From positions 4,840 through 68,839 of the forward strand of contig JAGGRY010000036.1 of assembly GCA_021159365.1 (NCBI GenBank): a DNA stretch of 64,000 bases, written 5' to 3'. This document shows positions 1-64,000 of the stretch, piece after piece. Positions within the stretch are counted from its first letter, which is position 1. The number at the start of each line of letters is the position of its first letter. The notes under the pieces were generated by a model. The model searched no databases, had not been told where the DNA came from, and was given only the letters and a program-made list of their open reading frames with translations. This DNA comes from Nitrososphaerota archaeon. GTDB lineage: Archaea; Thermoproteota; Nitrososphaeria_A; Caldarchaeales; Wolframiiraptoraceae. The position numbers and the translations under genes are program-made.

Positions 1-326
1 GCCACCAAAGGCTTAGCGTTCGTCAAGGCCTTCAAGATGCTGGATTTACCCGAATTTGCCGCGCCTATGAGAGCTATTTGAGCCGCACCCTCCTTAGGTA
101 TGGAGAAGTAGTCTCTTCTACTTGGTTTCGCCGCCGCCTTCCGCTCAGCCATTCTCCTAAGCTCTGAGATCCTCCTCCTAATTCTACCTCTGAGCTTCTC
201 AGTTCCCTTATGGGCTGGAATTAGGCTAAGTGCTTCTTCTAATGCTTTGATCTTACCCTCAATAGTCTTCGCAGCCTGATACTTAGCTAAAGCCTTTTGA
301 GCCTCGGCTGGGAGGTTCGCCGGCAT
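1..326 (-). CDS. DRG/Obg-family GTP-binding protein, N-terminal part (truncated by window edge)
   Basis: Own translation of minus strand from ATG (complement of cat at 324-326): MPANLPAEAQKALAKYQAAKTIEGKIKALEEAL...KEGAAQIALIGAANSGKSSILKALTNAKP. It has a P-loop GxxxxGKS after a helical N-terminus, as in archaeal/eukaryotic DRG GTPases. Not in the ORF track because it runs off the window. Confidence 0.6.
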   Translation of the reverse strand, partial: MPANLPAEAQKALAKYQAAKTIEGKIKALEEALSLIPAHKGTEKLRGRIRRRISELRRMAERKAAAKPSRRDYFSIPKEGAAQIALIGAANSGKSSILKALTNAKPLV

Positions 327-368
327 CCCAATTAACTCATTACAATTCTAAGATAAATGGATGAATCC

Positions 369-1607
369 CTAGGTTAGATAATCTATCGCCGCGCCGAGAT
401 ATACTTTCGCAGCGTTTATCAAGTCCTCGACCTTCACCCTCTCATTATAGCCATGAATTCCCTCCATCTCCGCCGGACCATAATGGATTGTGGGAATATC
501 TGCTTTCCTAAAGTGTCTAGCGTCGCTTGAAGCCCACTCCAAGAACGGTTTTGGATCAATTCCAATGATCTCTTTAACATTCTTCTCGACCACTTTTACG
601 ATCTCTGAACTCGGCGCGGTGTAGTTCGGTTCACCGGCGCTGGCGAACTCTACCTCTCCATATTTCTCGACGATCTCCCTTATCTTTGATGTGATCTCAG
701 CCGCCGATAGCCCTATCGGGACTCTAACATCTATCTCCAACTCACATCTATCTGGAATGATATTCACCTTTGTTCCGCCTTTAATTATCCCGAAGTTTAT
801 GGTCGGGTGATCTATCGCCTTACTCGCTTCACGCGACACGGATTTCTCCAATAGATTCCTCGAATACTCGGCCACATCAAGTAGATCTTTCGGAAGCTCC
901 GCCTTCATCTCCGTTATCTTCATGAGTTCGCGGATCAGGTTCACGGACTTCACTATCGCGTTGTCCCCGATGAACGGTGATAGGCTTCCATGACCGGGAA
1001 TACCCTTGACGATTATCTTAGCCCAGATTGCTCCCTTCTCTCCAATATTTATCAGATCCATCCCAGTTGGCTCGGCGATCAAGACCGATGATCCCAAGGC
1101 TTTTCCTTTCTCGACTAGGTAAGCGGCTCCATGGGTTCCTCCAGTCTCTTCATCCGCGACGCATACGAGCTTCAATCTCCCCTTCAATCGATCCTCAAAC
1201 TTGACGAGCTTCTTGAACGCGTAGATTATTCCAGCTAATCCGCCCTTCATGTCAGACGCCCCTCTCCCATATAGATATCCATCTCGAACCTCTCCTGAGA
1301 ATGGATCAAAGCTCCACCTAGATCTATCCCCTATCGGAACCACATCGAGGTGGCCATTCAAGACGAGAACTCTATCAGATCCCTTCTCACCTATCTCCGC
1401 TATGAGGTTCACCTTCTTCTCAGCCGGCTCGCATAATTCGACGGTTACACCCTCTTCTTCGAGATAATTCTTCACGAACGCTGCAATCTTACTCGTGTCT
1501 CCAGGTGGATTCACGCTGGGAATCTTGATGAGCCTTGAAGCGAGCTCAACGACCTCCTCTTTATGAAAATCTTTAAAGACTCTTTCCTTAAACTCGCCCT
1601 CGCCCAT
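369..1607 (-). CDS. M20-family metallopeptidase/deacylase (ArgE/DapE/LysK-like)
   Basis: 412 aa with motifs LNGHLDVVP, GRGASDMKGG and ADEETGG, typical of peptidase M20 / acetylornithine deacetylase-like enzymes. Confidence 0.8.
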   Translation of the reverse strand: MGEGEFKERVFKDFHKEEVVELASRLIKIPSVNPPGDTSKIAAFVKNYLEEEGVTVELCEPAEKKVNLIAEIGEKGSDRVLVLNGHLDVVPIGDRSRWSFDPFSGEVRDGYLYGRGASDMKGGLAGIIYAFKKLVKFEDRLKGRLKLVCVADEETGGTHGAAYLVEKGKALGSSVLIAEPTGMDLINIGEKGAIWAKIIVKGIPGHGSLSPFIGDNAIVKSVNLIRELMKITEMKAELPKDLLDVAEYSRNLLEKSVSREASKAIDHPTINFGIIKGGTKVNIIPDRCELEIDVRVPIGLSAAEITSKIREIVEKYGEVEFASAGEPNYTAPSSEIVKVVEKNVKEIIGIDPKPFLEWASSDARHFRKADIPTIHYGPAEMEGIHGYNERVKVEDLINAAKVYLGAAIDYLT

Positions 1608-1729
1608 CTCAGCTCAAGTCGAATATGTCTGCCATGAATATAACTTTAGGGCTGAGCCGCGCAAATTTCTTCGACTAATTTTAAACATGATAATCTTTAA
1701 CATCTAGCGATGTTTCTTCGAAGTCGGGG

Positions 1730-3610
1730 ATGGCGTTAAGAAAACTGATGGAAGAGGCTGAGAAGCTCTTAAGATCGGCGGGAGTAGAGGAGCCTAAGAT
1801 AGAGCTCTCGAGAGATCCCAGATATGGGGAGATCTCATCTCTAGCGGCATTCGAGCTCGCGAAAAAGCTCAAGAAGTCTCCGAATGAAGTAGCATCAGAG
1901 ATCGTCGATAGAATTAGATCCGAGCAAATGGAGCTCGTGAAAGATGTTGAAGCTGTTAGAGGATATATCAACTTCAAGGCCAATTGGATAAAATACTCAG
2001 AGGAGATCTTGAAGGAGATCTTAGAGAAGGGTGAGAGATATGGATCGACCGAGATAGGAGCTGGGAGGAAGATCATAATCGAGCACACGAGCGTGAATCC
2101 GAATAAACCTCTTCACGTTGGACATGCGAGAAATACGTGTTTGGGGGATTCCCTAGCTAGAATTCTGAGATTCATAGGATACGACGTAATCGTCTTGAAT
2201 TACGTAGATGACAGTGGAGCTCAGATGGCGGATCTAATCCTAGGATTCACAGAGCTCGGATATCCTCTAGACCCACCGGAAGAGATGAGGTTCGACGAAT
2301 ACTGTGGAGACATCGTCTATGTTGAGGTTTCGAAGAAGGTTGAAGAAGATGAGAATCTCGCGGAGAGGAGGAGGAAGATTGTGGAAGAGATAGAGTCTGG
2401 GAGGGGAAGATGCTATGAATTGAATAAGAAGGTTGTCGAAAGAGTTTTGAGGGATCAGATTAAGACTTGTTGGAGATTAGGCGCAACCTACAATATACTG
2501 AACATGGAGAGCCAGATAATATCGCTCAATATCTGGAATGAGATCTTCGACAAACTCAAGGAGAAGAAGCTCGTTTATCGCGCCGAAAGCGGGGCGAAAG
2601 CTGGATGCTGGCTTCTAGATCTCTCTAAACATCCAATCCTCTCAAAGGAAGGTGATGAAGTCTTGGTTAGAAGTGATGGGACGACGACTTACGTCGCCAG
2701 AGATATAGCTTATGCCGCTTGGAAGCTCGGCGGAACGAGTAAGGACTTCAAGTACTCTATCTGGGGAGCGAATCCAGATGGCGGGAAGATCTACATAACC
2801 GATGAAGCTGGAGATATTGAACTCAAGATGGGAGAAGTCGACCGAGTGATCAACGTCATAGATGTTAGGCAGAAGAGGCCTCAAGAGATCGTGAAATACG
2901 CGTTAAAACTACTCGGATTGAGATCTGAGAAATACGTCCATTACGCGTATGAGATCGTGGCCCTCAGTAGGAAAGATGCTGAGAGACTTGGATATTGTGT
3001 TGAACGTGGAGAAAAGGTCGTTCATATGAGTGGGAGAAAGGGATTATACATCAAGGTCGAAGAAATGCTCAACATGTTAAAGGATAGAGCTCTAGAAGAA
3101 GTGAAGAAGAGGCATGAAGACTGGAGCATGGAAAAGATGATATCTGTTGCGGAGAAGATAGCGGTCGGAGCATTGAGATACGCATTGATAAAACCCGACA
3201 TCGATAAATTGATAGTCTTAGACACCGATGAGATCCTAAGACTTGAAGGAGATACAGGCCCATACCTCCAATACTCCTATGCCAGGGCTTGTAGAATTCT
3301 GGAGAAATCCGAAGATGAGCCGTCGACTAAACCTCCAGCGGAGCCTCTCGAGGCTGAGAAGAGATTATTGAGGAGGATGGCGATTCTTCCAAAGATATTA
3401 TTGGAGTTCGATGAGAATCTATTGATTAAGCCCATAGCAAATTATGCATATAGGCTTGCATCAGATTTCAACGACTTCTATGAGAAGGCTCCGGTTCTCA
3501 AGGCTTCAAAAGATGTTAGAAGATTTAGGCTCGGAATAGTCATGGCGTTTAAGGTAACGTTGGCTAATGTTTTGAGGCTTCTCGGAATTCCATTGATGGA
3601 GGAGATGTAG
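1730..3610 (+). CDS. argS: Arginyl-tRNA synthetase
   Basis: 626 aa. Class I HIGH-type motif (PLHVGHARN), an Arg-tRNA synthetase N-terminal domain and a C-terminal anticodon-binding DALR-like region (RYALIK...). Confidence 0.9.
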   Translation: MALRKLMEEAEKLLRSAGVEEPKIELSRDPRYGEISSLAAFELAKKLKKSPNEVASEIVDRIRSEQMELVKDVEAVRGYINFKANWIKYSEEILKEILEKGERYGSTEIGAGRKIIIEHTSVNPNKPLHVGHARNTCLGDSLARILRFIGYDVIVLNYVDDSGAQMADLILGFTELGYPLDPPEEMRFDEYCGDIVYVEVSKKVEEDENLAERRRKIVEEIESGRGRCYELNKKVVERVLRDQIKTCWRLGATYNILNMESQIISLNIWNEIFDKLKEKKLVYRAESGAKAGCWLLDLSKHPILSKEGDEVLVRSDGTTTYVARDIAYAAWKLGGTSKDFKYSIWGANPDGGKIYITDEAGDIELKMGEVDRVINVIDVRQKRPQEIVKYALKLLGLRSEKYVHYAYEIVALSRKDAERLGYCVERGEKVVHMSGRKGLYIKVEEMLNMLKDRALEEVKKRHEDWSMEKMISVAEKIAVGALRYALIKPDIDKLIVLDTDEILRLEGDTGPYLQYSYARACRILEKSEDEPSTKPPAEPLEAEKRLLRRMAILPKILLEFDENLLIKPIANYAYRLASDFNDFYEKAPVLKASKDVRRFRLGIVMAFKVTLANVLRLLGIPLMEEM

Positions 3611-3612
3611 AT

Positions 3613-4203
3613 TTACTCTATCTGAACCTTGAATCCCTTCCTTTCTTCTCCAGCCTTCTTCAAGACGACTTCTAAAACTCCATTCTTATAGGATGCCTTA
3701 GCGCTCTTCGGATCGACCTTCGCAGGTAGATCAACTTCCTTGTAATATTTCCTCTGCGGTGTATCGACTGAGATTATCAATCTATCCTCGGTTGCGTTGA
3801 GGTTTATGTCCTTCTTCTCAACCCCTGGAACCTCTGCGACCACCTTCACCACATCCTCTTCCTCATATACATCGACCAACGGCTCCCTAGCCTCGGTTAA
3901 TTCAACCATCTCAGGTCTTCCTCTAGGAGGTCTAATGTTCCCGAACTCCCTTATGATAGGCTTGCCATCAGGCCCAATCCTTATCGAATATCCATAGACT
4001 ATTGGCCCAAACTCTCTGACTATTCCCCTATCGGTTCTCCTTTCCCTGATCAAGCTCTTTGGAAGCTCTCGCTCAAGATCCTCAAAAGACTTTGAGAACA
4101 TCTCGTCGAGCTCCCTCATCATCCGCTCCATCTCCTCGAAGATCCTTGAGAATGGTGAACGCCTCCTCCACCTATCCCAACTCATAACACGAATACACCT
4201 CAA
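3613..4203 (-). CDS. Small heat-shock protein, Hsp20/alpha-crystallin family
   Basis: The C-terminal alpha-crystallin domain pattern (VDVYEEEDVVKVVAEVPGVEKKDINLNATEDRLIISV...ASYKNGVLEVVLKK) is classic sHSP. The start codon is uncertain. Confidence 0.85.
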   Translation of the reverse strand: MRCIRVMSWDRWRRRSPFSRIFEEMERMMRELDEMFSKSFEDLERELPKSLIRERRTDRGIVREFGPIVYGYSIRIGPDGKPIIREFGNIRPPRGRPEMVELTEAREPLVDVYEEEDVVKVVAEVPGVEKKDINLNATEDRLIISVDTPQRKYYKEVDLPAKVDPKSAKASYKNGVLEVVLKKAGEERKGFKVQIE

Positions 4204-4222
4204 GACAAATAGATTCTAGGAC

Positions 4223-4507
4223 TTATATAACCATATCCCTAGAATAGCATCGAGCCAACAATTTCTCCATCTTCGAGAAGAATTCGTCAACCCTTCTCAA
4301 AAACTCCCTCGCCTCATCCTTGCTCAGCTCTTGGCTGAAGACGTAGAGCTGTGTCCTACTAGGCCCACGATAACCTATTCTGGCGAATATCGTGATTCCA
4401 TACTCTTTCTTGATCTTCTTCACAAGCCTATCCCATAACTTCTCATTAAAGTTCCCTATCTCTCCCGTGAGTTTATCCTTGATCTCATCTAGAGATGGTG
4501 AGACCAT
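4223..4507 (-). CDS. Hypothetical small protein (94 aa)
   Basis: Clean ORF with no recognisable motif. Co-oriented with hsp20. Confidence 0.4.
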   Translation of the reverse strand: MVSPSLDEIKDKLTGEIGNFNEKLWDRLVKKIKKEYGITIFARIGYRGPSRTQLYVFSQELSKDEAREFLRRVDEFFSKMEKLLARCYSRDMVI

Positions 4508-4572
4508 CGCGGCATCAACACACTCCCTTAGAGCTGATACATTTTAGAAGGAAGTTATTAATTTTCAAAAAG

Positions 4573-4647
4573 CGGGCCCGGTGGGATTTGAACCCACGAT
4601 CTGCGGCTTAGGAGGCCGCCGCCTTATCCATGCTAGGCCACGGGCCC
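4573..4647 (-). tRNA. tRNA-Arg (anticodon CCU)
   Basis: The reverse complement folds as a cloverleaf: GGGCCCG-TG-GCCT..AGGC-G-GCGGC-CTCCTAA-GCCGC-AGATC-GTGGG-TTCAAAT-CCCAC-CGGGCCC-G. Anticodon loop CU-CCU-AA. No encoded CCA. Confidence 0.9.
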
Positions 4648-4678
4648 ATTAGATCTTAAGCTGATTCACCTTATATTT

Positions 4679-5374
4679 TTACCTTGTTGATTTTTCCTCA
4701 TGTATTTTTAAGCTTATGATCTCCGTTCTCGGTATCCATCTTAAGATGTATGCTGGGAGGTCGTAGAATTTGACGCATCTGAGGAGTATTGCTGAGTCGC
4801 TGGTCATGACCACTTGCTTAAATCTCTGGAGCTGTGAATCAACGTTTTTCGTTGTCTCGGCGTTTCCGGCTAATCCCACTTTCCCAAAGAGTCGTCTCAT
4901 GTGGCCAGCTATCTCACCGCTTCTACTTATCTGACTTTCAAATAATATCTTCGCGGATGCAATCTCCAATTCCTTTAACGCTTTGAGGAGTAGCTTTAAT
5001 GCTTCATCGGTTTTCTCTGTGAGCTTGTATTTTCCATGGATCTCTGAGAAGTCTCTGAGAACTCCGTCATCGCACAGGATCAGTGGCTCACCTCTAAGCA
5101 TGGTCTCAATCGTGTTCATCACGTTGAATCCATCGATCAAGACGTGCTCCTTCCTTAGATCCTTGGCCATCAATCTCTTCGAAGTTATTTTTTCCACATC
5201 GCTGGACGAGTATATCGATCTATAGAGGATGGATCTCTCAGCCCTATTCAACCTATATTTGTCTCCCACAAGCTTAAGTGACGAAGATCTGTTATATCCT
5301 CTATCGAGTAGGTATCTTAGATCTCCTCCAGCCTCGGCTAAAATCTTAAGTCTCTCAAGCGAAATTGTGTTCAT
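4679..5374 (-). CDS. Conserved archaeal hypothetical protein (possibly DUF434-type N-terminus with a PIN/NYN-like C-terminal half)
   Basis: 231 aa. N-terminal LRYLLDRGYNRSSSLKLVGDKYRL resembles my memory of DUF434. It overlaps the leuS stop by 4 nt (ATGA), suggesting co-transcription. The family assignment is not verifiable here. Confidence 0.4.
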   Translation of the reverse strand: MNTISLERLKILAEAGGDLRYLLDRGYNRSSSLKLVGDKYRLNRAERSILYRSIYSSSDVEKITSKRLMAKDLRKEHVLIDGFNVMNTIETMLRGEPLILCDDGVLRDFSEIHGKYKLTEKTDEALKLLLKALKELEIASAKILFESQISRSGEIAGHMRRLFGKVGLAGNAETTKNVDSQLQRFKQVVMTSDSAILLRCVKFYDLPAYILRWIPRTEIISLKIHEEKSTR

Positions 5375-8250
5375 TCCGCATATATCCCTGGTCTAAGCGG
5401 CAAGGCCGATGAAGCCTTCTTCTTAGGATCATAGAGGCCTTCTTCATCCTCGGAGTGCACCTCGAATTCTATACCCAACTCGCTCGTCAAGAACTCTGAC
5501 GCGGACTTGTAGATGTCAAGTTCCCTTTCAGCCGCGGCCATGAGATCTTCAAATCGATAATTCTGGATTAGTGATGAAATGTTTTCGATCATGAGCTTCG
5601 CGAGATTTGCGGCGATCTTCTTGAGCTCCGGCTTATTCGAGATGATCCACTTAATCAGCTCTCCGATCTCTCTGCTTCTTCCCTCTTTTAACAGATTTAG
5701 GGTTCTTTCGAGTAGACCGCGCTTCCAGTCTGACGCTACATAGATGTATACTTTTTTGGGCTTCTCCTTAATCACGTTGATTATGCTTCTAATATCTTCC
5801 ATTAATCTCATGATGAGTTCTTCAGCTAGCTCAGCTTCAGGATTGATCAGTTCTCCCCTCGGAGCTGGCCATTTCTCAACCGAGACGAATCCACTTTTTC
5901 CGAGGATGCTCCAAGCTTCCTCCGCCGTGAAGGGGATGAATGGTGCTAGAAGTTTTATCCATGTCTCGATGAATTCTCTCCCAATCTTACTGATTGAGCC
6001 GCCGGTTCTCCTGATATACCATCTCCAATCGTTATATAGGCCGTAGAGGGCGTCGTGGAAGGCTTTCCTCGTTTTGAGGTTCTCCATCCACTCGGTTATG
6101 TTCTCGATTCTTCTCTGAAGTCTTGACATAAGCCATGAATCAACCGCATTTTCTTCGACGAGTTCAGCCGAGGCAACCTCTCTAACGATTCTCAAAAGCT
6201 GATTTATCATATTCTTTATTTCTATCGCATTTCTCTCCCTCCAATCTGGATCGTCGAGATCTTCTGCGGCTAGGAGTAGGGTTGCTCTCGTCACGTCTGC
6301 GCCATACTTCATTATCGCCTTCTTTAATGGGATGAAGTTTCCCCTGCTCTTAGACATCTTTTCACCCTCGATGTTCACCATTCCATTAACTCCCACGCCC
6401 CTTGGCCAATGTCTTTCCTCGAAGATCGCGACGTGATTGAATATGTAGAAGGTTAGGTGGTTTGGAACGAGTTCTTTCGCCGAAATTCTCATATCAACTG
6501 GATACCAGTATAGGAATTCCTCCCTCATCTTCTTCAACAAATCTACATCAACGCCGACTTTCTTCGCGACTTCCTCTACATTGCCTAGTCCTAGGAAGAC
6601 ATAGTTTAGGACATCTAAGGTTAATTGATCCGGCTTGATGAGATTTAGATTTGGATATTTGCTTATCGTGTAAAGGGCTGGATAGAGCGTTGAGTCGCTC
6701 AAGGTTTCGACGATCCATTCCGGATCCCATGGAAGCCTAGTTCCCAATCCCGTCTTTCTCGTACACGCCCAATCTCTAAGCCAATCGACCACGTTGAGGA
6801 ACCATTGTCTAGCTTCCTCTGGATAGATCTCCATCTTCATCAGATGTTTTCTTACCTTTTCCTTCCATTCTGGATCGGAATATCTTAGAAACCATTGATT
6901 CTCCACTATCTTAACCACGTTCTCGGTTCCACATCTACATACAACCTTCTCTGGAAGCTCCCACATAATATCCCCTAATCCCAACTCTATTAGCTTGGCC
7001 TTCACCAGGTCTCTGGCCTCATTCACACTCTTCCCGGAATATTCTCCGCAATTTTCCTTCATGATTCCTTCATGGAATTCTTTAGAGTATATGGTCTTGG
7101 TCGCCTCCTCAAGCCTCGAATCGGTATCGGTCTTTATTCCAAGTCTCTCAACTTCCTCAACCGCCGGATAATCACCGTATCCTGGAACCCTGATTATCGA
7201 GATAGGCTTAATCTTCTCAACGATTTCCTTTAATCCATATCTCCTCAATCTCTCCTCATTGGATCTCAACGCTATAACTCCGGCGTAATCGTAGGGGGCG
7301 TGGGCTGGAACGCTGTAAACAACTCCGGTTCCAAAGTTCGGGTCAACTAAATCTGCTGGAAGTATTGGAACGGGCTTTCCGATTAAAGGGGCTTCCGCAT
7401 ACTTTCCGATGAGATCCTCGGGCTTCACGGATCCCAAGATCTTTACATTCTTTTGTTCCCTCAATTTCTCGGCAGCCCTCTTCGAGACAATATACTTCTT
7501 TCCATCAACTTCCGCTAATGCGTATTCATGATTTGGATTGATCCAGATGTTCGTCACTCCGAAGACTGTTTCAGGTCTAAGAGTTGCGGCTGCTAGATAT
7601 GCGTCGTTAAACTTGAAGAGGACTAATACATATTCTTCAGGCGACACACCTTCTCCAATGAGTCTATCATGGTCTCCGGTCGCGCTCTTACAGTTCGGAC
7701 ACCAAACCACTGGATGCTTGCCGATGGCTACGTATCCGCGATTCTTCAAGGTTATGAATTGCCATTGAATGAATCTGCTATAATATGGATGTAGGTCTGT
7801 TGTGTAGAATTCTCTCCTCCAGTCAACGGAGAATCCCATGGCGTCGACTACAACCTTATTCTCTTCTGTGTAGTATTTTGTCACGAAGACTGGGTCGGTG
7901 AATTTTTCCAAAAGCTCCTCTGGGACGCCATCTATCTCAATGAGCATTCTCCTGATGGATTCGTCTCCCCGCTTCAATCTCTCAGAAGTCCCGGCCACAG
8001 CCTCTCCAGTCCAATGCCAAGCCCATGGAAACAGCACATTATAGCCTTGCATCCGCTTGAATCTCGCATAGGCGTCTCCCCTCGTATAGGTGAATCCATG
8101 GCCTAGGTGGAGTGGTCCATTCTGATATGAGTAGGGGACGCAGATGAAGTATTTCGGCTTAGATGGGTCTGGATCTGCTTCGAAGATCTTCGCCTCCTTC
8201 CATCTCTTAATCCACTTCTCCTCATAATCTATTGGAGACCTAGTCTCCAT
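5371..8250 (-). CDS. leuS: Leucyl-tRNA synthetase (archaeal type)
   Basis: 959 aa. HIGH-type motif (PLHLGHGFTY), KMSKS present (GEKMSKSRGN), and a large CP1 editing insertion. Confidence 0.92.
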   Translation of the reverse strand: METRSPIDYEEKWIKRWKEAKIFEADPDPSKPKYFICVPYSYQNGPLHLGHGFTYTRGDAYARFKRMQGYNVLFPWAWHWTGEAVAGTSERLKRGDESIRRMLIEIDGVPEELLEKFTDPVFVTKYYTEENKVVVDAMGFSVDWRREFYTTDLHPYYSRFIQWQFITLKNRGYVAIGKHPVVWCPNCKSATGDHDRLIGEGVSPEEYVLVLFKFNDAYLAAATLRPETVFGVTNIWINPNHEYALAEVDGKKYIVSKRAAEKLREQKNVKILGSVKPEDLIGKYAEAPLIGKPVPILPADLVDPNFGTGVVYSVPAHAPYDYAGVIALRSNEERLRRYGLKEIVEKIKPISIIRVPGYGDYPAVEEVERLGIKTDTDSRLEEATKTIYSKEFHEGIMKENCGEYSGKSVNEARDLVKAKLIELGLGDIMWELPEKVVCRCGTENVVKIVENQWFLRYSDPEWKEKVRKHLMKMEIYPEEARQWFLNVVDWLRDWACTRKTGLGTRLPWDPEWIVETLSDSTLYPALYTISKYPNLNLIKPDQLTLDVLNYVFLGLGNVEEVAKKVGVDVDLLKKMREEFLYWYPVDMRISAKELVPNHLTFYIFNHVAIFEERHWPRGVGVNGMVNIEGEKMSKSRGNFIPLKKAIMKYGADVTRATLLLAAEDLDDPDWRERNAIEIKNMINQLLRIVREVASAELVEENAVDSWLMSRLQRRIENITEWMENLKTRKAFHDALYGLYNDWRWYIRRTGGSISKIGREFIETWIKLLAPFIPFTAEEAWSILGKSGFVSVEKWPAPRGELINPEAELAEELIMRLMEDIRSIINVIKEKPKKVYIYVASDWKRGLLERTLNLLKEGRSREIGELIKWIISNKPELKKIAANLAKLMIENISSLIQNYRFEDLMAAAERELDIYKSASEFLTSELGIEFEVHSEDEEGLYDPKKKASSALPLRPGIYAE

Positions 8251-8350
8251 TCAATCCATCACCCAAAGCGCTCAAACCAAATGAATCGAGGGCCATATTT
8301 AAGCAAAGCAAGACTATAATTTAACAACGATAAACTTTAGCCGAAGAAGA

Positions 8351-8425
8351 GGGCCCGTAGCCTAGTTTGGATATGGCGCCGGCCTTCGGAGCCGGAGGTC
8401 CGGGGTTCAAATCCCCGCGGGCCCA
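8351..8425 (+). tRNA. tRNA-Arg (anticodon UCG)
   Basis: Cloverleaf GGGCCCG-TA-GCCT..-CCGGC-CTTCGGA-GCCGG-AGGTC-CGGGG-TTCAAAT-CCCCG-CGGGCCC-A. Anticodon TCG. Confidence 0.9.
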
Positions 8426-8438
8426 CTTAACTTCTTCT

Positions 8439-9899
8439 TTAGGGTTTTAGTCCTGTCAGTAGCTGGCTTGGTGGATGAGGCCATTCACCTCTTCCATCCC
8501 AGATGCTTAGGAGGATGAAGGTTCTAGTTAGCATGCTATGATTCCAGTCCGGCATCCTCCAGTAGACGTCGAGTTCGACTAGATATGTTCTTTGATCAGC
8601 ATTTTGAGGGGCTTTAATCGATAATGGCACGTTGATCGATGAACCATTTTTAGCTACCGCCTCGGAAGGGGGAGATACCAGCTCCTTTGGAATGCCTTGA
8701 TCTCCAAGCGGATCAACTACCTCAAAGCTCAGAATAACGTCGGAGACGATGTTGATTGGTTTAATCTCTAGATCTATCTTACCGGACTCCCCGGGCTTAA
8801 CGATGACGACGTTTTCGATTATCAGCGGGAAGCATGAGAGCCGTATTATAGGCTTGATCAAAGAGTCTTCAGGTGGAGGGAACTCGTATGCGAACTTAGG
8901 GCATACCGTGATCGTCATGTTTTCGACCTCCAGATTCTCCGCCGAGCTGTAGTTTAATCTGGCGAAGACCGTTTGCCACTTCATACTCGGTAGCGTTGTG
9001 TAGTAGGTTGCGGCCGCCACTTCGCCCGTCTCGGCATCCACGAGAAAGCTTCCAACAGGATATGTCAGGTTTCCATTTCTGATATTTTCCCCAGAGAGTA
9101 TAATGAACCAATAGAGCCTATACTTGTTGATGAATTTCGGATCGACTGGGCTTTGTAATAATAGGTTCTTCGCGTCCGGGCTTATCCTCGCTATCCTGAG
9201 ATCTATTAACCTGACTGCGCCTTTCCTGAGAAGCTGGACTGGGATATTTGGGATATTCGATGATCTCAGGATCTCTATGGCTTGGGATGAGTTTATTCTT
9301 AGGTTGAAGCTCGCGTTACTTGGCGGGAGATCCTCCTCATACTTAGATACCTGCCTTGCTACGCCTTTGAAAGCGTCCACGGTTACCTCGATATCCGAGT
9401 AGTCTCCAAAGCCTCCCCAGATCCAATATCCCTTAAATGTCCTGACGAAATGGAGGGACCAAGTCGGCTCAATCAGTAGGCTTCCATTGACTACGTGGCC
9501 TGGGCTGAAATATGCGCTGACGAGCTTATAGTTTTGCGGAGTTATATTCGCGGCCTTGGAGGCGATCTCTAGGGCTTCCTCTAGATCTATCGCGGGCATC
9601 TTAAGATAGCCTAGCCGGTAGTGGATGGGGTGGTCGCCGAGATAATGATAGGATACCGTGTAGTTTGGGCTTTGAGGGTTCCAGCTCATCCTCGGATAGC
9701 CGAGCTCCTCGTAGATTTCTCCAACATCTAGGAAGCCAGCTACATCTTCGCGGGCTTCTTGGGAGCTCATCCGGCTTACACTGCTGGTTTCCGAAGGCGG
9801 CTGGCTGGTTGGTGATTGGGTTAAGCCTAGGTAGAGGATTGAGATTGTTGATAAGGTTATCAGCAGAACGATGAGTAAAGTCCACCTCGCCCTCATCAC
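8439..9899 (-). CDS. Secreted or membrane-anchored hypothetical protein (486 aa)
   Basis: N-terminal signal anchor (WTLLIVLLITLSTISILYLGL) followed by a Ser/Pro-rich linker. Many N-x-S/T sequons (NYT, NGS, NAS, NSS, NLT, NYS, NMT, NHS). No catalytic motif recognised. Confidence 0.55.
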   Translation of the reverse strand: MMRARWTLLIVLLITLSTISILYLGLTQSPTSQPPSETSSVSRMSSQEAREDVAGFLDVGEIYEELGYPRMSWNPQSPNYTVSYHYLGDHPIHYRLGYLKMPAIDLEEALEIASKAANITPQNYKLVSAYFSPGHVVNGSLLIEPTWSLHFVRTFKGYWIWGGFGDYSDIEVTVDAFKGVARQVSKYEEDLPPSNASFNLRINSSQAIEILRSSNIPNIPVQLLRKGAVRLIDLRIARISPDAKNLLLQSPVDPKFINKYRLYWFIILSGENIRNGNLTYPVGSFLVDAETGEVAAATYYTTLPSMKWQTVFARLNYSSAENLEVENMTITVCPKFAYEFPPPEDSLIKPIIRLSCFPLIIENVVIVKPGESGKIDLEIKPINIVSDVILSFEVVDPLGDQGIPKELVSPPSEAVAKNGSSINVPLSIKAPQNADQRTYLVELDVYWRMPDWNHSMLTRTFILLSIWDGRGEWPHPPSQLLTGLKP

Positions 9900-9969
9900 T
9901 CGATAAGGCGAGGCTCTTGAAGTTAATGCTATGCTTTTGAACGGTTAGTTCGACTCTTAGAACCGGCGC

Positions 9970-10455
9970 ATGTATGTAAAGGGTTATATACAAGATGTAA
10001 AGTATTCTTTACAGGTGATAGGGGTGGAGAGGATCAGACTCCTCTGGTTTGCGTATTATCTTGCGATAGTTCTTATGGGCGCATTTGTGGGGGCTTTCGC
10101 CGCGTTGGGCGACCTGTTCTCAGCTCTGCTCAGCTCTGTCTTCGGAGCGGCCGTCCTCATCCTATTGAACAGAGCGATCAGGAGGGAGGCTGCTAGGGGA
10201 GAGATGGTTCTCTACGATGAACGATACTTCAAGATTCGAGAGAAGTCCGGAAGCCTCGCTTTTAGGGCCACAGTTACCCTGCTCTGCTTAATGCTTCTAT
10301 CTCCATGGATTTCCGCGTACATCCTCCGCAGCCAGCAGCTCGCCAACATCTTTAACGCGTTGCTTCCCGGCACGGGGCTCGCATTAGCGATACTCGTGTT
10401 AGCGTATTATGCTGCCTACGTTTATTACTCCAAGTTTAGGAGCGTGGAGGGCTGA
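9970..10455 (+). CDS. Small polytopic membrane protein (DUF2178-like), partner of the downstream XRE regulator
   Basis: There are 3-4 hydrophobic segments. The real start is probably GTG at 10024 (preceded by GTGATAGGGG), because the annotated 5' end overlaps the TATA/inverted-repeat region. Confidence 0.6.
   Translation: MYVKGYIQDVKYSLQVIGVERIRLLWFAYYLAIVLMGAFVGAFAALGDLFSALLSSVFGAAVLILLNRAIRREAARGEMVLYDERYFKIREKSGSLAFRATVTLLCLMLLSPWISAYILRSQQLANIFNALLPGTGLALAILVLAYYAAYVYYSKFRSVEG
9984..10013 (+). promoter_or_regulatory. TATA-like box (TTATATA, 9984-9990) followed by inverted repeat TGTAAAG-TATT-CTTTACA (9996-10013)
   Basis: Read directly from the sequence. A third TGTAAAG copy lies at 9975-9981. 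The site is just upstream of the membrane-protein/XRE-regulator pair. Confidence 0.45.
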
Positions 10456-10464
10456 GTCTTCGGG

Positions 10465-10680
10465 ATGATAGTTAGGAACAGGCTCAGGGAGTTCAGAGCT
10501 AGGTATAGGATGACTCAAGAGGAGCTTGCGAGAAGCGTTGGGGTTACGAGACAGACGATAATCGCGATCGAGAATGGGAAATATCTCCCATCTCTGAAGC
10601 TCGCCTTCAAGCTCGCCAAAGCATTCAACGTTAAGATAGAAGACCTGTTCGAGTACAGAGAATCCGAGGATGATGAGTGA
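10465..10680 (+). CDS. XRE/Cro-C1 family helix-turn-helix transcriptional regulator
   Basis: 71 aa. [39 protein letters not shown] is a textbook HTH_3 motif. Confidence 0.85.
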
Positions 10681-11085
10681 TCAGCTCTTTCGAATAGGGA
10701 TGAGGCAGAGAAATCTCAAAGTTCTTTCACCAACGTTGATAAATGAATGCCTTAAGTTTGGCGGGACATAGATCGCGTAACCTGCTTCGAGGATTTTCTC
10801 TTCATCTCCGAGAACGAGCTTGCATTTTCCATCTAAAATGAACACCTCATGCTCCCATGGATGATCATGTAGAGGCGTTCTCCCTCCAGGCTCAATCTCA
10901 AAGAGCCTCATGGCAAAATTCGGCGCCCCATCATCTTTAGATATAAGCCATTTCACCCAAGTCTTTTCCGCTCCTCCTTCCTTTACCTCTGAGGCTTCTA
11001 CCTCCGATATGTGGACGACTTTATACTTGGAATCATCAACCATGTCGTAATTCTCTAGAACTCTAAGATAAAAACTCTCAGCCAC
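10681..11085 (-). CDS. Cupin-domain protein
   Basis: Cupin motifs PLHDHPWEHEVFILDG and YVPPNLRHSFIN. Confidence 0.75.
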   Translation of the reverse strand: MAESFYLRVLENYDMVDDSKYKVVHISEVEASEVKEGGAEKTWVKWLISKDDGAPNFAMRLFEIEPGGRTPLHDHPWEHEVFILDGKCKLVLGDEEKILEAGYAIYVPPNLRHSFINVGERTLRFLCLIPIRKS

Positions 11086-11102
11086 CCGACCTACCTTTCA
11101 CC

Positions 11103-11789
11103 ATGAATCATAGGTTTTTATCGAGCCCGATTTTACGTCAATATGTGAGTTTTAGGATCTTCGATGAACTCTATCTGAGATATGACGAATGGTATAAGAG
11201 AAATCGCGTGATCTTCGAATGCGAGCTCAAGGCTCTCAAGATGTTGAAGCCGAGTGGAAGAGGATTAGATCTCGGAGTTGGGACAGGCGTCTTCGCAAGC
11301 GAGATCGGAGCGGAGTTTGGAATAGATCCCGCCTTGAATCCGCTTAAGCTCGCTAAGAGCAGGGGCGTCGAGGTGATTCAAGCGATGGGAGAATATCTGC
11401 CGTTTAGAGATAAGTGCTTTGACTACATATTGATCGCCTTAAGCATCTGCTTCTTCGATAATCCGATGAGCGTCTTGAGGGAGGCGAGAAGATGCATGAA
11501 GGATTCTGGGAAAATTATAATCTGCGTGATCTTGAGGAATTCCAGTTGGGGAAGACATTACGAGATGCTTAAGGAGAAAGGACATGACTTCTATCGTTAC
11601 GTCAATTTCTATACAATTGATGAGATTAGGGAAATGTTAAGCTCCGTGAAGTTATCCATCGAGAAGATCTATGCGACCCTCAGCTATACTCCTGAAGATG
11701 AGCCCATAATAGAAGAACCATCTGAGGAAATCGATGAGAGATCGTTTGTGTGTTTATCGGCGATACCGGAGTCTCGTTGCGAGCGTTAA
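11103..11789 (+). CDS. Class I SAM-dependent methyltransferase
   Basis: Motif I LDLGVGTGVF plus a methyltransferase type-11-like core. Substrate unknown. Confidence 0.7.
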   Translation: MNHRFLSSPILRQYVSFRIFDELYLRYDEWYKRNRVIFECELKALKMLKPSGRGLDLGVGTGVFASEIGAEFGIDPALNPLKLAKSRGVEVIQAMGEYLPFRDKCFDYILIALSICFFDNPMSVLREARRCMKDSGKIIICVILRNSSWGRHYEMLKEKGHDFYRYVNFYTIDEIREMLSSVKLSIEKIYATLSYTPEDEPIIEEPSEEIDERSFVCLSAIPESRCER

Positions 11790-13087
11790 AGGTAGTCTTC
11801 GAGATGGGGATACTTTCTCTTCAATAATCTCTCATATTCTTCCTCCGATACCATTCTCCCATAAACTCCATCATATCCAGGGATGATCTTTAATCTCCCA
11901 GTCCTCATTTTCATGATCAGTTCCGCGACCTTGAGGTTCGCTGTCTTAGCTATCTCCCTTGGATCCGCCTCTAAGAGAACATGAAACTCTGTTCCAAACC
12001 TGCTTACCAGCTTATCGTAGATGTTCCAGATCTTCTTCGAGTTCAACCTCGTCTCACTTCCACCACTCAGCCCCAGGCTTTGAGCTATTATCTCCTGAAG
12101 TGGTATTAGGTGGATGAAGTCCTTGGCGTTACTCGGCCTATATCCTCTAGGCTTATCCGCGAGTTCCTCAACCCTATCGTCAACTCCCTTCGTTAAAGTT
12201 CTTCCACAAACTGGGCACTTATAATTTAGCTTTCTAGCCTCTTCGGGTGGAATTGGGCCAAAGTTACAGTTTCTGTGACCTGACCAATGATATTTTCCAT
12301 AGGCTGGCGGAACCTCTATCGTCATCAAGACCTTGCTTTCTTGATCTCCCCAGACTATCGCCTCATATAGCTCCATGTAATTCGGCTTTCTAAGATTGAA
12401 GATCACGGCCTCTCTCCCAAGCCTATATGGATACGGGCTATGTGAATCCGATGAGCTTAGAATAGTTAAGTTGTTTAGCCAGCTTACCCTCCAATTCATC
12501 GGTGGATCGCTACTAAGACCGGTCTCGATAGCATAGATGTGCTTAACCTGATCTTCATAACATTCCTCTAAGCTGTCAACACCTCCCCTTGCTCCAAGCA
12601 TGCTCCACCAAGGCGTCCAGATGTGAGCTGGGAATATCAGATTCCTCCAATCAAGTTCTATTACGATCTCGACGAGTTCGGATGGTCTCATGTTTAGGAG
12701 AGGTCTCCCATCAGCCGAGACGTTCCCAAATCTGCTCAACCTGTCTGAGAGCTGTTCCGCGACTTCGAGGTTCGGCATCAAGATTACGTGATGAATTCTC
12801 CTAGCCTTTCCCATGTATTCGTGAATTGTCGCTACCTCGGTTTGAGCGATGAAGTAAACCTCTCCACCCATCTTAGGCTTATAGAATCCCGTCTCACCGA
12901 TAGGCTCCAAATCTCTCTTGAGTTCCTTGAGCCAGCTTGGATGAAGAGCATCTCCTGTTCCGAGAAGATTTAGTCCTTTAAGTTGAGCGAAGCTCGTGAG
13001 CTCTGGTATATTCATTCTCTGCGAGGTTGCTCCAGAATACTTGCTATGTATGTGTAGGTCTGCGATTATCTTCAATCCTCTTTCCAT
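11786..13087 (-). CDS. PHP-domain endonuclease Q-like protein (EndoQ / TIGR00375-like)
   Basis: N-terminal ADLHIHSKYSGATS PHP motif, an internal CPVCG zinc finger and a length near 430 aa. The ORF track starts at 13126. The ATG at 13087 (MERGLKIIADLHIHS) avoids overlap with the upstream gene. Confidence 0.65.
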   Translation of the reverse strand: MERGLKIIADLHIHSKYSGATSQRMNIPELTSFAQLKGLNLLGTGDALHPSWLKELKRDLEPIGETGFYKPKMGGEVYFIAQTEVATIHEYMGKARRIHHVILMPNLEVAEQLSDRLSRFGNVSADGRPLLNMRPSELVEIVIELDWRNLIFPAHIWTPWWSMLGARGGVDSLEECYEDQVKHIYAIETGLSSDPPMNWRVSWLNNLTILSSSDSHSPYPYRLGREAVIFNLRKPNYMELYEAIVWGDQESKVLMTIEVPPAYGKYHWSGHRNCNFGPIPPEEARKLNYKCPVCGRTLTKGVDDRVEELADKPRGYRPSNAKDFIHLIPLQEIIAQSLGLSGGSETRLNSKKIWNIYDKLVSRFGTEFHVLLEADPREIAKTANLKVAELIMKMRTGRLKIIPGYDGVYGRMVSEEEYERLLKRKYPHLEDYL

Positions 13088-13091
13088 CCTC

Positions 13092-13661
13092 CTAGATCTC
13101 CCAACTCCATCTAACAACCTTCGCAAGCCTATATGCCGCTCTAGAGATTAGGGCTGGATCCATATTTCTCCACTCGATTATCTTCTCCTCTACACTCTTC
13201 TCAAGAACCGTGAATCCCTCAGAACTTAGCTTGAATTCTATCGAGGATGCTATCTCCTCAACCTCTTCCTTACTCCTAACTCTTCTAATTCCTTTCTCGG
13301 TTATCGCCCCGAACATGAATTGTAATTCAACTATTCTATCTTCAACCCTCTTGTGTAAAACTCTTGACGGTAGATATTCTCTCTCAATTTCCTTAAGGAT
13401 CATTTGGAGCTTAGTCAAATCTTCTGCTTTAACCCTAAATCTCACAGATGGAAGCTTTTCATGGACCACGAAGTATCCTAGATAGATTTGAAGACCTCCT
13501 TCAAATTCCGGCCCTCTTCTCGATATTCCATAGATCAATAATTCCTGGCCCTCTCTTAGGAGGAATCTTTGACTGAGCTCCGCTGGTATCGTTATCACGA
13601 GGCTGTTTCCGCTCCGCCTTATCGCACCTCTAAAGACTACGGTATCCTCAATCCAGCTCAT
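13092..13661 (-). CDS. Hypothetical protein with AbrB/SpoVT-like N-terminal domain
   Basis: RSGNSLVITIPAELSQRFLLREGQELLI resembles a swapped-hairpin AbrB/MazE-type DNA-binding fold. The rest is uncharacterised. Confidence 0.4.
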   Translation of the reverse strand: MSWIEDTVVFRGAIRRSGNSLVITIPAELSQRFLLREGQELLIYGISRRGPEFEGGLQIYLGYFVVHEKLPSVRFRVKAEDLTKLQMILKEIEREYLPSRVLHKRVEDRIVELQFMFGAITEKGIRRVRSKEEVEEIASSIEFKLSSEGFTVLEKSVEEKIIEWRNMDPALISRAAYRLAKVVRWSWEI

Positions 13662-13782
13662 CTTACCTAAATCCTCTCCAAATCTTATTCAATAGAGACA
13701 CGTATTTAAGCTTGGATTCCCGACTCATAAGGTAAAGCCTTTAAAACCAGGAGTTAAGGAAATTTTCAGAGAGGGCTGAACC

Positions 13783-14724
13783 TTGCTCTTGGCATCGATC
13801 GACGCGCGATCCGAGGATGAATTACTCTGGCTTCTCAGATATAAGACTAGGAGGAAGATTATCTTGGCCATAGGTGATGCTGGGAAGATTAATGCGACGG
13901 CTCTCAGAGATAGCTTGAAGATAAGCACTGGATCCCTTTATTACAATCTGAGACAGCTTAGGAGATTTGTAACCCAAGATAATGATAGAAATTATATCCT
14001 CACAGAAGAAGGATTAAAGGTCTATAAGGTGTTGAAGGAGAAGGGCACGATATCATCATCCGATCTCATCAGCGAGAAACCTCAAGGAATATTCATGAAG
14101 ATCCTTCAAGGGATCTTCTTCCCCCTATGGCTCTACAGCCCACTCTATGAGCGGATCGGGGTCACAATACTTCTCCCAACCCTCTCCTTCATCCTCTCCT
14201 CAACCCTCCTGATCTATAGTAGGCGTAGGACATTTCTCCTGCACTTCTATGAGACAGCTCCAAATCCGCTCGAGATAATTGGATCATATCTGCTAAACGT
14301 ATTCATCCTATACGGCTTAATCACCATTCTATCCATACTATTTTCGGGAACCCTGTTTCGGAGATCTGAAGGGGAATCGTTGGCTGATAGGGTGAGGCTG
14401 GTTGCTCTGGCATCAGTCCAAGACGAGTTGAAGTTTTTGCTCTCGCTCTTCGTCGCCCTCCTCCCCCTAATGTTCTATCCAGCGATACTCTCCGTTGATA
14501 AGCTCTTCCACCTCTCCATAATCCCGCCCAAGGGGACGCCATTATACTATCAGGTTAGAGATGCCCTCCTGATAATTGCTCAGGGAATAAGTTTACCGTT
14601 CCTGACGGCCTTAACCGCCTATGGTAGAAGGCTCAGCGGAACCGTGGCCGCCCTAGTCATACTCATATTATTCTTCATATCATACATTTTCTATCAGATG
14701 CTGACCATCGGCGCGATCACTTAA
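13783..14724 (+). CDS. Winged-HTH (ArsR-like) domain fused to a polytopic membrane domain
   Basis: N-terminus RRKIILAIGDAGKINATALRDSLKISTGSLYYNLRQL, then about 6 hydrophobic segments. There is no in-frame ATG near the 5' end (TTG start in the ORF track). Confidence 0.5.
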   Translation: MLLASIDARSEDELLWLLRYKTRRKIILAIGDAGKINATALRDSLKISTGSLYYNLRQLRRFVTQDNDRNYILTEEGLKVYKVLKEKGTISSSDLISEKPQGIFMKILQGIFFPLWLYSPLYERIGVTILLPTLSFILSSTLLIYSRRRTFLLHFYETAPNPLEIIGSYLLNVFILYGLITILSILFSGTLFRRSEGESLADRVRLVALASVQDELKFLLSLFVALLPLMFYPAILSVDKLFHLSIIPPKGTPLYYQVRDALLIIAQGISLPFLTALTAYGRRLSGTVAALVILILFFISYIFYQMLTIGAIT

Positions 14725-15028
14725 CGGTCATCTCGACCGAGACATCTTCGGGGATCTGGATCCTCATTATCTGCCTCATAACCCTTTGATCCGTTATCTG
14801 GAGATCTATTAATCTTCTATGAATTCTGAGTTCATGCTTTCTCCACGTGTGAGTTCCCTCGCCGCATGGAGACTTCCTAACCGGAACTATTAATCTCCTC
14901 CTAGGAAGGGGTATTGGACCCGAGATCTTCGTCCCAGTCTTTAACGCTATCTCCTTGATCTCAGAGCATACTCTCTCGATCTTCTCTAAGTCCGTGCTCG
15001 TGAGCTTTATCCTGACATTCGTCGGCAT
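14717..15028 (-). CDS. rps10: 30S ribosomal protein S10 (uS10)
   Basis: 103 aa. RIKLTSTD...GPIPLPRRRLIVPVRKSPCGEGTHTWRKHELRIHRRLIDL is the canonical S10 pattern. Confidence 0.92.
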   Translation of the reverse strand: MPTNVRIKLTSTDLEKIERVCSEIKEIALKTGTKISGPIPLPRRRLIVPVRKSPCGEGTHTWRKHELRIHRRLIDLQITDQRVMRQIMRIQIPEDVSVEMTVK

Positions 15029-15167
15029 CCCGATCCCGAAATGAGGATTTAAGAGTTCTATTAAACGATTTGGTCTCGAGATTCATTTATCTCCAAACTC
15101 CTTGAGGGATTGCGCTGAAGCCTCTATATACCGCGCTACTCTATAGGTATGGGCTTAGGGGTGGAAC

Positions 15168-15722
15168 TTGCTTAAGATCGCCCTAGATCTCGACGGGGTC
15201 TTGGCGGATACGATGAGGCTATGGATTAAACTGTGGAAGCGTAGAACTGGGCAGATAATAGAATTTGAGGATCTAGATGAATGGGACTTCTGGAAAAGAC
15301 TTGGGATAAGTGAGGGAGAGTTCATGGATGTGATGAATGATGCATGGAAGCTTTGGAAGATTATGCCACCAACTGAAAACTCGCTCTCAGAGAAGGTGAA
15401 GGAGATCAAGAAGTTTGGGAAAGTCGACATAGTTACTGCGAGACCTAGGGTGACTGAGAGATATGTTCTGAACTGGTTAAGACTTCATGAGATCCCATAT
15501 GATGAATATGTTTGGATTAGGAGTTGTCGAGAGAAGCCGAGTCTAAACTATGATGTCTACATCGATGATTCTCCCCTAATAGTTGATGGATGCATGAGGA
15601 GAAGAAAGCTGCTCATACTCTATGATAGGCCATGGAATAGGCAGATTCAGGAAAACGTTCACGTTAGGAGGATAAAATCACTTAGTCAAGTCTCCGAGAT
15701 CCTCAGGGGGCTTAAGGGATGA
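15168..15722 (+). CDS. HAD-superfamily 5'(3')-nucleotidase-like hydrolase
   Basis: HAD motif I IALDLDGVLAD and a C-terminal YIDDS motif. Resembles the NT5C-type family. Confidence 0.55.
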   Translation: MLKIALDLDGVLADTMRLWIKLWKRRTGQIIEFEDLDEWDFWKRLGISEGEFMDVMNDAWKLWKIMPPTENSLSEKVKEIKKFGKVDIVTARPRVTERYVLNWLRLHEIPYDEYVWIRSCREKPSLNYDVYIDDSPLIVDGCMRRRKLLILYDRPWNRQIQENVHVRRIKSLSQVSEILRGLKG

Positions 15723-16225
15723 GAGTTAACTATCTCAGTAAGAAGGAAACCTCACTGCTGGCCAATAGGATAAGATCACTGTATTGGGGTGACGTATTGA
15801 GAGGAAAGATAAGGAATGCTGTAGAGATAAGGGAAAATGGGATAAAGCTTTACAGGATAGGCGAGCTCATAATCGGGGAGATTAATGATAAACTCTATCC
15901 GGTAATCCATGAGAGAAATCAGGAGGTATTAAACAAGTTACCCGCAATAATAGTGGATATGGGAGCAGTTCCACACATAGTTAATGGAGCAGATGTGATG
16001 AGGCCGGGAATTAAAGAGTTTAGAGGAGAATTTGATGAAGGCGATTTGGTGGTCGTTAGAGATGAGAGAAATCTTAAGCCGTTGGCCGTGGCTATCACCC
16101 TAGTAGGGCTTGAGGAGTGTAAGGCCATGGAGAGAGGGAAGGTGGCGAAAAATATTCACCATGTAAATGATAAGATTTGGAAACTGATGAGAAAGATAAG
16201 ACATATACTTGAACGAGAACTTTAA
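15719..16225 (+). CDS. PUA-domain RNA-binding protein
   Basis: 168 aa. GADVMRPGI and VVVRDERNLKPLAVAITL are typical PUA signatures. Start overlaps the upstream stop (ATGA). Confidence 0.7.
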   Translation: MRVNYLSKKETSLLANRIRSLYWGDVLRGKIRNAVEIRENGIKLYRIGELIIGEINDKLYPVIHERNQEVLNKLPAIIVDMGAVPHIVNGADVMRPGIKEFRGEFDEGDLVVVRDERNLKPLAVAITLVGLEECKAMERGKVAKNIHHVNDKIWKLMRKIRHILEREL

Positions 16226-17382
16226 CTCCTAATCTTCAGGAGGAATAGAACTCCGATTAGGTTTATTAAAGAACCTATCCAGAAGATGCCTAAAACCTCC
16301 ACGTAATTGTAGAGGATTCCGGCGATCATGGGGCCTGGAATGCTAATTATGCTCGTTATAAGATCCAGTGATCCTATTATCGCCCCAACCCCTCTTCCAT
16401 TCGCGATCTCGGCCAAGATCTTCCTCCTGGCCGGCATATCCATCGAGCTTACGATACCCATGAAGATCGCTGAGACGATTATTATCGCAAAGTTCCATGA
16501 GTATGCGTAGAACATCCATGAAGCGAAGGATGTTATAAGATGCCATGTCAAGATTCCTTTCCCTCCAATTTTATCGGTTAAAATGCCCCAGAGAACTGTG
16601 GTGAAGACCATTGATAAAGTCCAGGTGGAGTTGACGATACCTATTCCATAGTCGCTTAGCCCCAGATCACTTGCGTGAACAGAGATAAATGGGAAGAGTA
16701 TGTTGAAGCCCATGGCGTGAAATATCAAGCCTATCGATAGGGATCTGAAGTTCTCATCCTCTACTAGAAGACTTTTTATGCTTAGAGAGCTGCCTGGGGA
16801 ATCGGTTGAGCTTTGATCGCCTTTGAGTAGAATCGTTGGTATGATGGCTAAGAACGACATTATAGATGATAGGAGAAATAATATGTTGCTCCCGAATAAT
16901 TCCTTAACCGATCCGCCTACAAAAGATCCTATTACGTCTCCGAGTAATCCTCCGGATAAGGCTATTCCATAGACAACTCCTGCTCTCTTAACGCCTCCCT
17001 TTTCAACGGTATAAGCCGTAACTGAGACTATGAATGATCCATAACCCATTCCAGAGATGAAGCATGCAACTGAAAGGATTATTGGATCTCTCGTATAAGC
17101 CATTATGATCACGGAGAATCCCATCAATATCAGGCCGAAGGCCATGACTTTCCTTCTACCGAATCTATCGGATAGTCTTCCAGCCGGGAGGACGCTGACA
17201 GCATAAGACAAATTATATAGAGTCATTATAACTCCGAGAACCTCGCCGCTGAGCATGAGATCCTTGATCAGATACTTTCCAAAGAGAGAATACCAAAGCC
17301 ATGTACTACATTCGGCTAAGAGATATGCAAGGGTTGAGAAGCCTGCAGCCGATAATGCGCTGGTGAAACTCTCCGTGCTCAA
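16222..17382 (-). CDS. MFS transporter
   Basis: 386 aa with about 11-12 TM segments. The loop motif GRLSDRFGRRKV is the MFS signature between TM2 and TM3. Confidence 0.85.
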   Translation of the reverse strand: MSTESFTSALSAAGFSTLAYLLAECSTWLWYSLFGKYLIKDLMLSGEVLGVIMTLYNLSYAVSVLPAGRLSDRFGRRKVMAFGLILMGFSVIIMAYTRDPIILSVACFISGMGYGSFIVSVTAYTVEKGGVKRAGVVYGIALSGGLLGDVIGSFVGGSVKELFGSNILFLLSSIMSFLAIIPTILLKGDQSSTDSPGSSLSIKSLLVEDENFRSLSIGLIFHAMGFNILFPFISVHASDLGLSDYGIGIVNSTWTLSMVFTTVLWGILTDKIGGKGILTWHLITSFASWMFYAYSWNFAIIIVSAIFMGIVSSMDMPARRKILAEIANGRGVGAIIGSLDLITSIISIPGPMIAGILYNYVEVLGIFWIGSLINLIGVLFLLKIRS

Positions 17383-17436
17383 ATCAACCTATTGAGACCG
17401 CTAAAGGGGTAGAATTTGAAGATGCCGAACCCCCTT

Positions 17437-17748
17437 TTATCCCGTCAGTATTATCGGTCTACGTTCAACTAGTGCTTGGATGAGTTTTCTCCTACCGCTA
17501 TCTAGAGCTCTCCAAAGAGTTCCACGTGAGATCTTCATGAGCTTAGCTGCTTCCTCCTGAGTTCTTCTCTCAAGATAGACCAGTCTCAAGGCCTCGAACT
17601 CATCTGGTCTAAGATAGATTGGCGGAGATGGAAGCGGATTTCCCAAATCGTCTAGTGGTGCGAAGAAGAGCTTTCCCAACCCTATTCGAATAAATCTATC
17701 TTTAGGGGGTCTGCCTCTTCCATGAACTCTCCAACGCCACCTTGGCAT
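17437..17748 (-). CDS. DUF134/UPF0251 family DNA-binding protein (sigma-70 region-4-like HTH)
   Basis: MPRWRW..GRGRPPKDRFI...LRPDEFEALRLVYLERRTQEEAAKLMKISRGTLWRALDSGRRKLIQAL matches the UPF0251 pattern as I recall it. Confidence 0.8.
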   Translation of the reverse strand: MPRWRWRVHGRGRPPKDRFIRIGLGKLFFAPLDDLGNPLPSPPIYLRPDEFEALRLVYLERRTQEEAAKLMKISRGTLWRALDSGRRKLIQALVERRPIILTG

Positions 17749-17772
17749 TCAAGATAAAATCTCTTATTTGGA

Positions 17773-17808
17773 GTTTATAAAGTGAATCATACTAATGTGC
17801 GATCGCAC
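17773..17808. promoter_or_regulatory. Palindromic TATA element TTTATAAA (17773-17780) plus a perfect 14-bp palindrome TGTGCGATCGCACA (17795-17808)
   Basis: Read directly from the sequence. The site lies in the 99-bp divergent spacer between the DUF134 gene and the low-complexity/NifX/MinD operon. The palindrome sits where the + strand transcript would start. Confidence 0.5.
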
Positions 17809-17847
17809 AAAACTTAAAGCCACCTTCGATGTCTTAACTTGGGGTGA

Positions 17848-18075
17848 ATGCTAGTGGGATACCCATACAGGAGATATTGGAGATACCCATTTTACCCGAT
17901 GCCACTCTATCCGCCGTTCATGCCGCCATATCCGCCAAGCCCAGAAGATGAGCTTAGAATGCTGGAAGACTACAAGCGCGAACTCGAGGCTGAACTCAAG
18001 GATCTTGAGGAAGAGCTTAAGAGCGTTGAGGCTAGGATTGAGGAGCTGCGGAAGACGCTTGGCCAAAAGGGATAA
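17848..18075 (+). CDS. DUF5320-like small protein: Pro/Tyr/Arg-rich N-terminus plus coiled coil
   Basis: GYPYRRYWRYPFYPMPLYPPFMPPYPPSPEDEL then a heptad-rich EELK coil. A GGGGTGA SD-like sequence precedes it. GTG at 17854 may be the real start. The DUF5320 name is from memory. Confidence 0.6.
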   Translation: MLVGYPYRRYWRYPFYPMPLYPPFMPPYPPSPEDELRMLEDYKRELEAELKDLEEELKSVEARIEELRKTLGQKG

Positions 18076-18116
18076 AGGTTAAATTTTGAGCAATATCACA
18101 AAAATGGTGAGAGAAG

Positions 18117-18428
18117 ATGGGATGGGGTTGGAGAGGTAGAGGTTGGGGATGGTGGTCTCCCTGGCCTGGAAGAGGACCATTCAGCTACCTACCACCATGG
18201 CTTAGACCAGGCTGGCTCTTCGGGAGAGGAGCATGCTGGTGGCTATTCGGCGCTCCATGGGGGCTAAGATGGTGGCTGCCATGGATCTATGGATATTATC
18301 CGTGGTATAGCTACTGGTGGCCATACCCGTGGACAGCCTATCGCTACTACCCATGGACTGCATACGGTTATTATCCATGGATGATGTACGGCTATTCGCC
18401 ATATGCTTATCTATGGCCGTACTACTGA
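18117..18428 (+). CDS. Extreme Trp/Tyr/Pro/Gly-rich low-complexity protein (103 aa)
   Basis: By manual count: 21 W, 19 Y, 15 P, 15 G, 7 R, and no D/E/K. Tandem YYPWTAY units. A GGTGAGAG SD-like sequence lies 5 nt upstream of the ATG. Same strand and tight spacing with its neighbours. Confidence 0.6.
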   Translation: MGWGWRGRGWGWWSPWPGRGPFSYLPPWLRPGWLFGRGACWWLFGAPWGLRWWLPWIYGYYPWYSYWWPYPWTAYRYYPWTAYGYYPWMMYGYSPYAYLWPYY

Positions 18429-18446
18429 TTCTGAGGTGGAATAGGA

Positions 18447-19193
18447 GTGTGGTGGGGCTACCCAGGCTATTGGAGAACACCGCCTATAACTCGGCCTCTA
18501 TCGCCTGAACAGGAATTGGATTGGCTTGAGTCCTATAAACGAGGGCTAGAGGATGAGATAAACCGTATTAAGGAAGAGATTAAGAGGGTTGAGGAGGAGA
18601 TTGAGAGATTGAAGAAAGAGATCGAATCCATGCCTCCCGAAGTCCAGCAACCTTCACCAACCTATCCTCCAGCTTATCAGCCAGCTCCCATGCCTGGATA
18701 TGGAATGGAGTATCAGCCAATGTATATGCCTGGACCGGGCTATGGCATGGGTTGGGGCCGTAGGATGGGTTGGGGTAGAGGGATGGGTAGAGGATGGGGA
18801 GCTATGCCTCCAGCAGCTGCACCTCAGATGCCTCAGCTACCTCCATTAAGATCTGGAGTCAAAAGAGTTGTCGCCGCCGTCGAGGATAATAATGGATTAG
18901 ATTCTAGGATCTCTTCAAGGTTTGGTAGGGCGCCTTTCATGGCGTTCGTCGATGTCGCGGATGGAGAAGTCAAGGCCGTTAACATAATTCCAAATCAAGC
19001 AGCTAATCTCCCAACAGGAGCTGGAATAAGTGTCGCCCAATGGGTTATCTCTGCTCAAGCAACCGATGTAATCGCGCCATATCTTGGACCGAATGTCTCA
19101 ATGGTCTTCTCGCAGGCAGGTCTAAGAGTTCACTCGACTGAGCCCTTAATTCCCTTGTCAGAAGCTTTGAGAAGAGCTGGATTCATAAGATAG
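18447..19193 (+). CDS. DUF5320-like N-terminus (aromatic, coiled coil, Gly/Met/Trp-rich linker) fused to a NifX/NifB-type dinitrogenase FeMo-cofactor-binding-like domain
   Basis: N-terminus MWWGYPGYWRTPP..SPEQELDWLESYKRGLEDE is paralogous to ORF 17848. The linker is GYGMGWGRRMGWGRGMGRGWG. C-terminus KRVVAAVEDNNGLDSRISSRFGRAPFMAFVDV...GAGISVAQWVISAQATDVIA matches the Nitro_FeMo-Co-type pattern. GTG start with a GAGGTGGA SD. Confidence 0.7.
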   Translation: MWWGYPGYWRTPPITRPLSPEQELDWLESYKRGLEDEINRIKEEIKRVEEEIERLKKEIESMPPEVQQPSPTYPPAYQPAPMPGYGMEYQPMYMPGPGYGMGWGRRMGWGRGMGRGWGAMPPAAAPQMPQLPPLRSGVKRVVAAVEDNNGLDSRISSRFGRAPFMAFVDVADGEVKAVNIIPNQAANLPTGAGISVAQWVISAQATDVIAPYLGPNVSMVFSQAGLRVHSTEPLIPLSEALRRAGFIR

Positions 19194-19195
19194 TC

Positions 19196-20077
19196 ATGGA
19201 GATCGTTGTCGCCAGCGGAAAGGGTGGAACCGGCAAGACATTCCTAGCATCAAACTTGGCCATATTGATCGATGAGAAGCTCGATGGAGTCGTGGCCGCG
19301 GACGCAGATGTGGAAGCGCCAGATCTAATCCTGGCAATGGGAGGAGAGAAGAGGCTCTTAAAGAGTAGGGAGATCTGGGAGTCCATGAAGGCATCCATAA
19401 ACTACGAACTCTGCAATAGGTGTTTGAAGTGCATTGATGTATGCATGTTTGATGCAATAAGATTAGTCGATGGCAAGCCTAAGATCGTCGAAGAATTCTG
19501 CGAGGGATGTGGAGCATGTGCCCACGTATGTCCAGTGAATGCGATAAGCTTCAGGAAGGCTAAAACCGGTAGAATTTACTCTGTTGAAACCATGGCCGGC
19601 GTGAAGACCACCACAGGAGATCTAGAAATAGGTGGAAGAAATACTGGAGAACTCGTCTACCTCGTTAGAGAGGAAGCGAAGGAGTTCGCGAGAAAAGATC
19701 ACGTGAAGAATATAATCATAGATAGCGCTCCTGGAATAGGATGTCCCGTGATCTCAAGCCTATCCGGAGCAGATCTATTGATAATCGTGGTCGAGCCGAC
19801 CCCGCAGTCCCTCACGGGAGCTAAGAGGCTGTTAAAGGTCGCTGAATCGTTTAAGATGAAGGTAACCTACGTCGTGAATAAATTTGATCTAAATGAAGAG
19901 TTCCTCAAGACGATAGACTCCGAGCTTGGATTAGAATGTGTTGGGAAGATACCATACGATTCAGAAGTTCCATCATCATACTCGATGATGAGGCCGATGG
20001 CGATATATGGAATGGATACGAGAGCTGGAAGAGCGTTAAAAGAGGTATTTGAGAGCTTAGGGAGCTGGATAACTTGA
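19196..20077 (+). CDS. MinD/ParA-type P-loop ATPase with inserted 2x[4Fe-4S] ferredoxin domain
   Basis: Deviant Walker A ASGKGGTGKT. Two Cys clusters: CNRCLKCIDVC and CEGCGACAHVCP. Confidence 0.85.
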   Translation: MEIVVASGKGGTGKTFLASNLAILIDEKLDGVVAADADVEAPDLILAMGGEKRLLKSREIWESMKASINYELCNRCLKCIDVCMFDAIRLVDGKPKIVEEFCEGCGACAHVCPVNAISFRKAKTGRIYSVETMAGVKTTTGDLEIGGRNTGELVYLVREEAKEFARKDHVKNIIIDSAPGIGCPVISSLSGADLLIIVVEPTPQSLTGAKRLLKVAESFKMKVTYVVNKFDLNEEFLKTIDSELGLECVGKIPYDSEVPSSYSMMRPMAIYGMDTRAGRALKEVFESLGSWIT

Positions 20078-20958
20078 CCGAGATAATCTCAGTCGCAGGC
20101 GGGAAAGGTGGAACAGGAAAAACACTAGTCGCAGTCAACTTAGCATACATGTTAAATCAGGATCGCAGAACTCTCCTAGTTGACGTCGACGTCGATAACC
20201 CTTGCACGAGATCCTTCTTCGAGGTGAGGCAACTATGGGAGAAAAAGGTGTTAGAGTTCAGGCCGAAGATAAACCAAGATCTATGCAAGCTCTGCGGAAT
20301 ATGTGTAAGAAACTGTCCAGAACACGCCTTAGTAATGATTCCGGGAAAACAGGTGATGTTGGTTGAAGAGCTGTGCGCTGGATGCGGAGTGTGTAGACTT
20401 GTATGTCCCTTTAACGCGATCGAGGAATCATGGATTGAAGGAGGAGTCGTTAAGGGATATGAGACCGAAGATGGAATTGATCTAGTCGTCGGAGAGCTTC
20501 AGCCAACCTGCAGGAGAAGTCCGGTGATGATCTTGAAAACCCTGAATGTCGTGAAGGACCTCATAGAAAAATACGAGTATATCGTCATGGACGCGCCTCC
20601 CGGAGCGGATGCAGGAATATACTCGATAATGGATTATTCTGAGACTATCTTGGCCGTGACCGAGCCGACGCCCTTAGGTCTCATGGATCTTAAGAAGATC
20701 TATAGACTGTATCAGAAGTTCTTTCATGGTAGAAAGAGATTCATGGTGATCATCAACAAGTATGGCCTACCCGGCGGCTCCGATCAGGAGACGAGGAGAT
20801 TTCTTGAGGAAAATGGGATAGCTTGGACTACCATACCATACGATGACTTAATTGTGCGAAGCTATATCGCCGGAGAACTCATAGTAAAGGCTCATCCTGA
20901 TTCGAAGGCGGCCAGCTCCCTCAGAGGGGTCATCAAATTGCTGGGGAAGGAGATATAA
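20074..20958 (+). CDS. MinD/ParA-type P-loop ATPase with inserted 2x[4Fe-4S] ferredoxin domain (paralogue)
   Basis: AGGKGGTGKT, with clusters CKLCGICVRNCP and CAGCGVCRLVCP. Overlaps the upstream stop by 4 nt. Confidence 0.85.
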   Translation: MTEIISVAGGKGGTGKTLVAVNLAYMLNQDRRTLLVDVDVDNPCTRSFFEVRQLWEKKVLEFRPKINQDLCKLCGICVRNCPEHALVMIPGKQVMLVEELCAGCGVCRLVCPFNAIEESWIEGGVVKGYETEDGIDLVVGELQPTCRRSPVMILKTLNVVKDLIEKYEYIVMDAPPGADAGIYSIMDYSETILAVTEPTPLGLMDLKKIYRLYQKFFHGRKRFMVIINKYGLPGGSDQETRRFLEENGIAWTTIPYDDLIVRSYIAGELIVKAHPDSKAASSLRGVIKLLGKEI

Positions 20959-20984
20959 GGTTGAAGTCCTTTAGATTCTGAGGA

Positions 20985-21212
20985 TTGAGCCGTAAAAAAG
21001 CTGTCAAGTTGAAGATAGTCGATCATAGACACTGCTTGACATGCGGTAAGGCGATTCCACCTGATAAGGAGTTTTGCTCAGAGGAATGTAGGAAGAAGTA
21101 TGAACGGGCGAGGATGAGGGAGGAGAGGGTGAAGAAGATACTCTGGATAATGTATGCTGTGATGATAGGTTCTCTTTTAATTGTGATCGTGCTTAGGACG
21201 ATGATTCACTAA
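20985..21212 (+). CDS. Small Zn-ribbon protein with C-terminal TM helix (DUF2116-like)
   Basis: CLTCGKAIPPDKEFCSEECRKKY followed by the hydrophobic ILWIMYAVMIGSLLIVIVL. Confidence 0.5.
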   Translation: MSRKKAVKLKIVDHRHCLTCGKAIPPDKEFCSEECRKKYERARMREERVKKILWIMYAVMIGSLLIVIVLRTMIH

Positions 21213-21787
21213 TAAGGTCTATCCTTAAGCTTAAGCAGATATGCAATGAAGTTCGTGGATAAGTGAAGTATCGCCGTGATGACTAGGATGCAGGCCAGGC
21301 TTACAGGGTTAAACCAATCTGGAACTCCATAAATGGCCGCTGATATTATTAGGGCGATTATGAGGAAGCCGAGTTGATCCAATCCAGGAGCCGGATCCCC
21401 CCTCTTCAATCCAATTCTCCTCTTGAGGAATGAGCCGAAGATATCTCCGATCATCGCGCCCATACTCAAGATTATAGGCTCAGAGATGGATCTAAACCCT
21501 CCAAGATTTCCAGCTAAATACAAGATCACTCCGATTAGAGTTCCTCCAGCTATCCCGGAGAAAAGGCCTTCCCATGTCTTTCCATCTCCTAAGATCCTCC
21601 TCCCATCCCATGCAAATCTACGCCCATCTATCGGGGTTGTCTTCTTCAGAATTCTGGAAAATGGAACAGGTGTAGCATTAGCCACGTATACGGGGAGAAT
21701 GTAGAGGAGCGCTGCTAGAATTTTTTCGAGCATTCTTACCATGACTCGATTCCAGATCGACCTCTTAAATCCTACTCTAGAAGTCAA
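21209..21787 (-). CDS. carS: CDP-archaeol synthase (CDP-2,3-bis-O-geranylgeranyl-sn-glycerol synthase)
   Basis: LPVYVANATPV...PIDGRRFAWDGRRILGDGKTWEG...GDIFGSFLKRRIGLKRGDPAPGLDQLGF matches the CarS/DUF46 signature. Confidence 0.8.
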   Translation of the reverse strand: MTSRVGFKRSIWNRVMVRMLEKILAALLYILPVYVANATPVPFSRILKKTTPIDGRRFAWDGRRILGDGKTWEGLFSGIAGGTLIGVILYLAGNLGGFRSISEPIILSMGAMIGDIFGSFLKRRIGLKRGDPAPGLDQLGFLIIALIISAAIYGVPDWFNPVSLACILVITAILHLSTNFIAYLLKLKDRPY

Positions 21788-21858
21788 GTTCTCTGAGTAA
21801 CTCGTGAAGACTCTCCAAGAATATATGCCTTGAGTCTAAAAGAGGAGAATTTATTGAG

Positions 21859-22449
21859 ATGCAACACGGCTTGGAGATCGTGCGATGGAAGTTTTGGAAG
21901 AGAGATGAAGTGAAGGTTGTAAAGCCTTTGCCTAGGAGGATAGATGAGTTAACCGTAAGACTTGAGAACATAAGAATGAGGCTTAAGAGAAGGATAGATG
22001 AGCTTAAGCTCAGGGATAGGGAACTCTTTGAGCTGACGGTTAAGGCGAAGATGGAAAATGATCTTGAGAAGGCTAAGATCTATGCCAACGAGTTATCCGA
22101 GTTGAGAAACATGCTGAAGAGAACCATTTACAGCGACCTACTCCTCGAAGGAGTCATAAACAGGATTCAGATAATTAGAGAGTTGGATGAGGTTGGAGAT
22201 GTGATAGCCCCCGTTAGAGAGGTCTTGATGAGCATAAGAGGAAACCTGAGGGGAATCGCTCCAACGATCTCGCAGTCGATCTCAAACATAATAGACTCCG
22301 TTGAATCCCTCTCATATGAGCTTGGAACTATGAGCGATGTCTATATTCCTGAGAGAACTTTAAGCGGAGACGCTGAAAAGATTCTGGCTGAAGCGAGCGC
22401 GGTGGCGTCTCAAAGAGGGAGGAGAGAAGATGAACTTAGGACTGTTTAG
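21859..22449 (+). CDS. ESCRT-III/Snf7-like protein (CdvB paralogue without winged helix)
   Basis: 196 aa, all-helical. It has an N-terminal basic hairpin (RLKRRIDELKLRDRELFELTVKAKMENDLEKAKIYANELSELRNMLKR) and an acidic C-terminus, the typical ESCRT-III core layout. Confidence 0.65.
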   Translation: MQHGLEIVRWKFWKRDEVKVVKPLPRRIDELTVRLENIRMRLKRRIDELKLRDRELFELTVKAKMENDLEKAKIYANELSELRNMLKRTIYSDLLLEGVINRIQIIRELDEVGDVIAPVREVLMSIRGNLRGIAPTISQSISNIIDSVESLSYELGTMSDVYIPERTLSGDAEKILAEASAVASQRGRREDELRTV

Positions 22450-23110
22450 TGAAATCTCTCAACGCTTTCTTTGATAGCATATCAGCTCTTCTCAATGCTT
22501 CAGGATATCTTAATCCAAGAATGGAGACTATCTCAGGAATCTGATCCACATCAACCATGTATCCCGGACTGGCGTAGAACTTCCTCGAACCTTTAGGCTT
22601 AAACCAGTATCCGAGAGCCTCTCCCCTAACAAATACCCTTCCAAATATTTCTCCAAGTTCTTCCTCGCCCACTAGAAGAGATTTAGCTAAGCCTATCGCC
22701 GGCTTATCTAAGATGAATCCTAGGAAGACCGCGAGCCCCATCCTTCTCGGATGGAGAATTCCATGAGCGTCAACGAGCAATAGCTGCCAATCTTCAAACT
22801 CTTTAACAAGTTTAAGCATCGGCGGCCCCTCTCTAAGGAATAATAGTCCAGGAACATATGGATATGGAGGCTTGCATATCATGGTCTTTTCATCCATGAC
22901 TTCGCCTCTCCTGAGGCTCCACTTAACGGCGGCCACGGCCATCAACTCTCCTCGATATGCTGCATCTACGGAAACTATGTTTTCAAGGTCATCGGGTCTT
23001 AATCTTTTCTCAATCTTTAAAGTTCTTCCAATAGCCTTCTGTAAATCTATGAAGAATTCTTCGAGTATCTCATTCCGCTCCATCTTCACAAAATCATTTA
23101 ATGAATCCAT
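22436..23110 (-). CDS. nfi: Endonuclease V
   Basis: VSVDAAY..., LLVDAHGILHPRRMGLAVFLG and YASPGY match the EndoV catalytic motifs. Confidence 0.85.
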   Translation of the reverse strand: MDSLNDFVKMERNEILEEFFIDLQKAIGRTLKIEKRLRPDDLENIVSVDAAYRGELMAVAAVKWSLRRGEVMDEKTMICKPPYPYVPGLLFLREGPPMLKLVKEFEDWQLLLVDAHGILHPRRMGLAVFLGFILDKPAIGLAKSLLVGEEELGEIFGRVFVRGEALGYWFKPKGSRKFYASPGYMVDVDQIPEIVSILGLRYPEALRRADMLSKKALRDFTKQS

Positions 23111-23130
23111 ATTTATCTTAGTAAATCCTT

Positions 23131-24246
23131 ATGAGCTCCTCAGCCCAAGTATTTGATGATATGAAGATAGCGATAATGAGCAGATGGAATGCGACGTGTG
23201 GCGTAAGCCTTCACGCGGAGATCATCGGTAGAAAATTCAGAGAACTCGGACACGACATCATAGTCTATGCTCCAACCCTCGAATCCGCGGACACCGATTG
23301 GCATCATAGGCATATAGATGTAATCGATGAACCGTGGGTGCATAGAGTTTTCGAGGAGACCGATGAATATCTCTATCCAGCTGGAGGGAGTATAAGATCG
23401 GAAGAGCTCCTCGAAGATGATTACGACGCATTCATCCTCGAATCGGTCGTCAGATTTCCCGTTAACGAGTTTAAGAGAATCGCGTCAAAGATCAAGAAGA
23501 AGGCTCCGCTAATACTTGTGATGCATCTCGGATATATACGGGATGTGGATCCATTTATGGAGATAGATTGGGATAAAATTGTGGTCTTCGACAGCAGATA
23601 TGTCAAAGAGATACTCTCGACTTATGGACGAAGAGTTGAGGAGAAGATAGTTGAGATCCCTTATCCATGCCCAATCTTTGACGACGTGAAGCCAATTAGG
23701 CTAAAATCTTTAGAAGATGTTTTCCTCTTCTTCACATTTGGTAGACAGCCTGTAAGGGAATATCTCGACTATGTTCGCGCTTTAAGAAGACTCTCCGAGA
23801 AATACGATTTCAAATATCTGATTATTAGGAGTGATCGTGGACTGCCATTTAGAGATAGGTGGATAATTCAGAGATGCGAGAGGCCTGAGATGAAGATGAT
23901 ACATCGATATCTAAGAGGCTCGGATGTTCATCTTCTTCCAAAAGGCGATACTAGGGCCGTTGTTATCTCCTCAACTCTCGCTCAAACGATTTACTCCGGA
24001 GTTCCCATAGTCGTCCCAGATACACGGCACTTTGAGCTTATACCTGTTGACGAGAACGGATTTGGCCCGGTAGTGAAATACAGGATTGGAGACACTCATG
24101 ATCTTGAGAGGAAGTTGTCGATCTTGATGGAAGACGATGATCTCAGGAGAAGGATTTCAAAGATGGCGAGGGAATACGCCAAAAGATATAGTGATGATTT
24201 TGTCGCTAAGAAGTTTTTGAACCTGATTAAATCTTTAGGAGTTTGA
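23131..24246 (+). CDS. GT-B fold glycosyltransferase (GT4-like)
   Basis: MKIAIMSRWNATCGVSLHAE N-terminus, with a C-terminal half showing a sugar-donor-binding-like pattern. The likely real start is the ATG at 23161. Confidence 0.5.
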   Translation: MSSSAQVFDDMKIAIMSRWNATCGVSLHAEIIGRKFRELGHDIIVYAPTLESADTDWHHRHIDVIDEPWVHRVFEETDEYLYPAGGSIRSEELLEDDYDAFILESVVRFPVNEFKRIASKIKKKAPLILVMHLGYIRDVDPFMEIDWDKIVVFDSRYVKEILSTYGRRVEEKIVEIPYPCPIFDDVKPIRLKSLEDVFLFFTFGRQPVREYLDYVRALRRLSEKYDFKYLIIRSDRGLPFRDRWIIQRCERPEMKMIHRYLRGSDVHLLPKGDTRAVVISSTLAQTIYSGVPIVVPDTRHFELIPVDENGFGPVVKYRIGDTHDLERKLSILMEDDDLRRRISKMAREYAKRYSDDFVAKKFLNLIKSLGV

Positions 24247-24248
24247 TA

Positions 24249-25343
24249 TCAGTAGATTCTACCCTTATCGAGCTCCGCCATCAAGTTGTTTAATGAGAGT
24301 ATTCCCAGCCCGATCATATAGTCCGCCGCGCCATAGCTTATCACTATTTCATCCTTGCTTATCTTAACTGCTCCACATGGAAAGATCGTTAGAGGCCTAT
24401 CCCCGATCAATTCGTAAGGCGTGGTCGGCTCCATTATATATCTGGGAGTGACCGCTTCTAAGACGACTTCATGATCCGATAATGAAAGCTGAGCTGCAAA
24501 GACCCTATACGCTAACTGTTCTTTATCGGTGGCGTGGATCAGGGTTATGAGCTTCTTATCTCCGATGTTTACGAGCGGGGTGGCCCATCCAAGCTTACCC
24601 TCAAATGGCATTAAGTCAAGTACCTCGACGGCATTATCGATCTCTACTTCTTCGACTTTCATTCCGCCCATTGATAAAATCTTTGGATCGAGCTTGCTTA
24701 TCATGAGCCTCGTGGTGTCATCGATTAAATGAGGTCTATGGAGGAAGTAGAGTTTTCCATCCCCCATCTCATGAAGAAAGGCGTCTTTATCCGTTATTAT
24801 TCTGCCGAAGACCTTCGCAGACGGTATGAGTACGAAGCGCTTAATCCAATTCTTGAGATCCTCATCATAGACCGCCGTCACGGGCACAGTCCTATTCACC
24901 CTGATTGGGGAGAAGTAGTTTATCGATCTACCGGTATAAGTCATATACAGCTTGCCGCGGACCTTGTAGACTCTTGGATCCTCAGTTCCCCAAATATCAT
25001 ACTTCGTCGATGGATAGATGACTATTCTCCCGACATAGCTATTCATGTTGACGTATCCGTTGAAGAGGTCGTGGAGCGGGACCTCAACCTCAATTATGCT
25101 GCTGACATACATGTAGTATCCGAGGATCATTCTAGCATAGAGCTTTAGAGTCTCATCCTTTTCCTCGTAGACCACGCTTGCGTTGAAGGAGGTTATCGGA
25201 TGACTTACAGGATAGTTGTGAATGGTTATCCTATTGGGGCTTATCACTCCGAATCTTCCAACAATGTCCTCGGTCTCATTCTTCCTAATCTTTTTAGCCT
25301 CTTCAAACCCGGCAGCTCTCTTAAATCTAAGACTAGAGATCAC
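24249..25343 (-). CDS. GH130-like glycoside phosphorylase/hydrolase (DUF377-type beta-propeller)
   Basis: WGTEDPRVYKVRGKLYMTYTG and the repeated blade pattern resemble GH130 (PH1107-related glycosidase). Confidence 0.55.
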   Translation of the reverse strand: MISSLRFKRAAGFEEAKKIRKNETEDIVGRFGVISPNRITIHNYPVSHPITSFNASVVYEEKDETLKLYARMILGYYMYVSSIIEVEVPLHDLFNGYVNMNSYVGRIVIYPSTKYDIWGTEDPRVYKVRGKLYMTYTGRSINYFSPIRVNRTVPVTAVYDEDLKNWIKRFVLIPSAKVFGRIITDKDAFLHEMGDGKLYFLHRPHLIDDTTRLMISKLDPKILSMGGMKVEEVEIDNAVEVLDLMPFEGKLGWATPLVNIGDKKLITLIHATDKEQLAYRVFAAQLSLSDHEVVLEAVTPRYIMEPTTPYELIGDRPLTIFPCGAVKISKDEIVISYGAADYMIGLGILSLNNLMAELDKGRIY

Positions 25344-25432
25344 TGCCTAGCCACAGACCATATCCGATGGCTGTCACTCTATAAATTTTTCCACCAACAA
25401 TTTTTTAGCCTCGTAACCAACTCCTTTCATGG

Positions 25433-26452
25433 TTGAGTAGGTATAGGATAGATCTTGAAAAAATCGAGGAGTGGATTAAGGCCAAGGGATTTAGGAAGAT
25501 CTTGATCCAAGCTCCTCCAGGCTTATGGCCAGAGGCGGTGAAGGTCTCGGAATTTCTAAAGAAAAATGGTATTGAGGCGATAATTCATGGAGGTAGCTGT
25601 TGGGGCGGATGTGATGTAGCGTATCTCGAAGCCAAGTCTTTGGGACTCGACGCGATAATCCACATGGGGCATTCGAGGTTCTTGGAAAGAGATGAAGTCC
25701 CAACCTATTATCTCGAATGTAGATATGTGGATCCGGAGCCGCTTAAATCACTGCTAGGAGAGATCAAAGATCGGTTAAGTGGATGTAAGAGAATAGGGGT
25801 GGGCTTAACCGTTCAATGGCTCGACTTCCTAGACGAGCTTCTAATGAGGTTACGGAATCTCGGATTCGAGCCATATATCGGCGAACCTGTAGGAGTCTTG
25901 AGATATAGGGGACAGGTGCTGGGATGTAGCTATCACTCTCTTTTAAAGCTTGAAGAGCTGGTGGACTGCTATCTAGTGATTGGAAGCATATTTCATGGCC
26001 TTGGGCTGGCGATCCAAACGAGAAAACCCACCTATGCAGGAGACCCGCACACTCAAAGAGTCGTAAATCTCGAGGAGAGCGTTAAAAGTCTCTTAAAATC
26101 CAGATATAGCTATATTCAAGAATTCAAGAGAGCACGGCGAATTGGAGTGCTATTAAGCGTTAAGCCTGGTCAAAAGAGAGTTAAATTAGCCGTGGAGCTC
26201 AAGAAGATAATTGAAGAGGCTGATAAGATCTCGGAGATCGTGGTGGTGGATGACGTAAGGGAAGATTATCTACTGGATCTCCCACATGAGGCCTTCGTGA
26301 ACACCGCTTGCCCAAGGCTCTCGATAGAGGATCAGGAGAGATTGAGGAAGCCTATCCTGCTACCCATGGAGGTGGCCGTTGCTCTTAATAAGGCGAGTTG
26401 GGAAGAGATGATCCGAACTCCAAGATATATGGCCATGGAGATACCTTTATAG
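25433..26452 (+). CDS. dph2: Diphthamide synthesis radical-SAM enzyme Dph2 (2-(3-amino-3-carboxypropyl)histidine synthase)
   Basis: 339 aa. KILIQAPPGL...GGSCWGGCDVAYLEAKSLGLDAIIHMGHSRF...NTACPR parallels archaeal Dph2. Confidence 0.8.
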   Translation: MSRYRIDLEKIEEWIKAKGFRKILIQAPPGLWPEAVKVSEFLKKNGIEAIIHGGSCWGGCDVAYLEAKSLGLDAIIHMGHSRFLERDEVPTYYLECRYVDPEPLKSLLGEIKDRLSGCKRIGVGLTVQWLDFLDELLMRLRNLGFEPYIGEPVGVLRYRGQVLGCSYHSLLKLEELVDCYLVIGSIFHGLGLAIQTRKPTYAGDPHTQRVVNLEESVKSLLKSRYSYIQEFKRARRIGVLLSVKPGQKRVKLAVELKKIIEEADKISEIVVVDDVREDYLLDLPHEAFVNTACPRLSIEDQERLRKPILLPMEVAVALNKASWEEMIRTPRYMAMEIPL

Positions 26453-26536
26453 CTTCACGTTATGGCGGAAGAAAATTAGATCACGATTGGGGGAATAGCT
26501 TATAGATAGAAAGTGTTGAAGATATCTTGAAGTGAG

Positions 26537-27115
26537 ATGGTATTCTTAAAGGACGGCGAACTGGCATCCCCTGGAGAGCCCATATGCGTTACAGAAGAGT
26601 ATATGCCTGGAGAGAATGTGAGGCTCGATAAGGGAGGAGTCGTGGTCTCGATCCTCAGGGGTAAAGTGAGCTATGATCATGAAAGAAGGATTGTGAGAGT
26701 TGAGCCTCTTAAGCTCGTTGAGAAGCTTAAGGTCGGCGATAAAGTATTAGTGGAGGTCAAGGAAGTTCAAGATAAGATAGCGATAGCTAACATATTATCG
26801 ATTAATGGAAGACTTGTCAAGCATCCGAAGACGGCGGTCATCCTTCCAAATCCGGGGATGAAGAAGACCATGGATCAATATGTTGGGATAGGGGATCTAG
26901 TTGTGGCCTCGGTGGTGACGACCTTTATGGGAATCATAGGACTGTCTATATGGAGGCAGGACCTAGGAGTGGTGTTGGCGAGATGTAACAAGTGCTCCGG
27001 AATGCTAAAGAAGGTTAGGAAGAGGTTAATCTGCGTGAGATGTGGGAAAGGGGAGAAACGTAAAATAGTTCCACAATACGGTAGCATAGCATACTTAATC
27101 TCCATAATGGGGTGA
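26537..27115 (+). CDS. csl4: Exosome complex RNA-binding subunit Csl4
   Basis: N-terminal PGEPICVTEEYMPGENV, a central S1-like domain and a C-terminal zinc ribbon CNKCSG...CVRCG. Confidence 0.8.
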   Translation: MVFLKDGELASPGEPICVTEEYMPGENVRLDKGGVVVSILRGKVSYDHERRIVRVEPLKLVEKLKVGDKVLVEVKEVQDKIAIANILSINGRLVKHPKTAVILPNPGMKKTMDQYVGIGDLVVASVVTTFMGIIGLSIWRQDLGVVLARCNKCSGMLKKVRKRLICVRCGKGEKRKIVPQYGSIAYLISIMG

Positions 27116-27119
27116 GGAG

Positions 27120-27395
27120 ATGGAGCTCAGGATAATAAGAGTTAGGGATGACTTCTTGGAGCTTGAAGCCCTGGAGGAAGATCCAGCCTTCTTCGATTCC
27201 CTAAGCGAGCTAATTCAAAAACTGGATGGAGTGGAGTATGCTGGGATAACGATAGAGCATCCATTAACGAAGAAGATAATCATGCGCGTCAAAACGAATC
27301 CCTCAAAGATAAAGGCTGTGGACGCGGTAAAGAGATCGATTCAAGAGCTAAAGGGGATCTCTGAAGAGCTTAGAGAGGCCTTCGAGAAGCTTTAG
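27120..27395 (+). CDS. rpoL: DNA-directed RNA polymerase subunit L (Rpo11)
   Basis: 91 aa. LELEALEED...GVEYAGITIEHPLTKKIIMRVKT matches the Rpo11 pattern. Adjacent to csl4, as in the archaeal exosome superoperon. Confidence 0.75.
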   Translation: MELRIIRVRDDFLELEALEEDPAFFDSLSELIQKLDGVEYAGITIEHPLTKKIIMRVKTNPSKIKAVDAVKRSIQELKGISEELREAFEKL

Positions 27396-27454
27396 TCATA
27401 GAGCCGTTTTAAGAGCATCTAATGTTATAATGTGAGATCTTTAAAGATTATTGG

Positions 27455-28162
27455 ATGACCGAGGTGTTCGTTGGAACATCGGGTTGGATGTATGATTGGA
27501 ATAGAGGTGGGTCATTTACCTGGTATGTCGAAAACTCTAAGCTCAACGCGGTCGAACTAAACGCATCATTCTATAGGTTCCCATATCCATCTCAAGTATT
27601 GGGCTGGGCTAGGAGAAGTCGAAGATTAAGGTGGTCTGTGAAGGTTCACAGGTCCATAACTCATATGAGAAAGCTTTCGGAAAAAGCCGTCGAGACTTGG
27701 AGAAAGTTTAGTAAGCTCTTCAACCCACTAGATGAGCACATAGACTTCTATCTCTTCCAAATGCCTCCAAACTTCTCCGCAACGGATGCAAACCTAGATA
27801 GAGTCTCCAACTTCATAAAGATGACAAATCTTGGGAGGAGATTCGCGATAGAGTTCAGGCATCCAACCTGGTTTAAGCCAGAATTATCAGAATTCATCTC
27901 GAATCTCGGAGCAGTATATGTTTCCGTTGATTCCCCGATAATCACGTGGATCTCCTCGAGTAATGGTATAATCTACTTGAGGATGCATGGCAGGACTGAT
28001 TGGTATGCTCATGATTACTCTAGGCTTGAATTGGAGAAGATCGTGGAAGAGATGACCGCCTATCAGCCTATGAAGATCTACGTCTTCTTCAATAATGACC
28101 ACTGGATGCTTCAGAACGCCAGGCTCATGCTTAAGATCATGAGAGGGAGGTTTCTTAAATGA
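27455..28162 (+). CDS. DUF72 family protein
   Basis: VGTSGWMYDW N-terminus and the FEFRHPTW motif are typical of DUF72. Confidence 0.75.
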   Translation: MTEVFVGTSGWMYDWNRGGSFTWYVENSKLNAVELNASFYRFPYPSQVLGWARRSRRLRWSVKVHRSITHMRKLSEKAVETWRKFSKLFNPLDEHIDFYLFQMPPNFSATDANLDRVSNFIKMTNLGRRFAIEFRHPTWFKPELSEFISNLGAVYVSVDSPIITWISSSNGIIYLRMHGRTDWYAHDYSRLELEKIVEEMTAYQPMKIYVFFNNDHWMLQNARLMLKIMRGRFLK

Positions 28163-28248
28163 TCTCCATAAAAGCCTGTCACTCCAATATAAATAGAGAG
28201 AGAGTTAATTAACCGGCTCTCCCAGCGATTAGTGGGTGGTAGGGGAGG

Positions 28249-28578
28249 ATGGAGTTCTGCCCTAAATGCGGCAAGGTCATGGTCCTGAAGAAGAAATCTG
28301 AAAAGATCGTCTTAGTGTGCCCTAGATGCGGATATCAGAAACCCGTCAAAGATAAGGTGATATACACCAAGGTTCCGAAGAAGAAGGTTGAGGAGATAAC
28401 AGTTATAGAGGAAGGTGAGGAGAGCAAGGTCTTACCGACGACGACCGATGTTATATGTCCGAAATGCGGAAATAGAGAAGCGTATTATTGGGCGGTTCAA
28501 ACGAGGTCTGCCGACGAGCCCATGACCAGATTCTTTAGATGCACGAAATGCGGATATACTTGGAGGGAATACGATTAG
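28249..28578 (+). CDS. tfs: Transcription factor S (TFS) / RNAP subunit M-like
   Basis: N-terminal Zn ribbon FCPKCG..CPRCG. C-terminal TFIIS-type ribbon CPKCGNREAYYWAVQTRSADEPMTRFFRCTKCGYTWRE. Confidence 0.9.
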   Translation: MEFCPKCGKVMVLKKKSEKIVLVCPRCGYQKPVKDKVIYTKVPKKKVEEITVIEEGEESKVLPTTTDVICPKCGNREAYYWAVQTRSADEPMTRFFRCTKCGYTWREYD

Positions 28579-29315
28579 CATAATAGGATATATGATCTCT
28601 TCAGGGTTGGGGGTAGATTCATCTTCTTAAGGTAATCTTCTCTCGCTGAAACCATGAATATCCCTACTAGCTCATGCCTCAATCTCGTTAAGATCTCCAT
28701 TAAAGAGTTGAAGAATTGAGGAGTTGGAGAATGAGAAGCGATCGCGAGGATGCTCTCCTTCCTCCGATTCCTCCTCAATACAAGCCAATACGATTTTGCA
28801 TGCATCCCTCCATGATCTGTGAAGATTATTGGTATGGATTCTCCGTTAAATGCGATGGGTTCGTTCGCTATTATGTGAAGCGGCCTTGAAGTCATGGTTG
28901 AGAGATATGATGCTAATGGTATGCTTAATAGATCTAGGGAGAGAAAGGATGTCACCTTCATTCCCATGAACTCGTTGAGGACATGAGCTCCAAGAACCTT
29001 AATTATATTGGGATCCAACATCACGCGAGAGAGATCTGAATAATCTTTTCCACCCCCAATATTCTGGGCTATTAAAGATGAGATATTTATATTCGCTAAA
29101 AGATTCTTCAAGAGCTTCTCAGTCCTACTCCGTTTCGGTATGGTCTTTCCGGTTAAATATCTTGTTAAGGTGGAGACCGGGAATCCCGTAATGGTTGAGA
29201 GCTTCCTATAATTATACTTGGTCTTTAAGATTTTGAGAAGATCCACCGCTATTAGCCGCCCCTCCTCCTCAAGGTTGAGGATCAACCTATTGGTTCTTTT
29301 AAATACTTTCGCCAT
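28575..29315 (-). CDS. HTH-domain protein with a phosphoribosyltransferase-like C-terminal half (putative regulator)
   Basis: N-terminal YRKLSTITGFPVSTLTRYLTGK HTH. The C-terminal half is an alpha/beta region loosely resembling type I PRTases. Weak assignment. Confidence 0.3.
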   Translation of the reverse strand: MAKVFKRTNRLILNLEEEGRLIAVDLLKILKTKYNYRKLSTITGFPVSTLTRYLTGKTIPKRSRTEKLLKNLLANINISSLIAQNIGGGKDYSDLSRVMLDPNIIKVLGAHVLNEFMGMKVTSFLSLDLLSIPLASYLSTMTSRPLHIIANEPIAFNGESIPIIFTDHGGMHAKSYWLVLRRNRRKESILAIASHSPTPQFFNSLMEILTRLRHELVGIFMVSAREDYLKKMNLPPTLKRSYILLC

Positions 29316-29451
29316 GATTCAGGTCAGTTAACGATTTGGTTAAAGATAAGCCTTACAGCTCGAAAAACGTCGAAATCATACCTAGAAAATCCGACAACAA
29401 GATACAAACCAAATACAAAAGAAATTAAGGATCAAAAACTGATGAATAAAT

Positions 29452-29526
29452 GGGCCCGTGGCCTAGCATGGATAAGGCGCCGGCCTCCGGAGCCGGAGAA
29501 CCCGGGTTCAAATCCCGGCGGGCCCG
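29452..29526 (+). tRNA. tRNA-Arg (anticodon CCG)
   Basis: Cloverleaf GGGCCCG-TG-GCCT..-CCGGC-CTCCGGA-GCCGG-AGAAC-CCGGG-TTCAAAT-CCCGG-CGGGCCC-G. The 5' half is nearly identical to the tRNA-Arg(CCU) at 4573-4647. Confidence 0.9.
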
Positions 29527-29547
29527 AATACTTCCGTAATTTTTTAG

Positions 29548-30318
29548 TTAGATTTTGGATCCGTGGATTGTTTTTACTAGATGTTCAAGGGTTTCTGCGA
29601 ATAACTTTTTGCGGTGGGCTGAAACCAGTTTTATGTCGAGTTCTTCGCAGGTCTTCGATAGATAATCAGCTTTCTCGTAATTCATGACTAAGATTAAGTG
29701 CGGTATCCCTGAATCCACCTTTTTGACGGCGATTGAGAGTATGTCGGAGATATAGTCTATTGGTCTCAAGAACGGTTTAGATGAATTCGTCAAGCTAAAT
29801 TTGATGATTATCTCAGGCTTTTCCTCCTCAGACAACCACACCGCGAAGTCCCAGCGATGAACCGCTCCAGAGGCGCCCTTCACCTTATAATCTCTTACAT
29901 ATCTTAATCCAAGTTTTCTAAGCGTGTCGTCGGTGTGGTCTATCCAAGAGTTTAGGTTTATGGGTGGTGGAAGCTCTCGTTCAATTTGAACACTTCTTTC
30001 AATTCTCTTAGATGTAACTTCTTTGATTCTCGCTATATGTCCACAATTATGACAAACTCTTATAATGACTTTCCGATAATCCACTTGTTCCTTCATGAGC
30101 TTTCTACCACATCTTGGACACATGAAGTTGTTAAACTCAAATGTGGTGATGGATGCTGTATATCCACAAGATAAATGCTCTATACACACCGCGTCGCTCA
30201 CATCGGTTGACCCGCAGATCTCGCACGCAGGCATAGAATCTCTCGGAGTGCCCTCGACGATCTGGCTCTCGCCGACGCTAAGGTCCGAGTCGCTGGATGA
30301 TTGACCAGTTTCAAGCAT
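29548..30318 (-). CDS. Multi-Zn-ribbon protein with uncharacterised alpha/beta C-terminal domain
   Basis: 256 aa with an acidic, Ser-rich N-terminus. Cys pairs are CEIC, C-x5-C, CPRC and CHNC. The C-terminal domain contains WDFAVWLSEEEKPEIIIKF, a weak PD-(D/E)xK-like pattern. The stop lies 22 nt from the tRNA 3' end. Confidence 0.5.
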   Translation of the reverse strand: MLETGQSSSDSDLSVGESQIVEGTPRDSMPACEICGSTDVSDAVCIEHLSCGYTASITTFEFNNFMCPRCGRKLMKEQVDYRKVIIRVCHNCGHIARIKEVTSKRIERSVQIERELPPPINLNSWIDHTDDTLRKLGLRYVRDYKVKGASGAVHRWDFAVWLSEEEKPEIIIKFSLTNSSKPFLRPIDYISDILSIAVKKVDSGIPHLILVMNYEKADYLSKTCEELDIKLVSAHRKKLFAETLEHLVKTIHGSKI

Positions 30319-30428
30319 TATTCAACATATTCTTGCTTCGTCAAATATTAGCCTCTATGCGACATTGTTTAAAAAATGCCCAGATTTTTTATAAAAATGT
30401 TAAATACTAGTATCGCCCATATTAAGGC

Positions 30429-30569
30429 ATGAGCGTTAGGGAATTTGCCCTAAAGATCGGGTTGACCAAGGAAGAGCTGATCCTAATACTGATCCAAGCA
30501 GCGATCGTCGGAGTCTTTCTAGCTCTAGGGATAGGGAAGACGGAGCCGCTCGATAAGCTTCCTCATTAA
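30429..30569 (+). CDS. Possible 46-aa small membrane protein (below ORF-track cutoff)
   Basis: Own translation: MSVREFALKIGLTKEELILILIQAAIVGVFLALGIGKTEPLDKLPH. It sits in the AT-rich spacer, and its 3' end overlaps the stop of the convergent gene. There is no other support. Confidence 0.25.
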   Translation: MSVREFALKIGLTKEELILILIQAAIVGVFLALGIGKTEPLDKLPH

Positions 30570-31630
30570 ACCCTGCCGCCGAATAATTGAATCTTCTCCA
30601 TTATTTTTTCTATACCAAGCTCGTAGGGATTTAGCCAGCCGATTCTCGCATTAAATAGATTGTGGGGAACGGTGAAGCTTAGGGTGTTCTCCATATCTAG
30701 GAAATCGAGGCATTCAACCTTCACTCTCTCACTAATATACCTAATCATTTTGTACAATCCTATGGATGGAGCTAGCGCCAATCCGAGATATTCATCCTCC
30801 ATCGTTCGAATCTCAGCGTAGGTGAATGGCACATTAATGATCGCCGACCTAGCATCCTCGACATCCAGAGCTTTTACAAGTATTGGGGCTGAAATCAGAT
30901 CTGGATTCCAGCGGGGAACCCACATCACTGAATACATGTAGATGGCTTTTGCAATATGTTCAAAATGCCTCTTTACGGTTTGCCTCGTTAACTTAAGCTT
31001 TCTCGCCAGATCTATATACTTGATGAAGGCGTCCTTCTCAAGTTCTTTGAGTATTAGGAGGTCTATCTTATCTATCCTGGATAATGGGTTTACGTCTTCA
31101 TAAATCTCTGGGATCGAGAACTTCTTTTCAAACCAATTCTGCTTCCATACACCTCTCTTAAAGTCGAAGCTATCGACTCTGAAGGGAAGAACTCTCATAT
31201 ATAGAAGCTTCTTTACGGAGTAATCGTCTATGATCTTTACGGATTTAAGGCTGTCAAGAAATGCGATAAAATCATCCGAATATTTCGGGGGCACTGTGAA
31301 GATCGCTAAGAATTTTCTTTCTTTCATTAGGTAAGTATAATATCTTAGGTAAAATAATTCCCCGAACATGCTTAATAATCCACTCATATATCTCGGTGAG
31401 AGACGGCTTTCCAAGATCACCATATATCTCTGAAGCCCAAGAACCCCATGATTTATCGCGACCGCTATTGTGAATCCTAGTTTCGGCAACCTCTTCTTTA
31501 ATATATACCTCACGGTCGGAATGGGGACCTTTGTCCTCCTAGAGATCTCCGAATAGGAGGGCCCACATTCCATTAAGGCCTTAACTACCTTAGCGGCAGC
31601 CTCCATATCTGATAAAATGGAGTGGGTCAT
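30566..31630 (-). CDS. Double winged-HTH transcriptional regulator-like protein
   Basis: Two HTH segments: GPSYSEISRRTKVPIPTVRYILKK near the N-terminus and IKYIDLARKLKLTRQTVKRHFEHI mid-protein. The remainder is unassigned. Confidence 0.5.
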   Translation of the reverse strand: MTHSILSDMEAAAKVVKALMECGPSYSEISRRTKVPIPTVRYILKKRLPKLGFTIAVAINHGVLGLQRYMVILESRLSPRYMSGLLSMFGELFYLRYYTYLMKERKFLAIFTVPPKYSDDFIAFLDSLKSVKIIDDYSVKKLLYMRVLPFRVDSFDFKRGVWKQNWFEKKFSIPEIYEDVNPLSRIDKIDLLILKELEKDAFIKYIDLARKLKLTRQTVKRHFEHIAKAIYMYSVMWVPRWNPDLISAPILVKALDVEDARSAIINVPFTYAEIRTMEDEYLGLALAPSIGLYKMIRYISERVKVECLDFLDMENTLSFTVPHNLFNARIGWLNPYELGIEKIMEKIQLFGGRV

Positions 31631-31716
31631 TTAATAAAAAGGTTTAGTTTTCGCTCCAGAGACGAACATTTTTCTACTATTTTAATGGGCTTTTCGATAA
31701 TTCATCATGTGGTGGA

Positions 31717-32766
31717 ATGGAGCTTATAGTAAAGACGCCTCTTGGCCTTGAAGAGGTTGCTGCGTCTAGGGTGCTTGAACTCGAACCAGACGCTAGGCTC
31801 GCGGTTAAGCCTAAAGGACTTGGAGGGCTGATAATAATCGAGTCATGTCCTGATAGATCTAAGCTCATGGAGAAGATTCTCGACGAAGTCCCCGAAGTCG
31901 AGAAGGTCATCCCGGTCGAAGCAGAGGTAGAAGCGAAGATGGATGAGATTGAAGAGGCTGCTAAGAGGTTGGCCATCGAGAGATTGAGATCTGATCAGAG
32001 TTTCGCCGTTAGAACCGTTAGGAGGGGTAGCCATGACTTTAGGAGCGTGGATGTGAATATTAGGGTTGGAGCAGCAGTTCAAGAGGCTGTGGGCTCGCCC
32101 GTCGACCTCGACGACCCAGATAAGATAATTCAAGTTGAAATAATTTTCAATAAAGCTGCTTTAGCGATCCTTGATGGCAGCTCTGAGTGGAGAAAGATGG
32201 GGTTCGGGAAGAGGCCTTCAACAAAATTCTTCGAGAGGATCTCAATCGTCCAGATGCCATATCTTGGATCCATGGAAGGTGCAAAGGAGATTGGAAGGAG
32301 GATTGGGAGAGCTGTTCAAGCCTATGAAGTTAAGGAGCTGGTCATAGCCCCAAATAAGCCTGTAAATGCCTTCGAGCTCGCCTCCTTTATCAATGGAGTA
32401 TGGGAAGGGATAGAGTCGAGATTTAAGATTCAAAAGAGGAGTTACGGTAGGATTGTTAAGAGAATCGAGGTCTATGTTCAAGACTTGTATCAACTCGTAA
32501 GGGAGAGGAGGGGAGAGCCGATCATAGTCTTCGAGCCTGAAGGTCTTCAGCTGAGAGACGCCGCGATCAAGCTCAAGGAGATTATATTGAGATCTAGGAG
32601 GGTGAGTTTTCTCTTCGGATCTAGGGAAGGGATACCTAAAGGCATATACAGGCTAGCTGATCTAGTCATAGATCTAGCTCCAGCGATAACTCTTCCAACG
32701 GAGGTCGCGGCTCCAGCGGCTTTAACGGCGATCTATACAGCGTTAAACATGATGAACCTTGTATAG
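31717..32766 (+). CDS. THUMP-like N-terminal domain fused to a SPOUT-class methyltransferase-like C-terminus (putative RNA methyltransferase)
   Basis: The N-terminus is a ferredoxin-like/THUMP-type pattern with FAVRTVRRG. C-terminal SFLFGSREGIPKGIYRLADLVIDLAP...AAPAALTAIY resembles the SPOUT knot motifs. Confidence 0.45.
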   Translation: MELIVKTPLGLEEVAASRVLELEPDARLAVKPKGLGGLIIIESCPDRSKLMEKILDEVPEVEKVIPVEAEVEAKMDEIEEAAKRLAIERLRSDQSFAVRTVRRGSHDFRSVDVNIRVGAAVQEAVGSPVDLDDPDKIIQVEIIFNKAALAILDGSSEWRKMGFGKRPSTKFFERISIVQMPYLGSMEGAKEIGRRIGRAVQAYEVKELVIAPNKPVNAFELASFINGVWEGIESRFKIQKRSYGRIVKRIEVYVQDLYQLVRERRGEPIIVFEPEGLQLRDAAIKLKEIILRSRRVSFLFGSREGIPKGIYRLADLVIDLAPAITLPTEVAAPAALTAIYTALNMMNLV

Positions 32767-32809
32767 CTTTATCCTCATTAAGGGGTGAAAGTTCTCTGAT
32801 TGAAGAAAG

Positions 32810-33346
32810 ATGGAGAAGATAGTCTCCAGTAAGACGCTTTATAGGGGAAGACTCCTCGATCTGAGGTTGGATGAAATTCTATTATCAAACGGGAGGAAAG
32901 TTAGGAGGGAGATAGTAATCCATCCTGGAGCATCCGCGATCTTACCGATAATAAAGCCTGGAAAGATCCTCATGGTGAAACAGTATAGACATCCAGTCGG
33001 TGAAGTTCTCCTAGAGATCCCTGCTGGAACCCTTAAACCCGGCGAAGATCCGATGACATGTGCGGCCAGGGAGCTCGAAGAGGAGACGGGTTATCGCGCT
33101 GAGAAGCTCATTCATCTAGTCACGATATATCCCACTCCAGGTTATAGTAGCGAGATCTTACACATCTATTTAGCAAAGGATCTGAGGAAAGGGGTTCAAG
33201 CCCTTGAAATAGATGAGAATATTTCGGTTATTGAGATGACCTTTGATCAAGTACTGGAAGGAATCAAGGATGGAAAGATTAGAGACTCTAAGACGATAGC
33301 GGCGATCTTATACTACCTCATCTTCGTCGAGGCTCGTCGTGTTTAA
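32810..33346 (+). CDS. NUDIX hydrolase (ADP-ribose pyrophosphatase-like)
   Basis: Nudix box GTLKPGEDPMTCAARELEEETGY. Confidence 0.85.
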   Translation: MEKIVSSKTLYRGRLLDLRLDEILLSNGRKVRREIVIHPGASAILPIIKPGKILMVKQYRHPVGEVLLEIPAGTLKPGEDPMTCAARELEEETGYRAEKLIHLVTIYPTPGYSSEILHIYLAKDLRKGVQALEIDENISVIEMTFDQVLEGIKDGKIRDSKTIAAILYYLIFVEARRV

Positions 33347-33389
33347 ACCTGAGCATATAGAAGAGTAACGCTATGAATTCTTCCATTTT

Positions 33390-34397
33390 TCATCTGAAAT
33401 GTTCATAACCTCTCCTCTCCACTGTTACATATTCTCCAAACCATTTCACCTCGATAATCTTCTCCTCAATCACCCTCCCTATTGGGATCAGACTTCCCCC
33501 GACGCTCTCAACGGATTTTAACGCATCTTTAAACATCTTCGGCTTAACTGTGACTACCAGCTCATATTCCTCTCCTCCATGAAAGACTAGATCAAATAGA
33601 TCTACATCGAATCTTTCAGCATATCTTCTCGCGTCGTCATCGATCGGCGGATCATCGATCCTAAATCCATATCCATTTAGATCCATTAAGGTGTGGAGAG
33701 TCTCAGAGAGGCCATCACTCGAATCCATGGAAGCGGTTAACGCACTGGACATCGCGAGGGCGATTCCTTCCTCAACTCTAGCTCTTGGTCTCAGAAACTT
33801 CTCGATAACCTTCTCTGCCACCGCTTCCCCTCTAAAGTTGTTGAGGAGCGCGTGAAGTCCAGCGGCTTGAGCTCCAAATCTCCCCGTAACGGCGACTATA
33901 TCTCCAGGCCTCATCCCGATTCTCGGAACAGGGTTCATGGCCTCTGCCAAGCATATGACATCTATTACAAGCTCCTTTCCCTCATTTGTGTCTCCGCCGA
34001 CTATCTTTCCACCATAACCTTTAGCCGCTTCCTCGATTCCCTTCCAGAGTTCTTCGAACTCATCGAAGAGCATCTTTGATGGAAGTGCCAGGGATATGAG
34101 ATAGGCTATCGGCTTCCCACCCTTGGCGGCTATATCGCTTGTAGTCGCGGTCACAGCCTTATATCCAACATCTCTGAAACTCATCCCAGGTGGAATATCG
34201 GTTGATTCTAAGAGCATATCGGATGAAAATATTATCCTATTGCTTAAGATCATGTCGACGGTATCGTCTCCCGGCGGTAGGAGGGAGCCGTTGAGCTGCT
34301 CAAGCCTATCAATCACATACTTTAGAATATATCTCTCGCCGAGATCTCCTAAACTCCTCAATCGAGAAGCCTCCTGAAGAAAGTCTTTACACACCAT
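33390..34397 (-). CDS. thiL: Thiamine-monophosphate kinase
   Basis: AIR-synthase-related fold. Motifs LPPGDDTVDM, TATTSDIAAKGGKP and MDSSDGLSETL. Confidence 0.75.
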   Translation of the reverse strand: MVCKDFLQEASRLRSLGDLGERYILKYVIDRLEQLNGSLLPPGDDTVDMILSNRIIFSSDMLLESTDIPPGMSFRDVGYKAVTATTSDIAAKGGKPIAYLISLALPSKMLFDEFEELWKGIEEAAKGYGGKIVGGDTNEGKELVIDVICLAEAMNPVPRIGMRPGDIVAVTGRFGAQAAGLHALLNNFRGEAVAEKVIEKFLRPRARVEEGIALAMSSALTASMDSSDGLSETLHTLMDLNGYGFRIDDPPIDDDARRYAERFDVDLFDLVFHGGEEYELVVTVKPKMFKDALKSVESVGGSLIPIGRVIEEKIIEVKWFGEYVTVERRGYEHFR

Positions 34398-35116
34398 TCG
34401 GCATAGGAGATGATCTCGTTTTTACCGAGCTTCGATTCACCGCTTCTCCTCGGCATGAACTTTAACGGATACTCGACTATCTTGCAGTCCGCCCTACTCA
34501 ATAGATAAAGTAATTGAACTTGAAAGACGTATCCAGATCTGAGTTCGGTTAACTTATCAACAACTTTTCTCAATGACTCCGCCCTAATCGCCCTAAATCC
34601 TGAAGTTAAATCACTTAGCTTGATTCCAGTTGAAATTCTTGCGAGAAGATTCGCAGATCTACTTATCAGAACTCGGGTCAAAGATCCATCAACCCATCCT
34701 CCGCCCTCAATATATCTTGAAGCCACCACCACGTCTGCTCCAAGCCTCTCAGCATATTCAAGCATTTTGACAAGCGTTTCAGGCGGATGACTACCATCCG
34801 CATCCATTTCACAGATGTACTTTGCCCATGGATGTCTCATGAGGGCATGTCTGAATCCATCTATATATGCCGACCCTATGCCGAGCTTCTTCGGCCTCCT
34901 AAGGACCTCGACTCCACCGCCTCTCTTAGACCCGATCTCTTCCGCAACTTCCGCCGTTCCATCAGGACTCGAATCGTCAACTATCAGCGCCAAAGCTCTC
35001 CAACCCGCCTTCTCCAAAGAATCCAAAAGCCTTGGAAGAAGCCATCTAACATTCTCCGCCTCCATATAGGTTGGGATGACGACGACCACCACGATAAGCT
35101 CAAGGATAAAACACAA
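34358..35116 (-). CDS. GT2 polyprenol-phosphate glycosyltransferase (Dpm1-like)
   Basis: VVVVIPTYMEAEN, IVDDSSPDGT and CEMDADGSH (DxD) motifs. Confidence 0.8.
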   Translation of the reverse strand: MCFILELIVVVVVIPTYMEAENVRWLLPRLLDSLEKAGWRALALIVDDSSPDGTAEVAEEIGSKRGGGVEVLRRPKKLGIGSAYIDGFRHALMRHPWAKYICEMDADGSHPPETLVKMLEYAERLGADVVVASRYIEGGGWVDGSLTRVLISRSANLLARISTGIKLSDLTSGFRAIRAESLRKVVDKLTELRSGYVFQVQLLYLLSRADCKIVEYPLKFMPRRSGESKLGKNEIISYAEWCVKTFFRRLLD

Positions 35117-35156
35117 TTTAAAAATAATATAATACCGAGAAATCGTTAAAAACGAA

Positions 35157-35229
35157 GCCCCGGTAGCTCAGCGGGTAGAGCGGCGGCCTCGTAAGCCGCA
35201 GGCCGCGGGTTCAAAGCCCGCCCGGGGCT
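35157..35229 (+). tRNA. tRNA-Thr (anticodon CGU)
   Basis: Cloverleaf GCCCCGG-TA-GCTC-AGCGGGTA-GAGC-G-GCGGC-CTCGTAA-GCCGC-AGGCC-GCGGG-TTCAAAG-CCCGC-CCGGGGC-T. Confidence 0.9.
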
Positions 35230-35308
35230 CATCCAAGAAATTTTGTGAGCATGAGGATCGATGTGATTTTTATGAATCTAATCATTCAATAAGAGAGCAT
35301 TTGAGCAA

Positions 35309-36052
35309 ATGCCTTTATTGGGTCTTTATGATTTATGTTTAAATGCGCTTTTCTGCACAGTTTCTTGGATGCGGTTAAGGTTGGGTAAATTCATCCTGTT
35401 GGCTATGACGATCTTAATGCTCTATATCTTACTTGTTAACGGTTTTCCAGTCTTTATGAAGTTCTTTAAGAGGCCTGATGGAATCCATCCAAATCCTGTG
35501 GTCGAGCTTCAGATAGAGTGTGCTGATGGATCATACATGATCGTGAGAGGTAATAGTTCTCGAACCCCATGCATGGTTAAACGAGTTTTTCAGCTAATCG
35601 TGATCCTGTTAAACAATAGCAGCGAGCCCAGCGTCAGAGATGTTGAAACAGCCTCTGGAGCGTTGATCATATTGAATGGAGGCAGGATTACAGGATATGA
35701 GCTAGAGGGATTCAATAGCATAATAGGAGTAACGGAAGAAGGCGAACTAGTCAACCCGATTGGCTCGAGGATAATTGAAGTCCTCTCTAGACATATTGAC
35801 GGCTGGGCCAAGAAGATGGTGAAACTGAATGTAACCGTGAATGAGGATACAAGTATAATTCAGATAAGATTTAGGGGCTGGATAATCGACGAAGATGATG
35901 AGGTTTGGAACCCCGTAGACAAAAATAAGGAACATTACTATGCTAGGGATCCGCCTGAAGATCCCGTTGAGAATCCACCCGATTCGAGATGGAGTGGAAG
36001 AGACTTCCTAAGATACAAAACATATACGTTTCAGGTTCAAGTTATTCGATGA
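35309..36052 (+). CDS. Hypothetical membrane-anchored/extracellular protein
   Basis: Signal anchor KFILLAMTILMLYILLV. The probable real start is the ATG at 35369. No recognisable domain. Confidence 0.45.
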   Translation: MPLLGLYDLCLNALFCTVSWMRLRLGKFILLAMTILMLYILLVNGFPVFMKFFKRPDGIHPNPVVELQIECADGSYMIVRGNSSRTPCMVKRVFQLIVILLNNSSEPSVRDVETASGALIILNGGRITGYELEGFNSIIGVTEEGELVNPIGSRIIEVLSRHIDGWAKKMVKLNVTVNEDTSIIQIRFRGWIIDEDDEVWNPVDKNKEHYYARDPPEDPVENPPDSRWSGRDFLRYKTYTFQVQVIR

Positions 36053-36058
36053 TTTCCT

Positions 36059-36907
36059 CTAATGCGGTGTTATAATTCCCAATACTCCGATCGCGATCGT
36101 GACCGCGGCTAAGATCAGGGTGAATAGATAAGTCTTTAACCTCTCTGATAGTTTTAGGAGACTTGATATCATAAATAACGATACGATTACCGCTGTGAAT
36201 GAGGATATAGTCAAGACGATTATGTTCGACTCCATGAGAATCGGCATGGCGGCATATGAGTAGATTATCCCGCCGATCGTTGCAGGTATTCCCATTAAGA
36301 AGCTCAGCTTTAAGGAGTCTCTCGAACCATGGCCCAAGAGGATGAGAGTAAAGATCGTTATCCCGCTTCTACTTATCCCTGGGAGAGCTGAGAACCCTTG
36401 CGCAAATCCCGCCAACATCGCATCCATGAGATCCACCTTCATCTCTTTTACTTCATCAACTCCTCCACCCATTCTAACTCTAAGCCAAGTGAAGATCGTG
36501 GTTAAGAGGAAAAGGAATCCCATGGCGATCATCGCGGCGTTCTCATCAAATGATATGAGTTCTCTCGATACCTGTGCTAGCGGAACAGCGACCAACCCAG
36601 TAACTACAGTGGAGATTACGAGAAACTTGAGAAGAGCAAATCCCTCTCGAGATCTCTTCGGAGATCTTATCGATGAGATTATTTCAAGGATCTCTCTCCT
36701 GAAATAGATTATTGCGGCCACCGCGGTTGCACCATTTATCGCCAGCCCCATGAGATATGCGGTTGAGGCTTCAAATCCATAAGTAAGGAGTATTAGGAGG
36801 ATGAGGGTTTTGCTGCTGACTGGAAGCCACTCGGTTACTCCTTGGATCAAGCCCGCTAGAAGTGCGGCCAAGAGCTCTTGGCTCAAACCCATGAATTGGA
36901 GATTCAT
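36059..36907 (-). CDS. uppP: Undecaprenyl/polyprenyl-diphosphatase (BacA/UppP family)
   Basis: GLIQGVTEWLPVSSKT and PGISRSG motifs. Polytopic. Confidence 0.85.
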   Translation of the reverse strand: MNLQFMGLSQELLAALLAGLIQGVTEWLPVSSKTLILLILLTYGFEASTAYLMGLAINGATAVAAIIYFRREILEIISSIRSPKRSREGFALLKFLVISTVVTGLVAVPLAQVSRELISFDENAAMIAMGFLFLLTTIFTWLRVRMGGGVDEVKEMKVDLMDAMLAGFAQGFSALPGISRSGITIFTLILLGHGSRDSLKLSFLMGIPATIGGIIYSYAAMPILMESNIIVLTISSFTAVIVSLFMISSLLKLSERLKTYLFTLILAAVTIAIGVLGIITPH

Positions 36908-36970
36908 ATCACACTATTTAGGGAATTTCGCTCAAAACTCTAAGCTAAATCCGTAGCTCATCGAGGAACT

Positions 36971-38158
36971 TTGAAATATTCTCATGACAAAGATAGCCTG
37001 GAGATGCTCATAAGACTTCCTAGAAGAGTTTCGGAGAAGGAGTGCGTCGTCTGTGGCAGGAGATCAAAGCTTATCTCAAACTCCATCAAGGTGTGCGTTG
37101 ACTGCTTGAGGGAGAAACCTGAAAAATCGTTAATGTATTCGATGAAAACTCATGAAGAGATTAGGAGAAGATTCGGGCTTCCGCCAAGTCCCCCTAGATC
37201 GAAAGATGGCGTCAAATGCAATCTATGCAGTGCTGAGTGTATGATAGGGGAAGGCGAGAGAAGCTATTGCGGATTAAGGGAAAATAGGGGTGGAAGGCTA
37301 TTCTCAATGGTTGACGCCGAAAACGCATTACTCCACTACTACCTCGATCCCCATGTCACGAACTGCTGTAATGCCTGGTTTTGCCCAGCTGGAACCGGAT
37401 CCGGATACCCGAATTATGCCGTTAGAGACGGCCCTGAATATGGCTACTATAATCTTGCCCTATTCTTCTATGGATGCAGCTTTGACTGCCTCTTCTGCCA
37501 AAATTGGAGTCATAAGAATTTGAAGGATGCGGAGAAGGTTCATGTGAGGGAGATCGTGGATCTAACCCTGAGAGATGGGAGGATAACTTGCTGGTGCTGG
37601 TTCGGTGGGACTCCTGAACCCCAACTTCCATTCGCGATAAATGCTTCGAGACTCATCCTAGAAGAGAAACCAAGGAATAGGATCATGAGAATATGCTTTG
37701 AATGGAATGGGTCTGGAAACCCGAGTCTCGTTAAGAAGGCGGCTGAACTATCATTTGAGAGCGGAGGAAACATAAAATTCGATTTAAAAGCTTTCACTCC
37801 AAGTGTTCACATGGCCTTAACTGGAAGAGATAATAAACGGACATTTGAGAACTTCGAATTAATCTATCGAGAATTTTATGAGAAGAGGAGGGATGTTCCA
37901 GTTTTGGCCGCCACGACTCTCCTCGTCCCACATTATGTTGATGAGTATGAGGTTTCAAGGATAGCTGAATTCATAGCGAGCCTAGATCCAGAGATACCAT
38001 ACAGTCTTCTAATATTTCACCCAGACTTCATGATGAATGATGTGACGGTGACTCCGAAAGAACAGGTTGAGAACTGCTATAGAGCTGCGAAGAGATATTT
38101 GAAGAATGTGAATATAGGGAATATCGCCTTACTAGGACTTGCTGAGGCTGGATTATAG
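36971..38158 (+). CDS. Radical SAM protein (PflA/AmrS-like activase family) with N-terminal Zn ribbon
   Basis: CxxxCxxC cluster motif [13 protein letters not shown]-terminal CVVCG...CVDC. Confidence 0.7.
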
Positions 38159-39292
38159 TCCCCAGCTAACTGGAACGAATCTATAGTCGCTCATGAATCC
38201 GGGCGGAGGTCTACCGTAGATCGCTATCGGGTATCCGCAGAACTTACACCTATTCTTATCATCTAGATTCCATGAGAGGATGTCGAATCCATGTCTCTCA
38301 ACCACCACCTTACCGCATTCAGGGCAATATGTGCTCTCATATGGATGGCCTGGAACATTTCCGATATAGACATATTTCATGCCTTCTTCCTTAGCGATCT
38401 CATAATGCTTCTCAAGAGTCTTAACGGGGGTTACCGGGAGATCTAGAAGCTTATAATCTGGATGAAATCTGAGGAAGTGGATCGGAATATCTGGGCCAAG
38501 ATTGTCATAGATCCATTTCACGAGCTTTCTCGCAGCATTCAAATCGTCTCCGATTCTCGGAACGACCAAATCCGTTATCTCAATGTGGATATTCGTCTTA
38601 TCCCTTATCTCAAGAAGCGTCTGGAATATCGGCTCAGGGCTTGGAACACCAGCAAACCTTCTCAAGAAATCTCTATCAGCATTTCCCTTAAAGTCCACGG
38701 TCGCGGCGTCGAGGAAATCTTTCGCCTCATTAACTGATTCAGGTGTCCAGTAACCATTTGTGACGAATACATTTACCAAGCCTTCTCTTCTCGCTATGAC
38801 TCCGACATCGTGAGCGAATTCCATGAAGATCGTCGGCTCATTATAGGTGTATGCGATTCCATGACTTCCATGCTTCTTAGCCATCTTAACGATCATCTCA
38901 GGGGTGACATCCACGCCCTCAACCTTCCTCCTCTGACTGATATCATAGTTTTGACAATATTGGCATGCCCAATTACATCCAGTAGTAGCTATGGAGAAGA
39001 CCTTGGATCCAGGCGCAAAGTGGACTAAGGGCTTCTTCTCAATTGGATCTACGTGGGCGGTGATTATCTTTCCATAAACGAGCAGGTAAAGGGTTCCATC
39101 CACATTCATCCTAACACCGCAAAATCCAACTTGGCCGGGCTTAAGCCTACAATATCTTGGACAAGCCTTACACATGACCACCTTATCTCCAATCCTCTCG
39201 AAGAGCCTCGCAGGCGCTCCAGTGACTTTCATATTCTCATCTCGTTTCAACATCTTTAGCAGACCATATAAGGCTTTTGATTCGAGGATCAT
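38153..39292 (-). CDS. AmmeMemoRadiSam-system-type radical SAM enzyme (AmrS-like)
   Basis: [21 protein letters not shown], then [16 protein letters not shown]-terminal CPECG...CKFCG ribbon. Confidence 0.65.
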
Positions 39293-39747
39293 TTAAATCC
39301 TCGGAGACCCGATTATCGACGATCTTGAAGGGAGTTTACCTACTATTGTTAACGGTTGGACGCGATCTGAGAATACGGGTTGGATCTTTAGGAGTCATCG
39401 AGTTTAAGAAAGGTTACTACATCTATGTCGGATCAGGTCAAATGAATCTCGAGAAGAGGATTCAAAGACACAAGAGAAAAATCAAGAAGGTTAAGTGGCA
39501 TATAGACTACTTAACGACGAACAGCGACGTCAAAGTCATAGAAGCGGCGGCATACGATTTACCGAAAAAATATGAGTGCATGCTTGCAGATATGCTAAGG
39601 AGTATGATGTTCAAACCCATCAAGGGCTTTGGATCAACTGATTGCAAATGTATCTCGCATTTATATGAGATTGATAGAGATTTCGATCAAATAATCGATG
39701 AAGTCTCGGATAAAGTTCGCATTAAGCCCATAAAACTGGATCCATGA
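39277..39747 (+). CDS. DUF123 / GIY-YIG superfamily nuclease-like protein
   Basis: GVYLLLL...[35 protein letters not shown] matches the DUF123 pattern (GIY-YIG-like core with WHIDYL). Confidence 0.65.
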
Positions 39748-39749
39748 AC

Positions 39750-39959
39750 TCATCTCTTCCTTCTGCCTCTTGTAGATCTCTTTGAAATCTTCTCAATTAT
39801 CATCCGAGAATTATTTACGTCAACCGATATCGCGAGCTCATCCCCCTCCTTAAACGGAAATTGACTATCATGTGCGAGTTTGGCCGGTATGTGAATGTAA
39901 TAATATTCGTTACCACTTACATGAATCTTCTTCCTCAGATGACTCTTTGCCTTTAACAT
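39750..39959 (-). CDS. Small AbrB/SpoVT-like protein with basic tail
   Basis: 69 aa. YYYIHIPAKLAHDSQFPFKEGDELAISV resembles a swapped-hairpin barrel. The C-terminus is RSTRGRRKR. Confidence 0.4.
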   Translation of the reverse strand: MLKAKSHLRKKIHVSGNEYYYIHIPAKLAHDSQFPFKEGDELAISVDVNNSRMIIEKISKRSTRGRRKR

Positions 39960-40102
39960 CTCCGCTCGCCTCCTATATGGTGGGGAGATTGATATATAAA
40001 AATTATTGATAAAAAAAGGTTATGATTTTTGGAGAACCAGCTTTAAAGGATTCTGGGAAACCTTTTTATTGCGCTCCCTATCGATTGGATTTAAGCCTAG
40101 AG

Positions 40103-40327
40103 ATGGGAAGAGTTAGGACTAGGAAGGTAAAGGTGCTGGCTAGGGAGATCTTAAAGACATTTCCAGATAGGGTTACAACCGATTTTGAGCTTAATAAGAA
40201 GCTCGTCGGCGAAGTCTTGGTTGGAAGGGTCTCGAAAAAGCTCAGGAATAAGGTGGCGGGATATCTAACGGCTCTCGCTAAAAAGCTTGAGGCCGAGAAG
40301 CGGGAAGCCGAAGAGGTAACCGCTTAA
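40103..40327 (+). CDS. rps17e: 30S ribosomal protein S17e
   Basis: MGRVRTRKVKVLAREILKTFPDRVTTDFELNKKLV is the canonical S17e start. The ORF-track start at 40022 is probably an upstream extension. Confidence 0.85.
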   Translation: MGRVRTRKVKVLAREILKTFPDRVTTDFELNKKLVGEVLVGRVSKKLRNKVAGYLTALAKKLEAEKREAEEVTA

Positions 40328-40329
40328 AT

Positions 40330-40701
40330 ATGGGGATTACGGATGATCGATTGCCCGATGATGAGGATGACCTGCGCGGAGCATATATGAGGAGGATGCA
40401 CCTCCCTGAGGGTTTGAGGATGAATGGCTCTATCTCGATAAGGTTGATCGGTCTCCTAGGAGATCTTGTTGGAACGAATTCCTTGGAGATCGAGGTTGAA
40501 GGCGAGCTTGGGCTTCTACAAGTCTTAAACAGGCTTCCAGAGGGGCTTAAAAGGGAAGTCTTAGATAAGCTGGGAGAGCCGTCTCCAAGGATCTTAATCT
40601 TGGTTAATGGAGTCGAGGTTACGAGTTTCGGCGATCTCGAGAAGATTAGGGTTGGAGCTGGAGATGAGATAGTTTTAATACCGATAATTCACGGAGGCTA
40701 A
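40330..40701 (+). CDS. Urm1/SAMP-like beta-grasp ubiquitin-fold protein ending in -HGG
   Basis: C-terminal 89 aa: ISIRLIGLLGDLVG...RILILVNGVEVTSFGDLEKIRVGAGDEIVLIPIIHGG-stop. This parallels the Urm1 C-terminus (..LINDxDWEL....L.DGDxIxFxSTLHGG). The N-terminal 30 aa acidic extension may not be translated (internal ATGs exist). Confidence 0.65.
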   Translation: MGITDDRLPDDEDDLRGAYMRRMHLPEGLRMNGSISIRLIGLLGDLVGTNSLEIEVEGELGLLQVLNRLPEGLKREVLDKLGEPSPRILILVNGVEVTSFGDLEKIRVGAGDEIVLIPIIHGG

Positions 40702-41271
40702 ATGTTGAGCCTCACATGCTTTGGGGATAAGTGGGTTATGGCAGGAGTTTGTCGAGGGGTTCGAGGAGAAGTCTTAAGAGATCCCTTAAAAATTCTCGAA
40801 GATCTCAAAGCGTTGGGAGAAGACTTCTCAGCTCAAATCTTCGACGCGGAGCCCATAATCTCGCTAAGGCAGATACATGCAGCTGCGGTTGCGGCCTACC
40901 TCTCATTTAAGGCGGGGGTCAACATATCTAAAAGACTTGAGATAGAGTTTCTCTTGAGACTTGCCGCTGATACTCAAATTGATAGAGCTTTAGAGAAGAT
41001 CGGTGTTAAGCCTAATTCAAAGGAGGTTGGATTCTGCATCTTCGCAGATAATAGGGAAAAGGTGATTGAGGTTGGGAAGGCGGCGCTTAGGATTCTCGGC
41101 GGAGAAGCTCTCACAGACACTGAGCTTGGAGCAGAGGATAGAATAGGGAGCGCCCTTAGGTTCTATGAGATAGATGAATTGGAGCTCGAGAATGTTCAAG
41201 CAGGTTCACGGCTTCAAGCTGCCCTCCTCTTAATCCTTGAGAGGATAGCGACTCTCGATATCAAGCGTTAA
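40702..41271 (+). CDS. cgi121: KEOPS complex subunit Cgi121
   Basis: 189 aa. IISLRQIHAAAVAAYLSFKAGVNISKRLEIEFLLRLAADTQIDRALEKIGV is the Cgi121 pattern. The start abuts the upstream stop. Confidence 0.7.
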   Translation: MLSLTCFGDKWVMAGVCRGVRGEVLRDPLKILEDLKALGEDFSAQIFDAEPIISLRQIHAAAVAAYLSFKAGVNISKRLEIEFLLRLAADTQIDRALEKIGVKPNSKEVGFCIFADNREKVIEVGKAALRILGGEALTDTELGAEDRIGSALRFYEIDELELENVQAGSRLQAALLLILERIATLDIKR

Positions 41272-41898
41272 ATCCAGCTCTTCGCAAACCTCTTTAAGTC
41301 TCTCAATAGTTATCGAGCCTAGTCTCAGAATCTTTAGTCTATCATCGTTCACGAGTTTTATCACGGTTGAAGGTTTACCGGTTAAACATCTTCCACCATC
41401 AATCACCAAATCTACAGAGTTCAATATCTCCTCGTTCAATTCTTGGATACTTTGAGGTGGAGATAGTCCAGAGATGTTTGCGCTCGTCCCGACCAAGAGC
41501 CCTCCTGATTCCTCGATTATGATTAGAGTTTTAAACCATGCAGGTCTCCCAACTCCAACCATTCCATCTTCAGACACGAGCCTTGAACTTCTAAAACTCG
41601 GCTTCGCGTTTAATAAAATGGTTAATTGCCCAGGCCAAAGCTTTGAAGCGATCTTGAATTCGACCTCATTCATCTCAGCGATCTTCTTGATATCGTTAAG
41701 GTCTTTGGCGAGGATGGGCATGGGTTTCCCAGATCTCCTCTTAATTTCATAGACGCGTTTAACCGATTTGTCGTTAAAGGGGTCGCATCCAATTCCATAA
41801 ACGGTGTCTGTTGGAAAGACGATTACTCCTCCTTCTCTGATTATCTTCCCAGCGAGCTTCGCGGAGTGAATCGAAAATTTCAGAATTTTGATTTTCAT
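41230..41898 (-). CDS. sua5: Threonylcarbamoyl-AMP synthase (Sua5/YrdC/TsaC family)
   Basis: GGVIVFPTDTVYGIGCDPFNDKSVKRVYEIKRRSGKPMPIL and GTSANISG motifs. Confidence 0.85.
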   Translation of the reverse strand: MKIKILKFSIHSAKLAGKIIREGGVIVFPTDTVYGIGCDPFNDKSVKRVYEIKRRSGKPMPILAKDLNDIKKIAEMNEVEFKIASKLWPGQLTILLNAKPSFRSSRLVSEDGMVGVGRPAWFKTLIIIEESGGLLVGTSANISGLSPPQSIQELNEEILNSVDLVIDGGRCLTGKPSTVIKLVNDDRLKILRLGSITIERLKEVCEELDLTLDIESRYPLKD

Positions 41899-43073
41899 GG
41901 AAGCGTTCCCAAGGAGGAGTAGAAGGCTTCAAGCGCCGTTCCTTCATCTGCTTCGAAGCCCAGTTTTCTAAGCGTATATGCCAGACCTGTTATCGTGTAG
42001 ACTAGGTATGGTATGTTCGCCGTCATTCCCATATGTCCAACTCTGACGGTCGTGTTCTCAAGCTTACCCATCCCCCTCGCCAAGAGTATGTTGAATCTAT
42101 GAAGCATTTCTTGAATCAATTTTTTAGGCATACCAGATGGAACTTTAATCACAGTTATTGTCGATGAAGCATATTCATCTGGCGCAACGGTCTCCAACCC
42201 CATCGCCCTTACAGCCTCCCTGAAGGCCGCGGCCATCTTTATATGCCTCTCATATCTTTTTTCAAGTCCCTCACTCAAGACTATCTTTAATGCCTCCCTG
42301 AATGCTAGGATTGTATGGGTTGGAACCTCGGTTGGATAAGGTCTGCCGAGCACGCTCCATTTATCGATTGATTCCTTCCAGACTTTTAGGTCTAGGAACC
42401 ATGCCGCAACCTTCCACTTTCTATCTTCTATGATTCTCTCAGCTCTGGGGCTCACGGCCACAGGAGTTATCCCTGTTAAGCCTGAGATCGCCATTCCGCA
42501 GTGGCCTACGCAGTAATCTATGGACCATTCATCAACTCTCAGATCCATTCCGCCGTATGAGGATGAGGCGTCGACCATGAAGAGAGCATTACTATTCTCT
42601 TGAACGACTTTTCCATAGGTCTTAACAGGGTTTCGAACTCCGGTGGATGTCTCGCTATGCATGGTTGCGACCAGATTTACATCTGGATTCTCTTGGAGAG
42701 CAGACTTTAGCTCAGATGGCTTAACTATTTGACCATAATCCGCCTCAACTGTAACCACCTCGCGGCCAAGGTGATGAGCTATATCCACGATTCTCTCTCC
42801 GCAGAATCCATTAACGATCACAAGTAATTTTCCATCAGGTGGAACAAGGTTCGCGATCCCCATCTCCAGAGCAGCTGAATATGGAGCAGGTATCAGGAGG
42901 ATCTCTCCAGATGACCCGAACGGCTTCTTCGCCATCTCCCTAACTTCTTCGAATATCTTCCCCCATCTTCTTCCATAATACGGCATGGGATGCAGGGATA
43001 CGGCTGTCAAGACTCCCGTTGGAACCTCCGATGGCCCTGGAACCATTAATATCGGTCTCTCAACCTTACTCAT
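41895..43073 (-). CDS. Class V aminotransferase (serine-pyruvate / alanine-glyoxylate type)
   Basis: 392 aa. MVPGPSEVP N-terminus and a PLP-fold pattern typical of AGXT/SGAT family enzymes. Confidence 0.7.
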   Translation of the reverse strand: MSKVERPILMVPGPSEVPTGVLTAVSLHPMPYYGRRWGKIFEEVREMAKKPFGSSGEILLIPAPYSAALEMGIANLVPPDGKLLVIVNGFCGERIVDIAHHLGREVVTVEADYGQIVKPSELKSALQENPDVNLVATMHSETSTGVRNPVKTYGKVVQENSNALFMVDASSSYGGMDLRVDEWSIDYCVGHCGMAISGLTGITPVAVSPRAERIIEDRKWKVAAWFLDLKVWKESIDKWSVLGRPYPTEVPTHTILAFREALKIVLSEGLEKRYERHIKMAAAFREAVRAMGLETVAPDEYASSTITVIKVPSGMPKKLIQEMLHRFNILLARGMGKLENTTVRVGHMGMTANIPYLVYTITGLAYTLRKLGFEADEGTALEAFYSSLGTLP

Positions 43074-43177
43074 GTCTTCTCCTACCCTCGTAAATTGTGT
43101 AAGTTCTAGCTTAAAATCCTTCCACGCGTCCCTCCCTATCGAATATTTCGGGGTCTAAATCTAGGATTATCCCAATC

Positions 43178-44029
43178 TTACAGCTCTTTAATAAATTCGT
43201 CGATAAGCTTATTCAGATCACTCGCTCTCTCATAGAGTACTAAGTGGCCCGCTTTCTCCAAGATTACAAGCCTCGAATTTGGCAGTAGCTCATGGATTTT
43301 AATGCTCTCATCCTTCGGCGTTACCTTATCATCTTCTCCCACAATTATCAAGGTTGGAGCATTAACCTCTGAAAGCCAGTTAGATGCATCATAATCTTTG
43401 AAGAACTTCATATATCTGAATACATGAGCTGGAAGGCTCTCAAGATATTCTTTGTTATCTTCAAGGAATTCCCCAAATATTTCATCCGATGTCGATGGAC
43501 TGAAGAATAAGTCTCTATACATCTTCCTCGTAAATGGATTCTCTGTGAAGAATAATCTCCTCCAAAATATCGGCGGAAGATGCCAGATTATCTTGTCGAT
43601 GATGTCAGGTTTAATCTTGACTAGAGAGCCTATCAAGACTAATCCCTTAATGACGTGATCCCTAGCATATGCTTGAGCGACCATGCCTCCAAAGCTGTGA
43701 CCAATTAAAACTGCATCCTCGGCCGAGATATCGAGCTTGCTCATGAGAGATGTAAGGTCATCGAGATAATCCTTCAACGTCACCTCAATAGGTTTATCGG
43801 ATTCTCCGTATCCCCGCTGATCATATGCAATCACCCTATACTTTCCCTCAAAATAACTTATTTGATATTTCCAGTTTGAGATCTGTCCAGGTGATCCATG
43901 GAGGAAGATGATCGTTAATGGAGTTTGATAGCTGTATCTCTTCGACGAATCATATACTCGTATCTTCAAGCCGTTCAACTCGATGAAGAGGAGATTGCTT
44001 TGATCGATTGAAGTTCTCTCACTTGACAT
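43178..44029 (-). CDS. Alpha/beta hydrolase
   Basis: FLHGSPG, the nucleophile elbow GHSFGG, and a C-terminal GH of the catalytic triad. Confidence 0.8.
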   Translation of the reverse strand: MSSERTSIDQSNLLFIELNGLKIRVYDSSKRYSYQTPLTIIFLHGSPGQISNWKYQISYFEGKYRVIAYDQRGYGESDKPIEVTLKDYLDDLTSLMSKLDISAEDAVLIGHSFGGMVAQAYARDHVIKGLVLIGSLVKIKPDIIDKIIWHLPPIFWRRLFFTENPFTRKMYRDLFFSPSTSDEIFGEFLEDNKEYLESLPAHVFRYMKFFKDYDASNWLSEVNAPTLIIVGEDDKVTPKDESIKIHELLPNSRLVILEKAGHLVLYERASDLNKLIDEFIKEL

Positions 44030-44065
44030 GTAGCTGATCTTCGCTTAGGTGGCTTATAGAAGTTT

Positions 44066-44485
44066 CTATTTCTCCATCTCTTTAAGATGCTTTACTATGG
44101 CTTCGTTCGCGAGTTCATCAGCTTCAGCGTTAAGTTCTCTTGGAACATATTTTATCTCAAATTCCTTGAAGTTTTTGAGAAGCTTAACGCATTCTAGGTG
44201 AAGCCTCTTAAGCTTTTCATCCCTAACAGAATATATTCCCTTAACTTGCTTCACTACCAGTTCGCTATCAGAGTATAACTCAACTTTCTCTGCATCCAGC
44301 TGTATGGCTCTTCTCAAAGCCTCGATTAAGGCGTGATACTCGGCTTCATTATTCGTTCCAAAACCGATAAACTTTGAGAGCTTATCCAAAACTCTCCCAA
44401 GCTCGTCCAAGATTATTATTCCAATACCTGATGGCCCAGGATTTCCATGTGAAGATCCATCGAAAAATATCTTCAGAGTCTTCAA
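44066..44485 (-). CDS. rnhA: Ribonuclease HI (type 1 RNase H)
   Basis: FDGSSHGNPGPSGIGIII, NNEAEYHALIEAL, YSDSELVV and NAEADELAN are the DEDD catalytic motifs. Confidence 0.85.
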   Translation of the reverse strand: MKTLKIFFDGSSHGNPGPSGIGIIILDELGRVLDKLSKFIGFGTNNEAEYHALIEALRRAIQLDAEKVELYSDSELVVKQVKGIYSVRDEKLKRLHLECVKLLKNFKEFEIKYVPRELNAEADELANEAIVKHLKEMEK

Positions 44486-44991
44486 GCCGCCTTACTCGCC
44501 GCAAGCTCTCTGATTAAGACCCTATATCTCTTCGGAAGCTTCTTCGCCGCGGTCCTCAAAGCCTTCTTCGCTTCCTCAACCCCATTGCTGTATGTTAGGA
44601 CTCTGAATACAGGTGATCCCTTCCTAACTCTCGCAGCTCTACCAACGGGTTTTCCAAAGGCTCTCCTCATTCCTTCCTGAAGCCTGTCCGCGTGGGCTCC
44701 GAAGATCATCTTATTCTCTCTCAGAACGTGGTGTGGATGGGCTTTAAGCTCTAGGAAGAAATTGTCTCCGCCGAGCTTCGATGTAAGCTGCTTACCTATC
44801 GTGACTCTAGCCGATTCAAGCGCCACATCCCTGACCTGCAGGTCTTCCTCGGCGATCAACAGCAGCTCATGGGTATAGTCCTCTTTATAGGCGCCCATCG
44901 TGTATTTCGCTATCCTAGGCTGAGGAGCTCCATGAATATAATCCTCTCTAGTATATGGCCTCTCAGCAGCCCTCCAATTCTTCGCCTTCAT
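44482..44991 (-). CDS. rpl10e: 50S ribosomal protein L10e (uL16)
   Basis: RPYTREDYIHGAPQPRIAKYTMG ... HPHHVLRENKM pattern. Confidence 0.9.
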   Translation of the reverse strand: MKAKNWRAAERPYTREDYIHGAPQPRIAKYTMGAYKEDYTHELLLIAEEDLQVRDVALESARVTIGKQLTSKLGGDNFFLELKAHPHHVLRENKMIFGAHADRLQEGMRRAFGKPVGRAARVRKGSPVFRVLTYSNGVEEAKKALRTAAKKLPKRYRVLIRELAASKAA

Positions 44992-45024
44992 CTCAATCTC
45001 CCCTCAAAGATCTGATCACAGCAC

Positions 45025-45789
45025 CTATTTAGCCTTCAACTCTAGGAACTTCTCCGAGATGGAGAGTAATTGGGATGGTGTTAATTGGTAAACCCTCTTC
45101 GACAGAAGTTCATTTCCAAAGACTTCGAATAAATCGGCGGCCAAACCCTTCTTTTTCACGAGATCTCTCAAGATGTGCCTTAACCCTTGTCTTCTCCTCG
45201 TGAAGAGGAATTTGATGAACTTCTTAACCTCTTCATCGAGTTTCTGAACATTTTTCTTCCTCTTCATCAAGACTATTACTGAGTCGACTTTAGGCATAGG
45301 CCTGAACAGGTTTCGGGGGATGAATTCGACGATGCTTGAGTCATAGAATAGGTTTGAGAGGAATGATATGTATAGATATTTCATGGAGCCCGGCTTGGCC
45401 ATGAGCTTTGATGCAAACTCCTTTTGAAGCGTTAAAACAATTCTCTCAACACCTTCATAGATCAGCCATTCAAGGAGCTTAGTCGAGATGCTGTATGGAG
45501 GATTTGAGACCACTTTATTGAAGCCGCTTGGCTTAAGCTTGAGAATGTCTCCGACCAAGAGCTCAACATTATCATAATCCTTCAGCCTCTTTCTCGCTTC
45601 ATTCGCCAATTCTCGATCGAGTTCAACCGCTATTACTTTACCAGCTTTCTCGGCGAGTTTTACCGTGAGTTCTCCTCTCCCAGCTCCAACATCCAAAACT
45701 ACGTCATTCTCCGCGACCTCGCCGTATTGAACCATTCTATCGAGAATTTTCTCATCTATTAGGAAGTGTTGGCCGAGTTTTCTCCTCAT
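45025..45789 (-). CDS. ksgA: 16S rRNA (adenine1518/1519-N6)-dimethyltransferase KsgA/Dim1
   Basis: LGQHFLID, LDVGAGRGELT and VSNPPYSIST motifs. Confidence 0.9.
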   Translation of the reverse strand: MRRKLGQHFLIDEKILDRMVQYGEVAENDVVLDVGAGRGELTVKLAEKAGKVIAVELDRELANEARKRLKDYDNVELLVGDILKLKPSGFNKVVSNPPYSISTKLLEWLIYEGVERIVLTLQKEFASKLMAKPGSMKYLYISFLSNLFYDSSIVEFIPRNLFRPMPKVDSVIVLMKRKKNVQKLDEEVKKFIKFLFTRRRQGLRHILRDLVKKKGLAADLFEVFGNELLSKRVYQLTPSQLLSISEKFLELKAK

Positions 45790-46385
45790 ATTGGTGGGCT
45801 CGCTCTTCTGATGGGCTCCCTCACGAATAGCCTATGCCTCTCCTCATGATTCGTGAGCTCTTGGAGGATTCTCTGGACGAGTATCCTGACAGGATCCTGA
45901 ATCTTACCCCTCTTCTTCAAGTCTTCATAGCTTTCGAACGGCTTCATTTCTCTCTCAGCAATGATCTTCAAGGCTATCTTCTTACCTATACCGGGCATAA
46001 GTTCTAACGCGTGCATTCTAGGAGTTACGGGAGTGCATTTATTGAAGAATTCCACAAATCTCTTCTCATTCGACTCAACTATCTTTCTGACGGCGTTCTC
46101 AAGCTCATTCTTCGCATTTTGAGTCAAATCCTCGTAATTTATCCTCCTAATGATCCTCAAGATGCTTCTCGGGACATCCTTGCCTACATAGATCCTAGTC
46201 CCTATTGGGGGCTTATGTTTAGGCGAGACGGCGGCTTCAAGCAGAGTGAAGAAGTCTTCACCTAAGAGCTGAATTATGAGTTCTCCTCGTGAAAGGGTTA
46301 TGTTTGGGAGTTTTGCCTTAAGCTCAGAAGCTGGATAGATGTCTAAAACGTATGCAAAATCTTCATATTTCTTCTGTCTAACCAA
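45786..46385 (-). CDS. DUF655 family RNA/nucleotide-binding protein (OB fold plus HhH)
   Basis: FAYVLDIYP start and the C-terminal HALELMPGIGKKIALKIIAERE helix-hairpin-helix. It holds the conserved position between rpoF and ksgA. Confidence 0.75.
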   Translation of the reverse strand: MVRQKKYEDFAYVLDIYPASELKAKLPNITLSRGELIIQLLGEDFFTLLEAAVSPKHKPPIGTRIYVGKDVPRSILRIIRRINYEDLTQNAKNELENAVRKIVESNEKRFVEFFNKCTPVTPRMHALELMPGIGKKIALKIIAEREMKPFESYEDLKKRGKIQDPVRILVQRILQELTNHEERHRLFVREPIRRASPPI

Positions 46386-46414
46386 AGGCCAACAACTCCA
46401 CAGCTCAGATCAGT

Positions 46415-46774
46415 TTATTCTTCTCCACCCATCTCTAAATACTTCTTGATCAAGTCGATTATCGCCCGCATCTTCTCCTCTGAGAAGAGCAGGAATGAGA
46501 CGAGCCTCTTATATCCGCTGAGTATGGCCCTGAGTTCCTCGATGTGCGTCGGACATATATCGACTATTTGGACAGCTTCTTCCCTCGTAAGCTCGAACTT
46601 CTCCATGAGTTCCTTGATGAGTTTCTCGGCTGCCTCGCTTGGAAGCTTCGAGTACTTCCTAACATAGTTTAAGACTCTGAGCTGCATGGAGTTTAACTCT
46701 TCTTCCCTCTTCTCCATCAACCGTTTAACTTCCGGTAATGAGAGCGGGGTTTGGGATAAGATCTTCTTAACCAT
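46415..46774 (-). CDS. rpoF: DNA-directed RNA polymerase subunit F (Rpo4)
   Basis: 119 aa helical protein (LSLPEVKRLMEKREEE...). It sits in the conserved L21e-RpoF-DUF655-KsgA context. Confidence 0.75.
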   Translation of the reverse strand: MVKKILSQTPLSLPEVKRLMEKREEELNSMQLRVLNYVRKYSKLPSEAAEKLIKELMEKFELTREEAVQIVDICPTHIEELRAILSGYKRLVSFLLFSEEKMRAIIDLIKKYLEMGGEE

Positions 46775-46779
46775 TCTTC

Positions 46780-47079
46780 TCAGCCACCCCAGCTCGATAG
46801 ATGATCTGGCAGAATTGTGAGAATCTTCTGCTTATTTCCAAGCCTAACTCCTACGACATAGGCTCTTCCCCTCTTTCCGAGGATCTCGCCTATCTTCCCA
46901 TGATATCTTCGATGAGGCATTCCCTTATGAACCGCTGGATTTATCTTTATGGCGACCTTATCTCCCACCTTAAATTCTCTTAGATAAATCTCCGGATTAG
47001 GGCCTTGCCTCGAGCCCTTCGGCTTCGTCAACACGTCCCTAGACTTATACCTAAATCCCTTTGATTTCGGCATTCCCAA
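46780..47079 (-). CDS. rpl21e: 50S ribosomal protein L21e
   Basis: MPKSKGFRYKSRDVLTK...FKVGDKVAIKINPAVHKGMPHRRYHGKIGEI pattern. Confidence 0.9.
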   Translation of the reverse strand: MGMPKSKGFRYKSRDVLTKPKGSRQGPNPEIYLREFKVGDKVAIKINPAVHKGMPHRRYHGKIGEILGKRGRAYVVGVRLGNKQKILTILPDHLSSWGG

Positions 47080-47130
47080 CCATTTTTAAGGTATAGGCGA
47101 TTTAAAAAGCTTTAAGAACAGAGCATCCGC

Positions 47131-47760
47131 TCAGCTTCTCGCAAGTTTCTCCTTAAACTTCTTGATGACCGAGCTTAATGAGGGTGGTAGTAAGTTCTCT
47201 TCATCGATCTCGACTTCCTCAATTCTCCTAGGAGTTCCCAAATATTTGAGTTCGACGAGCTCCATTCCCTGGATGGTGCTTTCTAAGACTTTCCTCCTAT
47301 GGATCCCTATCGTGGTTCTGACCTGAACCACTCTTCCTCTTCTATCAAGTCTAAAGACCTTAAACTTTAGATCTCTAAGCTTCCTAGTCTTCGCATAGCT
47401 TACTGGATCCACGACTAATGCGACGGCCTTCGGGAACATCATCTGATACCTCTTCTGAGTCTCGATGTCTATCGCCGATAGAAATAAGCTGAATCCCGGA
47501 TGAGAGTGATACCATCCAACTATGTATAATCCAGGTCTATTTCTCAAAACCCAATCCGCTGCGGCAGCTATCGTATTTTCATCTAGATAGACGAATCCAG
47601 AGGTGGCTCTCTGCGCTCCAGTTACAGCATCCCATATCTCTAAGATGTCATTTTTCTTAAGATATTTTCCTATTAGGAGTCCAGCGACTTCTCTCTCAAG
47701 GTTGCTCAAGGTGTGTTTGATCACTTTCCCGATTGCAAGTGGATAAATCCTCGCCCTCAT
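47131..47760 (-). CDS. JAB1/MPN/Mov34 (JAMM) metalloprotease, Rpn11-like putative deubiquitylase
   Basis: Upstream Glu (EVAGLLIG) and an intact JAMM motif HSHPGFSLFLSAID (H-x-H-x7-S-x2-D). Divergent from the Ub-like gene. Confidence 0.85.
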   Translation of the reverse strand: MRARIYPLAIGKVIKHTLSNLEREVAGLLIGKYLKKNDILEIWDAVTGAQRATSGFVYLDENTIAAAADWVLRNRPGLYIVGWYHSHPGFSLFLSAIDIETQKRYQMMFPKAVALVVDPVSYAKTRKLRDLKFKVFRLDRRGRVVQVRTTIGIHRRKVLESTIQGMELVELKYLGTPRRIEEVEIDEENLLPPSLSSVIKKFKEKLARS

Positions 47761-47895
47761 CTCAACTTATGTTAAACTCTCATGAGGATGGATTTAATGT
47801 TACCTATCCCATTCAACGAGGGTTTACCAAGTAATCTCATGGTATCTTATCGAAGATTTCTCCAGGATTCTTGTAGACTGCCTTACACTTAATAC

Positions 47896-47902
47896 TTATA
47901 TA
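47896..47902 (+). promoter_or_regulatory. TATA-like box (TTATATA) about 40 nt upstream of the Ub-like start codon
   Basis: Read directly. A GGTG SD-like element lies at 47931-47934. Located in the 182-bp divergent spacer between the JAMM and Ub genes. Confidence 0.4.
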
Positions 47903-47942
47903 GAGTGTATCAAAGGGTTTAAGACGGATTGGTGTAGAGCGT

Positions 47943-48179
47943 ATGAAGATAAAGGTTGTCCCCGCAATCGGTGGAGGCAGTCCAATAGAGCTTGAAGTTT
48001 CCCCAACGACCACGATAGGCGCGATAAGGGCGAAGGTATGCGCCATGAAGAGGCTTCCACCGGACACCACCAGATTAACTTATAGGGGTAGAGCGCTAAA
48101 AGATGTTGAAACTCTAGCATCTCTCGGAGTACAGGATGGAGACAAGCTTGTATTGATAACGAGAACTGTTGGAGGCTAG
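47943..48179 (+). CDS. Ubiquitin-like protein ending in -RTVGG immediately before the stop
   Basis: 78 aa: MKIKVVPAIGGGSPIELEVSPTTTIGAIRAKVCAMKRLPPDTTRLTYRGRALKDVETLASLGVQDGDKLVLITRTVGG. It aligns by eye along its full length with eukaryotic ubiquitin (MQIFVKT..ITLEVE..DTI..VKAKI....IPPDQQRLIF.GK.LED..TL..Y.IQ..S.LHLVLRLRGG). Confidence 0.9.
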   Translation: MKIKVVPAIGGGSPIELEVSPTTTIGAIRAKVCAMKRLPPDTTRLTYRGRALKDVETLASLGVQDGDKLVLITRTVGG

Positions 48180-48202
48180 GCTACATCAACATAGATTCAC
48201 TC

Positions 48203-48214
48203 AAAAATATTTTT
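48203..48214 (+). terminator. AAAAATATTTTT element (oligo-T tract) 24 nt after the Ub stop; possible intrinsic archaeal terminator/attenuator
   Basis: Seen in the sequence. Archaeal termination commonly uses oligo-T tracts. It sits in a 125-bp spacer before the E2 gene. Confidence 0.3.
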
Positions 48215-48304
48215 AGGGAAGATATATCTCCAAACAAAGATTACGTGAATATTTCGTGAGAATGATCATTAACGATCCTTTAGGTTAAGGTTAATTACCC
48301 GGTT

Positions 48305-48805
48305 TTGAACCTCTATCTAATGGCTTTGCTGGCAGAACTCCCTGAGCCGCTATGGTATAAGAGGCTCGCGATCGAGTATAAGCTGATACATGAGCATGAA
48401 CCATTATTCGATATAGTTGAAGGTGATTTAACGCACTATGAGGGGGTTCTAATAGGCTCAGGGCTCTATGAAGGTGGATATTTTAGAGTTGAGATAATTC
48501 TATCGAGGAGCTTTCCATTCGTTCCGCCGAAAGTCATCTGGTGGACTAGGATATGGCATCCGAACTTCACCGATGAGGTTCCGGCGAGGATCTGCGAATC
48601 CATCTTTAAGGATGATTGGAAGCCCCCTCTCCACCTGATAACGGTTATAGGGGCTTTGAGAAATCTCTTGAATAATCCGAATCCAGACGATCCATTAAAC
48701 ACGATAGCGGCGATGGAGATGAAGTTTAGGCCAGACATATTTAAGGCAAGGGTTAGGCAATATATTGAGCTCTATGCAAGACCTGAAAAATCGTTAATAA
48801 AGTAA
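48305..48805 (+). CDS. Ubiquitin-conjugating enzyme (E2, UBC fold)-like protein
   Basis: HPN motif (IWHPNF), candidate catalytic Cys in VPARICESIFKDDWKPPL, and downstream LLNNPNPDDPLN, the same order as in eukaryotic UBC cores. The ATG at 48320 is the more likely start. Confidence 0.85.
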   Translation: MNLYLMALLAELPEPLWYKRLAIEYKLIHEHEPLFDIVEGDLTHYEGVLIGSGLYEGGYFRVEIILSRSFPFVPPKVIWWTRIWHPNFTDEVPARICESIFKDDWKPPLHLITVIGALRNLLNNPNPDDPLNTIAAMEMKFRPDIFKARVRQYIELYARPEKSLIK

Positions 48806-48818
48806 AATAGATGGCTTC

Positions 48819-50042
48819 ATGAAATCTAGTCGAATGTCGGGTTCCAATGAGGCTGAGCTCACTGGTGAATTGCTGGAGCGATATGATAGACAACTTAGGC
48901 TTAAGGGATGGGATCAGAAAAAGCTGATGGATTCTGAGGTGATTATAGTTGGCGTGGGAGCGATAGGATGTGAATTGGCCAAGAATCTCACGTTAATGGG
49001 TGTTGGAAAAATAGTCTTGGTGGATAATGATGTAATCGAGTTATCGAATCTGAATAGGCAGATGCTCTTTACAGATTCAGATATTGGGAAACCTAAGGCT
49101 GAGGTAGCGGCTGAAAAGCTCAAGACCATGAATCCATGGGTGAAAGTTGAATCATACTATAGGGATGTTAGAGAGTTCGATCTAAAGTTCTTCGAAGACT
49201 CAAACGTCCTCGTATCATGCCTCGATAACTGGCCCACTAGGAGATGGTTGAACTCGCTCGCCGTTGAGCTCAATAAACCATTCGTCGACACGGCCATGGA
49301 TGGAATGTATGCGAATCTCCAGATAGTCATCCCGGGGAAGACCGCTTGTCTCGAATGTCATGGAGAGGAGCTTATACCGAAAGAGGTTCAGCTCGCTGAA
49401 TGTACCTTGAGGAGAAGGAAGCCTGAAGATTTGCTTAAGGATTTAAAATCCGAGGGAATAGATCTCAGCCTTGAGACTGTTAAGAAGCTATTCGATTACG
49501 GCATAAAGACCATATTTGACATAAAGTATTCTCAAGCGGATATACTCGAAAAACTTGACGATGATTTAAGAAATGTTGTCATGGATCTTCAGGAGAAACT
49601 TAAGCCTAAGATGCCGGCGCTTCAAAGCATCGCTTCCACGGTCGCTGGAATAGCATCAACAGAGATAATCAAGATCCTCCATGGAGAATCTCTAGGAGAA
49701 ATTCTTAATGGTTTACTTGTTTATGATGGATTCAACTCCAAGTTCACAATCGTCGAGCTTGAGAGGAGAGAAGACTGCTTTGTATGCGGAGATTATGTCA
49801 TGGAGAAAGGAGTGGAGTTCAAGGTAAGGCTTGAAGACACGATCATGGAGCTGAAGAAGAGGATAGCTGAGAGATTCGGCTTCCCAGATCCAGAACTATT
49901 ATATAAGAAGTGGAAGCTAAGCGATGAGAAGAAGGTCTCTGAGCTTGGAATCAAGTCCGGGGACGTGATCTATGTCGAGACCAGTAGAAGATATACGCCT
50001 CTCCCACTTAGGATAGAGGTTGAAGAGAGAGTAAACGATTAA
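48819..50042 (+). CDS. Ubiquitin-activating enzyme (E1)-like ThiF/MoeB/UBA-family adenylyltransferase with C-terminal beta-grasp-like domain
   Basis: YDRQLRL, Rossmann GVGAIGCELAKNL, SNLNRQ, Zn-site pairs CLEC and CFVCG. The C-terminal 80 aa (VEFKVRLEDTIMELKKRIAERFGFP...GDVIYVE) looks like a ubiquitin-fold domain. Confidence 0.85.
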   Translation: MKSSRMSGSNEAELTGELLERYDRQLRLKGWDQKKLMDSEVIIVGVGAIGCELAKNLTLMGVGKIVLVDNDVIELSNLNRQMLFTDSDIGKPKAEVAAEKLKTMNPWVKVESYYRDVREFDLKFFEDSNVLVSCLDNWPTRRWLNSLAVELNKPFVDTAMDGMYANLQIVIPGKTACLECHGEELIPKEVQLAECTLRRRKPEDLLKDLKSEGIDLSLETVKKLFDYGIKTIFDIKYSQADILEKLDDDLRNVVMDLQEKLKPKMPALQSIASTVAGIASTEIIKILHGESLGEILNGLLVYDGFNSKFTIVELERREDCFVCGDYVMEKGVEFKVRLEDTIMELKKRIAERFGFPDPELLYKKWKLSDEKKVSELGIKSGDVIYVETSRRYTPLPLRIEVEERVND

Positions 50043-50050
50043 TATAATGG

Positions 50051-50335
50051 TTGAGATCATATCGAATTGATGCGAGATTGGTGAGAAGGCTCATCCTTAG
50101 AGAACCGGTCTGCAAGGGCTTCTGGGATCCATGGCAAGCCGATGAACAGGTCCTAAAGCCTCCGGAGAGACGTAGACCCGAAAGAGTATGCCAGATATGC
50201 TTATCCGAGATAGAGGAAGGCGTTCCCTACATAGAATGTCCACACTGCGGGAACCCGATGCATAAAAGCTGTCTTGAGAATTGGGTAAGAGTTAAGGGCA
50301 ACGTATGCCCAGTTTGCGGCAGACCCTTACCCTGA
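50051..50335 (+). CDS. Small RING-finger protein (candidate E3)
   Basis: CQIC-x12-CPHC-x4-H-x2-C-x11-CPVC (C4HC3 ligand pattern). There is no in-frame ATG upstream of the finger (TTG 50051 or GTG 50081), so the start is uncertain. Confidence 0.7.
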   Translation: MRSYRIDARLVRRLILREPVCKGFWDPWQADEQVLKPPERRRPERVCQICLSEIEEGVPYIECPHCGNPMHKSCLENWVRVKGNVCPVCGRPLP

Positions 50336-50381
50336 ATTATACTTAAGCGTTAGAATTTTCATTAAAAATTGGTGATGAGGG

Positions 50382-50732
50382 ATGGGGGAGGAAGAGGAGA
50401 TAGAGATTCGACCAAGCTATTTGGAGACTCCAGGCGGGAAAAGGGTAGCGACTTACGAGTTTGCAATGAGCTTGGCGAAGGCCATAAAGATAATGTATGA
50501 GGATGATCTCAGTAAGCTTGAGGAGAGGGTGAATAAGTTGGAGGAAGCGGCCAAGATATTCCAAGAATTTGAATCTAGGCTCAGTAATATGGAGAAGTCT
50601 CTCGACGAGCTTGAAAGGAGGCTTGAATTAGATCTCGGAGATATATCAGATAAGCTTTCAGCGTTGATAGACGCTTTTCATGAGCTTGCAGAGAAGGTTG
50701 AGAGATTAGAGGATGTTTTAGCTAGGGGCTGA
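50382..50732 (+). CDS. Coiled-coil protein (116 aa), function unknown
   Basis: A heptad-rich acidic sequence (LEERVNKLEEAAKIFQEFESRLSNMEKSLDELERRLE...). A GGTGATGAGGG SD-like sequence precedes the ATG. Confidence 0.55.
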   Translation: MGEEEEIEIRPSYLETPGGKRVATYEFAMSLAKAIKIMYEDDLSKLEERVNKLEEAAKIFQEFESRLSNMEKSLDELERRLELDLGDISDKLSALIDAFHELAEKVERLEDVLARG

Positions 50733-51555
50733 GAAAGGCTCGACGCATATCCGCTAAGATCCTCTCAAGATTTCCTCTCCTCTCCTCGAGCTCCTTTATC
50801 TCAGCTTCAAGTCTACGCTTTCTCTCGGTTAAGACATTCAATTCTCCCCGCAGTCTGGTAACCTCTTTTTCAAGCTTTTCAGCTTCCATCTCCCTTTCTT
50901 TGAGTTTTGCGATGGCGTCCTTCAGCTCCGCTTCTCTCCTGACAAGTCTTTCCAGTCTTATCTCTCTTAGTCTGAAGTCCCTCAATATTCCTTTGGCTAC
51001 CTCCTCAAACTTGTTCTTCATCTCTTCAAGTCCCTTTAGGTAACGCTCCGAAAGCTCGTTGATCTTACTTTCAAGCTCCATTCTTTTATTTTCAAGGTCT
51101 CTAAGCTCAGCCTCCCTTAGATCCAGTTCTCTCTCTTTTTTCTCAAGTTCATCTCTCCACTTCTTTATCTCCTCGCGCATTATCATCAATTCATCTCTCT
51201 CCTTTCTCAAAGCCTCGATCTGACGTCTAACTTCATCTCTCTCCCTGCTCAAGTTATCGACTATGTCCTTGATTCCCTCTTGAACTGAGAGCAACGTGTT
51301 TTCATAATATCTAACTATAGTCAATTCTTCCGCAACCTTCTCCGCGCTATTGAGGAATGTCTCTAGCTTTGACTTAATTATCTCCGGCTGAGCTGCGACT
51401 TCTTGAGTTAGATTGAGTAAGTTCACAAGCTTATCCTCGATCCTTGAGAGAGATTCATCGAGCTTTGAAGATAACGACTCCTCCAGCCCACCGATCTTCT
51501 CGGAAATCGACTTCTCAAGCTCCTCAAACTTGTCCTTCTTCGTGAAGAGACTCAT
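50722..51555 (-). CDS. Long coiled-coil protein (277 aa), function unknown
   Basis: Nearly continuous E/K/R/L heptads over about 250 aa. Convergent with the previous gene and overlapping it by 11 nt. Confidence 0.55.
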   Translation of the reverse strand: MSLFTKKDKFEELEKSISEKIGGLEESLSSKLDESLSRIEDKLVNLLNLTQEVAAQPEIIKSKLETFLNSAEKVAEELTIVRYYENTLLSVQEGIKDIVDNLSRERDEVRRQIEALRKERDELMIMREEIKKWRDELEKKERELDLREAELRDLENKRMELESKINELSERYLKGLEEMKNKFEEVAKGILRDFRLREIRLERLVRREAELKDAIAKLKEREMEAEKLEKEVTRLRGELNVLTERKRRLEAEIKELEERRGNLERILADMRRAFLSP

Positions 51556-51666
51556 CTTCCCTCAAATCCTAGATTATGAAATATAAAAACTGTTTCCTTA
51601 TGGAGTTTAATGGAACTCTTATAAAAAGCCGTGTAGAAACCCTTCTAGAGAGGTGGAGATGAGAGA

Positions 51667-52398
51667 GTGATAGTCAGCCAAGAGGAGGTTATGGCCAGAT
51701 TCTATAAGGTTGGATCGACTGCGGCGGCGATCGGAGCAATACATATCCTAACCCTATTACTTGCTTGGTACGTTCAAACCGATGCAGGCTCCATAACCGA
51801 GCTTGCTGGATACGTTTTTCCAGAGTCGTTGATGTTATCGCTTATTGGCGGATTGATGGCTGGAATAGGTCTATTGGTAGGCCATATACTCAAGAAGCTT
51901 AAATCCATCAAGTATTCGATTGGAGTTCTCACCGTGATCGGTGGATTGATGGCGATCTCATCCCCAATCTACGTCTATCTTGAACGAATCTTGGCCTTAG
52001 GGATCAAAGGTTATCCAACCATGGGATTCTTCGCCGCGATCTTCACAGGAATAATTCAGCTCGGCATAGGATCTTTAGCCCTCTTAACGCCGATCAAAGA
52101 AGAAGTCGTGCCCATTTCTCAACCGCCAGCCCCGGCTCCGGTTCCAGCGGTCACACCAGCCCCAGCTCAGCCTCCGATTCCAAGAGCTCCCTCTGGAAGG
52201 GGTAGAGGGGCGACTACCAGAATTCTGCCGGCTCCAGATCTTGAAGAAGCTGTCTGCAGTATATGTTATGAGCCTATACCGGTGGGAGAGGCCATGAGGT
52301 GCGCGAACTGTGACGCTGTATTTCATAGAGGATGTATTGAAGCTTGGATGAGTCTTAATGGGACTTGCCCGATCTGTAAAGCGGTCGTCGTGAGTTAG
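51667..52398 (+). CDS. Four-TM membrane protein with Pro/Ala-rich linker and C-terminal RING finger (membrane-anchored E3 candidate)
   Basis: There are 4 hydrophobic segments and a linker PISQPPAPAPVPAVTPAPAQPPIPRAP. The finger is CSIC-x11-CANC-x4-H-x2-C-x10-CPIC, the same ligand spacing class as the small RING at 50051. The likely start is the ATG at 51691, after GAGGAGGT. Confidence 0.7.
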   Translation: MIVSQEEVMARFYKVGSTAAAIGAIHILTLLLAWYVQTDAGSITELAGYVFPESLMLSLIGGLMAGIGLLVGHILKKLKSIKYSIGVLTVIGGLMAISSPIYVYLERILALGIKGYPTMGFFAAIFTGIIQLGIGSLALLTPIKEEVVPISQPPAPAPVPAVTPAPAQPPIPRAPSGRGRGATTRILPAPDLEEAVCSICYEPIPVGEAMRCANCDAVFHRGCIEAWMSLNGTCPICKAVVVS

Positions 52399-52427
52399 CA
52401 TATATTTTGATGTAGCATGAAAATTGA

Positions 52428-53912
52428 ATGGTGCGTGGAGCGATGAGCCAGAGAAGTAAATATGAGCTGGTCATGAGGCTCGCGCTTGAGAGAGGCTTCT
52501 TCATGCCATCATCCGAAATCTATGGAGATGCTCCAGCGGGATTCTGGGACTATGGCCCACTCGGAGTCTCCTTAAAGAATAGATTCATAGAACTTTGGAG
52601 AAGAGAACTCGTTAAGAGGGATGATATGCTTGAGATAGATGGCGCTCAAATACTCTCTAAAAGCGTGTTTAAGGCATCAGGTCATCTCGAGAGCTTTGTA
52701 GATCCGATCGCTAAATGTAGTAAATGTAGGGCGATCTACAGATTGGACAAGTTGATCGAAGAGAAGACTGGAATCCACGTCCCTGAGCGAGCAAGCCTAG
52801 AAGACATGAAAAAGATAATTGAGGAACATGGAATAAGGTGTGGTAGATGTGGAGGCGAGTTAACAGACTTCTCTCATTTCAACATGATGTTCAGGATCGG
52901 AGTCGGCGTGGCCGAGTTGGATGCATATTTGAGACCTGAGACATGTCAAAGCATCTTCATAGATTTCATGAGAATCTATAAGACCATGAGGAGAAAGCTC
53001 CCATTCGCGATAGCTCAAGTTGGAAAGAGCTTTAGAAATGAGATCTCGCCCAGACAGGGGCTTCTACGAATGAGAGAATTCTATCAAGCTGAGATAGAGG
53101 TATTCTTCAACCCAAAAAAGGCGAATGTCTTTGCGAAAGCGGATCCCATCCTAGATTATAAGCTTAGACTGCAGCCGATTGGAGAAGATTCTGTTAAAGA
53201 CATATCGTGTAGGGATGCTTTGAACTCTGGATTGATTTCGAGTAAACTCGTCGCATATTATCTGGCCCTAATCCAGCAATTTTATGAGAAGGCAGGAATT
53301 CCCAGGGAAAAGATTAGACTCAGAGAACTGGATGAAGACGAGAGGGCATTCTACGCAGCTGAGGCTTGGGATCTCGAAGTCGAGACGAGTTTAGGCTGGA
53401 TAGAACTCGTCGCATGTAATAATCGAGGCGAACATGATCTGGGAGGTCATGAGAAGTTGAGCGGTCAAGAGATGACCGTTCTCGATGACGGCGAGAGGGT
53501 TTTGCCAAACGTCTTTGAACTCTCAATGGGAATAGATAGAAGCCTCTACTGCATCTTGGAGAACTCCCTACACCTCGTTAACGATAGAATAGTCCTAAAA
53601 CTTCCTCCATATCTCGCACCTATTCAAGCAGCGGTCTTGCCGCTCTTATCGAGAGAACCTTTCACCGATGAGGCCATGAGTGTTTACCGCTCATTAAAGC
53701 AGGATTTCGACGTGGTTTATGACGAGTCTGGAAGTATTGGGAGAAGGTATGCGAGATATGATGAAGTCGGGGTTCCAATGGATATAACGATAGATCATCA
53801 AACCCTAGAAGATAAAACTGTCACGATTAGGTTTAGGGATTCAACGATTCAGCTCAGAGTTCGAGAGAGCGATTTGAGGAATTTCCTAAGAGATCATCTC
53901 AAAGTTGGATGA
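52428..53912 (+). CDS. glyS: Glycyl-tRNA synthetase (archaeal/eukaryotic alpha2 type)
   Basis: 494 aa with class II motifs: FRNEISPRQGLLRMREFYQAE, and GIDRSLY in motif 3. Confidence 0.9.
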   Translation: MVRGAMSQRSKYELVMRLALERGFFMPSSEIYGDAPAGFWDYGPLGVSLKNRFIELWRRELVKRDDMLEIDGAQILSKSVFKASGHLESFVDPIAKCSKCRAIYRLDKLIEEKTGIHVPERASLEDMKKIIEEHGIRCGRCGGELTDFSHFNMMFRIGVGVAELDAYLRPETCQSIFIDFMRIYKTMRRKLPFAIAQVGKSFRNEISPRQGLLRMREFYQAEIEVFFNPKKANVFAKADPILDYKLRLQPIGEDSVKDISCRDALNSGLISSKLVAYYLALIQQFYEKAGIPREKIRLRELDEDERAFYAAEAWDLEVETSLGWIELVACNNRGEHDLGGHEKLSGQEMTVLDDGERVLPNVFELSMGIDRSLYCILENSLHLVNDRIVLKLPPYLAPIQAAVLPLLSREPFTDEAMSVYRSLKQDFDVVYDESGSIGRRYARYDEVGVPMDITIDHQTLEDKTVTIRFRDSTIQLRVRESDLRNFLRDHLKVG

Positions 53913-53957
53913 AAATACTTATAAGAGCTACTCCATAATTTATTGGTGGATTAGCTT

Positions 53958-54623
53958 ATGGCATTGCCTCGCGATAGAGAGGAAGATTTCAGAGTTACGA
54001 TCTTAACTCTAATACAAGATCAGATGAGGAAGGTGGTTGATGGATATAGGACTCTATTAAACATGTTGGAAGACTTCACCGACGGCGCGAAAACTGAGAA
54101 ATTAGAAGAATATTACGACAAGATATTGAAGAACGATGAATCTGCGAAGGAGACGAGTCTAATGATCGAGCGTGAGATAAATAATGTTGGAGCCCTCCTA
54201 ACCGATAGAGAAGGATACATTAGGCTCATGACGGAGATAGATAGGGTTTCGGACATAACTGAGGGAGCGGCATTTAGGCTCCTCAGCCTCAGCAAGATGA
54301 AGGCGAAGTTCGGGAAGAGTTTAACCCAGAAATTCCTCCAGCTCGGCGAAATAGTTCTAACAGCTCTTCTAAGGGCTAGAGAGGCTCTCCTCGCATCAAC
54401 TCTGGATGAGGCGACCTTCCATCAAAAGATTAAGGAAGCTGAGGAATATGAGAAGAAGGCGGATGAACTTTACAGAGTGATCGACTTGGAACTGCTTCAA
54501 AGCAATCTGAAGATAGCTCCGCTCTTATTGAGCAGAGAGGTCGTTGAACTAATCGAAGATATCGCAGATAGGGCTGAGAGGATCGTCGATATCCTGCGAG
54601 CGATCTCCATAACCGTCTTCTAA
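53958..54623 (+). CDS. DUF47/PhoU-like helical protein
   Basis: 221 aa all-helical protein with a two-repeat layout resembling the TIGR00153/DUF47 family. Weak assignment. Confidence 0.4.
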   Translation: MALPRDREEDFRVTILTLIQDQMRKVVDGYRTLLNMLEDFTDGAKTEKLEEYYDKILKNDESAKETSLMIEREINNVGALLTDREGYIRLMTEIDRVSDITEGAAFRLLSLSKMKAKFGKSLTQKFLQLGEIVLTALLRAREALLASTLDEATFHQKIKEAEEYEKKADELYRVIDLELLQSNLKIAPLLLSREVVELIEDIADRAERIVDILRAISITVF

Positions 54624-54633
54624 GGAGAAGGCC

Positions 54634-55191
54634 ATGTCACTCTCGAACATAATTAAGGCGGAGATTGTCCAAGACACAATAATAGTCTGGAATATAGAGG
54701 ATGGCAGAGAGCTTTACAGAGAGGGATTTTATGGAAAACCATTGGGAATAGCTAAGCCGAAGACGGCGGATTTCGACGCTCCATTAATCCTAGACATAAT
54801 TGAGGCGGTCTACTTGGTGGAGAAGGGAAGAATTGAAGTTTATCGAAATGAAAAAAGGCTAAGCCTCGAGGAGCTCATGGAATATGCTGAGAAAAATTAT
54901 GAAAGATTCAAGGAGAGATATCTAGTCTATAAAGATCTGAGGGAGAGGGGATTCGTGGTAACTCCTGGAATAAAGTTTGGAAGCGATTTCGCCGTCTATA
55001 AGCTTGGACCAGGCTTAGAGCACGCCCCATTCATAGTTCAAGTTAAGACTCCATCTGAAAATATCTCAGCCCTAGAGATAGTTAGGTCTGGAAGATTGGC
55101 AACAACGGTTAGAAAGCACTTCACAGTCGCTGTCGCCGATTCAAGTTCTGGTAAGATAGGGTATTTGTTGTTTGAGTGGTGGAGAGCTTAA
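54634..55191 (+). CDS. endA: tRNA-splicing endonuclease
   Basis: YLVYKDLRERGFVVTPGIKFGSDFAVYK...HAPFIVQVK carries the catalytic Y/H/K context of EndA. Confidence 0.85.
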   Translation: MSLSNIIKAEIVQDTIIVWNIEDGRELYREGFYGKPLGIAKPKTADFDAPLILDIIEAVYLVEKGRIEVYRNEKRLSLEELMEYAEKNYERFKERYLVYKDLRERGFVVTPGIKFGSDFAVYKLGPGLEHAPFIVQVKTPSENISALEIVRSGRLATTVRKHFTVAVADSSSGKIGYLLFEWWRA

Positions 55192-55244
55192 AGCTGAGAC
55201 TTCATGTTATCTGAGATTGTTCAAATGGTTAAAGGGAGCTGGGA

Positions 55245-56045
55245 TCAAGACTGGTTAAGCTTCTCCGCGATCTCCCTTGCCCTCCTCGTGGCCGCCTCAA
55301 CCGCCTTCATCATAGCAGTCCTAATGCCTCCCTCCTCGAGATAGAAGATACCCTCGATCGTCGTTCCCCCAGGCGTTAGAACCATCTCCTTAATCATGGC
55401 TGGATGAAGCTCTGTATCTAAGATCATCTTTGCAGTTCCATAAATCGTGTATGCTGAGGATATGTAGGCGAGGTCTCTCGGTAACCCAACCTTCAACCCA
55501 GCATGGGCCATGGCCTCGATCATGATTGCGACGTAAGCTGGTCCGCTTCCACTTAAGGCCGTGACGGCGTCCATTAAACTCTCATCTACCTCCATGCAAT
55601 ATCCCATCTCGCTGAAGAGTTCTCGAACAAGATTGATGTCCTCCTCCGTGATTTTAGGCCCTCTCGAATATGCTATGAATCCGGTCTTAACCTTCAAAGC
55701 TATGTTGGGCATCGCTCTCACGATCTTTGCCTCTGGAGCAAGCTTCTGAAGTTTTGAAATGGAGATCGCGGCCGCAACCGAGATCAATAACTTATTTCTT
55801 AAGAGATCTGAGACCTCGTTCAAGATTTCCGGAACCTTATATGGCTTAACCGAGATGAAGATTACATCCGATTCTTTAGCAACCTCCCTATTCATCCTAG
55901 TCAGTTTAACTCCAAGTTTTTCGAGATCCCTAACCTTCTCAATTTTCCTCCTCGAGGCTATGATTTTGTATTTTCCAGTTTCCGCTAAGACTTTTGCAAT
56001 CGCGGATCCTATCTGCCCGGCTCCGATGACCCCTATCGTGAGCAT
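55245..56045 (-). CDS. proC: Pyrroline-5-carboxylate reductase
   Basis: IGVIGAGQIGSAIA Rossmann motif and a C-terminal GGTTIEG motif. Confidence 0.88.
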   Translation of the reverse strand: MLTIGVIGAGQIGSAIAKVLAETGKYKIIASRRKIEKVRDLEKLGVKLTRMNREVAKESDVIFISVKPYKVPEILNEVSDLLRNKLLISVAAAISISKLQKLAPEAKIVRAMPNIALKVKTGFIAYSRGPKITEEDINLVRELFSEMGYCMEVDESLMDAVTALSGSGPAYVAIMIEAMAHAGLKVGLPRDLAYISSAYTIYGTAKMILDTELHPAMIKEMVLTPGGTTIEGIFYLEEGGIRTAMMKAVEAATRRAREIAEKLNQS

Positions 56046-56078
56046 GTGGTGATGAGGTTTAATCGGCTATAAAAAGCA

Positions 56079-57176
56079 TCATATTAGCTGGACGTCTATC
56101 AAGAGCTTTCTCGCCTCAATTGGATCGAGCTTCCGCTTATGAAGTATGGTATATCTATTCGGCCTGATCTTCCAAGCCTCGACCATCGCTTGAACCATTA
56201 AATCCTCGGGTATCTCGGCGTCTTTGAGGGTTAAGGGTATTCCAGCTCTCTCCATCAGGATCTTGATCTTCATCCAATCATATTCACCCTTCCACCAATT
56301 CTCATTATATCTCTCATGATGGAGGGCCATGGGTAAAGCTCCTAAAGCGCATTGAATTCCATGAGGCACCCTTCTCTTCAAGTTCATGTCGAGATAATGG
56401 CTGATGAGGTGCTCACTTCCAGACGCCGGCCTCGATGATCCGACGAGCATCATGGCGACTCCAGAATATACCAATCCCTCGGCTAGGCGTTCAATCTTCT
56501 CAAATGCATCATGTATCTCAAGTGCCTCAACTATCAATCTAAGCGATTTGAGGATGAATGATTCAGCGGTCTTACAATATGGTTCGCCGAGTTCATCTCT
56601 CCCAAGCTGCCAATCCTTTAAGGAGACTATCTTTGCGATTAAGTCCCCGAATCCTGAAGCCTTCAAGAATCTCGGAGCATTCGATAAGATTGATGGATCG
56701 ATCAAGGAGATTATCGGCGGCCTCGTCCTCTTCGAGATCCTCTTTCTGCCGCTGAATAGGGAGACTGTTGGGGAAGCTATTCCATCATGAGATGGCGAGG
56801 TTGGGATCGAGATGAAGGTTGCTCCAGACTTAAACGCCGCGTATTTTGCGACATCTATGACTGTTCCTCCCCCAACCCCAACTATGGTCTTAAACCCTTT
56901 AACTCTCTGAGACTTCTCCTCAGCTTCCTCATAGGTTGGTCCTTTGACGAAGAACCCTCCACCCTTCAGGATTTTTTGAACGAATTTTCCGGCGACCTCG
57001 TATGTCACCTTATCATAGAAGATTGCGAAGGGCTCCTCAACTTCTTGTTCCAAGACGTATTCCAGCAATTCCCTAAGCGGTCCGATAATAACCTCCTTTA
57101 GGGTTCTATCATGCTCGAATCCGCAGCCACATTCTTCCGATGAAGGCAGCCTGTCGCCGAATCTAAGAATTCTCAA
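56079..57176 (-). CDS. egsA: Glycerol-1-phosphate dehydrogenase [NAD(P)+]
   Basis: GVGGGTVIDVAKY, PTSPSHDGIASP and a His cluster (SEHLISH) of the iron-type ADH-like G1PDH. Confidence 0.85.
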   Translation of the reverse strand: MRILRFGDRLPSSEECGCGFEHDRTLKEVIIGPLRELLEYVLEQEVEEPFAIFYDKVTYEVAGKFVQKILKGGGFFVKGPTYEEAEEKSQRVKGFKTIVGVGGGTVIDVAKYAAFKSGATFISIPTSPSHDGIASPTVSLFSGRKRISKRTRPPIISLIDPSILSNAPRFLKASGFGDLIAKIVSLKDWQLGRDELGEPYCKTAESFILKSLRLIVEALEIHDAFEKIERLAEGLVYSGVAMMLVGSSRPASGSEHLISHYLDMNLKRRVPHGIQCALGALPMALHHERYNENWWKGEYDWMKIKILMERAGIPLTLKDAEIPEDLMVQAMVEAWKIRPNRYTILHKRKLDPIEARKLLIDVQLI

Positions 57177-57319
57177 TCCAAGCCAAGCCCAATACTTGAT
57201 ATGATAAAATCTTTTCCCTTCAGCTTCTCCTCGTGGATTTTAAGTCAATTATGGCCATAGATGATCGCTCAAAAACGTTGAAATACTCTAATATGAGCCT
57301 TTAAGGAGAACTCCCTTCC

Positions 57320-58180
57320 ATGAGAAGAGAAATAGTGATAAATATCTTAAGACCAAATTTATCTCAGTGTTATGAGATGCCCAAGCGCGTCGTGATTAAG
57401 GAGCCATCGGATGAAGAGGAGGAGGGGAAGAAGGAGCTAATAATAGAGCCGGTGGAAGAGACGGTTAAAGAAGAGGCTAAGGAGGCTACGGTGAGGCCGT
57501 CGATCACCGAGAAGGAGAGAATTCTCGAGGAAGCATCGGTTGAAGCCGAGGCAGCCTATGAGACGGTCATGGATAAGATAGATGAACTCAAGATCAGGGA
57601 GAAGGTGACTCAACAGAGATTTATGCAGCATCCAGACATGACCTTATCGATCTTAAAGAAACTGATCCAGAAGTGGGATGCACTTAGAGAGGATTTAATT
57701 AAGAATATCCAAGAAGCTCTAGAGAAGTATGGGAGACTGAAGTCTCTTCTAGAGGAGAGATTCTCATCTATAGAGGAGGAATTATACGAGAATCAAGTTG
57801 AACTCGATGTCTTACACCAACGCGAGGAACAGGGAAAACCCATCTCAGTTTCGAAGAAGGAGGAGCTTGAGAACCTGATCCCAGCTCTCAGGGAGAAGAT
57901 GGCTGAGATCGATAGAAAGATTAAGGAAATTGAAAAGAAGATGGATGAGCTCAGACACATAGCAGATAACATATACGATGAGACATCATACAAAGAATTG
58001 TCTGAGAAGTTGCTGGGTCAGATCATCGAGGTGGGGTATAGCAGATGGGGCGAGGAAGCGGATATGCGGGTGAGGTATCTTATAGGCGAGATAGCTCAGC
58101 GTGAGGGGATTCCGAGAGAATATGCGACGATATATCTATGGAAGCAGTGGAGAGAGAAGCAGCCGACGAGCACCGAGTAA
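57320..58180 (+). CDS. Acidic coiled-coil protein, function unknown
   Basis: 286 aa, Glu/Lys-rich heptads, with a C-terminal Trp-containing globular tail (YSRWGEEADMRVRYLIGEIAQREGIPREYATIYLWKQW). Confidence 0.45.
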   Translation: MRREIVINILRPNLSQCYEMPKRVVIKEPSDEEEEGKKELIIEPVEETVKEEAKEATVRPSITEKERILEEASVEAEAAYETVMDKIDELKIREKVTQQRFMQHPDMTLSILKKLIQKWDALREDLIKNIQEALEKYGRLKSLLEERFSSIEEELYENQVELDVLHQREEQGKPISVSKKEELENLIPALREKMAEIDRKIKEIEKKMDELRHIADNIYDETSYKELSEKLLGQIIEVGYSRWGEEADMRVRYLIGEIAQREGIPREYATIYLWKQWREKQPTSTE

Positions 58181-58184
58181 AGGG

Positions 58185-58580
58185 TTATCCGACTAGCGGC
58201 CTAAACTTGTATCCATACTCTATTATCCCACTTTCTCCATCTTCCCTAATCTTTCTGAGAACGGCTTCAACCCTAGCTCCATCCTTAAGCTCATCTTGGC
58301 TGAAATCGGTTAGCTGGGCGAGTATTCTCGTTCCATCATCGAGTTCCACCAATCCTATTAAATATGGAGCCTTATCCTTGAAATCCGCTGGAGCAATCTT
58401 AACGACCGTGTAGGCCAATAGCTTCCCAGTCTTCGGAAGCTCAACTTCCCTAAACCCTCTTGATCCACATCTCTTACATACGAGAGGCTTGAAGTGATGG
58501 AATGCTCCGCAGTTAATACATCTCCATCCAACAAGCCTATACCTGAACAGCTTATTCCTCCAATATCTTGGAACTCTCAT
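58185..58580 (-). CDS. DUF35 Zn-ribbon/OB-fold protein (scaffold of the archaeal thiolase/HMG-CoA synthase complex)
   Basis: CINCG...CKRCG rubredoxin-like ribbon followed by an OB fold. It is the last gene of the HMGCS-thiolase-DUF35 operon. Confidence 0.8.
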   Translation of the reverse strand: MRVPRYWRNKLFRYRLVGWRCINCGAFHHFKPLVCKRCGSRGFREVELPKTGKLLAYTVVKIAPADFKDKAPYLIGLVELDDGTRILAQLTDFSQDELKDGARVEAVLRKIREDGESGIIEYGYKFRPLVG

Positions 58581-58594
58581 CTCTTGATCCCCTC

Positions 58595-59758
58595 CTAGAG
58601 AGCCTTCAATAGAGTTACTATCGCCGTCGCCCCAACACCTCCCAGCGACTGAGCCATGCCGACCTTAGGAGAATCTACTTGATTCTTTCCAGCTCTCCCC
58701 GTGAGCTGTAGATGGAGTTCAACTACTTGATAGACTCCTGTGGCCCCGAATGGGTTTCCTCTAGCCTTTAATCCTCCAAAGGTGTTGTATGGTAGTCTTC
58801 CACCTAAGTCAAATTCTCCATTTATCGCGAGTTTACCTGATTCACCCGGCTCCGCGAATCCACTCGATTCCAAGGAGATCGCGGCCATTATTGAAGTTGC
58901 ATCATGTACCTCTATCAAATCTACATCCCCTCGATCAACCTTCGCTTCATCTAAAACCTTATTCACGGCCACACCGAGAGATTGAAATCTTAACGGATCC
59001 TCTCGCTCAAACGGCGTCATGAAGTCTGTGGCGGAGGAGATGTAAAGTTCTGTCTTCGGAGCCTTGATCTTTGACTTAAGCTTCTCGCCAATTAAGACTA
59101 TCGCCGCTGCCCCATCTCCAACACCGCTTACCTCGAATCTTCTAAGAGGCTCGGAGATATATGGTGATGATAGGATTTTCTCTAAGCTCACCTCGAATGG
59201 ATATTGTGCATGGGCGACTCCCTTGGCGTGTTTATGGCTTAGCATCGGGAAAACCGCGATCATATCATCTTTAACCCCATAATGCTTCATGTATAGTTTA
59301 TAGAGTAATGCATTGATCGAGTAGAAATCCGCACCTATGAATCCTTCATACTCCTGCCTCTCACCCATCAGGAGAGCCGATGAAACCTCCTCAGCCAATC
59401 CATCTGAGAGTTTCTCACCTCCAACGATCAAGACTGCATCAGCTTTTCCAGAAGCGATCTCCAGGGCTCCGGCGTGAATTGCGGCGGCTCCAGAGGCGTT
59501 CGCTGCCTCAACTCTATATGCTGGAGTTCCAACCATTCCGAGATCCTCTGCGATTATCGCTCCCAGATGGGCTTGCTCTTGTAGAAATTCTCCAGCCATG
59601 TTTCCGACATAGATCGAGTTTACCCGAGTTAAGCCAGAATCCTCTAAGGCTTTTAGAGCTGCTTCAACCATTAATTGCTCTAATCCTCTATCCCAATGTT
59701 CTCCAATCTTCGTTAACCCAACTCCAGCGACATAGATTTTTCCCAATTTCATGCTCAC
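58595..59758 (-). CDS. Acetyl-CoA acetyltransferase (archaeal thiolase)
   Basis: 387 aa thiolase-like fold ([15 protein letters not shown], a C-terminal GGVGAT-type motif). Overlaps the HMGCS stop by 4 nt. Confidence 0.85.
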
Positions 59759-60804
59759 CTCAATCTAAGTTTTCCCCTAAATTTAGCATAGCTGGCATAA
59801 TCTATGTAGATCTTCCTCTCGATGAAGTCCTTGAGTTTAGGCGCTCTATCTCTCTTCTCCTCGATTCCATCTAAGACTCTAAGAATATATGCGTCGCTCC
59901 CAGCCCCGGATCCGAATGATGCAAGGAGAATGGCGTCTCCAGGCTTTGCCTCATCTAAAACTCTAACCAAGCCTAGGAGACTTGTGGCACTATAAGGATT
60001 TCCCAAGAATCCTGAGATCAATCCAGATGAGACTTTCTCTCTTTCAAGCTTCAAGGCCTTTGCAACCGCTAACGGGAACTTCACATTAGGCTGATGAAAG
60101 ACGAAGTAATCTATGTCCTTAATCGAGTATCCCTCATCATTTAAGAGCTCGTTAATCGATCCCAGAATATGTCTGAAATAAGCAGGTTGACCGGTGAATC
60201 TCGCAGCATGGCTGGGATAATTTTCACTCTCTCTTCTCCAGAAATCCGGTGTATCGGTTACATATGAGTTCCAAGCCTCAATTGAGGCCACAGCATCATC
60301 CGTCAATCTCCCAATTAATAGCGCCGCGGCTCCACTTGCCGCCGTATACTCTAATGCATCTCCAGGTCTTCCTTGAGCGGTATCCGCTCCTATCGCCAAA
60401 CCATATTCTATTCTCCCACTCTCAACTAGTCCAGTTATCAATTGGATCGCCTCGGTTCCAGCCTTACACGCGAACTCTAGATCCGCTGCTAAGATGTTTT
60501 GACCGGCTCCGATGGCCTCAGCCACGATCGTCCCAGTCGGCTTTACGGCATAAGGCTTAGACTCGCTTCCAACATGTATTGCCCCAATCTTCTTAGGATC
60601 TATCCCAGCCCTCTTAACGGCGATCCTAGCCGCTTCAACAGCCATAGTGACCGAGTCTTCATCCAAGCCTGCGACCGCCTTCTCCTCTATTGGGAGTTCC
60701 TGTTTTTCTCTTCCCCAAAGCCTTCCAATCTCCTCAGCCCTAATCCTATATCTAGGAACATAGCCTCCATAGCCTTGTATCGCCACACCGTTCAGCCTTA
60801 CCAT
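59755..60804 (-). CDS. Hydroxymethylglutaryl-CoA synthase
   Basis: 349 aa. The FACKAGT active-site Cys context, FHQPN and [10 protein letters not shown] motifs match archaeal HMGCS. Confidence 0.85.
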
Positions 60805-60860
60805 TTTTCAAGGGATTTTTAGCCGCGGATCTCTTTAAATGTTTTAACGAATCTCTTAAC

Positions 60861-60870
60861 GTCAATTGAC
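60861..60870. promoter_or_regulatory. Perfect 10-bp palindrome GTCAATTGAC in the HMGCS/Lrp divergent spacer
   Basis: Read directly. A TTTAAAT TATA-like element lies at 60833-60839. Confidence 0.3.
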
Positions 60871-60936
60871 GAATAGGGAGAAGCCGCATCAGATTGGAGG
60901 AAGCTTAAGTTGATGGAGAATCTCATTTAAGGATAG

Positions 60937-61395
60937 ATGAGAGAGAGCAGGGGACTTGATGAAAAAGATCTGAAGATTCTAAGGGCATTAGAGTTCGATT
61001 CATCTAGGAGCGTTAGGGAGATCGCGGAGGAATTAGGTCTACCTAGGACGACTGTTCAAGAGAGGATTAGCAGGCTTAGGAGATTGGGCGTGATCAGGAG
61101 ATTTACGATAAAGGTCGATAAGTCCAAGCTTGGGAAAGAGGCGACCGCGTTCATCTTAGTATCCTTCATGCCTGGACCTCAGATCTCTCAAAAGATGCTC
61201 GCTCATCAAATCTCCATGCTCCCAGACGTTGAGGAAGTCCACCTAATCTCAGGTGAATGGGATATCTTGGTAAAGGTTAGAGGCTCCTCGATGAAGGAGA
61301 TAGGTGAACTCGTGATCGAGAGAATTAGAACTATGGATGGAGTCGCGAGAACCTTAACCTGCACGGTCTTCTACACCGCTAAAGAAGATCCATAA
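60937..61395 (+). CDS. Lrp/AsnC family transcriptional regulator
   Basis: LDEKDLKILRALEFDSRSVREIAEELGLPRTTVQERISRL HTH plus a C-terminal RAM domain. Confidence 0.88.
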   Translation: MRESRGLDEKDLKILRALEFDSSRSVREIAEELGLPRTTVQERISRLRRLGVIRRFTIKVDKSKLGKEATAFILVSFMPGPQISQKMLAHQISMLPDVEEVHLISGEWDILVKVRGSSMKEIGELVIERIRTMDGVARTLTCTVFYTAKEDP

Positions 61396-61502
61396 AAGAC
61401 GGAGATTACTGGAAACATACCATAAAATATCTCAAAGTATTTCATCCGTCTCCAATTATGCTTAGAGATTTAAAGAGCTACTCACGTCCTCTAACTTGAG
61501 CT

Positions 61503-62627
61503 ATGAAGGAGCTTGAGAGACTTGCCGCTGAACATGCGAGGGCAGCCGTTAGACTCGACAAGGTTGGGATGAAGAAGGAGGCTGCTCAAAAATACAAGGA
61601 AGCGATTAGGCTCTTATCGAGGTTAATCGAGCTCACCGATGATTCTATGATGAAGCAGATCTATATGGAGAAGAAGGAGCAATATGAGAGGAGGATAAAG
61701 GACTTAACCGAATCAGTTTATGAAGGATTTCGAGAACTCAGCAAACAGGTTAAGGAATCCGGTTTCGCAAAGGATCTAATCGTCGAGAATCCTCCGCCGA
61801 TAACTTGGGATGACATCATAGGGTTAGATCACGCGAAGAGGGCGATAAGGGAGAGCATAATCTATCCGATGAAGAGGCCGGACCTATTTCCCCTAGGATG
61901 GCCACGGGGGATCCTCTTATTTGGACCACCTGGATGCGGGAAGACGATGTTGGCGGCGGCGGTGGCGAATGAGATCGACGCGGTCTTCATGCATGTTGAC
62001 GCCTCTGTGATCATGTCTAAGTGGCTTGGAGAATCCGAGAAGAATATATCGAATATCTTCAAATCTGCTAGAGAATATGAGGCTCAGGGAAAGGCCGTCA
62101 TAATCTTCATGGATGAGATAGATTCCTTAACGGCGGCGAGGTTGAATGAGGTCGGCGGAGAGGCGAGGGCGAGAAACCAGCTGATAAAGGAGATGGATGG
62201 ATTATTCGATAAAGGTAAGAATACTAGGATCTATGTCCTCGCAGCGACGAATAAGCCGTGGCTCCTCGATAAACCATTCATCAGGAGATTCCAGAAGAGA
62301 ATATTCATAGGTTTACCCGATTATGAGGCAAGGTTGAAGATGTTTGAATACTATGCTAGAAAACTTGATTTAGATGGGAATGTCGAATTCGGGGAACTTG
62401 CGAGGATAACGAACGGATACTCTGGAGCAGATATCTACAATATCTGCATGGAAGTCCAGATGAAGGTTGTTAGCGAGTTCTTTGAGGAAGGGAGTGGAGA
62501 TGAGGGGAAGCCTAGGAAGATTAGGATGGAAGATTTCATGGAGATCATTAGGAAGAGGAAGCCGAGCGTTGATTTAGAATCCATGGAGAAGATGCTTAAA
62601 TGGGCTTCGAAGTATGGGACATCCTGA
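61503..62627 (+). CDS. cdvC: Vps4-like AAA+ ATPase with N-terminal MIT domain (CdvC)
   Basis: MIT-like helices (AAQKYKEAIRLLSRLIELT), Walker A GPPGCGKT, Walker B IIFMDEID, and a C-terminal Vps4 helix. Confidence 0.88.
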   Translation: MKELERLAAEHARAAVRLDKVGMKKEAAQKYKEAIRLLSRLIELTDDSMMKQIYMEKKEQYERRIKDLTESVYEGFRELSKQVKESGFAKDLIVENPPPITWDDIIGLDHAKRAIRESIIYPMKRPDLFPLGWPRGILLFGPPGCGKTMLAAAVANEIDAVFMHVDASVIMSKWLGESEKNISNIFKSAREYEAQGKAVIIFMDEIDSLTAARLNEVGGEARARNQLIKEMDGLFDKGKNTRIYVLAATNKPWLLDKPFIRRFQKRIFIGLPDYEARLKMFEYYARKLDLDGNVEFGELARITNGYSGADIYNICMEVQMKVVSEFFEEGSGDEGKPRKIRMEDFMEIIRKRKPSVDLESMEKMLKWASKYGTS

Positions 62628-62632
62628 CTCCT

Positions 62633-63367
62633 TTATCCAACGAGCTGAATCAGACCTTTTTGCTCAAGCCTCTTCAAAACATCTCTAATCTGATCCTCAT
62701 TTAATCCAAGTTCTCTGGCGCATCTCTTGAGATCGAGTTCCTCATCACTGGCCGAGATATATGAATAGACGAGCTTCTCCTCTTCACTGAGCTTTGGAAC
62801 ATCTGGGAATGCATCCTTAACTCTTTCAGCGGCCTTCTTCTGAGCTTCCTCTAAGATCTTCGACGCCTCGGCATCCAACTCTTTAGGAACCTGAACGATC
62901 TCTTCTCCAGCCTCAGACATGGATGTGAAATCCTCTATACATGATGCTAGCTCCCGAAGACTTTCAGCCGCCTCTGGAGCAACGCCTCTCACCTCGTCCT
63001 CAACCTCCGCCACTAACGAGATCAATGGAATCAGGAGTCCTAGAACATCGCTTATCTCGAGAATAGTCTCGAGTCTGAGCTTGACTTGTTCGAGGACTAG
63101 TTGGGTTTTAACTATTATTCCCGCTAATCTCCTTATTTCGGCGATCTCTTCGGCGTAGATTGAAGCCCTATTCTCATCTCCATTCATTAACGCTTGAACT
63201 ACTTCTTCAAAGTATTCCTTACTCCTTGCCACCATTTCACCATATTTTGATCTGAGCTTTATTATCTGGGCGCTTAACTGGTTGAGCGAATGCTCAAGTT
63301 TTAGCTTAAGTCTTTCTCTCGCCTTCTCGTCGAACAGTGATTCATCGAAATCTCCCTGATTAACCAT
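62633..63367 (-). CDS. cdvB: ESCRT-III homologue with C-terminal winged helix (CdvB)
   Basis: An ESCRT-III helical core followed by LVYSYISASDEELDLKRCARELGLNEDQIRDVLKRLEQKGLIQLV, a wH domain as in crenarchaeal CdvB. Confidence 0.8.
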   Translation of the reverse strand: MVNQGDFDESLFDEKARERLKLKLEHSLNQLSAQIIKLRSKYGEMVARSKEYFEEVVQALMNGDENRASIYAEEIAEIRRLAGIIVKTQLVLEQVKLRLETILEISDVLGLLIPLISLVAEVEDEVRGVAPEAAESLRELASCIEDFTSMSEAGEEIVQVPKELDAEASKILEEAQKKAAERVKDAFPDVPKLSEEEKLVYSYISASDEELDLKRCARELGLNEDQIRDVLKRLEQKGLIQLVG

Positions 63368-63484
63368 CTCTGGATTGATGAACTGAGATAGGATATTTTA
63401 TTCCTTTCTAAACGCGAATTCGTCTTAAATCTTATGAGAATTCATGCGAAATACCCCGCACATATCATCATATTGCCTAGATCC

Positions 63485-63497
63485 ATTTGATCAAAGA
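63485..63497. repeat. ATTTGATCAAAGA, copy 1 (contains the perfect palindrome TTTGATCAAA)
   Basis: Read directly. An identical 13-mer recurs at 63684-63696. Both lie in the 358-bp non-coding region upstream of cdvB. Confidence 0.6.
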
Positions 63498-63683
63498 GTT
63501 GCCGTGGATTCCCTGCTCAACTTAACTTGACGGTTTCTTCTCTTCGATTCTCCTCGACTTATGATGCCCTAATCTACAGCTCTGGCCAACAATTTCGCCT
63601 ACCTCTTCCTTCGATAATTGTTGCGAATAAGCGGATATCTCTAATGGGGTTTCTCTCGCGCCTTATCTCTTTTCTACCGACAA

Positions 63684-63696
63684 ATTTGATCAAAGA
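63684..63696. repeat. ATTTGATCAAAGA, copy 2
   Basis: Identical 13-mer to 63485-63497. Confidence 0.6.
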
Positions 63697-63725
63697 TGGT
63701 GAAGGATGTTCTAAAGATTTTGCAG

Positions 63726-64000
63726 TTAGCCTCTCAGCCCGAAGACAAGCTTCGTCTCTCCCAGCATCTTTAATGGCATCTCCCTAACTTTCACAACTAT
63801 CGGTAGATCATTCACTATTCTCCCGATCATTAGACAGTGTCGAGGTGGAAGAGCTTTAGCTATAAGCTTCACGGTGTCTGAGTCTATTCTCGCGGTCTTT
63901 GAGATGTAATTTAAATCCGATTCATTTGTGAAGTTGAATAGGAATATGTTATCCGCTTGCCTATAGATCGTCTCTGGAATCGTATCGGGTTGATTCGTTA
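63726..64000 (-). CDS. C-terminal fragment of a HerA/FtsK-type (DUF87-like) P-loop ATPase (truncated by window edge)
   Basis: Own translation of the minus strand: ...TIYRQADNIFLFNFTNESDLNYISKTARIDSDTVKLIAKALPPRHCLMIGRIVNDLPIVVKVREMPLKMLGETKLVFGLRG-stop (TAA, complement of 63726-63728). It resembles the C-terminal sensor/arginine region of HerA-like ATPases. Tentative. Confidence 0.4.
   Translation of the reverse strand, partial: TNQPDTIPETIYRQADNIFLFNFTNESDLNYISKTARIDSDTVKLIAKALPPRHCLMIGRIVNDLPIVVKVREMPLKMLGETKLVFGLRG

Follow-up and report, generated by a model that had tools for sequence, protein, structure and literature searches.

An archaeal gene cluster of aromatic low-complexity proteins, a NifX-type domain and paired MinD-ferredoxin ATPases as a putative relative of the IssA locus and the ORP complex

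The P. furiosus protein IssA, or SipA (PF2025), carries a NifX-type domain, a Pro-rich part and a cationic Gly/Trp/Arg tail, and serves as a store of Fe and S in the form of thioferrate nanoparticles (PMC5524996). Thioferrate-like iron persists after deletion of IssA, and a later study prefers detoxification over storage (PMC8219758). In relatives SipA/IssA is the gene with the greatest S0 induction: in Pa. pacificus, SipA, a second NifX-type protein and two adjacent genes for "CobQ with Fe-S binding domain" account for four of the five with the highest induction. The homologous promoter in Thermococcales responds to sulfide under iron-sufficient conditions, and induction there depends on both iron and sulfide. 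The ORP complex of Desulfovibrio comprises two MinD-like ATPases with 4Fe-4S motifs, the orange protein and MrpORP; Orp3, Orp4 and Orp8 co-purify, MrpORP hands Fe-S clusters over to them, and ORP holds a non-covalent [S2MoS2CuS2MoS2] cluster (PMC6345978). Loss of Orp proteins in D. vulgaris leads to morphological defects, MrpORP is polar, and a link to cell division was proposed.

The window, a 64-kb stretch of DNA from an uncultured thermophilic archaeon (Nitrososphaeria), contains at 17437-20958 six ORFs: a DUF134 gene, ORF1, ORF2, ORF3 and two MinD-type ATPase genes. An initial annotation had placed all six genes correctly and had also drawn the right limits, as neither of the genes on its flanks, MFS and DUF2116, is co-conserved; it gave the combination no established function, which overlooks the two characterised relatives described above. 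The genes are tightly packed, with 2 nt between ORF3 and ATPase 1 and a 4-nt overlap between the ATPase genes, and one SD-like sequence (GGTGA/GAGGTG) lies 5' of each of ORF1, ORF2 and ORF3. In our best reading of these sequences the cluster would be an expanded and rearranged relative of the Pyrococcus IssA locus and the Desulfovibrio ORP complex. We give a probability of about 60% to its being the Nitrososphaeria counterpart of both, a system of the IssA/ORP type by which anionic iron-sulfide species are sequestered and later mobilised again.

ORF3 (248 aa, 18447..19193, + strand) is composed of an aromatic N-terminus (residues 1-17), a coiled coil (residues 20-61, about nt 18504-18629), a linker, Pro-rich and then GWGRRMGWGRGMGRGWG (residues 63-137, about nt 18633-18857), and a NifX/IssA-type IPR003731 domain (residues 138-248, about nt 18858-19190). 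In Pfam it scores 27.9 bits for DUF5320 and 51.6 bits for Nitro_FeMo-Co (residues 152-243). The AF2 model has pLDDT values of 72-83 for the helix, <50 for the linker and >90 for the domain, which Foldseek aligns to PH0822, TM1816 and ORP with TM 0.76-0.87; the alpha/beta cofactor-binding fold supposed initially is thus confidently modelled. The best sequence match in the PDB is MTH1175 (E 4.6e-10), which has been assigned to the IssA clade (PMC5524996).

A further match, to D. gigas ORP (2wfb; E 3e-7, TM 0.79, rmsd 1.5 A), speaks for thiometallate handling (Mo/W-S or Mo-Cu-S clusters) as in the Desulfovibrio orange protein. This alternative would matter here since Ca. Wolframiiraptor, a tungsten-dependent archaeon and the source of the syntenic locus L010, is among the closest relatives; the Mo-Cu cluster of ORP is bound non-covalently, and any anionic metal sulfide would suit a cationic wrapper. 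We nevertheless consider it improbable: the cluster contains no Mo/W transport or pterin genes, the genes linked to it elsewhere are Fe-S genes (NifU_N, Mrp), and in Thermococcales the induction depends on iron and sulfide. To our knowledge the physiological relevance of the ORP Mo-Cu cluster is also unsettled.

In ORF1 (75 aa, 17848..18075, + strand) a basic Pro/Tyr-rich N-terminus of 30 aa (pI 9.6) leads into an acidic SPEDEL... coiled coil; the protein scores 26.2 bits for DUF5320 (profile positions 45-98), just below the cut-off of 27. Its N-terminal module is 45% identical to that of ORF3 (E 3e-12), and both contain S-P-E-x-E-L-x-x-L-E-x-Y-K-R-x-L-E-x-E, the duplicated motif pointed out initially. 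ORF2 (103 aa, 18117..18428, + strand) consists of a core, referred to below as the W-motif (residues ~1-45, PWPGRGPFSYLPPWLRPGWLFGRGACWW), and a Tyr/Trp/Pro tail. It had been described as made of W, Y, P and G only and as purely low complexity; these four residues account for 70 of 103, accompanied by 7 Arg, one Cys and no acidic residue (pI 9.6), and the first ~45 residues form a strongly conserved, non-repetitive motif (PWPGRGPFSYLPPWxRPGWLFGRGACWW) that includes the Cys, which is invariant. ORF2 has 237 homologs, and 102 representative clusters at E<=1e-3.

If ORF1 and ORF2 were spurious ORFs arising from biased composition, only DUF134, ORF3 and the ATPases would remain as genes. ORF2 is indeed not called in public assemblies of the same sequence, has no match in Pfam or NCBIfam, reaches a mean AF2 pLDDT of only 47 and is overlapped by a long antisense ORF. 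But its dN/dS is 0.06-0.16 (pS up to 0.69 vs pN 0.10; 82-94% amino-acid identity to orthologs), 20 alignment columns are invariant across lineages, the motif occurs in 312 species genomes, an SD-like site precedes it, and, for the same genome pairs, its conservation exceeds that of ORF1 and of ORF3. ORF2 is accordingly a genuine gene under purifying selection; for ORF1 too, pS is far above pN among orthologs. The low-complexity ORFs are genes, as first annotated, and we reject a spurious origin as hardly credible.

The two MinD/ParA-type ATPases (ATPase 1, 293 aa, 19196..20077; ATPase 2, 294 aa, 20074..20958; both + strand) match CbiA/ParA and Fer4 in Pfam and carry the same inserted 2x[4Fe-4S] ferredoxin domain, an Orp3/Orp4-type architecture. 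Each contains a deviant Walker A (GKGGTGKT, residue 8 in ATPase 1) and two CxxCxxCxxxC motifs (residues 73 and 102 in ATPase 1, whose Walker B is IIIDS); with 29% identity (E 1e-29) they are the paralogous pair initially recognised. In 24 of the 36 related loci with full-length copies the ATPase genes are a tandem pair on the same strand. Membership of the MinD/ParA family, together with the D. vulgaris phenotype and the polar MrpORP, would agree with a positioning or cell-division accessory system, first proposed for ORP, in which the ATPases localise an assembly and Fe-S acts only as redox sensor. That seems very improbable, for we found no division genes linked to the cluster, all the conserved partners are metal-cluster or low-complexity proteins, and regulation is common to issA (see below); besides, positioning and storage can coexist.

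Across 80 loci that represent about ten archaeal lineages, the cluster genes show tight co-localisation. For the 45 loci with full flanks we measured distances from the W-motif gene and compared matches per 10 kb of flank at 0-1.5 kb and at 5-10 kb: 1.62 vs 0 for DUF134, 2.08 vs 0 for NifX, 2.72 vs 0 for the coiled coil and 1.66 vs 0.38 for MinD-Fer4. All four are absent from the vicinity in only 2 of these loci. A coiled-coil-module gene lies within 1.5 kb in 32/45 and never farther, and a DUF134 gene within 3 kb in 24/45. The association of DUF134, a NifX-like protein and a MinD-ferredoxin ATPase, named in the initial annotation, thus does recur, and the genes are co-conserved in related genomes. 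The three aromatic proteins, on the other hand, are not an expansion peculiar to this genome as had been thought, genes of the ORF1 and ORF2 types being the most tightly linked members across Archaea.

Fusions of coiled coil, Gly/Arg/aromatic stretch and NifX domain come in every order: in NifX proteins beside W-motif genes the stretch is N- or C-terminal, either with or without the SPExEL coiled coil. The ORF3-type fusion occurs in 12 clusters, against 4 with the reverse order. ORF3 presents the IssA design (domain, Pro-rich part, GWGRG tail), or a recurrent NifX-tail-coiled-coil fusion, in permuted order; its domains had been correctly listed before, the permutation had not been seen.

Two related loci (L006 and L088) contain the bona fide Fe-S biogenesis genes NifU_N and Mrp/FeS_assembly_P inside the cluster, which agrees with our main reading, and radical SAM genes are frequent neighbours. 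Such genes would also be expected of a machine that matures Fe-S clusters or cofactors and delivers them (an ORP/Mrp-like chaperone), serving specific client enzymes without mineral-type storage: the NifX domain would transiently carry a discrete cluster, the ATPase pair would act like Mrp/NBP35 or NifH, and the low-complexity proteins would be adaptors. MrpORP does pass clusters to Orp3/Orp4, members of the NifX/NafY family are cofactor carriers, and ORF3 lacks the IssA Cys motif. This reading is rather unlikely in our view, because no client enzyme gene is consistently linked among the neighbours of the related loci, the operator described below is common to issA, and the cationic Gly/Trp/Arg stretches and coiled coils conserved here, hard to account for in a stoichiometric carrier, are a hallmark of the thioferrate-binding IssA.

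The divergent intergenic region contains a TATA-like TTTATAAA (17774..17781), a putative promoter element whose position, ~26-30 nt from the DUF134 ATG, would fit a leaderless DUF134 transcript. The same region holds a perfect, operator-like palindrome of the form TGTGC-N4-GCACA (TGTGCGATCGCACA, 17796..17809), directly followed by the A/T-rich AAACTTAAAG and abutting a TATA box; it is the sole such site in the window, and the initial annotation, right on the gene set, had missed it. Among the 80 related loci, 40 contain the exact palindrome (41 sites, vs 1.0 expected), and in 53 it is found with at most one mismatch just upstream of the W-motif gene; the extended consensus adjoins a TATA element. 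The palindrome also lies 20 nt before the ATG of P. furiosus issA, where two MinD-Fer4 ATPase genes are divergent. In T. aggregans it precedes both an IssA-type gene and a NifX-tail/W-motif pair, and a copy with two mismatches occurs in the NifX/MinD-Fer4 intergenic region. Within the window, a degenerate version with 2 mismatches (TGAGCAATATCACA, 18087..18100) precedes the ORF2 start codon by 16 nt and is weak on its own as a second copy; four close relatives (L008, L010, L012 and L013) have a second palindrome at the same place upstream of the ORF2-type gene. The palindrome appears to be a previously undescribed element common to the window cluster and issA across many archaeal lineages.

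A candidate regulator of the palindrome is the divergent DUF134/UPF0251 helix-turn-helix protein (103 aa, 17437..17748, - strand; PF02001, 61.4 bits vs cut-off 27, with a Sigma70_r4-like HTH match). It is devoid of Cys. An AT-hook-like GRGRP core lies in its N-terminal Trp/Arg arm (MPRWRWRVHGRGRPPKDR), and this arm is kept in 40 cluster-linked DUF134 proteins. Loci with and without a local DUF134 gene carry the operator at similar frequency (19/24 vs 15/21, p=0.73), and a site close to the gene's own 5' end is present for only 11 of 39 DUF134 genes.

Metal or Fe-S handling with a self-assembling scaffold, proposed from the start, is the best-supported reading. For the mechanism we infer that the IPR003731 domain of ORF3 would, as IssA has been shown to do, nucleate or bind an Fe-S polymer or cluster that is held non-covalently. 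Cationic aromatic Gly-rich parts (the ORF3 linker, the core and tail of ORF2, the basic N-termini of ORF1 and ORF3) would neutralise and wrap the Fe-S, and the SPExEL coiled coils of ORF1 and ORF3 would oligomerise the components into a scaffold. The ATPases would form an ATP-dependent dimer whose ferredoxin domains supply or remove electrons, so that the store is loaded or Fe-S units are released to acceptor proteins. The palindrome may control transcription, possibly through DUF134. Thioferrate binding, the physical Orp3-Orp4-Orp8 complex and sulfur induction come from the literature on homologs and would apply here by analogy.

Compared with the known systems, ORF3 shares with the NifX, NafY and NifB C-terminal carriers (1p90 and 9ian_F are among its matches) the alpha/beta fold used for non-covalent binding of anionic metal-sulfur cofactors. 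It differs by its disordered and coiled-coil extensions, by its nearest sequences, which are stand-alone proteins of the MTH1175, ORP and PH0822 type, and by a neighbourhood free of nif genes. With DUF5320 (PF17253), a family with no function described, the ORF1 coiled coil aligns to the C-terminal half and the ORF3 linker to the central Gly/Arg-rich part, and a protein combining W-motif and coiled coil (P0014) scores 27.3 bits; in the window, however, the parts of the family are split and permuted over three genes, and in ORF2, itself without Pfam match, an aromatic tail replaces the coiled coil.

The ORP complex and the window cluster are both specific to anaerobes, and both have a small Nitro_FeMo-Co protein encoded alongside two paralogous MinD-like ATPases with two [4Fe-4S] motifs each, a match to the published description of Orp3/Orp4 rather than to their sequences. 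ORP is regulated by sigma54/OrpR/IHF, in contrast to the archaeal TATA-linked palindrome, no DUF5320 or W-motif proteins are described for it whereas the window has both, and no MrpORP or Orp5 homolog is found in the window cluster.

IssA is 29% identical to ORF3 over the IPR003731/Nitro_FeMo-Co domain (E 6e-12) and likewise has a Pro-rich part and then GWGRG-type cationic aromatic Gly-rich repeats predicted to be disordered (PTPVTPAPAMYGPVYPPFGWGRGWGKGRGWGRGWG in P. furiosus). In ORF3, by contrast, the tail-like segment comes before the domain and after a coiled coil, and there is neither a Cys nor LGYCPWTG...GWW, the motif conserved at the end of IssA; thioferrate binding is a property of IssA, the window cluster being known from its genes. 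Since hhalign finds no similarity between the W-motif and IssA tail profiles (probability 9.8%), the analogy of ORF2 with the tail is compositional only. The window also differs from the issA locus by its separate ORF1- and ORF2-type genes and divergent DUF134, but both have the palindrome by the promoter TATA box and two adjacent MinD-ferredoxin ATPase genes. Because this palindrome is shared across archaeal lineages, the comparison suggests that IssA and ORP, both poorly understood, are versions of one machine.

The cluster at 17437-20958 is best read as a system of the kind represented by IssA of P. furiosus and by the orange protein complex (ORP) of Desulfovibrio, sequestering and remobilising anionic iron-sulfide species. 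The six ORFs of the initial annotation are all present exactly where it placed them. The DUF134 gene (17437-17748, minus strand, 103 aa) is divergent from five genes on the plus strand: ORF1 (17848-18075, 75 aa), ORF2 (18117-18428, 103 aa), ORF3 (18447-19193, 248 aa), ATPase1 (19196-20077, 293 aa) and ATPase2 (20074-20958, 294 aa). GGTGA or GAGGTG lies 6-9 nt 5' of the start of ORF1, ORF2 and ORF3; ORF3 and ATPase1 are separated by 2 nt, and the two ATPase genes overlap by 4 nt. ORF3 matches DUF5320 (PF17253; 27.9 bits for a gathering threshold of 27 bits) and Nitro_FeMo-Co (PF02579; 51.6 bits, E 1.2e-13) in Pfam, while both ATPases match CbiA/ParA and Fer4. ORF1 scores 26.2 bits with DUF5320, over profile positions 45-98, i.e. 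the coiled-coil half. ORF2 has no match in Pfam, DUF5320 included, or in NCBIfam; homologs that carry the ORF2 motif reach 27.3 bits with DUF5320. The N-terminus of ORF3 is 45% identical to ORF1 (E 3e-12), in agreement with the SPExEL...YKR motif that had been noticed in both.

The window derives from the metagenome of a hot environment (SPET22-1, scaffold_87), and the closest genomes are Nitrososphaeria MAGs, Ca. Wolframiiraptor among them. Two flanking genes were rejected as cluster members: an MFS transporter gene (16222-17382) and a DUF2116 zinc-ribbon/TM gene (20985-21212), both kept only in the nearest relative or one locus. The DUF2116 gene, present in 1 of 80 loci, is not co-conserved with the cluster; it lies 26 nt 3' of ATPase2 on the same strand and could be co-transcribed with it. 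A role in anti-phage defence was also discarded, the PADLOC matches being coiled-coil noise and nothing else. Scanning the window for Rfam families and tRNA genes gave nothing related to the cluster. Three tRNA-Arg genes (CCT, TCG, CCG) and one tRNA-Thr gene (CGT) were located at 4572-4647, 8351-8426, 29451-29527 and 35157-35230, and the Rfam scan gave no further matches.

Gene neighbourhoods were analyzed in 80 loci anchored on the W-motif gene, i.e. the gene carrying the conserved Cys-containing core of ORF2, with HMMs built from the proteins of the window and of three other loci. Matches were counted per 10 kb of available flank at 0-1.5, 1.5-3, 3-5 and 5-10 kb from the anchor. The densities are 2.72, 0, 0 and 0 for the coiled-coil module, 2.08, 0.43, 0.38 and 0 for the NifX domain, 1.62, 0.21, 0 and 0 for DUF134, and 1.66, 1.49, 0.38 and 0.38 for MinD-Fer4, the family of the two ATPases. 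At least 3 kb is available on each side of the W-motif gene in 45 loci, and among these the coiled-coil gene is present in 32, DUF134 in 24, a NifX-domain gene in 24 and the ATPases in 20, only two loci having none; the co-conservation expected of the cluster is borne out. The gene order of the window recurs exactly in the loci L008-L013. Two distant clusters (L006 and L088) add bona fide genes of Fe-S biogenesis, NifU_N and Mrp. These genes bear on a rival reading, in which the cluster has a role in Fe-S carriage or maturation and nothing more; we regard it as less well supported than iron-sulfide sequestration and remobilisation. The system is at its most complete in a distant metagenomic genome (L088, 3812-11465), where a single string encodes DUF134, DUF364, two DUF5320, a NifX+DUF5320 fusion, a Zn-ribbon protein, two MinD-Fer4, NifX, Mrp (FeS_assembly_P+ParA), NifU_N and a radical SAM protein.

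ORF2 is a real, conserved gene, although public gene calls omit it (18117-18428 in the window; 9630-10000 and 8549-8919 in L001 and L002, two public contigs with the same sequence). A word-indexed search yielded 237 homologs, an exhaustive search matched 102 representative clusters, and the species-representative genomes with relatives number 312, almost all of them archaeal. Their alignment reveals a non-repetitive core, PWPGRGPFS[YH]LPPWxRPGW[LI][FY]GRGACWW, in which 20 columns are invariant and the Cys nearly so. This core is followed either by a Tyr/Trp/Pro tail, as in ORF2, or by a linker and a coiled coil, in which case the protein scores as DUF5320. L001 and L002 are too similar to the window for an estimate of dN/dS (only 11-16 differences in 3.6 kb, 0 in ORF2), and orthologs from L007-L013 were therefore taken. 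Over five syntenic Nitrososphaeria loci the dN/dS of ORF2 is 0.06-0.16, and ortholog identities are 82-94% for ORF2, 59-90% for ORF1 and 55-64% for ORF3; ORF2 is the best conserved of the three, and purifying selection on it is strong. The reading of ORF1 and ORF2 as spurious ORFs is excluded. The AF2 model of ORF2 (pLDDT 47, no confident fold) would fit a disordered protein and is otherwise uninformative. ORF2 is overlapped by an antisense ORF of 92 aa (18202-18480, minus strand), which most likely arises as a side effect of the skewed codon content of ORF2, since conservation follows the plus-strand frame. As gene callers miss ORF2-type genes, annotations in general probably contain too few W-motif genes.

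The C-terminal domain of ORF3 matches MTH1175 (E 4.6e-10), its best PDB sequence match, and the D. gigas orange protein 2wfb (phmmer E 3.1e-7). It was modelled by AF2 with a pLDDT >90 and superposes on PH0822, TM1816 and ORP with TM scores of 0.76-0.87 (Foldseek), so that the NifX-like region does adopt, in the model, the fold anticipated for it. Upstream of this domain, residues 20-61 are modelled as a single long helix, with disorder predicted over residues 65-122. The ORF3-type fusion is found in 12 protein clusters; in four others (P0133-P0136) the order is reversed, the NifX domain being followed by GMGRGMG repeats and then by an SPEQEL coiled coil. Of the 61 NifX-domain proteins in the 80 loci about 36 are extended, the Gly/Arg/aromatic stretch being N-terminal or C-terminal, each with or without a coiled coil. 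Such free permutation and fusion is classical evidence that modules act together.

Thermococci possess a second NifX-domain protein of about 200 aa with a Pro/Gln-rich tail (L004 6414-7001, L023, L024, L039, L048, L064 and L082). Its tail ends in a conserved three-Cys motif, HK[DE]CIHYK[DEN]GKC[DE]FWNL.VH.DDPACPFF.P[KR]NAPWRWW, and its gene, with the TGTGC-N4-GCACA palindrome in front, lies directly 5' of a W-motif gene and overlaps it. Two MAGs labelled bacterial (L080 and L081; WOR-3 and "uncultured bacterium") have a W-motif gene, a fusion of NifX, GYG/GRG repeats and coiled coil, and two MinD-Fer4 genes; this could reflect horizontal transfer or mis-binning.

The two ATPases are indeed paralogous (29% identity), each with two 4Fe-4S motifs (CxxCxxCxxxC), as the initial annotation had it. 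Both contain the deviant Walker A with its signature Lys (KGGxGK[ST]) as GKGGTGKT, and their Walker B motifs are IIIDS and IVMDA. These motifs are those of MinD/ParA (SIMIBI) ATPases, but both proteins score far under the cut-offs of the MinD equivalog models of NCBIfam, archaeal as well as bacterial, and so are not MinD proper. MinD-like positioning is a rival reading of the cluster, less well supported than an IssA/ORP-type system. The ATPase pair is in tandem in 24 of 36 loci.

Two tandem MinD-Fer4 genes are also divergent from issA of P. furiosus. They are fragmented in strain COM1 (CP003685, L087 6087-7902), being split into 2 and 3 ORFs, and at this locus an IS605-family OrfB/TnpB gene and a resolvase gene lie immediately 3' of issA. 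The published SipB (PF2026), which in T. onnurineus carries the annotation "ATPase C-terminus", could be a MinD-Fer4 fragment of this kind. In P. furiosus, S0 is reported to induce sipA/issA more than any other gene, and the response to sulfide to take place only with sufficient iron. Among the most induced genes of Pa. pacificus are those for SipA and for another NifX-type protein, together with two neighbouring genes annotated as "CobQ with iron-sulfur cluster binding domain"; going by this annotation, the latter two would fit a MinD-Fer4 pair.

The divergent intergenic region of the window contains a TATA-like element, TTTATAAA (17774-17781), and, 5' of the operon, a perfect palindrome, TGTGCGATCGCACA (17796-17809), the sole TGTGC-N4-GCACA site within the 64-kb window. 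Exact sites number 41, in 40 of the 80 loci, for 1.0 expected in 1.06 Mb, and 53 of the 80 have a site with at most one mismatch directly 5' of the W-motif gene. The extended consensus, tTTT-TGTGC-AWWW-GCACA-AAATTTATA, implies that the palindrome abuts the TATA element. Two copies flank the TATA box on both sides in L019, L025, L026, L029, L038, L057 and L068. In P. furiosus an exact palindrome, TGTGCATATGCACA, is located 20 nt 5' of the issA ATG, immediately 3' of TTTTAAATA, with a one-mismatch copy toward the divergent side. In T. aggregans the palindrome precedes the IssA-type gene as well as the pair formed by the NifX-tail and W-motif genes, and a two-mismatch copy lies between divergent NifX and MinD-Fer4 genes. 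The palindrome is a candidate for the cis-element through which sulfide and iron govern the induction of issA. At one locus only (L010, Ca. Wolframiiraptor, about 1145-1160, between DUF134 and ORF1) a Fur-box-like palindrome, GATAATCATTATC, adjoins the TGTGC-N4-GCACA site, which hints at a possible additional iron-dependent control.

DUF134 (PF02001, 61.4 bits for a gathering threshold of 27) has a C-terminal HTH resembling sigma70 region 4, with matches to Sigma70_r4; against the NCBIfam model PRK04217 it scores 80.6 bits, under the equivalog cut-off of 115. It could plausibly be the protein acting at the palindrome, as it is the only linked DNA-binding protein and its gene often faces away from the operon on the other side of the palindrome. 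The window DUF134 (arm at 17695-17748) and 40 cluster-linked homologs share an N-terminal arm, PPWRWRWRRxGRGRPPKPR, whose GRGRP core resembles an AT-hook. This arm would suit the A/T-rich centre of the palindrome, and its Trp, Arg and Gly residues recall the chemistry of the structural proteins. Statistics give no specific support to a DUF134-palindrome link: presence of the palindrome is not associated with a local DUF134 gene (p=0.73), only 11 of 39 DUF134 genes have it at their own 5' end, and the T. aggregans DUF134 gene has none upstream. No conserved Cys able to ligate a sensor cluster was found in the window DUF134 or its 40 cluster-linked homologs.

In the system that we propose ORF3 would supply the nucleating domain along with its own wrapper and a helix for oligomerisation, ORF1 and ORF2 would serve as scaffold or wrapper components in trans, the ATPase pair would be a loading or release device coupled to energy and electrons, and the palindrome would be the control element. 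A broader proposal is that IssA is one module of an Archaea-wide, ORP-related system that uses ATP and electrons to build and dismantle an iron-sulfide biomineral inside the cell, with a dedicated TGTGC-N4-GCACA regulon and DUF134 as its likely iron-sulfide-responsive regulator. We put this forward tentatively, giving it about three chances in ten. Its parts would be the NifX/IssA domains, the pair of MinD-ferredoxin ATPases and the DUF5320-derived modules (W-motif protein, Gly/Arg/aromatic wrappers and SPExEL coiled coils). The literature searched contains no description of the W-motif family, of the shuffling of modules, of the shared palindrome operator, of MinD-ferredoxin ATPase genes next to issA, or of a unification of the IssA and ORP systems. 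IssA is treated as a lone protein in the literature accessible up to 2026, and essentially nothing was found on DUF134, DUF5320 or MinD-ferredoxin ATPases. Gene linkage, domain shuffling and the shared operator tie all these together and yield specific candidates for the partners that have been missing for IssA: an ATP-/electron-driven loading or release device and scaffold proteins in trans. The wider question is the handling of iron and sulfide by anaerobes, from storage and detoxification to reuse, and the predictions are testable in genetically tractable Thermococcales.

P. furiosus IssA (PF2025, formerly SipA) consists of an IPR003731 domain and a 70-residue tail, Pro-rich and then cationic, aromatic and Gly-rich, which holds the only Cys of the protein; iron and sulfur are bound as thioferrate, in particles of up to 300 nm, and MTH1175 sits in the IssA clade (PMC5524996). 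Thiometallate handling is a further rival reading of the window cluster, less well supported than an IssA/ORP-type system for iron sulfide. IssA was recovered in our comparison as P0204 (179 aa, tail ...PTPVTPAPAMYGPVYPPFGWGRGWGKGRGWGRGWGSILGYCPWTG...WYYGWW). The ORF3 domain is 29% identical to its residues 3-106 (E 6e-12), the ORF3 linker, PSPTYPPAYQPAPMPGYGMEYQPMYMPGPGYGMGWGRRMGWGRGMGRGWG, has the character of its tail (75 aa, P18 G14, K+R 5, pI 9.7), and by sequence the TGTGC-N4-GCACA promoter element is common to P. furiosus issA and the window operon. In contrast to IssA, whose tail is C-terminal, the tail-like segment of ORF3 is N-terminal to the domain, behind the coiled coil; ORF3 is therefore a permuted design and not the IssA architecture as defined. 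ORF3 also differs in having no Cys and in missing the end motif LGYCPWTGxPSRR...GWW, invariant in 22 Thermococcales IssA proteins. No homology of ORF2 to the IssA tail was found by hhalign, the W-motif, Cys motif included, showing no profile similarity to it; an "IssA tail in trans" is thus a compositional analogy only.

For ORP, Orp3, Orp4 and Orp8 of D. vulgaris are described as co-purifying, with clusters that come from MrpORP (PMC6345978). Compared with this description, the window likewise has two paralogous MinD-like ATPases with two [4Fe-4S] motifs each (Orp3/Orp4), and the ORF3 domain resembles the Orp8-type 2wfb (Foldseek E 3.4e-8, TM 0.79, rmsd 1.5 A). The differences are that in ORF3 the Nitro_FeMo-Co domain is fused to other modules, and that MrpORP (Mrp/NBP35 + Nitro_FeMo-Co) and Orp5 were not found in 17437-20958; Mrp-type genes exist in the distant clusters L006 and L088. 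The divergent operons of Desulfovibrio depend on sigma54, OrpR and IHF, whereas the window is archaeal, with a DUF134 HTH protein and a TATA-linked palindrome. The components are of known kinds (IssA, ORP, DUF134, DUF5320); what is new in the window is a permuted IssA-like fusion together with separate W-motif and coiled-coil genes.

Follow-up and report, generated by a model that had tools for sequence, protein, structure and literature searches.

A conserved tryptophan-rich small protein of heat-loving archaea, encoded among iron-sulfur genes and possibly a scaffold of an IssA-like assembly

The open reading frame at positions 18117-18428 (+) of the window, a 64,000-nt stretch of contig JAGGRY010000036.1 from a Nitrososphaerota archaeon of the Wolframiiraptoraceae, encodes a 103-residue protein which is a real, conserved and uncharacterised small protein of heat-loving archaea. 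It is probably a sticky, positively charged scaffold piece of an Fe-S storage or delivery system. The best explanation in more precise terms is that it serves an IssA-like Fe-S assembly as a scaffold or adaptor subunit and is the N-terminal half of a split DUF5320, a reading which we hold tentatively, with a little less than even confidence.

Sequence and reading frame

Translation gave exactly the 103 residues reported in an earlier note on this DNA, starting with GWGWRGRGWGWW and including the C-terminal units PWTAYRYY, PWTAYGYY and PWMMYGYS. The protein contains 21 Trp (20.4%), 19 Tyr, 15 Gly, 15 Pro, 7 Arg and 7 Leu, W, Y, P and G together making up 68%. Asp, Glu and Lys are absent, as the earlier note had counted, and so are His, Asn, Gln and Val. 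Its Trp content, which had been called extreme, is the maximum among the 302 open reading frames of at least 40 aa in the window (mean 1.4%, 99th percentile 8.4%), and such a composition is far beyond chance. The protein has a mass of about 13 kDa, a net charge of +7 and a calculated eps280 of about 144,000 M-1cm-1. The SD-like GGTGAGAG (18106..18113, +) is present as claimed, although read from the sequence it lies 3 nt ahead of the ATG and not 5 nt; in relatives, GGAGGTGAAGGAAGA precedes the ATG of the core gene. The protein had no matches in Pfam or NCBIfam, and a sequence search of the PDB gave none below E=0.5. AF2, run with a 37-sequence alignment, gave a mean pLDDT of 48.6 and a pTM of 0.21, ie no stable monomer fold was predicted, which fits a structure that needs a partner or a ligand.

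The earlier note had proposed a check of frame conservation, and this showed an excess of synonymous changes in the frame of the 103-aa protein. Against three relatives dN/dS is 0.04-0.13 for the whole frame, 0-0.06 for the N-terminus plus core (the core being residues 15-47, described below) and 0.07-0.21 for the tail. Two of the three comparisons show no non-synonymous changes in the N-terminus plus core against 9-13 synonymous changes, and the third shows 2 against 8; within the core itself there are none relative to loci L005 and L001, and 2 relative to L004. All indels are of whole codons, and in eight diverged homologues only the +0 frame is open. The overlapping reading frames 18202-18480 (-) and 18317-18508 (+), which had been named as possible competitors, are interrupted in relatives. 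The homologue search that had also been suggested returned hundreds of protein-level homologues over the archaeal phyla. Gene callers left the frame uncalled in two other assemblies with identical DNA, and the exact sequence was not found in the protein collection; nevertheless the idea of a chance reading frame in TGG-rich low-complexity DNA, with another frame or an RNA as the real feature, is already refuted by the purifying selection and the stops in all other frames, and both the homologues and an Rfam scan of 16000-21500, which gave a single sub-threshold chance match and no family, speak against it too. Read-through into the following 248-aa frame was considered, as the two are in the same frame here with TGA TTC TGA between them, and was rejected: the spacer in L001 has three stops and the genes in L003 are in different frames.

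Modules of the protein

Across homologues the N-terminal part is conserved and the C-terminal part is hypervariable. Residues 1-14 (18117..18158, +) form a cationic (GW/GR)n arm, MGWGWRGRGWGWWS, which in all homologues compared consists of G, W and R at differing lengths. Residues 15-47 (18159..18257, +), PWPGRGPFSYLPPWLRPGWLFGRGACWWLFGAP, are a core which is nearly invariant in homologue alignments. The family motif of about 30-33 residues, PWPGRGPFSYLPPWxRPGWxFGRGACWW, is almost unchanged throughout, with 18-20 invariant columns over 24-37 sequences from several archaeal phyla. It holds an internal repeat, GRGPFSYL / GRGACWWL, and AF2 gave it a pLDDT of only about 58-68. The description of the protein as pure low complexity does not hold for these residues, since they are a nearly invariant motif with one conserved cysteine. 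That residue, Cys40 (codon 18234..18236, +), is the only cysteine in the protein and stands in a column at least 90% conserved; exactly one Cys was found in 93 of 98 proteins of the same, tail-bearing type.

Residues 48-103 (18258..18425, +) make up a nearly uncharged aromatic tail, 52% W+Y, with 8 Pro (one every 6-8 residues), 2 Arg and no acidic residues. It has no charged helical segment, and AF2 predicts it to be disordered with no C-terminal helix. When the tails of the family are pooled, Y accounts for 23%, P for 20%, W for 12% and D+E for 2%, and the median length is 40. A repeat search found two 24-nt tandem units (18324..18371, +), coding for YPWTAYRY and YPWTAYGY, which are 71% identical in DNA and identical at 7/8 residues in protein. 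One 8-codon unit is exactly missing in L004. Tandem Repeats Finder reported nothing in 18050-18500, this diverged pair included.

Family and architecture

A search with the single 103-aa sequence gave 245 homologues and a core-profile search gave 539 protein clusters, while 312 loci with the core were found in GTDB species genomes. The proteins are 60-105 aa long with 15-26% Trp, and the family is widespread in hot, anoxic archaea. It occurs in two forms: in one the core is followed by a coiled coil and Pfam sees DUF5320 (PF17253), in the other it is followed by an uncharged W/Y/P tail and Pfam misses it. Relatives P0068, P0116, P0014 and P0019 have the same core, with 58-76% overall identity, and score 27.3-32.3 bits against PF17253 (30.8, 32.3 and 27.3 bits for the core plus coiled-coil relatives P0068, P0116 and P0014, respectively), the Pfam gathering threshold being 27 bits. 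Neither the 103-aa protein nor its first 53 residues matched PF17253 at E up to 10. A family with such a Trp content, under strong purifying selection, partly missed by gene callers and unseen by Pfam, therefore marks an annotation blind spot for composition-biased small proteins.

DUF5320 proteins are small and uncharacterised; their N-terminal half is rich in G and R, a coiled coil makes up the C-terminal part, and the literature mentions them in unrelated papers only. The 103-aa protein is homologous to bona fide members through the shared sequence. In common with them it has an N-terminal region of G, R and aromatic residues in which a Cys is conserved, and a neighbourhood of NifX-like, MinD-Fer4 and DUF134 genes, which is typical of the DUF5320 family in the loci examined. 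It differs in that its own chain carries the W/Y/P tail where theirs has a coiled coil, and in having no Pfam match; the PWPGRGPFSYLPPWxRPGW motif is restricted to its archaeal branch. The coiled coil is supplied instead by the two neighbouring proteins of 75 and 248 aa. A separate aromatic-plus-coiled-coil gene lies next door in 45 of 68 tail-type loci, compared with none of the 8 loci of the coiled-coil type (Fisher p=4e-4). In L017, where the trio of small genes stands alone beside unrelated genes, this partner scores 28.3 bits against PF17253, above the threshold. Judged by sequence, a tail-type gene with its coiled-coil neighbour looks like a split DUF5320, and we rate the 103-aa protein as a variant of a family which is already known but uncharacterised.

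The operon and its neighbourhood

The operon is preceded by a divergent gene for a DUF134 (UPF0251) helix-turn-helix protein (17437..17748, -; PF02001, 61.4 bits, plus sigma-70 region 4), which is likely to be its regulator; searches of the literature on DUF134 and on COG1149/COG1433 found nothing functional. A palindrome, TGTGCGATCGCACA (17796..17809), is a candidate operator, as five related loci share TGTGC-N4-GCAC without change. A TATA-like AACTTAAAG (17811..17819, +) starts 2 nt downstream of it and, with TTA.A conserved in the five-locus alignment, is the candidate promoter of the operon. The gene at 17848..18075 (+) encodes the 75-aa partner, with a Y/P/R/W-rich N-terminus and a coiled coil, PEDELRMLEDYKRELEAELKDLEEELKSVEARIEELRK; PF17253 aligns over profile positions 45-98 with 26.2 bits, and the protein resembles a DUF5320 reduced to its C-terminal half. 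After the 103-aa frame comes the 248-aa NifX/IssA-like protein (18447..19193, +; PF02579 51.6 bits, PF17253 27.9 bits), in which an aromatic N-terminus, a coiled coil, a Pro-rich stretch and GWGRRMGWGRGMGRGWG precede the NifX/IssA-like domain. This domain has 29% identity to the N-terminal domain of Pyrococcus furiosus IssA (E=6e-12), and in the PDB it matches MTH1175 and ORP, the orange protein. Two MinD/CbiA-type P-loop ATPases follow, each with an inserted ferredoxin: the first (19196..20077, +; PF01656, PF00037) carries 2x[4Fe-4S] and is syntenic in relatives, the second lies at 20074..20958 (+; PF01656, PF13614, PF00037). The related aromatic N-termini that had been noticed in the flanking proteins are evident from their sequences, Pfam supports the assignment of the downstream genes as FeS ATPases, and the proposed link of the frame to them is borne out by conserved synteny.

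Neighbours were counted in 80 loci of 10 kb, as genes up to 5 kb from the core gene. NifX-like, MinD-Fer4 or DUF134 genes are found in 59 of the 80 and about one quarter of the loci have none of these Fe-S neighbours. A gene of the MBL fold is present in 17/80, and Mrp/NBP35 is directly adjacent in 4 loci. In Thermococci, NifX-like genes whose products have low-complexity tails surround the core genes, with a pair of MinD-Fer4 ATPase genes adjoining, and in T. aggregans the core gene (NF865_09520, P0053) has an IssA orthologue at a distance of about 5 kb. NifX-like domains are recurrently fused to GRGW/coiled-coil DUF5320 modules, in both orders (P0260, P0264 and the 248-aa protein).

Comparison with IssA and the ORP complex

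IssA (PF2025/SipA) is a thioferrate iron-sulfur storage protein of P. furiosus which forms cytoplasmic bodies of 20-300 nm, and its tail has been proposed to bind anionic thioferrate, with aromatic contacts as a stabilising element (PMC5524996, Vaccaro et al. 2017). SipB is co-induced with IssA by sulfur and is listed for T. onnurineus as 'ATPase C-terminus' (PMC4463584); we infer that it is a MinD-type ATPase. The IssA tail, FGWGRGWGKGRGWGRGWGSILGYCPWTG...YYGWW, is rich in W, G and R, with GWW at its end and one Cys in all. Like the 103-aa protein it is cationic, has GWGRG-type repeats and a Trp-rich C-terminal end, and carries aromatic residues on either side of its only Cys; both are tied to genes for a NifX-like domain and a MinD-type ATPase. 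The likeness in composition and repeats lies in the (GW/GR)n arm, and residues 1-47 (11 Gly, 10 Trp, 5 Arg, 1 Cys) form a cationic W/G/R segment with a single cysteine. The IssA tail, however, is covalently joined to its NifX-like domain whereas the 103-aa module is a separate reading frame with that domain encoded in the next gene, and it has neither the invariant core nor the long uncharged aromatic tail. The core was judged not to be homologous to the tail of IssA, as hhalign gave a probability of 8% and BLASTP against Thermococcales IssA tails was empty. The N-terminal arm and the single Cys thus resemble the IssA tail in composition only, without detectable homology.

The ORP complex of Desulfovibrio vulgaris contains the ferredoxin-type MinD ATPases Orp3 and Orp4, the NifX-like Orp8 and MrpORP. 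It shares with the operon a NifX-like protein and two MinD-type ATPases with 2x[4Fe-4S] motifs, and the NifX-like domain of the operon matches the ORP structure 2WFB. The published accounts consulted name no DUF5320 or Trp-rich subunit, and the complex is regulated by sigma-54 and an EBP where the operon has DUF134.

Possible functions

In the scaffold reading, the aromatic tail would associate with the aromatic N-termini of the 75-aa and 248-aa proteins, an association suggested by their co-occurrence, and the coiled coils of these two would oligomerise the assembly. The Arg-rich arm and the core with its Cys might then touch a negatively charged inorganic Fe-S species, or a cluster on the NifX/IssA-like domain, much as the W/G/R tail of Pyrococcus IssA has been proposed to wrap thioferrate. 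The two MinD-type ferredoxin ATPases would load, unload or otherwise handle the Fe-S assembly, and DUF134 would regulate the operon. Clusters that combine a NifX-like gene with MinD-ferredoxin ATPase genes occur widely in anaerobes, as IssA/SipB in Thermococcales and as ORP in Desulfovibrio, and within IssA only the low-complexity W/G/R tail has been proposed to help retain thioferrate. Counterparts of such tails that are free-standing and far better conserved would provide an experimental handle, being small, with one Cys and very strong Trp fluorescence and absorbance. A chain of 52% Trp+Tyr, selected for composition and partly for sequence, is also an uncommon case from nature on which aromatic-driven assembly at high temperature could be studied. 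Against the scaffold reading stand the missing homology between core and IssA tail, the quarter or so of loci with no Fe-S neighbours, and a small-gene trio that stands alone, as in L017. The core is also so strongly conserved that it suggests a specific protein partner and not loose electrostatic binding of a mineral.

Such a partner could be DUF134. The 103-aa protein would then be a regulatory partner or sensor, for example Fe-S- or sulfide-dependent through Cys40, which controls the operon and is not a structural part of an Fe-S assembly; we consider this unlikely. A very highly conserved core suits a protein-protein interface, and the conserved palindrome lies at the operon promoter. In 38/80 loci a DUF134 gene lies no more than 5 kb away from the core gene, often as its immediate neighbour, and in 15/80 it is the only neighbour that can be recognised. 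In one Thermoplasmata locus, DUF134, core and coiled coil are in one uninterrupted frame (L033, 4653-5255), but the genes may merely be joined by a short spacer that keeps the frame and happens to lack a stop, the estimated chance of which is about 0.1. A role beside DUF134 also leaves the long aromatic tail and the coiled-coil partners unexplained, and it is NifX-like domains, not DUF134, which are repeatedly fused to DUF5320 modules.

Slightly less probable is an adaptor like McdB, which would link both MinD/ParA-type ATPases to a cargo, for instance an Fe-S storage body of the IssA kind, for positioning or partitioning, with terminal Trp residues and condensate-like self-association mediating the binding of cargo. 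McdB, the adaptor of the ParA/MinD-type McdA in carboxysome positioning, needs an invariant C-terminal Trp and forms condensates (PMC11321042). Like the 103-aa protein it is small, largely disordered and encoded beside the ATPase gene; a coiled coil is present in both systems and self-association is likely in both. Two MinD-family ATPases are encoded in the operon and such genes lie within 5 kb in 27/80 loci, Trp is the last residue of 63 of the 98 tail-type proteins, often as WW, IssA makes bodies that might serve as cargo, and the bacterial ORP complex, with homologous ATPases, has been linked to cell division. On the other hand, there is no sequence relationship to McdB, the 103-aa protein ends in PYY, ATPases with ferredoxin inserts equally resemble Fe-S maturation or carrier NTPases, many loci have no ATPases nearby, and both cargo and positioning are hypothetical here. 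A wider version, equally doubtful, is that Trp-rich DUF5320-type proteins in general serve an archaeal organelle-like system as adaptors: they would coat or nucleate an inorganic, thioferrate-like storage body made with NifX/IssA-like proteins and link this body to the two MinD/ParA-type ferredoxin ATPases, for its assembly, positioning or inheritance. If true, the McdAB system of carboxysomes would have an Fe-S counterpart whose cohesion came from a Trp/Tyr/Pro 'velcro' and not from folded domains.

A surface-active peptide lying in the lipid interface and anchoring the complex near the iron importer FeoB is very unlikely. Indolicidin and tritrpticin, 13-residue secreted antimicrobial peptides of animals, are likewise Trp/Pro/Arg-rich and cationic without acidic residues, and cationic peptides rich in Trp, indolicidin among them, locate to the lipid interface. 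The W/Y/P/R-rich composition is in keeping with such a location, and FeoAB adjoins the operon in the close relatives L001-L003. The family, however, is one of 60-105-aa cytoplasmic archaeal proteins with an invariant core and an Fe-S operon. The 103-aa protein has no signal peptide or hydrophobic helix, its best-conserved part is a specific motif with no amphipathic pattern, the neighbouring genes encode soluble Fe-S proteins, and the association with FeoB is weak (within 5 kb in 7/80 loci).

The conserved N-terminus and hypervariable C-terminus would also suit a RiPP precursor, the former as its leader and the latter as an aromatic core peptide in which a radical SAM enzyme forms cross-links, and a radical SAM gene is within 5 kb in 10/80 loci. 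This reading was rejected as most unlikely: these genes show weak generic matches and no RiPP-type family, they are missing from the window and most loci, no modifying enzyme is consistently adjacent, protease and exporter are absent, and the coiled-coil-type relatives keep the 'leader' but bear a helical domain in place of a core peptide.

A search of 1.84 billion representatives gave only 93 clusters, nearly all of 55-175 aa. As to fusions with informative domains, two long matches look like unrelated repeat proteins (one, P0293, was inspected). A few variants among the 93 clusters carry an extra 3-Cys motif.

Coding status of the Trp-rich ORF

Translation of 18117-18428 (+) gives a protein of 103 residues, MGWGWRGRGWGWWSPWPGRGPFSYLPPWLRPGWLFGRGACWWLFGAPWGLRWWLPWIYGYYPWYSYWWPYPWTAYRYYPWTAYGYYPWMMYGYSPYAYLWPYY, with an arm (residues 1-14), a core (15-47) and a tail (48-103). 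The extreme composition claimed in the earlier note was confirmed: 21 Trp (20.4%), 19 Tyr, 15 Gly, 15 Pro and 7 Arg, with no Asp, Glu or Lys; His, Asn, Gln and Val are likewise absent, and there is a single Cys. The window holds 302 ORFs of 40 aa or longer; their Trp content averages 1.4%, with 8.4% at the 99th percentile, and this ORF has the highest value. The tail is 52% Trp+Tyr with one Pro per 6-8 residues, and its longest aromatic-free stretch is 3 residues at most. The tandem units described at the C-terminus hold on the protein level, as two 24-nt copies (18324-18371) with a peptide identity of 7/8; their DNA identity is only 71%, and they were not reported by TRF. An SD-like element is indeed present upstream, GGTGAGAG at 18106-18113, but its spacing to the ATG is 3 nt and not the 5 nt first given.

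The conservation of the reading frame was determined by Nei-Gojobori comparison with the DNA of close relatives (loci L001/L003, L004 and L005). Overall dN/dS is 0.04-0.13, with values of 0.07-0.21 in the tail and 0-0.06 in the N-terminus and core. In the latter region there are no non-synonymous and 9-13 synonymous changes against L005 and L001, and two and eight, respectively, against L004. Length differences among these relatives are whole codons, one 8-codon unit being exactly missing in L004. The frame is the sole stop-free one in eight homologues of rising divergence, where the alternative ORFs of the earlier note are broken, and no Rfam family matched the region. The 103-aa ORF is a real gene; the chance that it is spurious is negligible. 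Window positions 18076-18446 recur identically in two independent metagenome assemblies (2130-2500 in both L085 and L086), where the ORF is uncalled and falls in a 371-nt gap in the gene calls. The exact 103-aa sequence, and that of the 75-aa protein encoded just upstream, were not found in a collection of 15 billion proteins; both neighbours tested, the downstream 248-aa protein (MCD6126190.1) and the first ATPase, are present there. The 103-aa and 248-aa ORFs share a frame, separated by TGA TTC TGA GGT GGA ATA GGA (18426-18449). Read-through from one into the other is unlikely, because spacers and frames differ in relatives.

A widespread archaeal family

A single-sequence search with the 103-aa protein returned 245 homologues, a profile of its N-terminal 47 residues matched 539 clusters, and scanning a single genome for each GTDB species yielded 312 loci. 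Only 93 of 1.84 billion clusters in a 50%-identity representative library were matched, so the family is compact. Nearly all carriers are archaea of hot, anoxic habitats, including Nitrososphaeria (with Wolframiiraptor), Desulfurococcales, Thermofilales, Thermococci, Hadarchaeota, Bathyarchaeia, Methanomethylicota/Culexmicrobium, Korarchaeia and Thermoplasmata; two carrier MAGs bear a bacterial label. All members share a near-invariant core, (G/S)PWPGRGPFS(Y/H)LPPWxRPGW(L/I)(F/Y)GRG(A/S)CWW(L)(F), with 18-20 columns invariant across phyla and an internal repeat (GRGPFSYL / GRGACWWL). It is preceded by a (GW/GR)n arm whose length varies. In a sample of 173 proteins the core is followed by a linker and coiled coil in 75 and by an uncharged aromatic tail in 98. 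These tails, pooled, contain 23% Tyr, 20% Pro, 12% Trp and 2% Asp+Glu, with a median length of 40. Among the tail-type proteins 63/98 end in Trp and 93/98 have exactly one Cys, the median net charge is +7, and 16 exceed the 103-aa protein in Trp (up to 26.5%, in P0053 of Thermococcus aggregans).

Existing annotation of members is only 'hypothetical' or 'DUF5320 domain-containing', and a literature search found no paper on the Trp-rich family.

A proposed split DUF5320

Neither Pfam nor NCBIfam matched the 103-aa protein. Relatives of the coiled-coil type that share its core do pass PF17253 (DUF5320), at 27.3-32.3 bits, the score coming mainly from the coiled coil. Immediately upstream in the window, the 75-aa partner (17848-18075, +) consists of an aromatic N-terminus and a coiled coil, PEDELRMLEDYKRELEAELKDLEEELKSVEARIEELRK, and the protein scores 26.2 bits against the C-terminal half of the profile; the 248-aa protein (18447-19193, +) scores 27.9 bits. 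A separate partner gene, encoding an N-terminus that is either aromatic or rich in R, then a P/Q linker and the same conserved coiled coil, lies beside 45/68 tail-type genes, compared to 0/8 coiled-coil-type loci (Fisher p=4e-4), and one such partner (in L017) itself passes PF17253 at 28.3 bits. Since the coiled-coil relatives pass PF17253 and the tail-type loci carry the coiled coil as a separate partner, the tail-type protein is read as one half, the N-terminal one, of a DUF5320 that has been split in two; its tail and the partners' aromatic N-termini would be the likely means of re-association. Another small family (61-80 aa, aromatic N-terminus and helix) directly follows the core gene in 13 loci.

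AlphaFold2, run with a 37-sequence alignment, gave a mean pLDDT of 48.6 and a pTM of 0.21. Only residues 21-40 reached about 58-68, a short helix was predicted at 39-53, and the N-terminal arm and entire tail were modelled as disordered. No PDB relatives of the 103-aa protein were found. The low-confidence model, taken with the aromatic and Pro make-up of the tail, points to a chain that would be ordered only with partners or ligand.

A stand-alone trio occurs in Culexmicrobium and Methanomethylicota (L017 4959-5822; also L019, L039 and L042), comprising a tail-type gene, a 70-aa aromatic and helix gene and a 120-aa DUF5320 coiled-coil gene. It adjoins ThiW and CDC48 genes, with no NifX or MinD genes near.

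Operon and comparison with IssA

The window operon begins beside a divergent DUF134 HTH gene (17437-17748, -) and runs through the 75-aa partner and the 103-aa protein to the 248-aa protein, which opens with an aromatic segment and continues with a coiled coil, a stretch rich in Pro, GWGRRMGWGRGMGRGWG and, last, a PF02579 domain of the NifX-like type. Behind it come two P-loop ATPases of the CbiA/MinD kind, each with a ferredoxin insert (19196-20077 and 20074-20958, both +). Relatives keep this order, with FeoAB adjacent. The NifX-like domain shares 29% identity with the N-terminal domain of IssA (P0240; E=6e-12), the thioferrate storage protein of Pyrococcus furiosus also called SipA, and its PDB matches are MTH1175 and the Desulfovibrio orange protein, ORP. 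The ORP complex is the bacterial counterpart of the NifX-like and two ferredoxin-ATPase set, and has been tentatively tied to cell division (PMC6345978, PMC3897727).

The C-terminal tail of IssA is 70 residues long, first rich in Pro and then cationic, aromatic and rich in Gly; the protein has no Cys outside it and one within. In the proposal of Vaccaro et al. (PMC5524996), the tail winds around the anionic thioferrate chain and aromatic contacts stabilise the tail. Its sequence, FGWGRGWGKGRGWGRGWGSILGYCPWTGMPSRRALRWYYGWW, resembles the 103-aa family in its GW/GR repeats, single Cys flanked by aromatics and Trp-rich end. Neither profile-profile nor BLASTP comparison found homology between the core and the IssA tail, and the resemblance is one of composition and context, not of membership. 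SipB is co-induced with SipA by sulfur, and the T. onnurineus listing reads 'ATPase C-terminus' (PMC4463584); we infer that SipB is a MinD-type ATPase. At the Thermococci locus L020, two core-family genes are flanked by NifX-like genes, one with a Pro-rich 3-Cys tail and one with a GRG-rich tail, and two MinD-Fer4 ATPase genes are adjacent. The complete T. aggregans genome has an IssA orthologue, further NifX-like genes, a core gene, two MinD-Fer4 genes and DUF134 all inside 13 kb. NifX-like domains are also fused to GRGW modules or to coiled-coil DUF5320 modules, and may come either first or second (P0260, P0264 and the window 248-aa protein).

Proposed role

The likeliest function we infer for the 103-aa protein, if tentatively, is that of a scaffold or adaptor subunit in an IssA-like assembly for Fe-S storage or transfer. 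Its cationic arm, together with the core that bears the Cys, would contact an anionic Fe-S species or a cluster-loaded NifX-like domain. Its aromatic tail would attach to the N-termini, likewise aromatic, of the coiled-coil partners, and these would oligomerise the entire assembly. The MinD-ferredoxin ATPases would act on that assembly. Among 80 non-redundant loci, 59 have at least one of NifX-like, MinD-Fer4 and DUF134 genes within 5 kb, the NifX-like gene in 42/80, the MinD-Fer4 ATPase gene in 27/80 and DUF134 in 38/80; MBL-fold and FeoB genes lie within the same distance in 17/80 and 7/80, and a Mrp/NBP35 gene is the immediate neighbour in four loci. A role as sensor or partner of the DUF134 regulator is a minority possibility. 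An McdB-like adaptor, serving in positioning by the MinD-type ATPases, is a little less probable again. A membrane-interface anchor is improbable, and a RiPP precursor very much so. A conserved family with 15-26% Trp inside IssA/ORP-type clusters would surprise specialists, and it gives a practical entry point for learning how W/G/R segments of low complexity function in storing Fe-S.

Candidate operator and cysteine motifs

Between the DUF134 gene and the operon, 17796-17819 holds a palindrome, TGTGCGATCGCACA, followed after 2 nt by a TATA-like AACTTAAAG. The TGTGC-N4-GCAC of the palindrome is invariant in four related loci (L004, L001, L005 and L010), and the palindrome probably serves as operator for the DUF134 regulator. 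The window DUF134 protein begins MPRWRWRVHGRGRPPK; this N-terminus is rich in R and W and lacks Cys, a residue that canonical DUF134 proteins generally have in that segment. In a Thermoplasmata MAG (L033 4653-5255) a DUF134 domain, W-core and coiled coil form one uninterrupted 200-aa ORF, which may be a natural fusion tying the family to the regulator or a mere in-frame spacer.

A 3-Cys motif, approximately C-x-[HY]-[YF]-x-[NG]-G-x-C...A-C-P/A-x-F (L020 3324-3950; P0213, P0314, P0304), occurs both after the Pro-rich tail of a Thermococcus NifX-like protein and C-terminal to the W-core in variants without the core Cys, which suggests interchangeable Cys modules. A second conserved motif, Trp-rich and with a Cys, C-[RQ]-[WR]-F-P-W-L-P-R-(R)-W-W-W, is carried by canonical MP.G.GP-type DUF5320 partners and some core proteins (L054 5790-6035, L055 5893-6192, L065 5703-5954, L077 546-794; P0074, P0347, P0356, P0311).

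Follow-up and report, generated by a model that had tools for sequence, protein, structure and literature searches.

An intact eukaryote-like ubiquitin gene cluster with a ready-made ubiquitin in a hot-spring/vent archaeon

Five adjacent open reading frames at 47131–50335 of the window (the whole 64,000-nucleotide stretch of Wolframiiraptoraceae DNA analysed here) encode a JAMM protease, a ubiquitin (Ub), an E2, an E1 and a RING protein (Table 1). In profile searches all five proteins score above the gathering cut-offs of Pfam ubiquitin, UQ_con, ThiF, JAB and zf-RING models, bearing out an earlier note that every component of a minimal ubiquitin cycle lies in five adjacent genes and confirming an intact eukaryote-like ubiquitin gene cluster in a hot-spring/vent archaeon. 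Longest reading frames, taken mechanically, give an E2 of 166 aa, an E1 of 407 aa and a RING protein of 94 aa; gene calls on near-identical public contigs start instead at ATG 48320 (161 aa), ATG 48834 (402 aa) and TTG 50078 (85 aa). The RING start codon is uncertain, and the 94 residues first ascribed to this protein hold for the longest frame only. The genes from E2 to the downstream coiled-coil gene CC1 are 8–46 nt apart, forming a compact operon, and the GC content of the cassette (0.441) matches that of the window (0.455). The promoters of the JAMM and Ub genes are both presumed to lie in the divergent intergenic region; a sigma-70/terminator scan returned 4 promoter-like sites against 7.8 expected, from bacterial-type models that are uninformative for archaea and led to the assignment of neither a promoter nor a terminator.

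Table 1. Genes and intergenic features of the ubiquitin locus (window coordinates)
Feature	Coordinates	Strand	Basis or remark
Rpn11-like JAMM/MPN+ metalloprotease, 209 aa	47131..47760	- (divergent from operon)	PF01398 JAB 63.6 bits, E 1.9e-17
JAMM/Ub divergent intergenic region	47761..47942	.	182 bp, read directly
Ubiquitin, 78 aa, mature-encoded	47943..48179	+	PF00240 53.5 bits, E 2.1e-14
Ub-E2 spacer, ~140 nt, AT-rich, oligo-T run	48180..48319	.	read directly
E2 ubiquitin-conjugating enzyme, 161 aa	48320..48805 (longest ORF from TTG 48305)	+	PF00179 UQ_con 89.5 bits, E 1.9e-25
E1 ubiquitin-activating enzyme, 402 aa	48834..50042 (longest ORF from ATG 48819)	+	PF00899 ThiF 214 bits, E 1.8e-63
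Small RING finger protein (srfp, E3-like), 85-94 aa	50051..50335 (start TTG 50051 or TTG 50078)	+	PF13639 zf-RING_2 38.8 bits, E 1.2e-9
Coiled-coil protein CC1, 116 aa	50382..50732	+	candidate accessory gene
Coiled-coil protein CC2, 277 aa	50722..51555	- (convergent with CC1)	candidate accessory gene
Membrane-anchored RING protein, 243 aa	51667..52398	+	zf-RING_2 40.7 bits; candidate second E3

The Ub reading frame closes with GGA GGC TAG (48171–48179), giving a C terminus of RTVGG directly before the stop; near relatives L001 and L002 carry TGA at the position of this TAG. Precursor processing is thus unnecessary, as had been read from the letters, and this is a true difference from the characterised system of Candidatus Caldiarchaeum subterraneum. 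In the PDB it matches the ubiquitin of that archaeon (CsUb, 6FJ7/2MQJ, E ~1e-39), whose sequence is the mature Ub of reference locus L041. The proposed full-length alignment with eukaryotic ubiquitin stands: beyond the Pfam match, HMMER places residues 12–78 on human 10–76, with a global identity of 29/76 (38%). T46, K4, K53 and K68 are all conserved. The Ub-E2 spacer is 76–78% identical to those of L001 and L002 and has no second copy elsewhere in the window. Across 68 relatives, the Ub frame overlaps the E2 start in 31 of 35 loci with a Ub tail and in 1 of 33 without; more speculatively, the spacer might uncouple Ub expression from that of the enzymes.

The divergently encoded protease is Rpn11-like, scoring higher with Pfam JAB than with Prok-JAB (63.6 versus 35.7 bits) and matching CsRpn11 (6FJU, E 2e-62) ahead of yeast and human Rpn11 (E ~1e-18) in the PDB. 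Its active site is complete (E24, H85-S-H87-x7-S95-x2-D98), and the H-x-H-x7-S-x2-D motif was correctly recognized as intact. Because Ub has no propeptide, Rpn11-type processing is not needed: the predicted role of the protein is solely that of a deubiquitinase, in a cascade without a proteolytic licensing step.

Structure prediction gives the E2 a UBC fold (AF2 pLDDT 92.1), with Foldseek superposing it on the UbcH5 family (TM 0.80–0.88, 1.6–2.0 Å RMSD); by sequence it matches E2-25K/UBE2K in the PDB (E 3e-23). Its HPN motif (H80-P81-N82) and active-site C92, in 161-aa numbering, are invariant across 20 homologues. The E1 has a Zn site and three domains: one for adenylation, an inserted helical Cys domain and, at the C terminus, a ubiquitin-fold domain (UFD). 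The last matches PF00240 (31.8 bits, aa 331–389) and agrees with the beta-grasp-like extension noticed earlier in a ThiF/UBA-type protein with two CxxC pairs. In 407-aa numbering, the E1 motifs are GxGxxG at 45–50, C177xxC180 and C320xxC323, with C195 in an ECTLRR segment that aligns with PLCTLRS of Uba1, its Cys coinciding with the Uba1 catalytic Cys. In 402-aa numbering, the catalytic residue C190 is the same in all of 34 homologues, as are the Zn-binding residues C172, C175, C315 and C318. Sequence matches in the PDB favour Uba1 (E 1.6e-44) and UBA3 (E 5e-39) over ThiF (E 1.8e-28). The AF2 model (pLDDT 86.8) likewise matches UBA3 (Foldseek E 2e-28, TMq 0.69–0.72) over ~420–450 columns, compared with ~315 for ThiF/MoeB, so that its architecture is UBA3-like over the full length.

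The RING finger retains eight Zn ligands (C47-x2-C50-x12-C63-x2-C66-x4-H71-x2-C74-x11-C86-x2-C89), with EL5 as its best PDB match (E 4e-6), followed by RNF13, Arkadia, RLIM and synoviolin. I49 and W78 are conserved as the equivalents of C. subterraneum I30 and W58. The residue after the last Cys is Gly (C89-G90-R91), in contrast to Arg-Arg in C. subterraneum, so the linchpin Arg would be absent from this RING if it is sited at C8+1.

The cassette occurs in 70 species-level genomes of the Caldarchaeales, formerly the Aigarchaeota. It had been called rare in archaea, which is right for archaea overall but not for this order, where it is widespread and was reported in six of six Aigarchaeota bins (PMC6053391). 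Its tree follows families, its chromosomal position is constant across them and its neighbours in the window are housekeeping genes (L21e, Rpo4/F, KsgA, L10e, GlyRS); this conservation in 70 genomes with a family-congruent tree fits vertical inheritance under selection. The gene order given in the earlier note for C. subterraneum matches Csub_C1473–C1477 exactly, the ubiquitylation operon described for that organism (Nunoura 2011, PMC3082918; Hennell James 2017, PMC5654768; Fuchs 2018, PMC6043591). The measured divergence is that of orthologues of this characterised operon, with global identities of 81% (Ub), 66% (E2), 53% (JAMM), 50% (E1) and 43% (RING). The C. subterraneum system has been reconstituted biochemically, with mutagenesis of Ub T46 and E3 I30 and W58 (PMC5654768), and all three positions are kept here. 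We consider the cassette to be the Wolframiiraptoraceae-lineage orthologue of that operon, most likely working alike (probability roughly 0.88), and infer the activity of its proteins wholly from orthology.

On this reading, Ub is translated as 78 residues with, as its sequence shows, the Gly77-Gly78 carboxylate already free. The E1 would bind ATP at its Rossmann-type GxGxxG/NLNRQ site, adenylate Gly78 and then carry Ub as a thioester on Cys195 of the inserted Cys domain, by homology with the C. subterraneum enzyme, for which this has been shown. The UFD would recruit the E2, and Ub would pass to Cys92 beside the HPN loop. The small RING protein may bind the charged E2 and promote transfer to substrate lysines, with chains possible on Ub K4, K53 and K68, both as seen in vitro for C. 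subterraneum; the JAMM protease would remove Ub from conjugates.

Whether the functional unit ends with these five genes bears on the three that follow. CC1 and CC2 gave no recognisable domain in Pfam or NCBIfam, just coiled-coil-type noise; CC1 follows the RING gene in the majority of Wolframiiraptoraceae loci and in some of those from Caldarchaeum, and CC2 is 34% identical to a C. subterraneum neighbour protein. The 243-aa protein, labelled 'E3 ubiquitin protein ligase' by NCBI and 40% identical to a C. subterraneum neighbour, has four TM-like segments (15–37, 53–76, 83–105, 119–143) and a Pro-rich linker; its C-terminal RING (197–237) exceeds the zf-RING_2 gathering score. An eight-gene unit, in which this four-TM RING would serve as a second E3 with the same E1, E2 and Ub and target membrane or membrane-proximal proteins, is a tentative option. 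Both RINGs share an unusual ligand spacing (C-x2-C-x11/12-C-x2-C-x4-H-x2-C-x10/11-C-x2-C), the RING-CC1-CC2-membrane RING order persists among Wolframiiraptoraceae and Caldarchaeum loci even where protein identity falls to 34–40%, full-length homologues of the membrane RING were seen solely in Caldarchaeales-type genomes, the cassette-bearing clade, and two RING proteins are mentioned in C. subterraneum (PMC6043591). However, Calditenuaceae retain Ub-E2-E1 without CC1, CC2 or the membrane RING nearby, Asgard matches to the latter reflect RING-domain similarity only, on non-membrane proteins, and the two coiled-coil proteins offer no recognisable domain. The three genes are found beside the cassette in many relatives, but the adjacent GlyRS and a PhoU-like gene immediately downstream are equally syntenic, so the order may be plain genome collinearity and a functional link of the three genes to the cassette is unproven.

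A sulfur-carrier or SAMP/Urm1-like system, in which a JAMM protease, a MoaD/ThiS-type beta-grasp protein and an E1 of the MoeB/ThiF kind would serve cofactor or tRNA thiolation or E1-only conjugation, is very unlikely. The E1 adenylation domain does match ThiF/MoeB/UbaA models (E 1e-37 to 1e-41), but far under curated cut-offs (NCBIfam UbaA, 128 bits against 450), and the JAMM protein reaches 21 bits against a desampylase cut-off of 130. The modifier matches Pfam ubiquitin, with no ThiS/MoaD family among the matches listed, and shares 81% identity with the ubiquitin crystallised from C. subterraneum, a ubiquitin-fold protein conjugated via E1/E2/E3; a UBC-fold E2 and a RING accompany it, and the E1 has the canonical inserted Cys domain and UFD and matches Uba1/UBA3 better than ThiF. 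Still less probable is a bacterial-type conflict or antiviral system (Bil, CBASS Cap2/Cap3-like) on a mobile or defence island. PADLOC E1-E2 (Cap2) models find the adenylation domain (E 1e-22 or weaker), its JAB models find the JAMM protein (E 6e-9 or weaker) and NCBIfam cap2_3 matches weakly; yet the E2, Ub and RING have no PADLOC match, E1 and E2 are separate proteins, and the housekeeping neighbours, flank-like GC, constant position and taxonomy-congruent tree all argue against it. Eukaryotic contamination or recent transfer is excluded for practical purposes: the proteins are nearer to eukaryotic Ub, UbcH5/UBE2K, Uba1/UBA3, Rpn11 and RING-H2 ligases than to typical prokaryotic relatives, but they sit in a compact operon flanked by archaeal genes of equal base composition on one contig, in a cassette shared by 70 related archaeal species, and Ub is just 38% identical to the human protein.

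Among known systems, bacterial Bil and CBASS Cap2/Cap3 share E1/E2-type chemistry and co-encode a JAB protease, but have fused or divergent E1-E2, a defence context and no RING. Like this cassette, haloarchaeal SAMP-UbaA-HvJAMM1 combines a JAMM deconjugase with an E1 of the ThiF family and a beta-grasp modifier ending in GG, yet it lacks E2 and E3, and its E1 lacks a canonical catalytic-Cys domain and UFD. Eukaryotic Ub/NEDD8 cascades (Uba1 or UBA3-NAE1, UbcH5/UBE2K, RING-H2 E3s, Rpn11) resemble the five components in folds and catalytic motifs, and UBA3 has the same adenylation domain, Cys domain and UFD. Here, though, the E1 is a single short chain without a second pseudo-subunit, and therefore presumably a homodimer; the genes form an operon; there is a single E2, with one or two E3s; the JAMM protein is free-standing, whereas Rpn11 sits in the proteasome lid; and Thr46 takes the position of Ile44 in the eukaryotic hydrophobic patch. 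Asgard clusters (Jordarchaeia/Freyarchaeota L071–L075) have the same Ub-E2-E1 order, with RING proteins nearby and an Rpn11-like JAMM gene ~1.1–1.7 kb upstream on the opposite strand with other genes between. When compared, they proved much more divergent (Ub 35–44%, E2 44–48%, E1 39–41% identity); their Ub ends GG-F or GG-TLFL, and their RINGs (E2/UEV-like + RING, HExxH-motif + RING, a 74-aa RING) are none of them membrane-embedded.

The C. subterraneum operon is the closest counterpart, identical in its five genes, their order and orientation, and alike in catalytic residues, the E1 C-terminal UBL/UFD, the shifted RING ligand pattern and a downstream run of two coiled-coil ORFs, a TM-RING and GlyRS. 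L21e/RpoF/DUF655/KsgA lie upstream here and are absent upstream in Caldarchaeum; E2 loops 7 and 4 read WKPP and PF rather than WSPS and PY; and Ub and E2 are ~140 nt apart instead of overlapping by 29 nt. C. subterraneum Ub is made as a precursor of 87 aa, the last 9 of them a tail that Rpn11 has to trim ahead of E1 use: pro-Ub is refractory to E1 unless cleaved or cut back to GG (PMC5654768), and CsRpn11 cleaves precursor and conjugates alike (PMC6043591). The system class is already characterised in a related archaeon, and the main difference at this locus is a ubiquitin that is made ready for use.

One strand of the cassette carries genes for a ubiquitin (Ub), an E2, an E1 and a small RING protein (srfp), in this order; the adjoining gene on the opposite strand encodes an Rpn11-like JAMM protein. 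The five ORFs lie exactly where an earlier note on this DNA had placed them, and Pfam assigns every one of the five proteins to the family that it had proposed, above the gathering score. Public gene calls on near-identical contigs start E2 at ATG 48320 (161 aa), E1 at ATG 48834 (402 aa) and RING at TTG 50078 (85 aa), and the best database match to E1 is likewise 402 aa long; residues are numbered here on the 161-aa E2 and a 407-aa E1. The GC content of the cassette matches that of the window, and it is flanked by ordinary housekeeping genes of archaeal type (L21e, Rpo4/F, DUF655, KsgA, L10e, RNase H, Sua5, Cgi121 and GlyRS). A bacterial-type promoter and terminator scan of 47000-52600, a model uninformative for an archaeon, returned fewer hits of both kinds than did shuffled controls. 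Rfam and tRNA scans place no RNA element inside the cassette and find only four tRNAs, far from it; no other Rfam family reaches the gathering score in the whole window. Genes for Vps4/CdvC-like and CdvB-like proteins lie 9-10 kb downstream of the cassette, a nearness that is probably coincidence.

Features of the window, with global identity of cassette proteins to the Ca. Caldiarchaeum subterraneum reference locus (L041)
Feature	Position	Strand	Assignment or description	Identity to L041
tRNA genes	4572-4647, 8351-8426, 29451-29527, 35157-35230		three tRNA-Arg (CCT, TCG, CCG), one tRNA-Thr (CGT)	
JAMM	47131-47760	-	Pfam JAB, 63.6 bits	53%
Ub	47943-48179	+	Pfam PF00240 ubiquitin, 53.5 bits	81%
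E2	48305-48805	+	Pfam UQ_con, 89.5 bits	66%
E1	48819-50042	+	Pfam ThiF, 214 bits; C-terminal ubiquitin-family domain, 31.8 bits	50%
RING (srfp)	50051-50335	+	Pfam zf-RING_2, 38.8 bits	43%
CC1	50382-50732	+	coiled-coil ORF, 116 aa; between cassette and membrane RING	
CC2	50722-51555	-	coiled-coil ORF, 277 aa; convergent with CC1	
Membrane RING	51667-52398	+	243 aa; four TM-like segments, Pro-rich linker, C-terminal RING	
Vps4/CdvC-like ATPase	61503-62627	+	MIT+AAA	
CdvB-like ESCRT-III protein	62633-63367	-	convergent with Vps4/CdvC-like gene; NCBIfam CdvB E 7e-39, under curated cut-off	

The modifier is a ubiquitin-family β-grasp protein with a C-terminal Gly-Gly (PF00240; 81% identity to the C. 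subterraneum ubiquitin CsUb, whose structure is solved), and a PDB search matches it to CsUb (6FJ7/2MQJ) with an E value of ~1e-39. Residues T46, K4, K53 and K68 are kept relative to C. subterraneum. The 3' end of the gene reads GGA GGC TAG, so that the protein terminates VGG-stop; with a stop codon directly after the GG, it is as the earlier note had proposed, in no need of precursor processing. NCBI records with the exact sequence (MCD6126231.1, OYT67879.1 and RLG03623.1) carry the label 'hypothetical protein', and the same sequence is present on 122 contigs of the sequence collection. The JAMM motif computed from the sequence comprises E24 and H85-x-H87-x7-S95-x2-D98. The closest solved structure is C. 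subterraneum Rpn11 (CsRpn11, 6FJU, E 2e-62), followed by eukaryotic Rpn11 and CSN5, and the JAB model scores 63.6 bits vs 35.7 bits for Prok-JAB. Judged by its primary structure, the protein belongs to the Rpn11-like JAMM/MPN+ group, with an intact motif and a stronger resemblance to Rpn11/CSN5 of eukaryotes than to JAB of prokaryotes.

The E2 carries H80-P81-N82 and C92, all four invariant in homologues, and its AF2 model (pLDDT 92.1) superposes on UbcH5-family E2s in Foldseek (TM 0.80-0.88, RMSD 1.6-2.0 Å); the worry that it might not adopt a UBC fold, or might lack a reactive Cys, is not borne out. For E1, sequence matches favour Uba1 (E 1.6e-44) and UBA3 (E 5e-39) over ThiF (1.8e-28), and its motifs are GxGxxG 45-50, NLNRQ 77-81, C177xxC180, C195 and C320xxC323. 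An ECTLRR stretch lines up with Uba1 PLCTLRS, which contains the Uba1 catalytic Cys; across 34 homologues the E1 catalytic Cys never varies, nor does any of the four Zn cysteines. The E1 model (pLDDT 86.8, pTM 0.83) matches UBA3 from end to end (E 2e-28, TMq 0.69-0.72), whereas ThiF/MoeB structures align over the adenylation core only. This E1 is of the canonical type, with an adenylation domain, an inserted catalytic-Cys domain, a Zn site (2x CxxC) and a C-terminal UBL/UFD; the two CxxC pairs and C-terminal β-grasp-like domain noticed earlier are upheld. The RING protein, also recognized from the sequence, scores above the zf-RING_2 cut-off and has a complete pattern of eight cross-brace Zn ligands between C47 and C89, with E2-binding residues I49 and W78 present. 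Its third and fourth ligands are displaced from the canonical positions, as noted for C. subterraneum srfp, and its nearest relatives in a PDB search are the eukaryotic RING-H2 ligases EL5, RNF13, Arkadia, RLIM and synoviolin.

Other sources of an E1-like protein beside a β-grasp modifier were weighed. A SAMP/UbaA-type system conjugates with an E1 only, without E2 or E3, whereas the window has both an E2 and a RING; the window E1 scores 128 bits against NCBIfam SAMPActivE1UbaA, for which the cut-off is 450. A SAMP or sulfur-carrier reading is rejected on the E2, the RING, the family assignment of the Ub and the canonical E1 architecture. A bacterial defence system (CBASS Cap2/Cap3 or Bil) is rejected on PADLOC, which gives no match for the window E2, Ub or RING, and on the housekeeping context and vertical distribution. 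Operon structure, flanks and composition leave no room for contamination from a eukaryote. Nothing that the earlier note had held to count against its reading, such as a sulfur-carrier modifier or an E2 lacking its fold, was found; its finding is real and its interpretation correct.

JAMM, Ub and membrane RING have exact matches in a public NCBI MAG labelled Nitrososphaerota/Thaumarchaeota archaeon, with cluster mates from Ca. Wolframiiraptor sp. Scanning species-representative genomes with an E2 alignment gave 75 loci, 70 from Caldarchaeales (Wolframiiraptor, Benthortus, Geocrenenecus, Terraquivivens, Pelearchaeum, Caldarchaeum, Calditenuis and others) and five from Asgard (Jordarchaeia/Freyarchaeota). 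In a neighbour-joining tree of E2 plus E1 the window clusters with two of these loci, L001 and L002, in a clade whose sister, within Wolframiiraptoraceae, is the Benthortus/Geocrenenecus group. In Calditenuaceae loci (L048-L065) the 6 kb after E1 contain neither the small RING nor the coiled-coil ORFs, the membrane RING or GlyRS, and eight of these loci also miss the adjoining JAMM gene. Some gene orders are disturbed: no E1 or RING follows E2 within 6 kb in Geocrenenecus huangii (L010, 6174-12009) or KUA_Bin06 (L007, after 1833). The operon appears to be split in G. huangii, where a HypC-like 97-aa ORF and several large ORFs stand after E2 instead; its congener G. dongiae (L067) keeps the order intact. 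Insertions separate E2 from E1 in Terraquivivens tikiterensis (L024, 6507-8518; ~2.0 kb, with ORFs of 159 and 322 aa on the minus strand) and T. ruidianensis (L033; ~0.9 kb). Two Jordarchaeia loci, L072 (7693-9682) and L075 (7689-9803), have three different RING proteins directly downstream of Ub-E2-E1: one of 286-293 aa in which a RING accompanies two weak E2/UEV-like regions, one of 235-240 aa with an HELGH motif and a RING, and a 74-aa small RING.

The junction of Ub and E2 (48171-48319 in the window) was compared across the loci L001-L069. Among the 68 Caldarchaeales loci carrying both genes, Ub terminates at GG in 33 and bears a tail in the other 35; the tails are 1-20 residues long and share no conserved sequence. 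Tail state follows gene spacing: in 31/35 cases the tailed Ub ORF runs into E2, with an overlap of 11-55 nt at the E2 start, and tail-less Ub is set apart from E2 in 32/33 (Fisher p = 7e-14, a statistic that ignores phylogeny). Every Ub is tailed and overlaps E2 in Caldarchaeaceae; every one is tail-less, with a gap of 2-5 nt, in Calditenuaceae. On the tree, the tail-less state with a spacer arises separately within Wolframiiraptoraceae in the genus Wolframiiraptor and in the window's clade, whose nearest relatives have 8-aa tails and an overlap. The stop after GG is TAG in the window vs TGA at the same position in L001 and L002, and a Ub cluster mate at 90% identity reads GG-LATSS where the window, were its stop a Leu codon, would read LATST. 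These differences among close relatives indicate that tail state is evolutionarily labile. The Ub-E2 spacer has no second copy in the window and matches L001 and L002 alone. An adjacent JAMM bears no clean relation to the tail, as many tail-less loci keep JAMM, and Pelearchaeum and L051 have a Ub tail with no adjoining JAMM.

Downstream of the cassette, the membrane RING shares the ligand spacing of srfp and is labelled 'E3 ubiquitin protein ligase' by NCBI; full-length homologues are seen in Caldarchaeales-type genomes only. It may reasonably be considered a possible second E3. Loci of Wolframiiraptoraceae and Caldarchaeum, among them that of C. subterraneum (34-40% identity), retain the order RING-CC1-CC2-membrane RING. 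As proof that all three belong to the system this synteny had to be downgraded, the next genes downstream (GlyRS and a PhoU-like gene) being equally syntenic. Asgard loci were also set aside as independent support for a membrane RING and CC2 linkage, their tblastn matches reflecting RING-domain similarity only: the Asgard RING proteins have no TM segments and different N-terminal domains, and are unrelated to the membrane RING. CC1 and CC2 have no recognizable domain, Pfam and NCBIfam giving generic low-scoring SMC/Rad50-like matches only, and neither domain searches nor synteny with its control yielded evidence that they belong to the ubiquitin system. One ENA contig encodes a 307-aa protein (P0234) with residues 1-95 94% identical to the membrane RING N-terminus (window 51667-51951) and HisKA and HATPase_c domains in place of the RING; either the assembly is chimeric here or the domains have truly been swapped.

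Among prokaryotes, the E1/E2/RING/Rpn11 operon of archaea offers the best model of how eukaryotic ubiquitylation arose. A more far-reaching reading, to which we give a probability of roughly 0.3, is that the Ub tail is a by-product of the Ub ORF entering the 5' end of E2, and that the cassette sits at the centre of a bigger conserved module with a membrane-embedded RING E3. Were the tail such a by-product, the archaeal Ub C-terminal propeptide would not be a regulatory device, lineages that uncouple Ub from E2, the window's included, would make mature Ub without Rpn11-dependent licensing, and the C. subterraneum precursor-processing step would not be general. Because Ub is encoded ready to use, Rpn11 would be dispensable for its maturation in the window lineage and act as a deubiquitinase only, and activation would proceed without a proteolytic gate. 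If the module also exists, ubiquitylation in Caldarchaeales would have a branch at the membrane, and the coiled-coil proteins would serve as adaptors or substrates. A non-exhaustive literature search turned up no account, for Caldarchaeales, of GG-stop variants, of a link between tail and overlap or of a TM-RING. Three points deserve to be retained: the mature state of Ub with its tie to Ub/E2 overlap, the membrane RING neighbour and the nearness to a cultivable relative. Wolframiiraptor gerlachensis has been grown in enrichment culture (PMC10547907); with the window lineage close to it, in vivo study may be easier than for C. subterraneum.

The known counterpart is the C. subterraneum operon rpn11l <-> ubl-e2l-e1l-srfp (Csub_C1473-1477) of Nunoura et al. 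(PMC3082918), and the gene order that the earlier note had given for it matches. The same layout is found at L041, the C. subterraneum locus chosen as our reference for global identities (its mature Ub is identical to PDB CsUb), and at most other non-Calditenuaceae Caldarchaeales loci with sufficient contig; Hua et al. found this system in all six Aigarchaeota bins analysed (PMC6053391). In the E1/E2/RING cascade as reconstituted by Hennell James et al., E1 cannot use the 87-aa pro-Ub before nine residues have been trimmed by Rpn11 (PMC5654768), and Fuchs et al. solved the CsRpn11-CsUb structure and studied how the precursor is cut (PMC6043591). Only for the C. subterraneum proteins have the activities been demonstrated: E1~Ub and E2~Ub thioesters that depend on ATP, lysine modification that depends on the RING, and JAMM isopeptidase activity (PMC5654768, PMC6043591). 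The window cassette, compared at the sequence level, is an orthologue of this biochemically characterized system from the same order, and by homology its proteins should share these activities; it adds no new kind of system, and its sequences are already public. Differences in detail include WKPP rather than WSPS in E2 loop 7, PF rather than PY in loop 4 and Gly-Arg rather than Arg-Arg after the last RING Cys, and the E3 Ile and Trp mutated in PMC5654768 are kept in the window RING. The reconstituted pathway is not fully representative, as about half of the related species, the window included, encode ready-to-use Ub. C. subterraneum Ub is a precursor cut by Rpn11 before E1 activation, whereas the window Ub has no precursor form; the precursor requirement is a trait of the characterized member and not of the whole family, and the lost likeness is confined to the first step of the mechanism, leaving membership intact.
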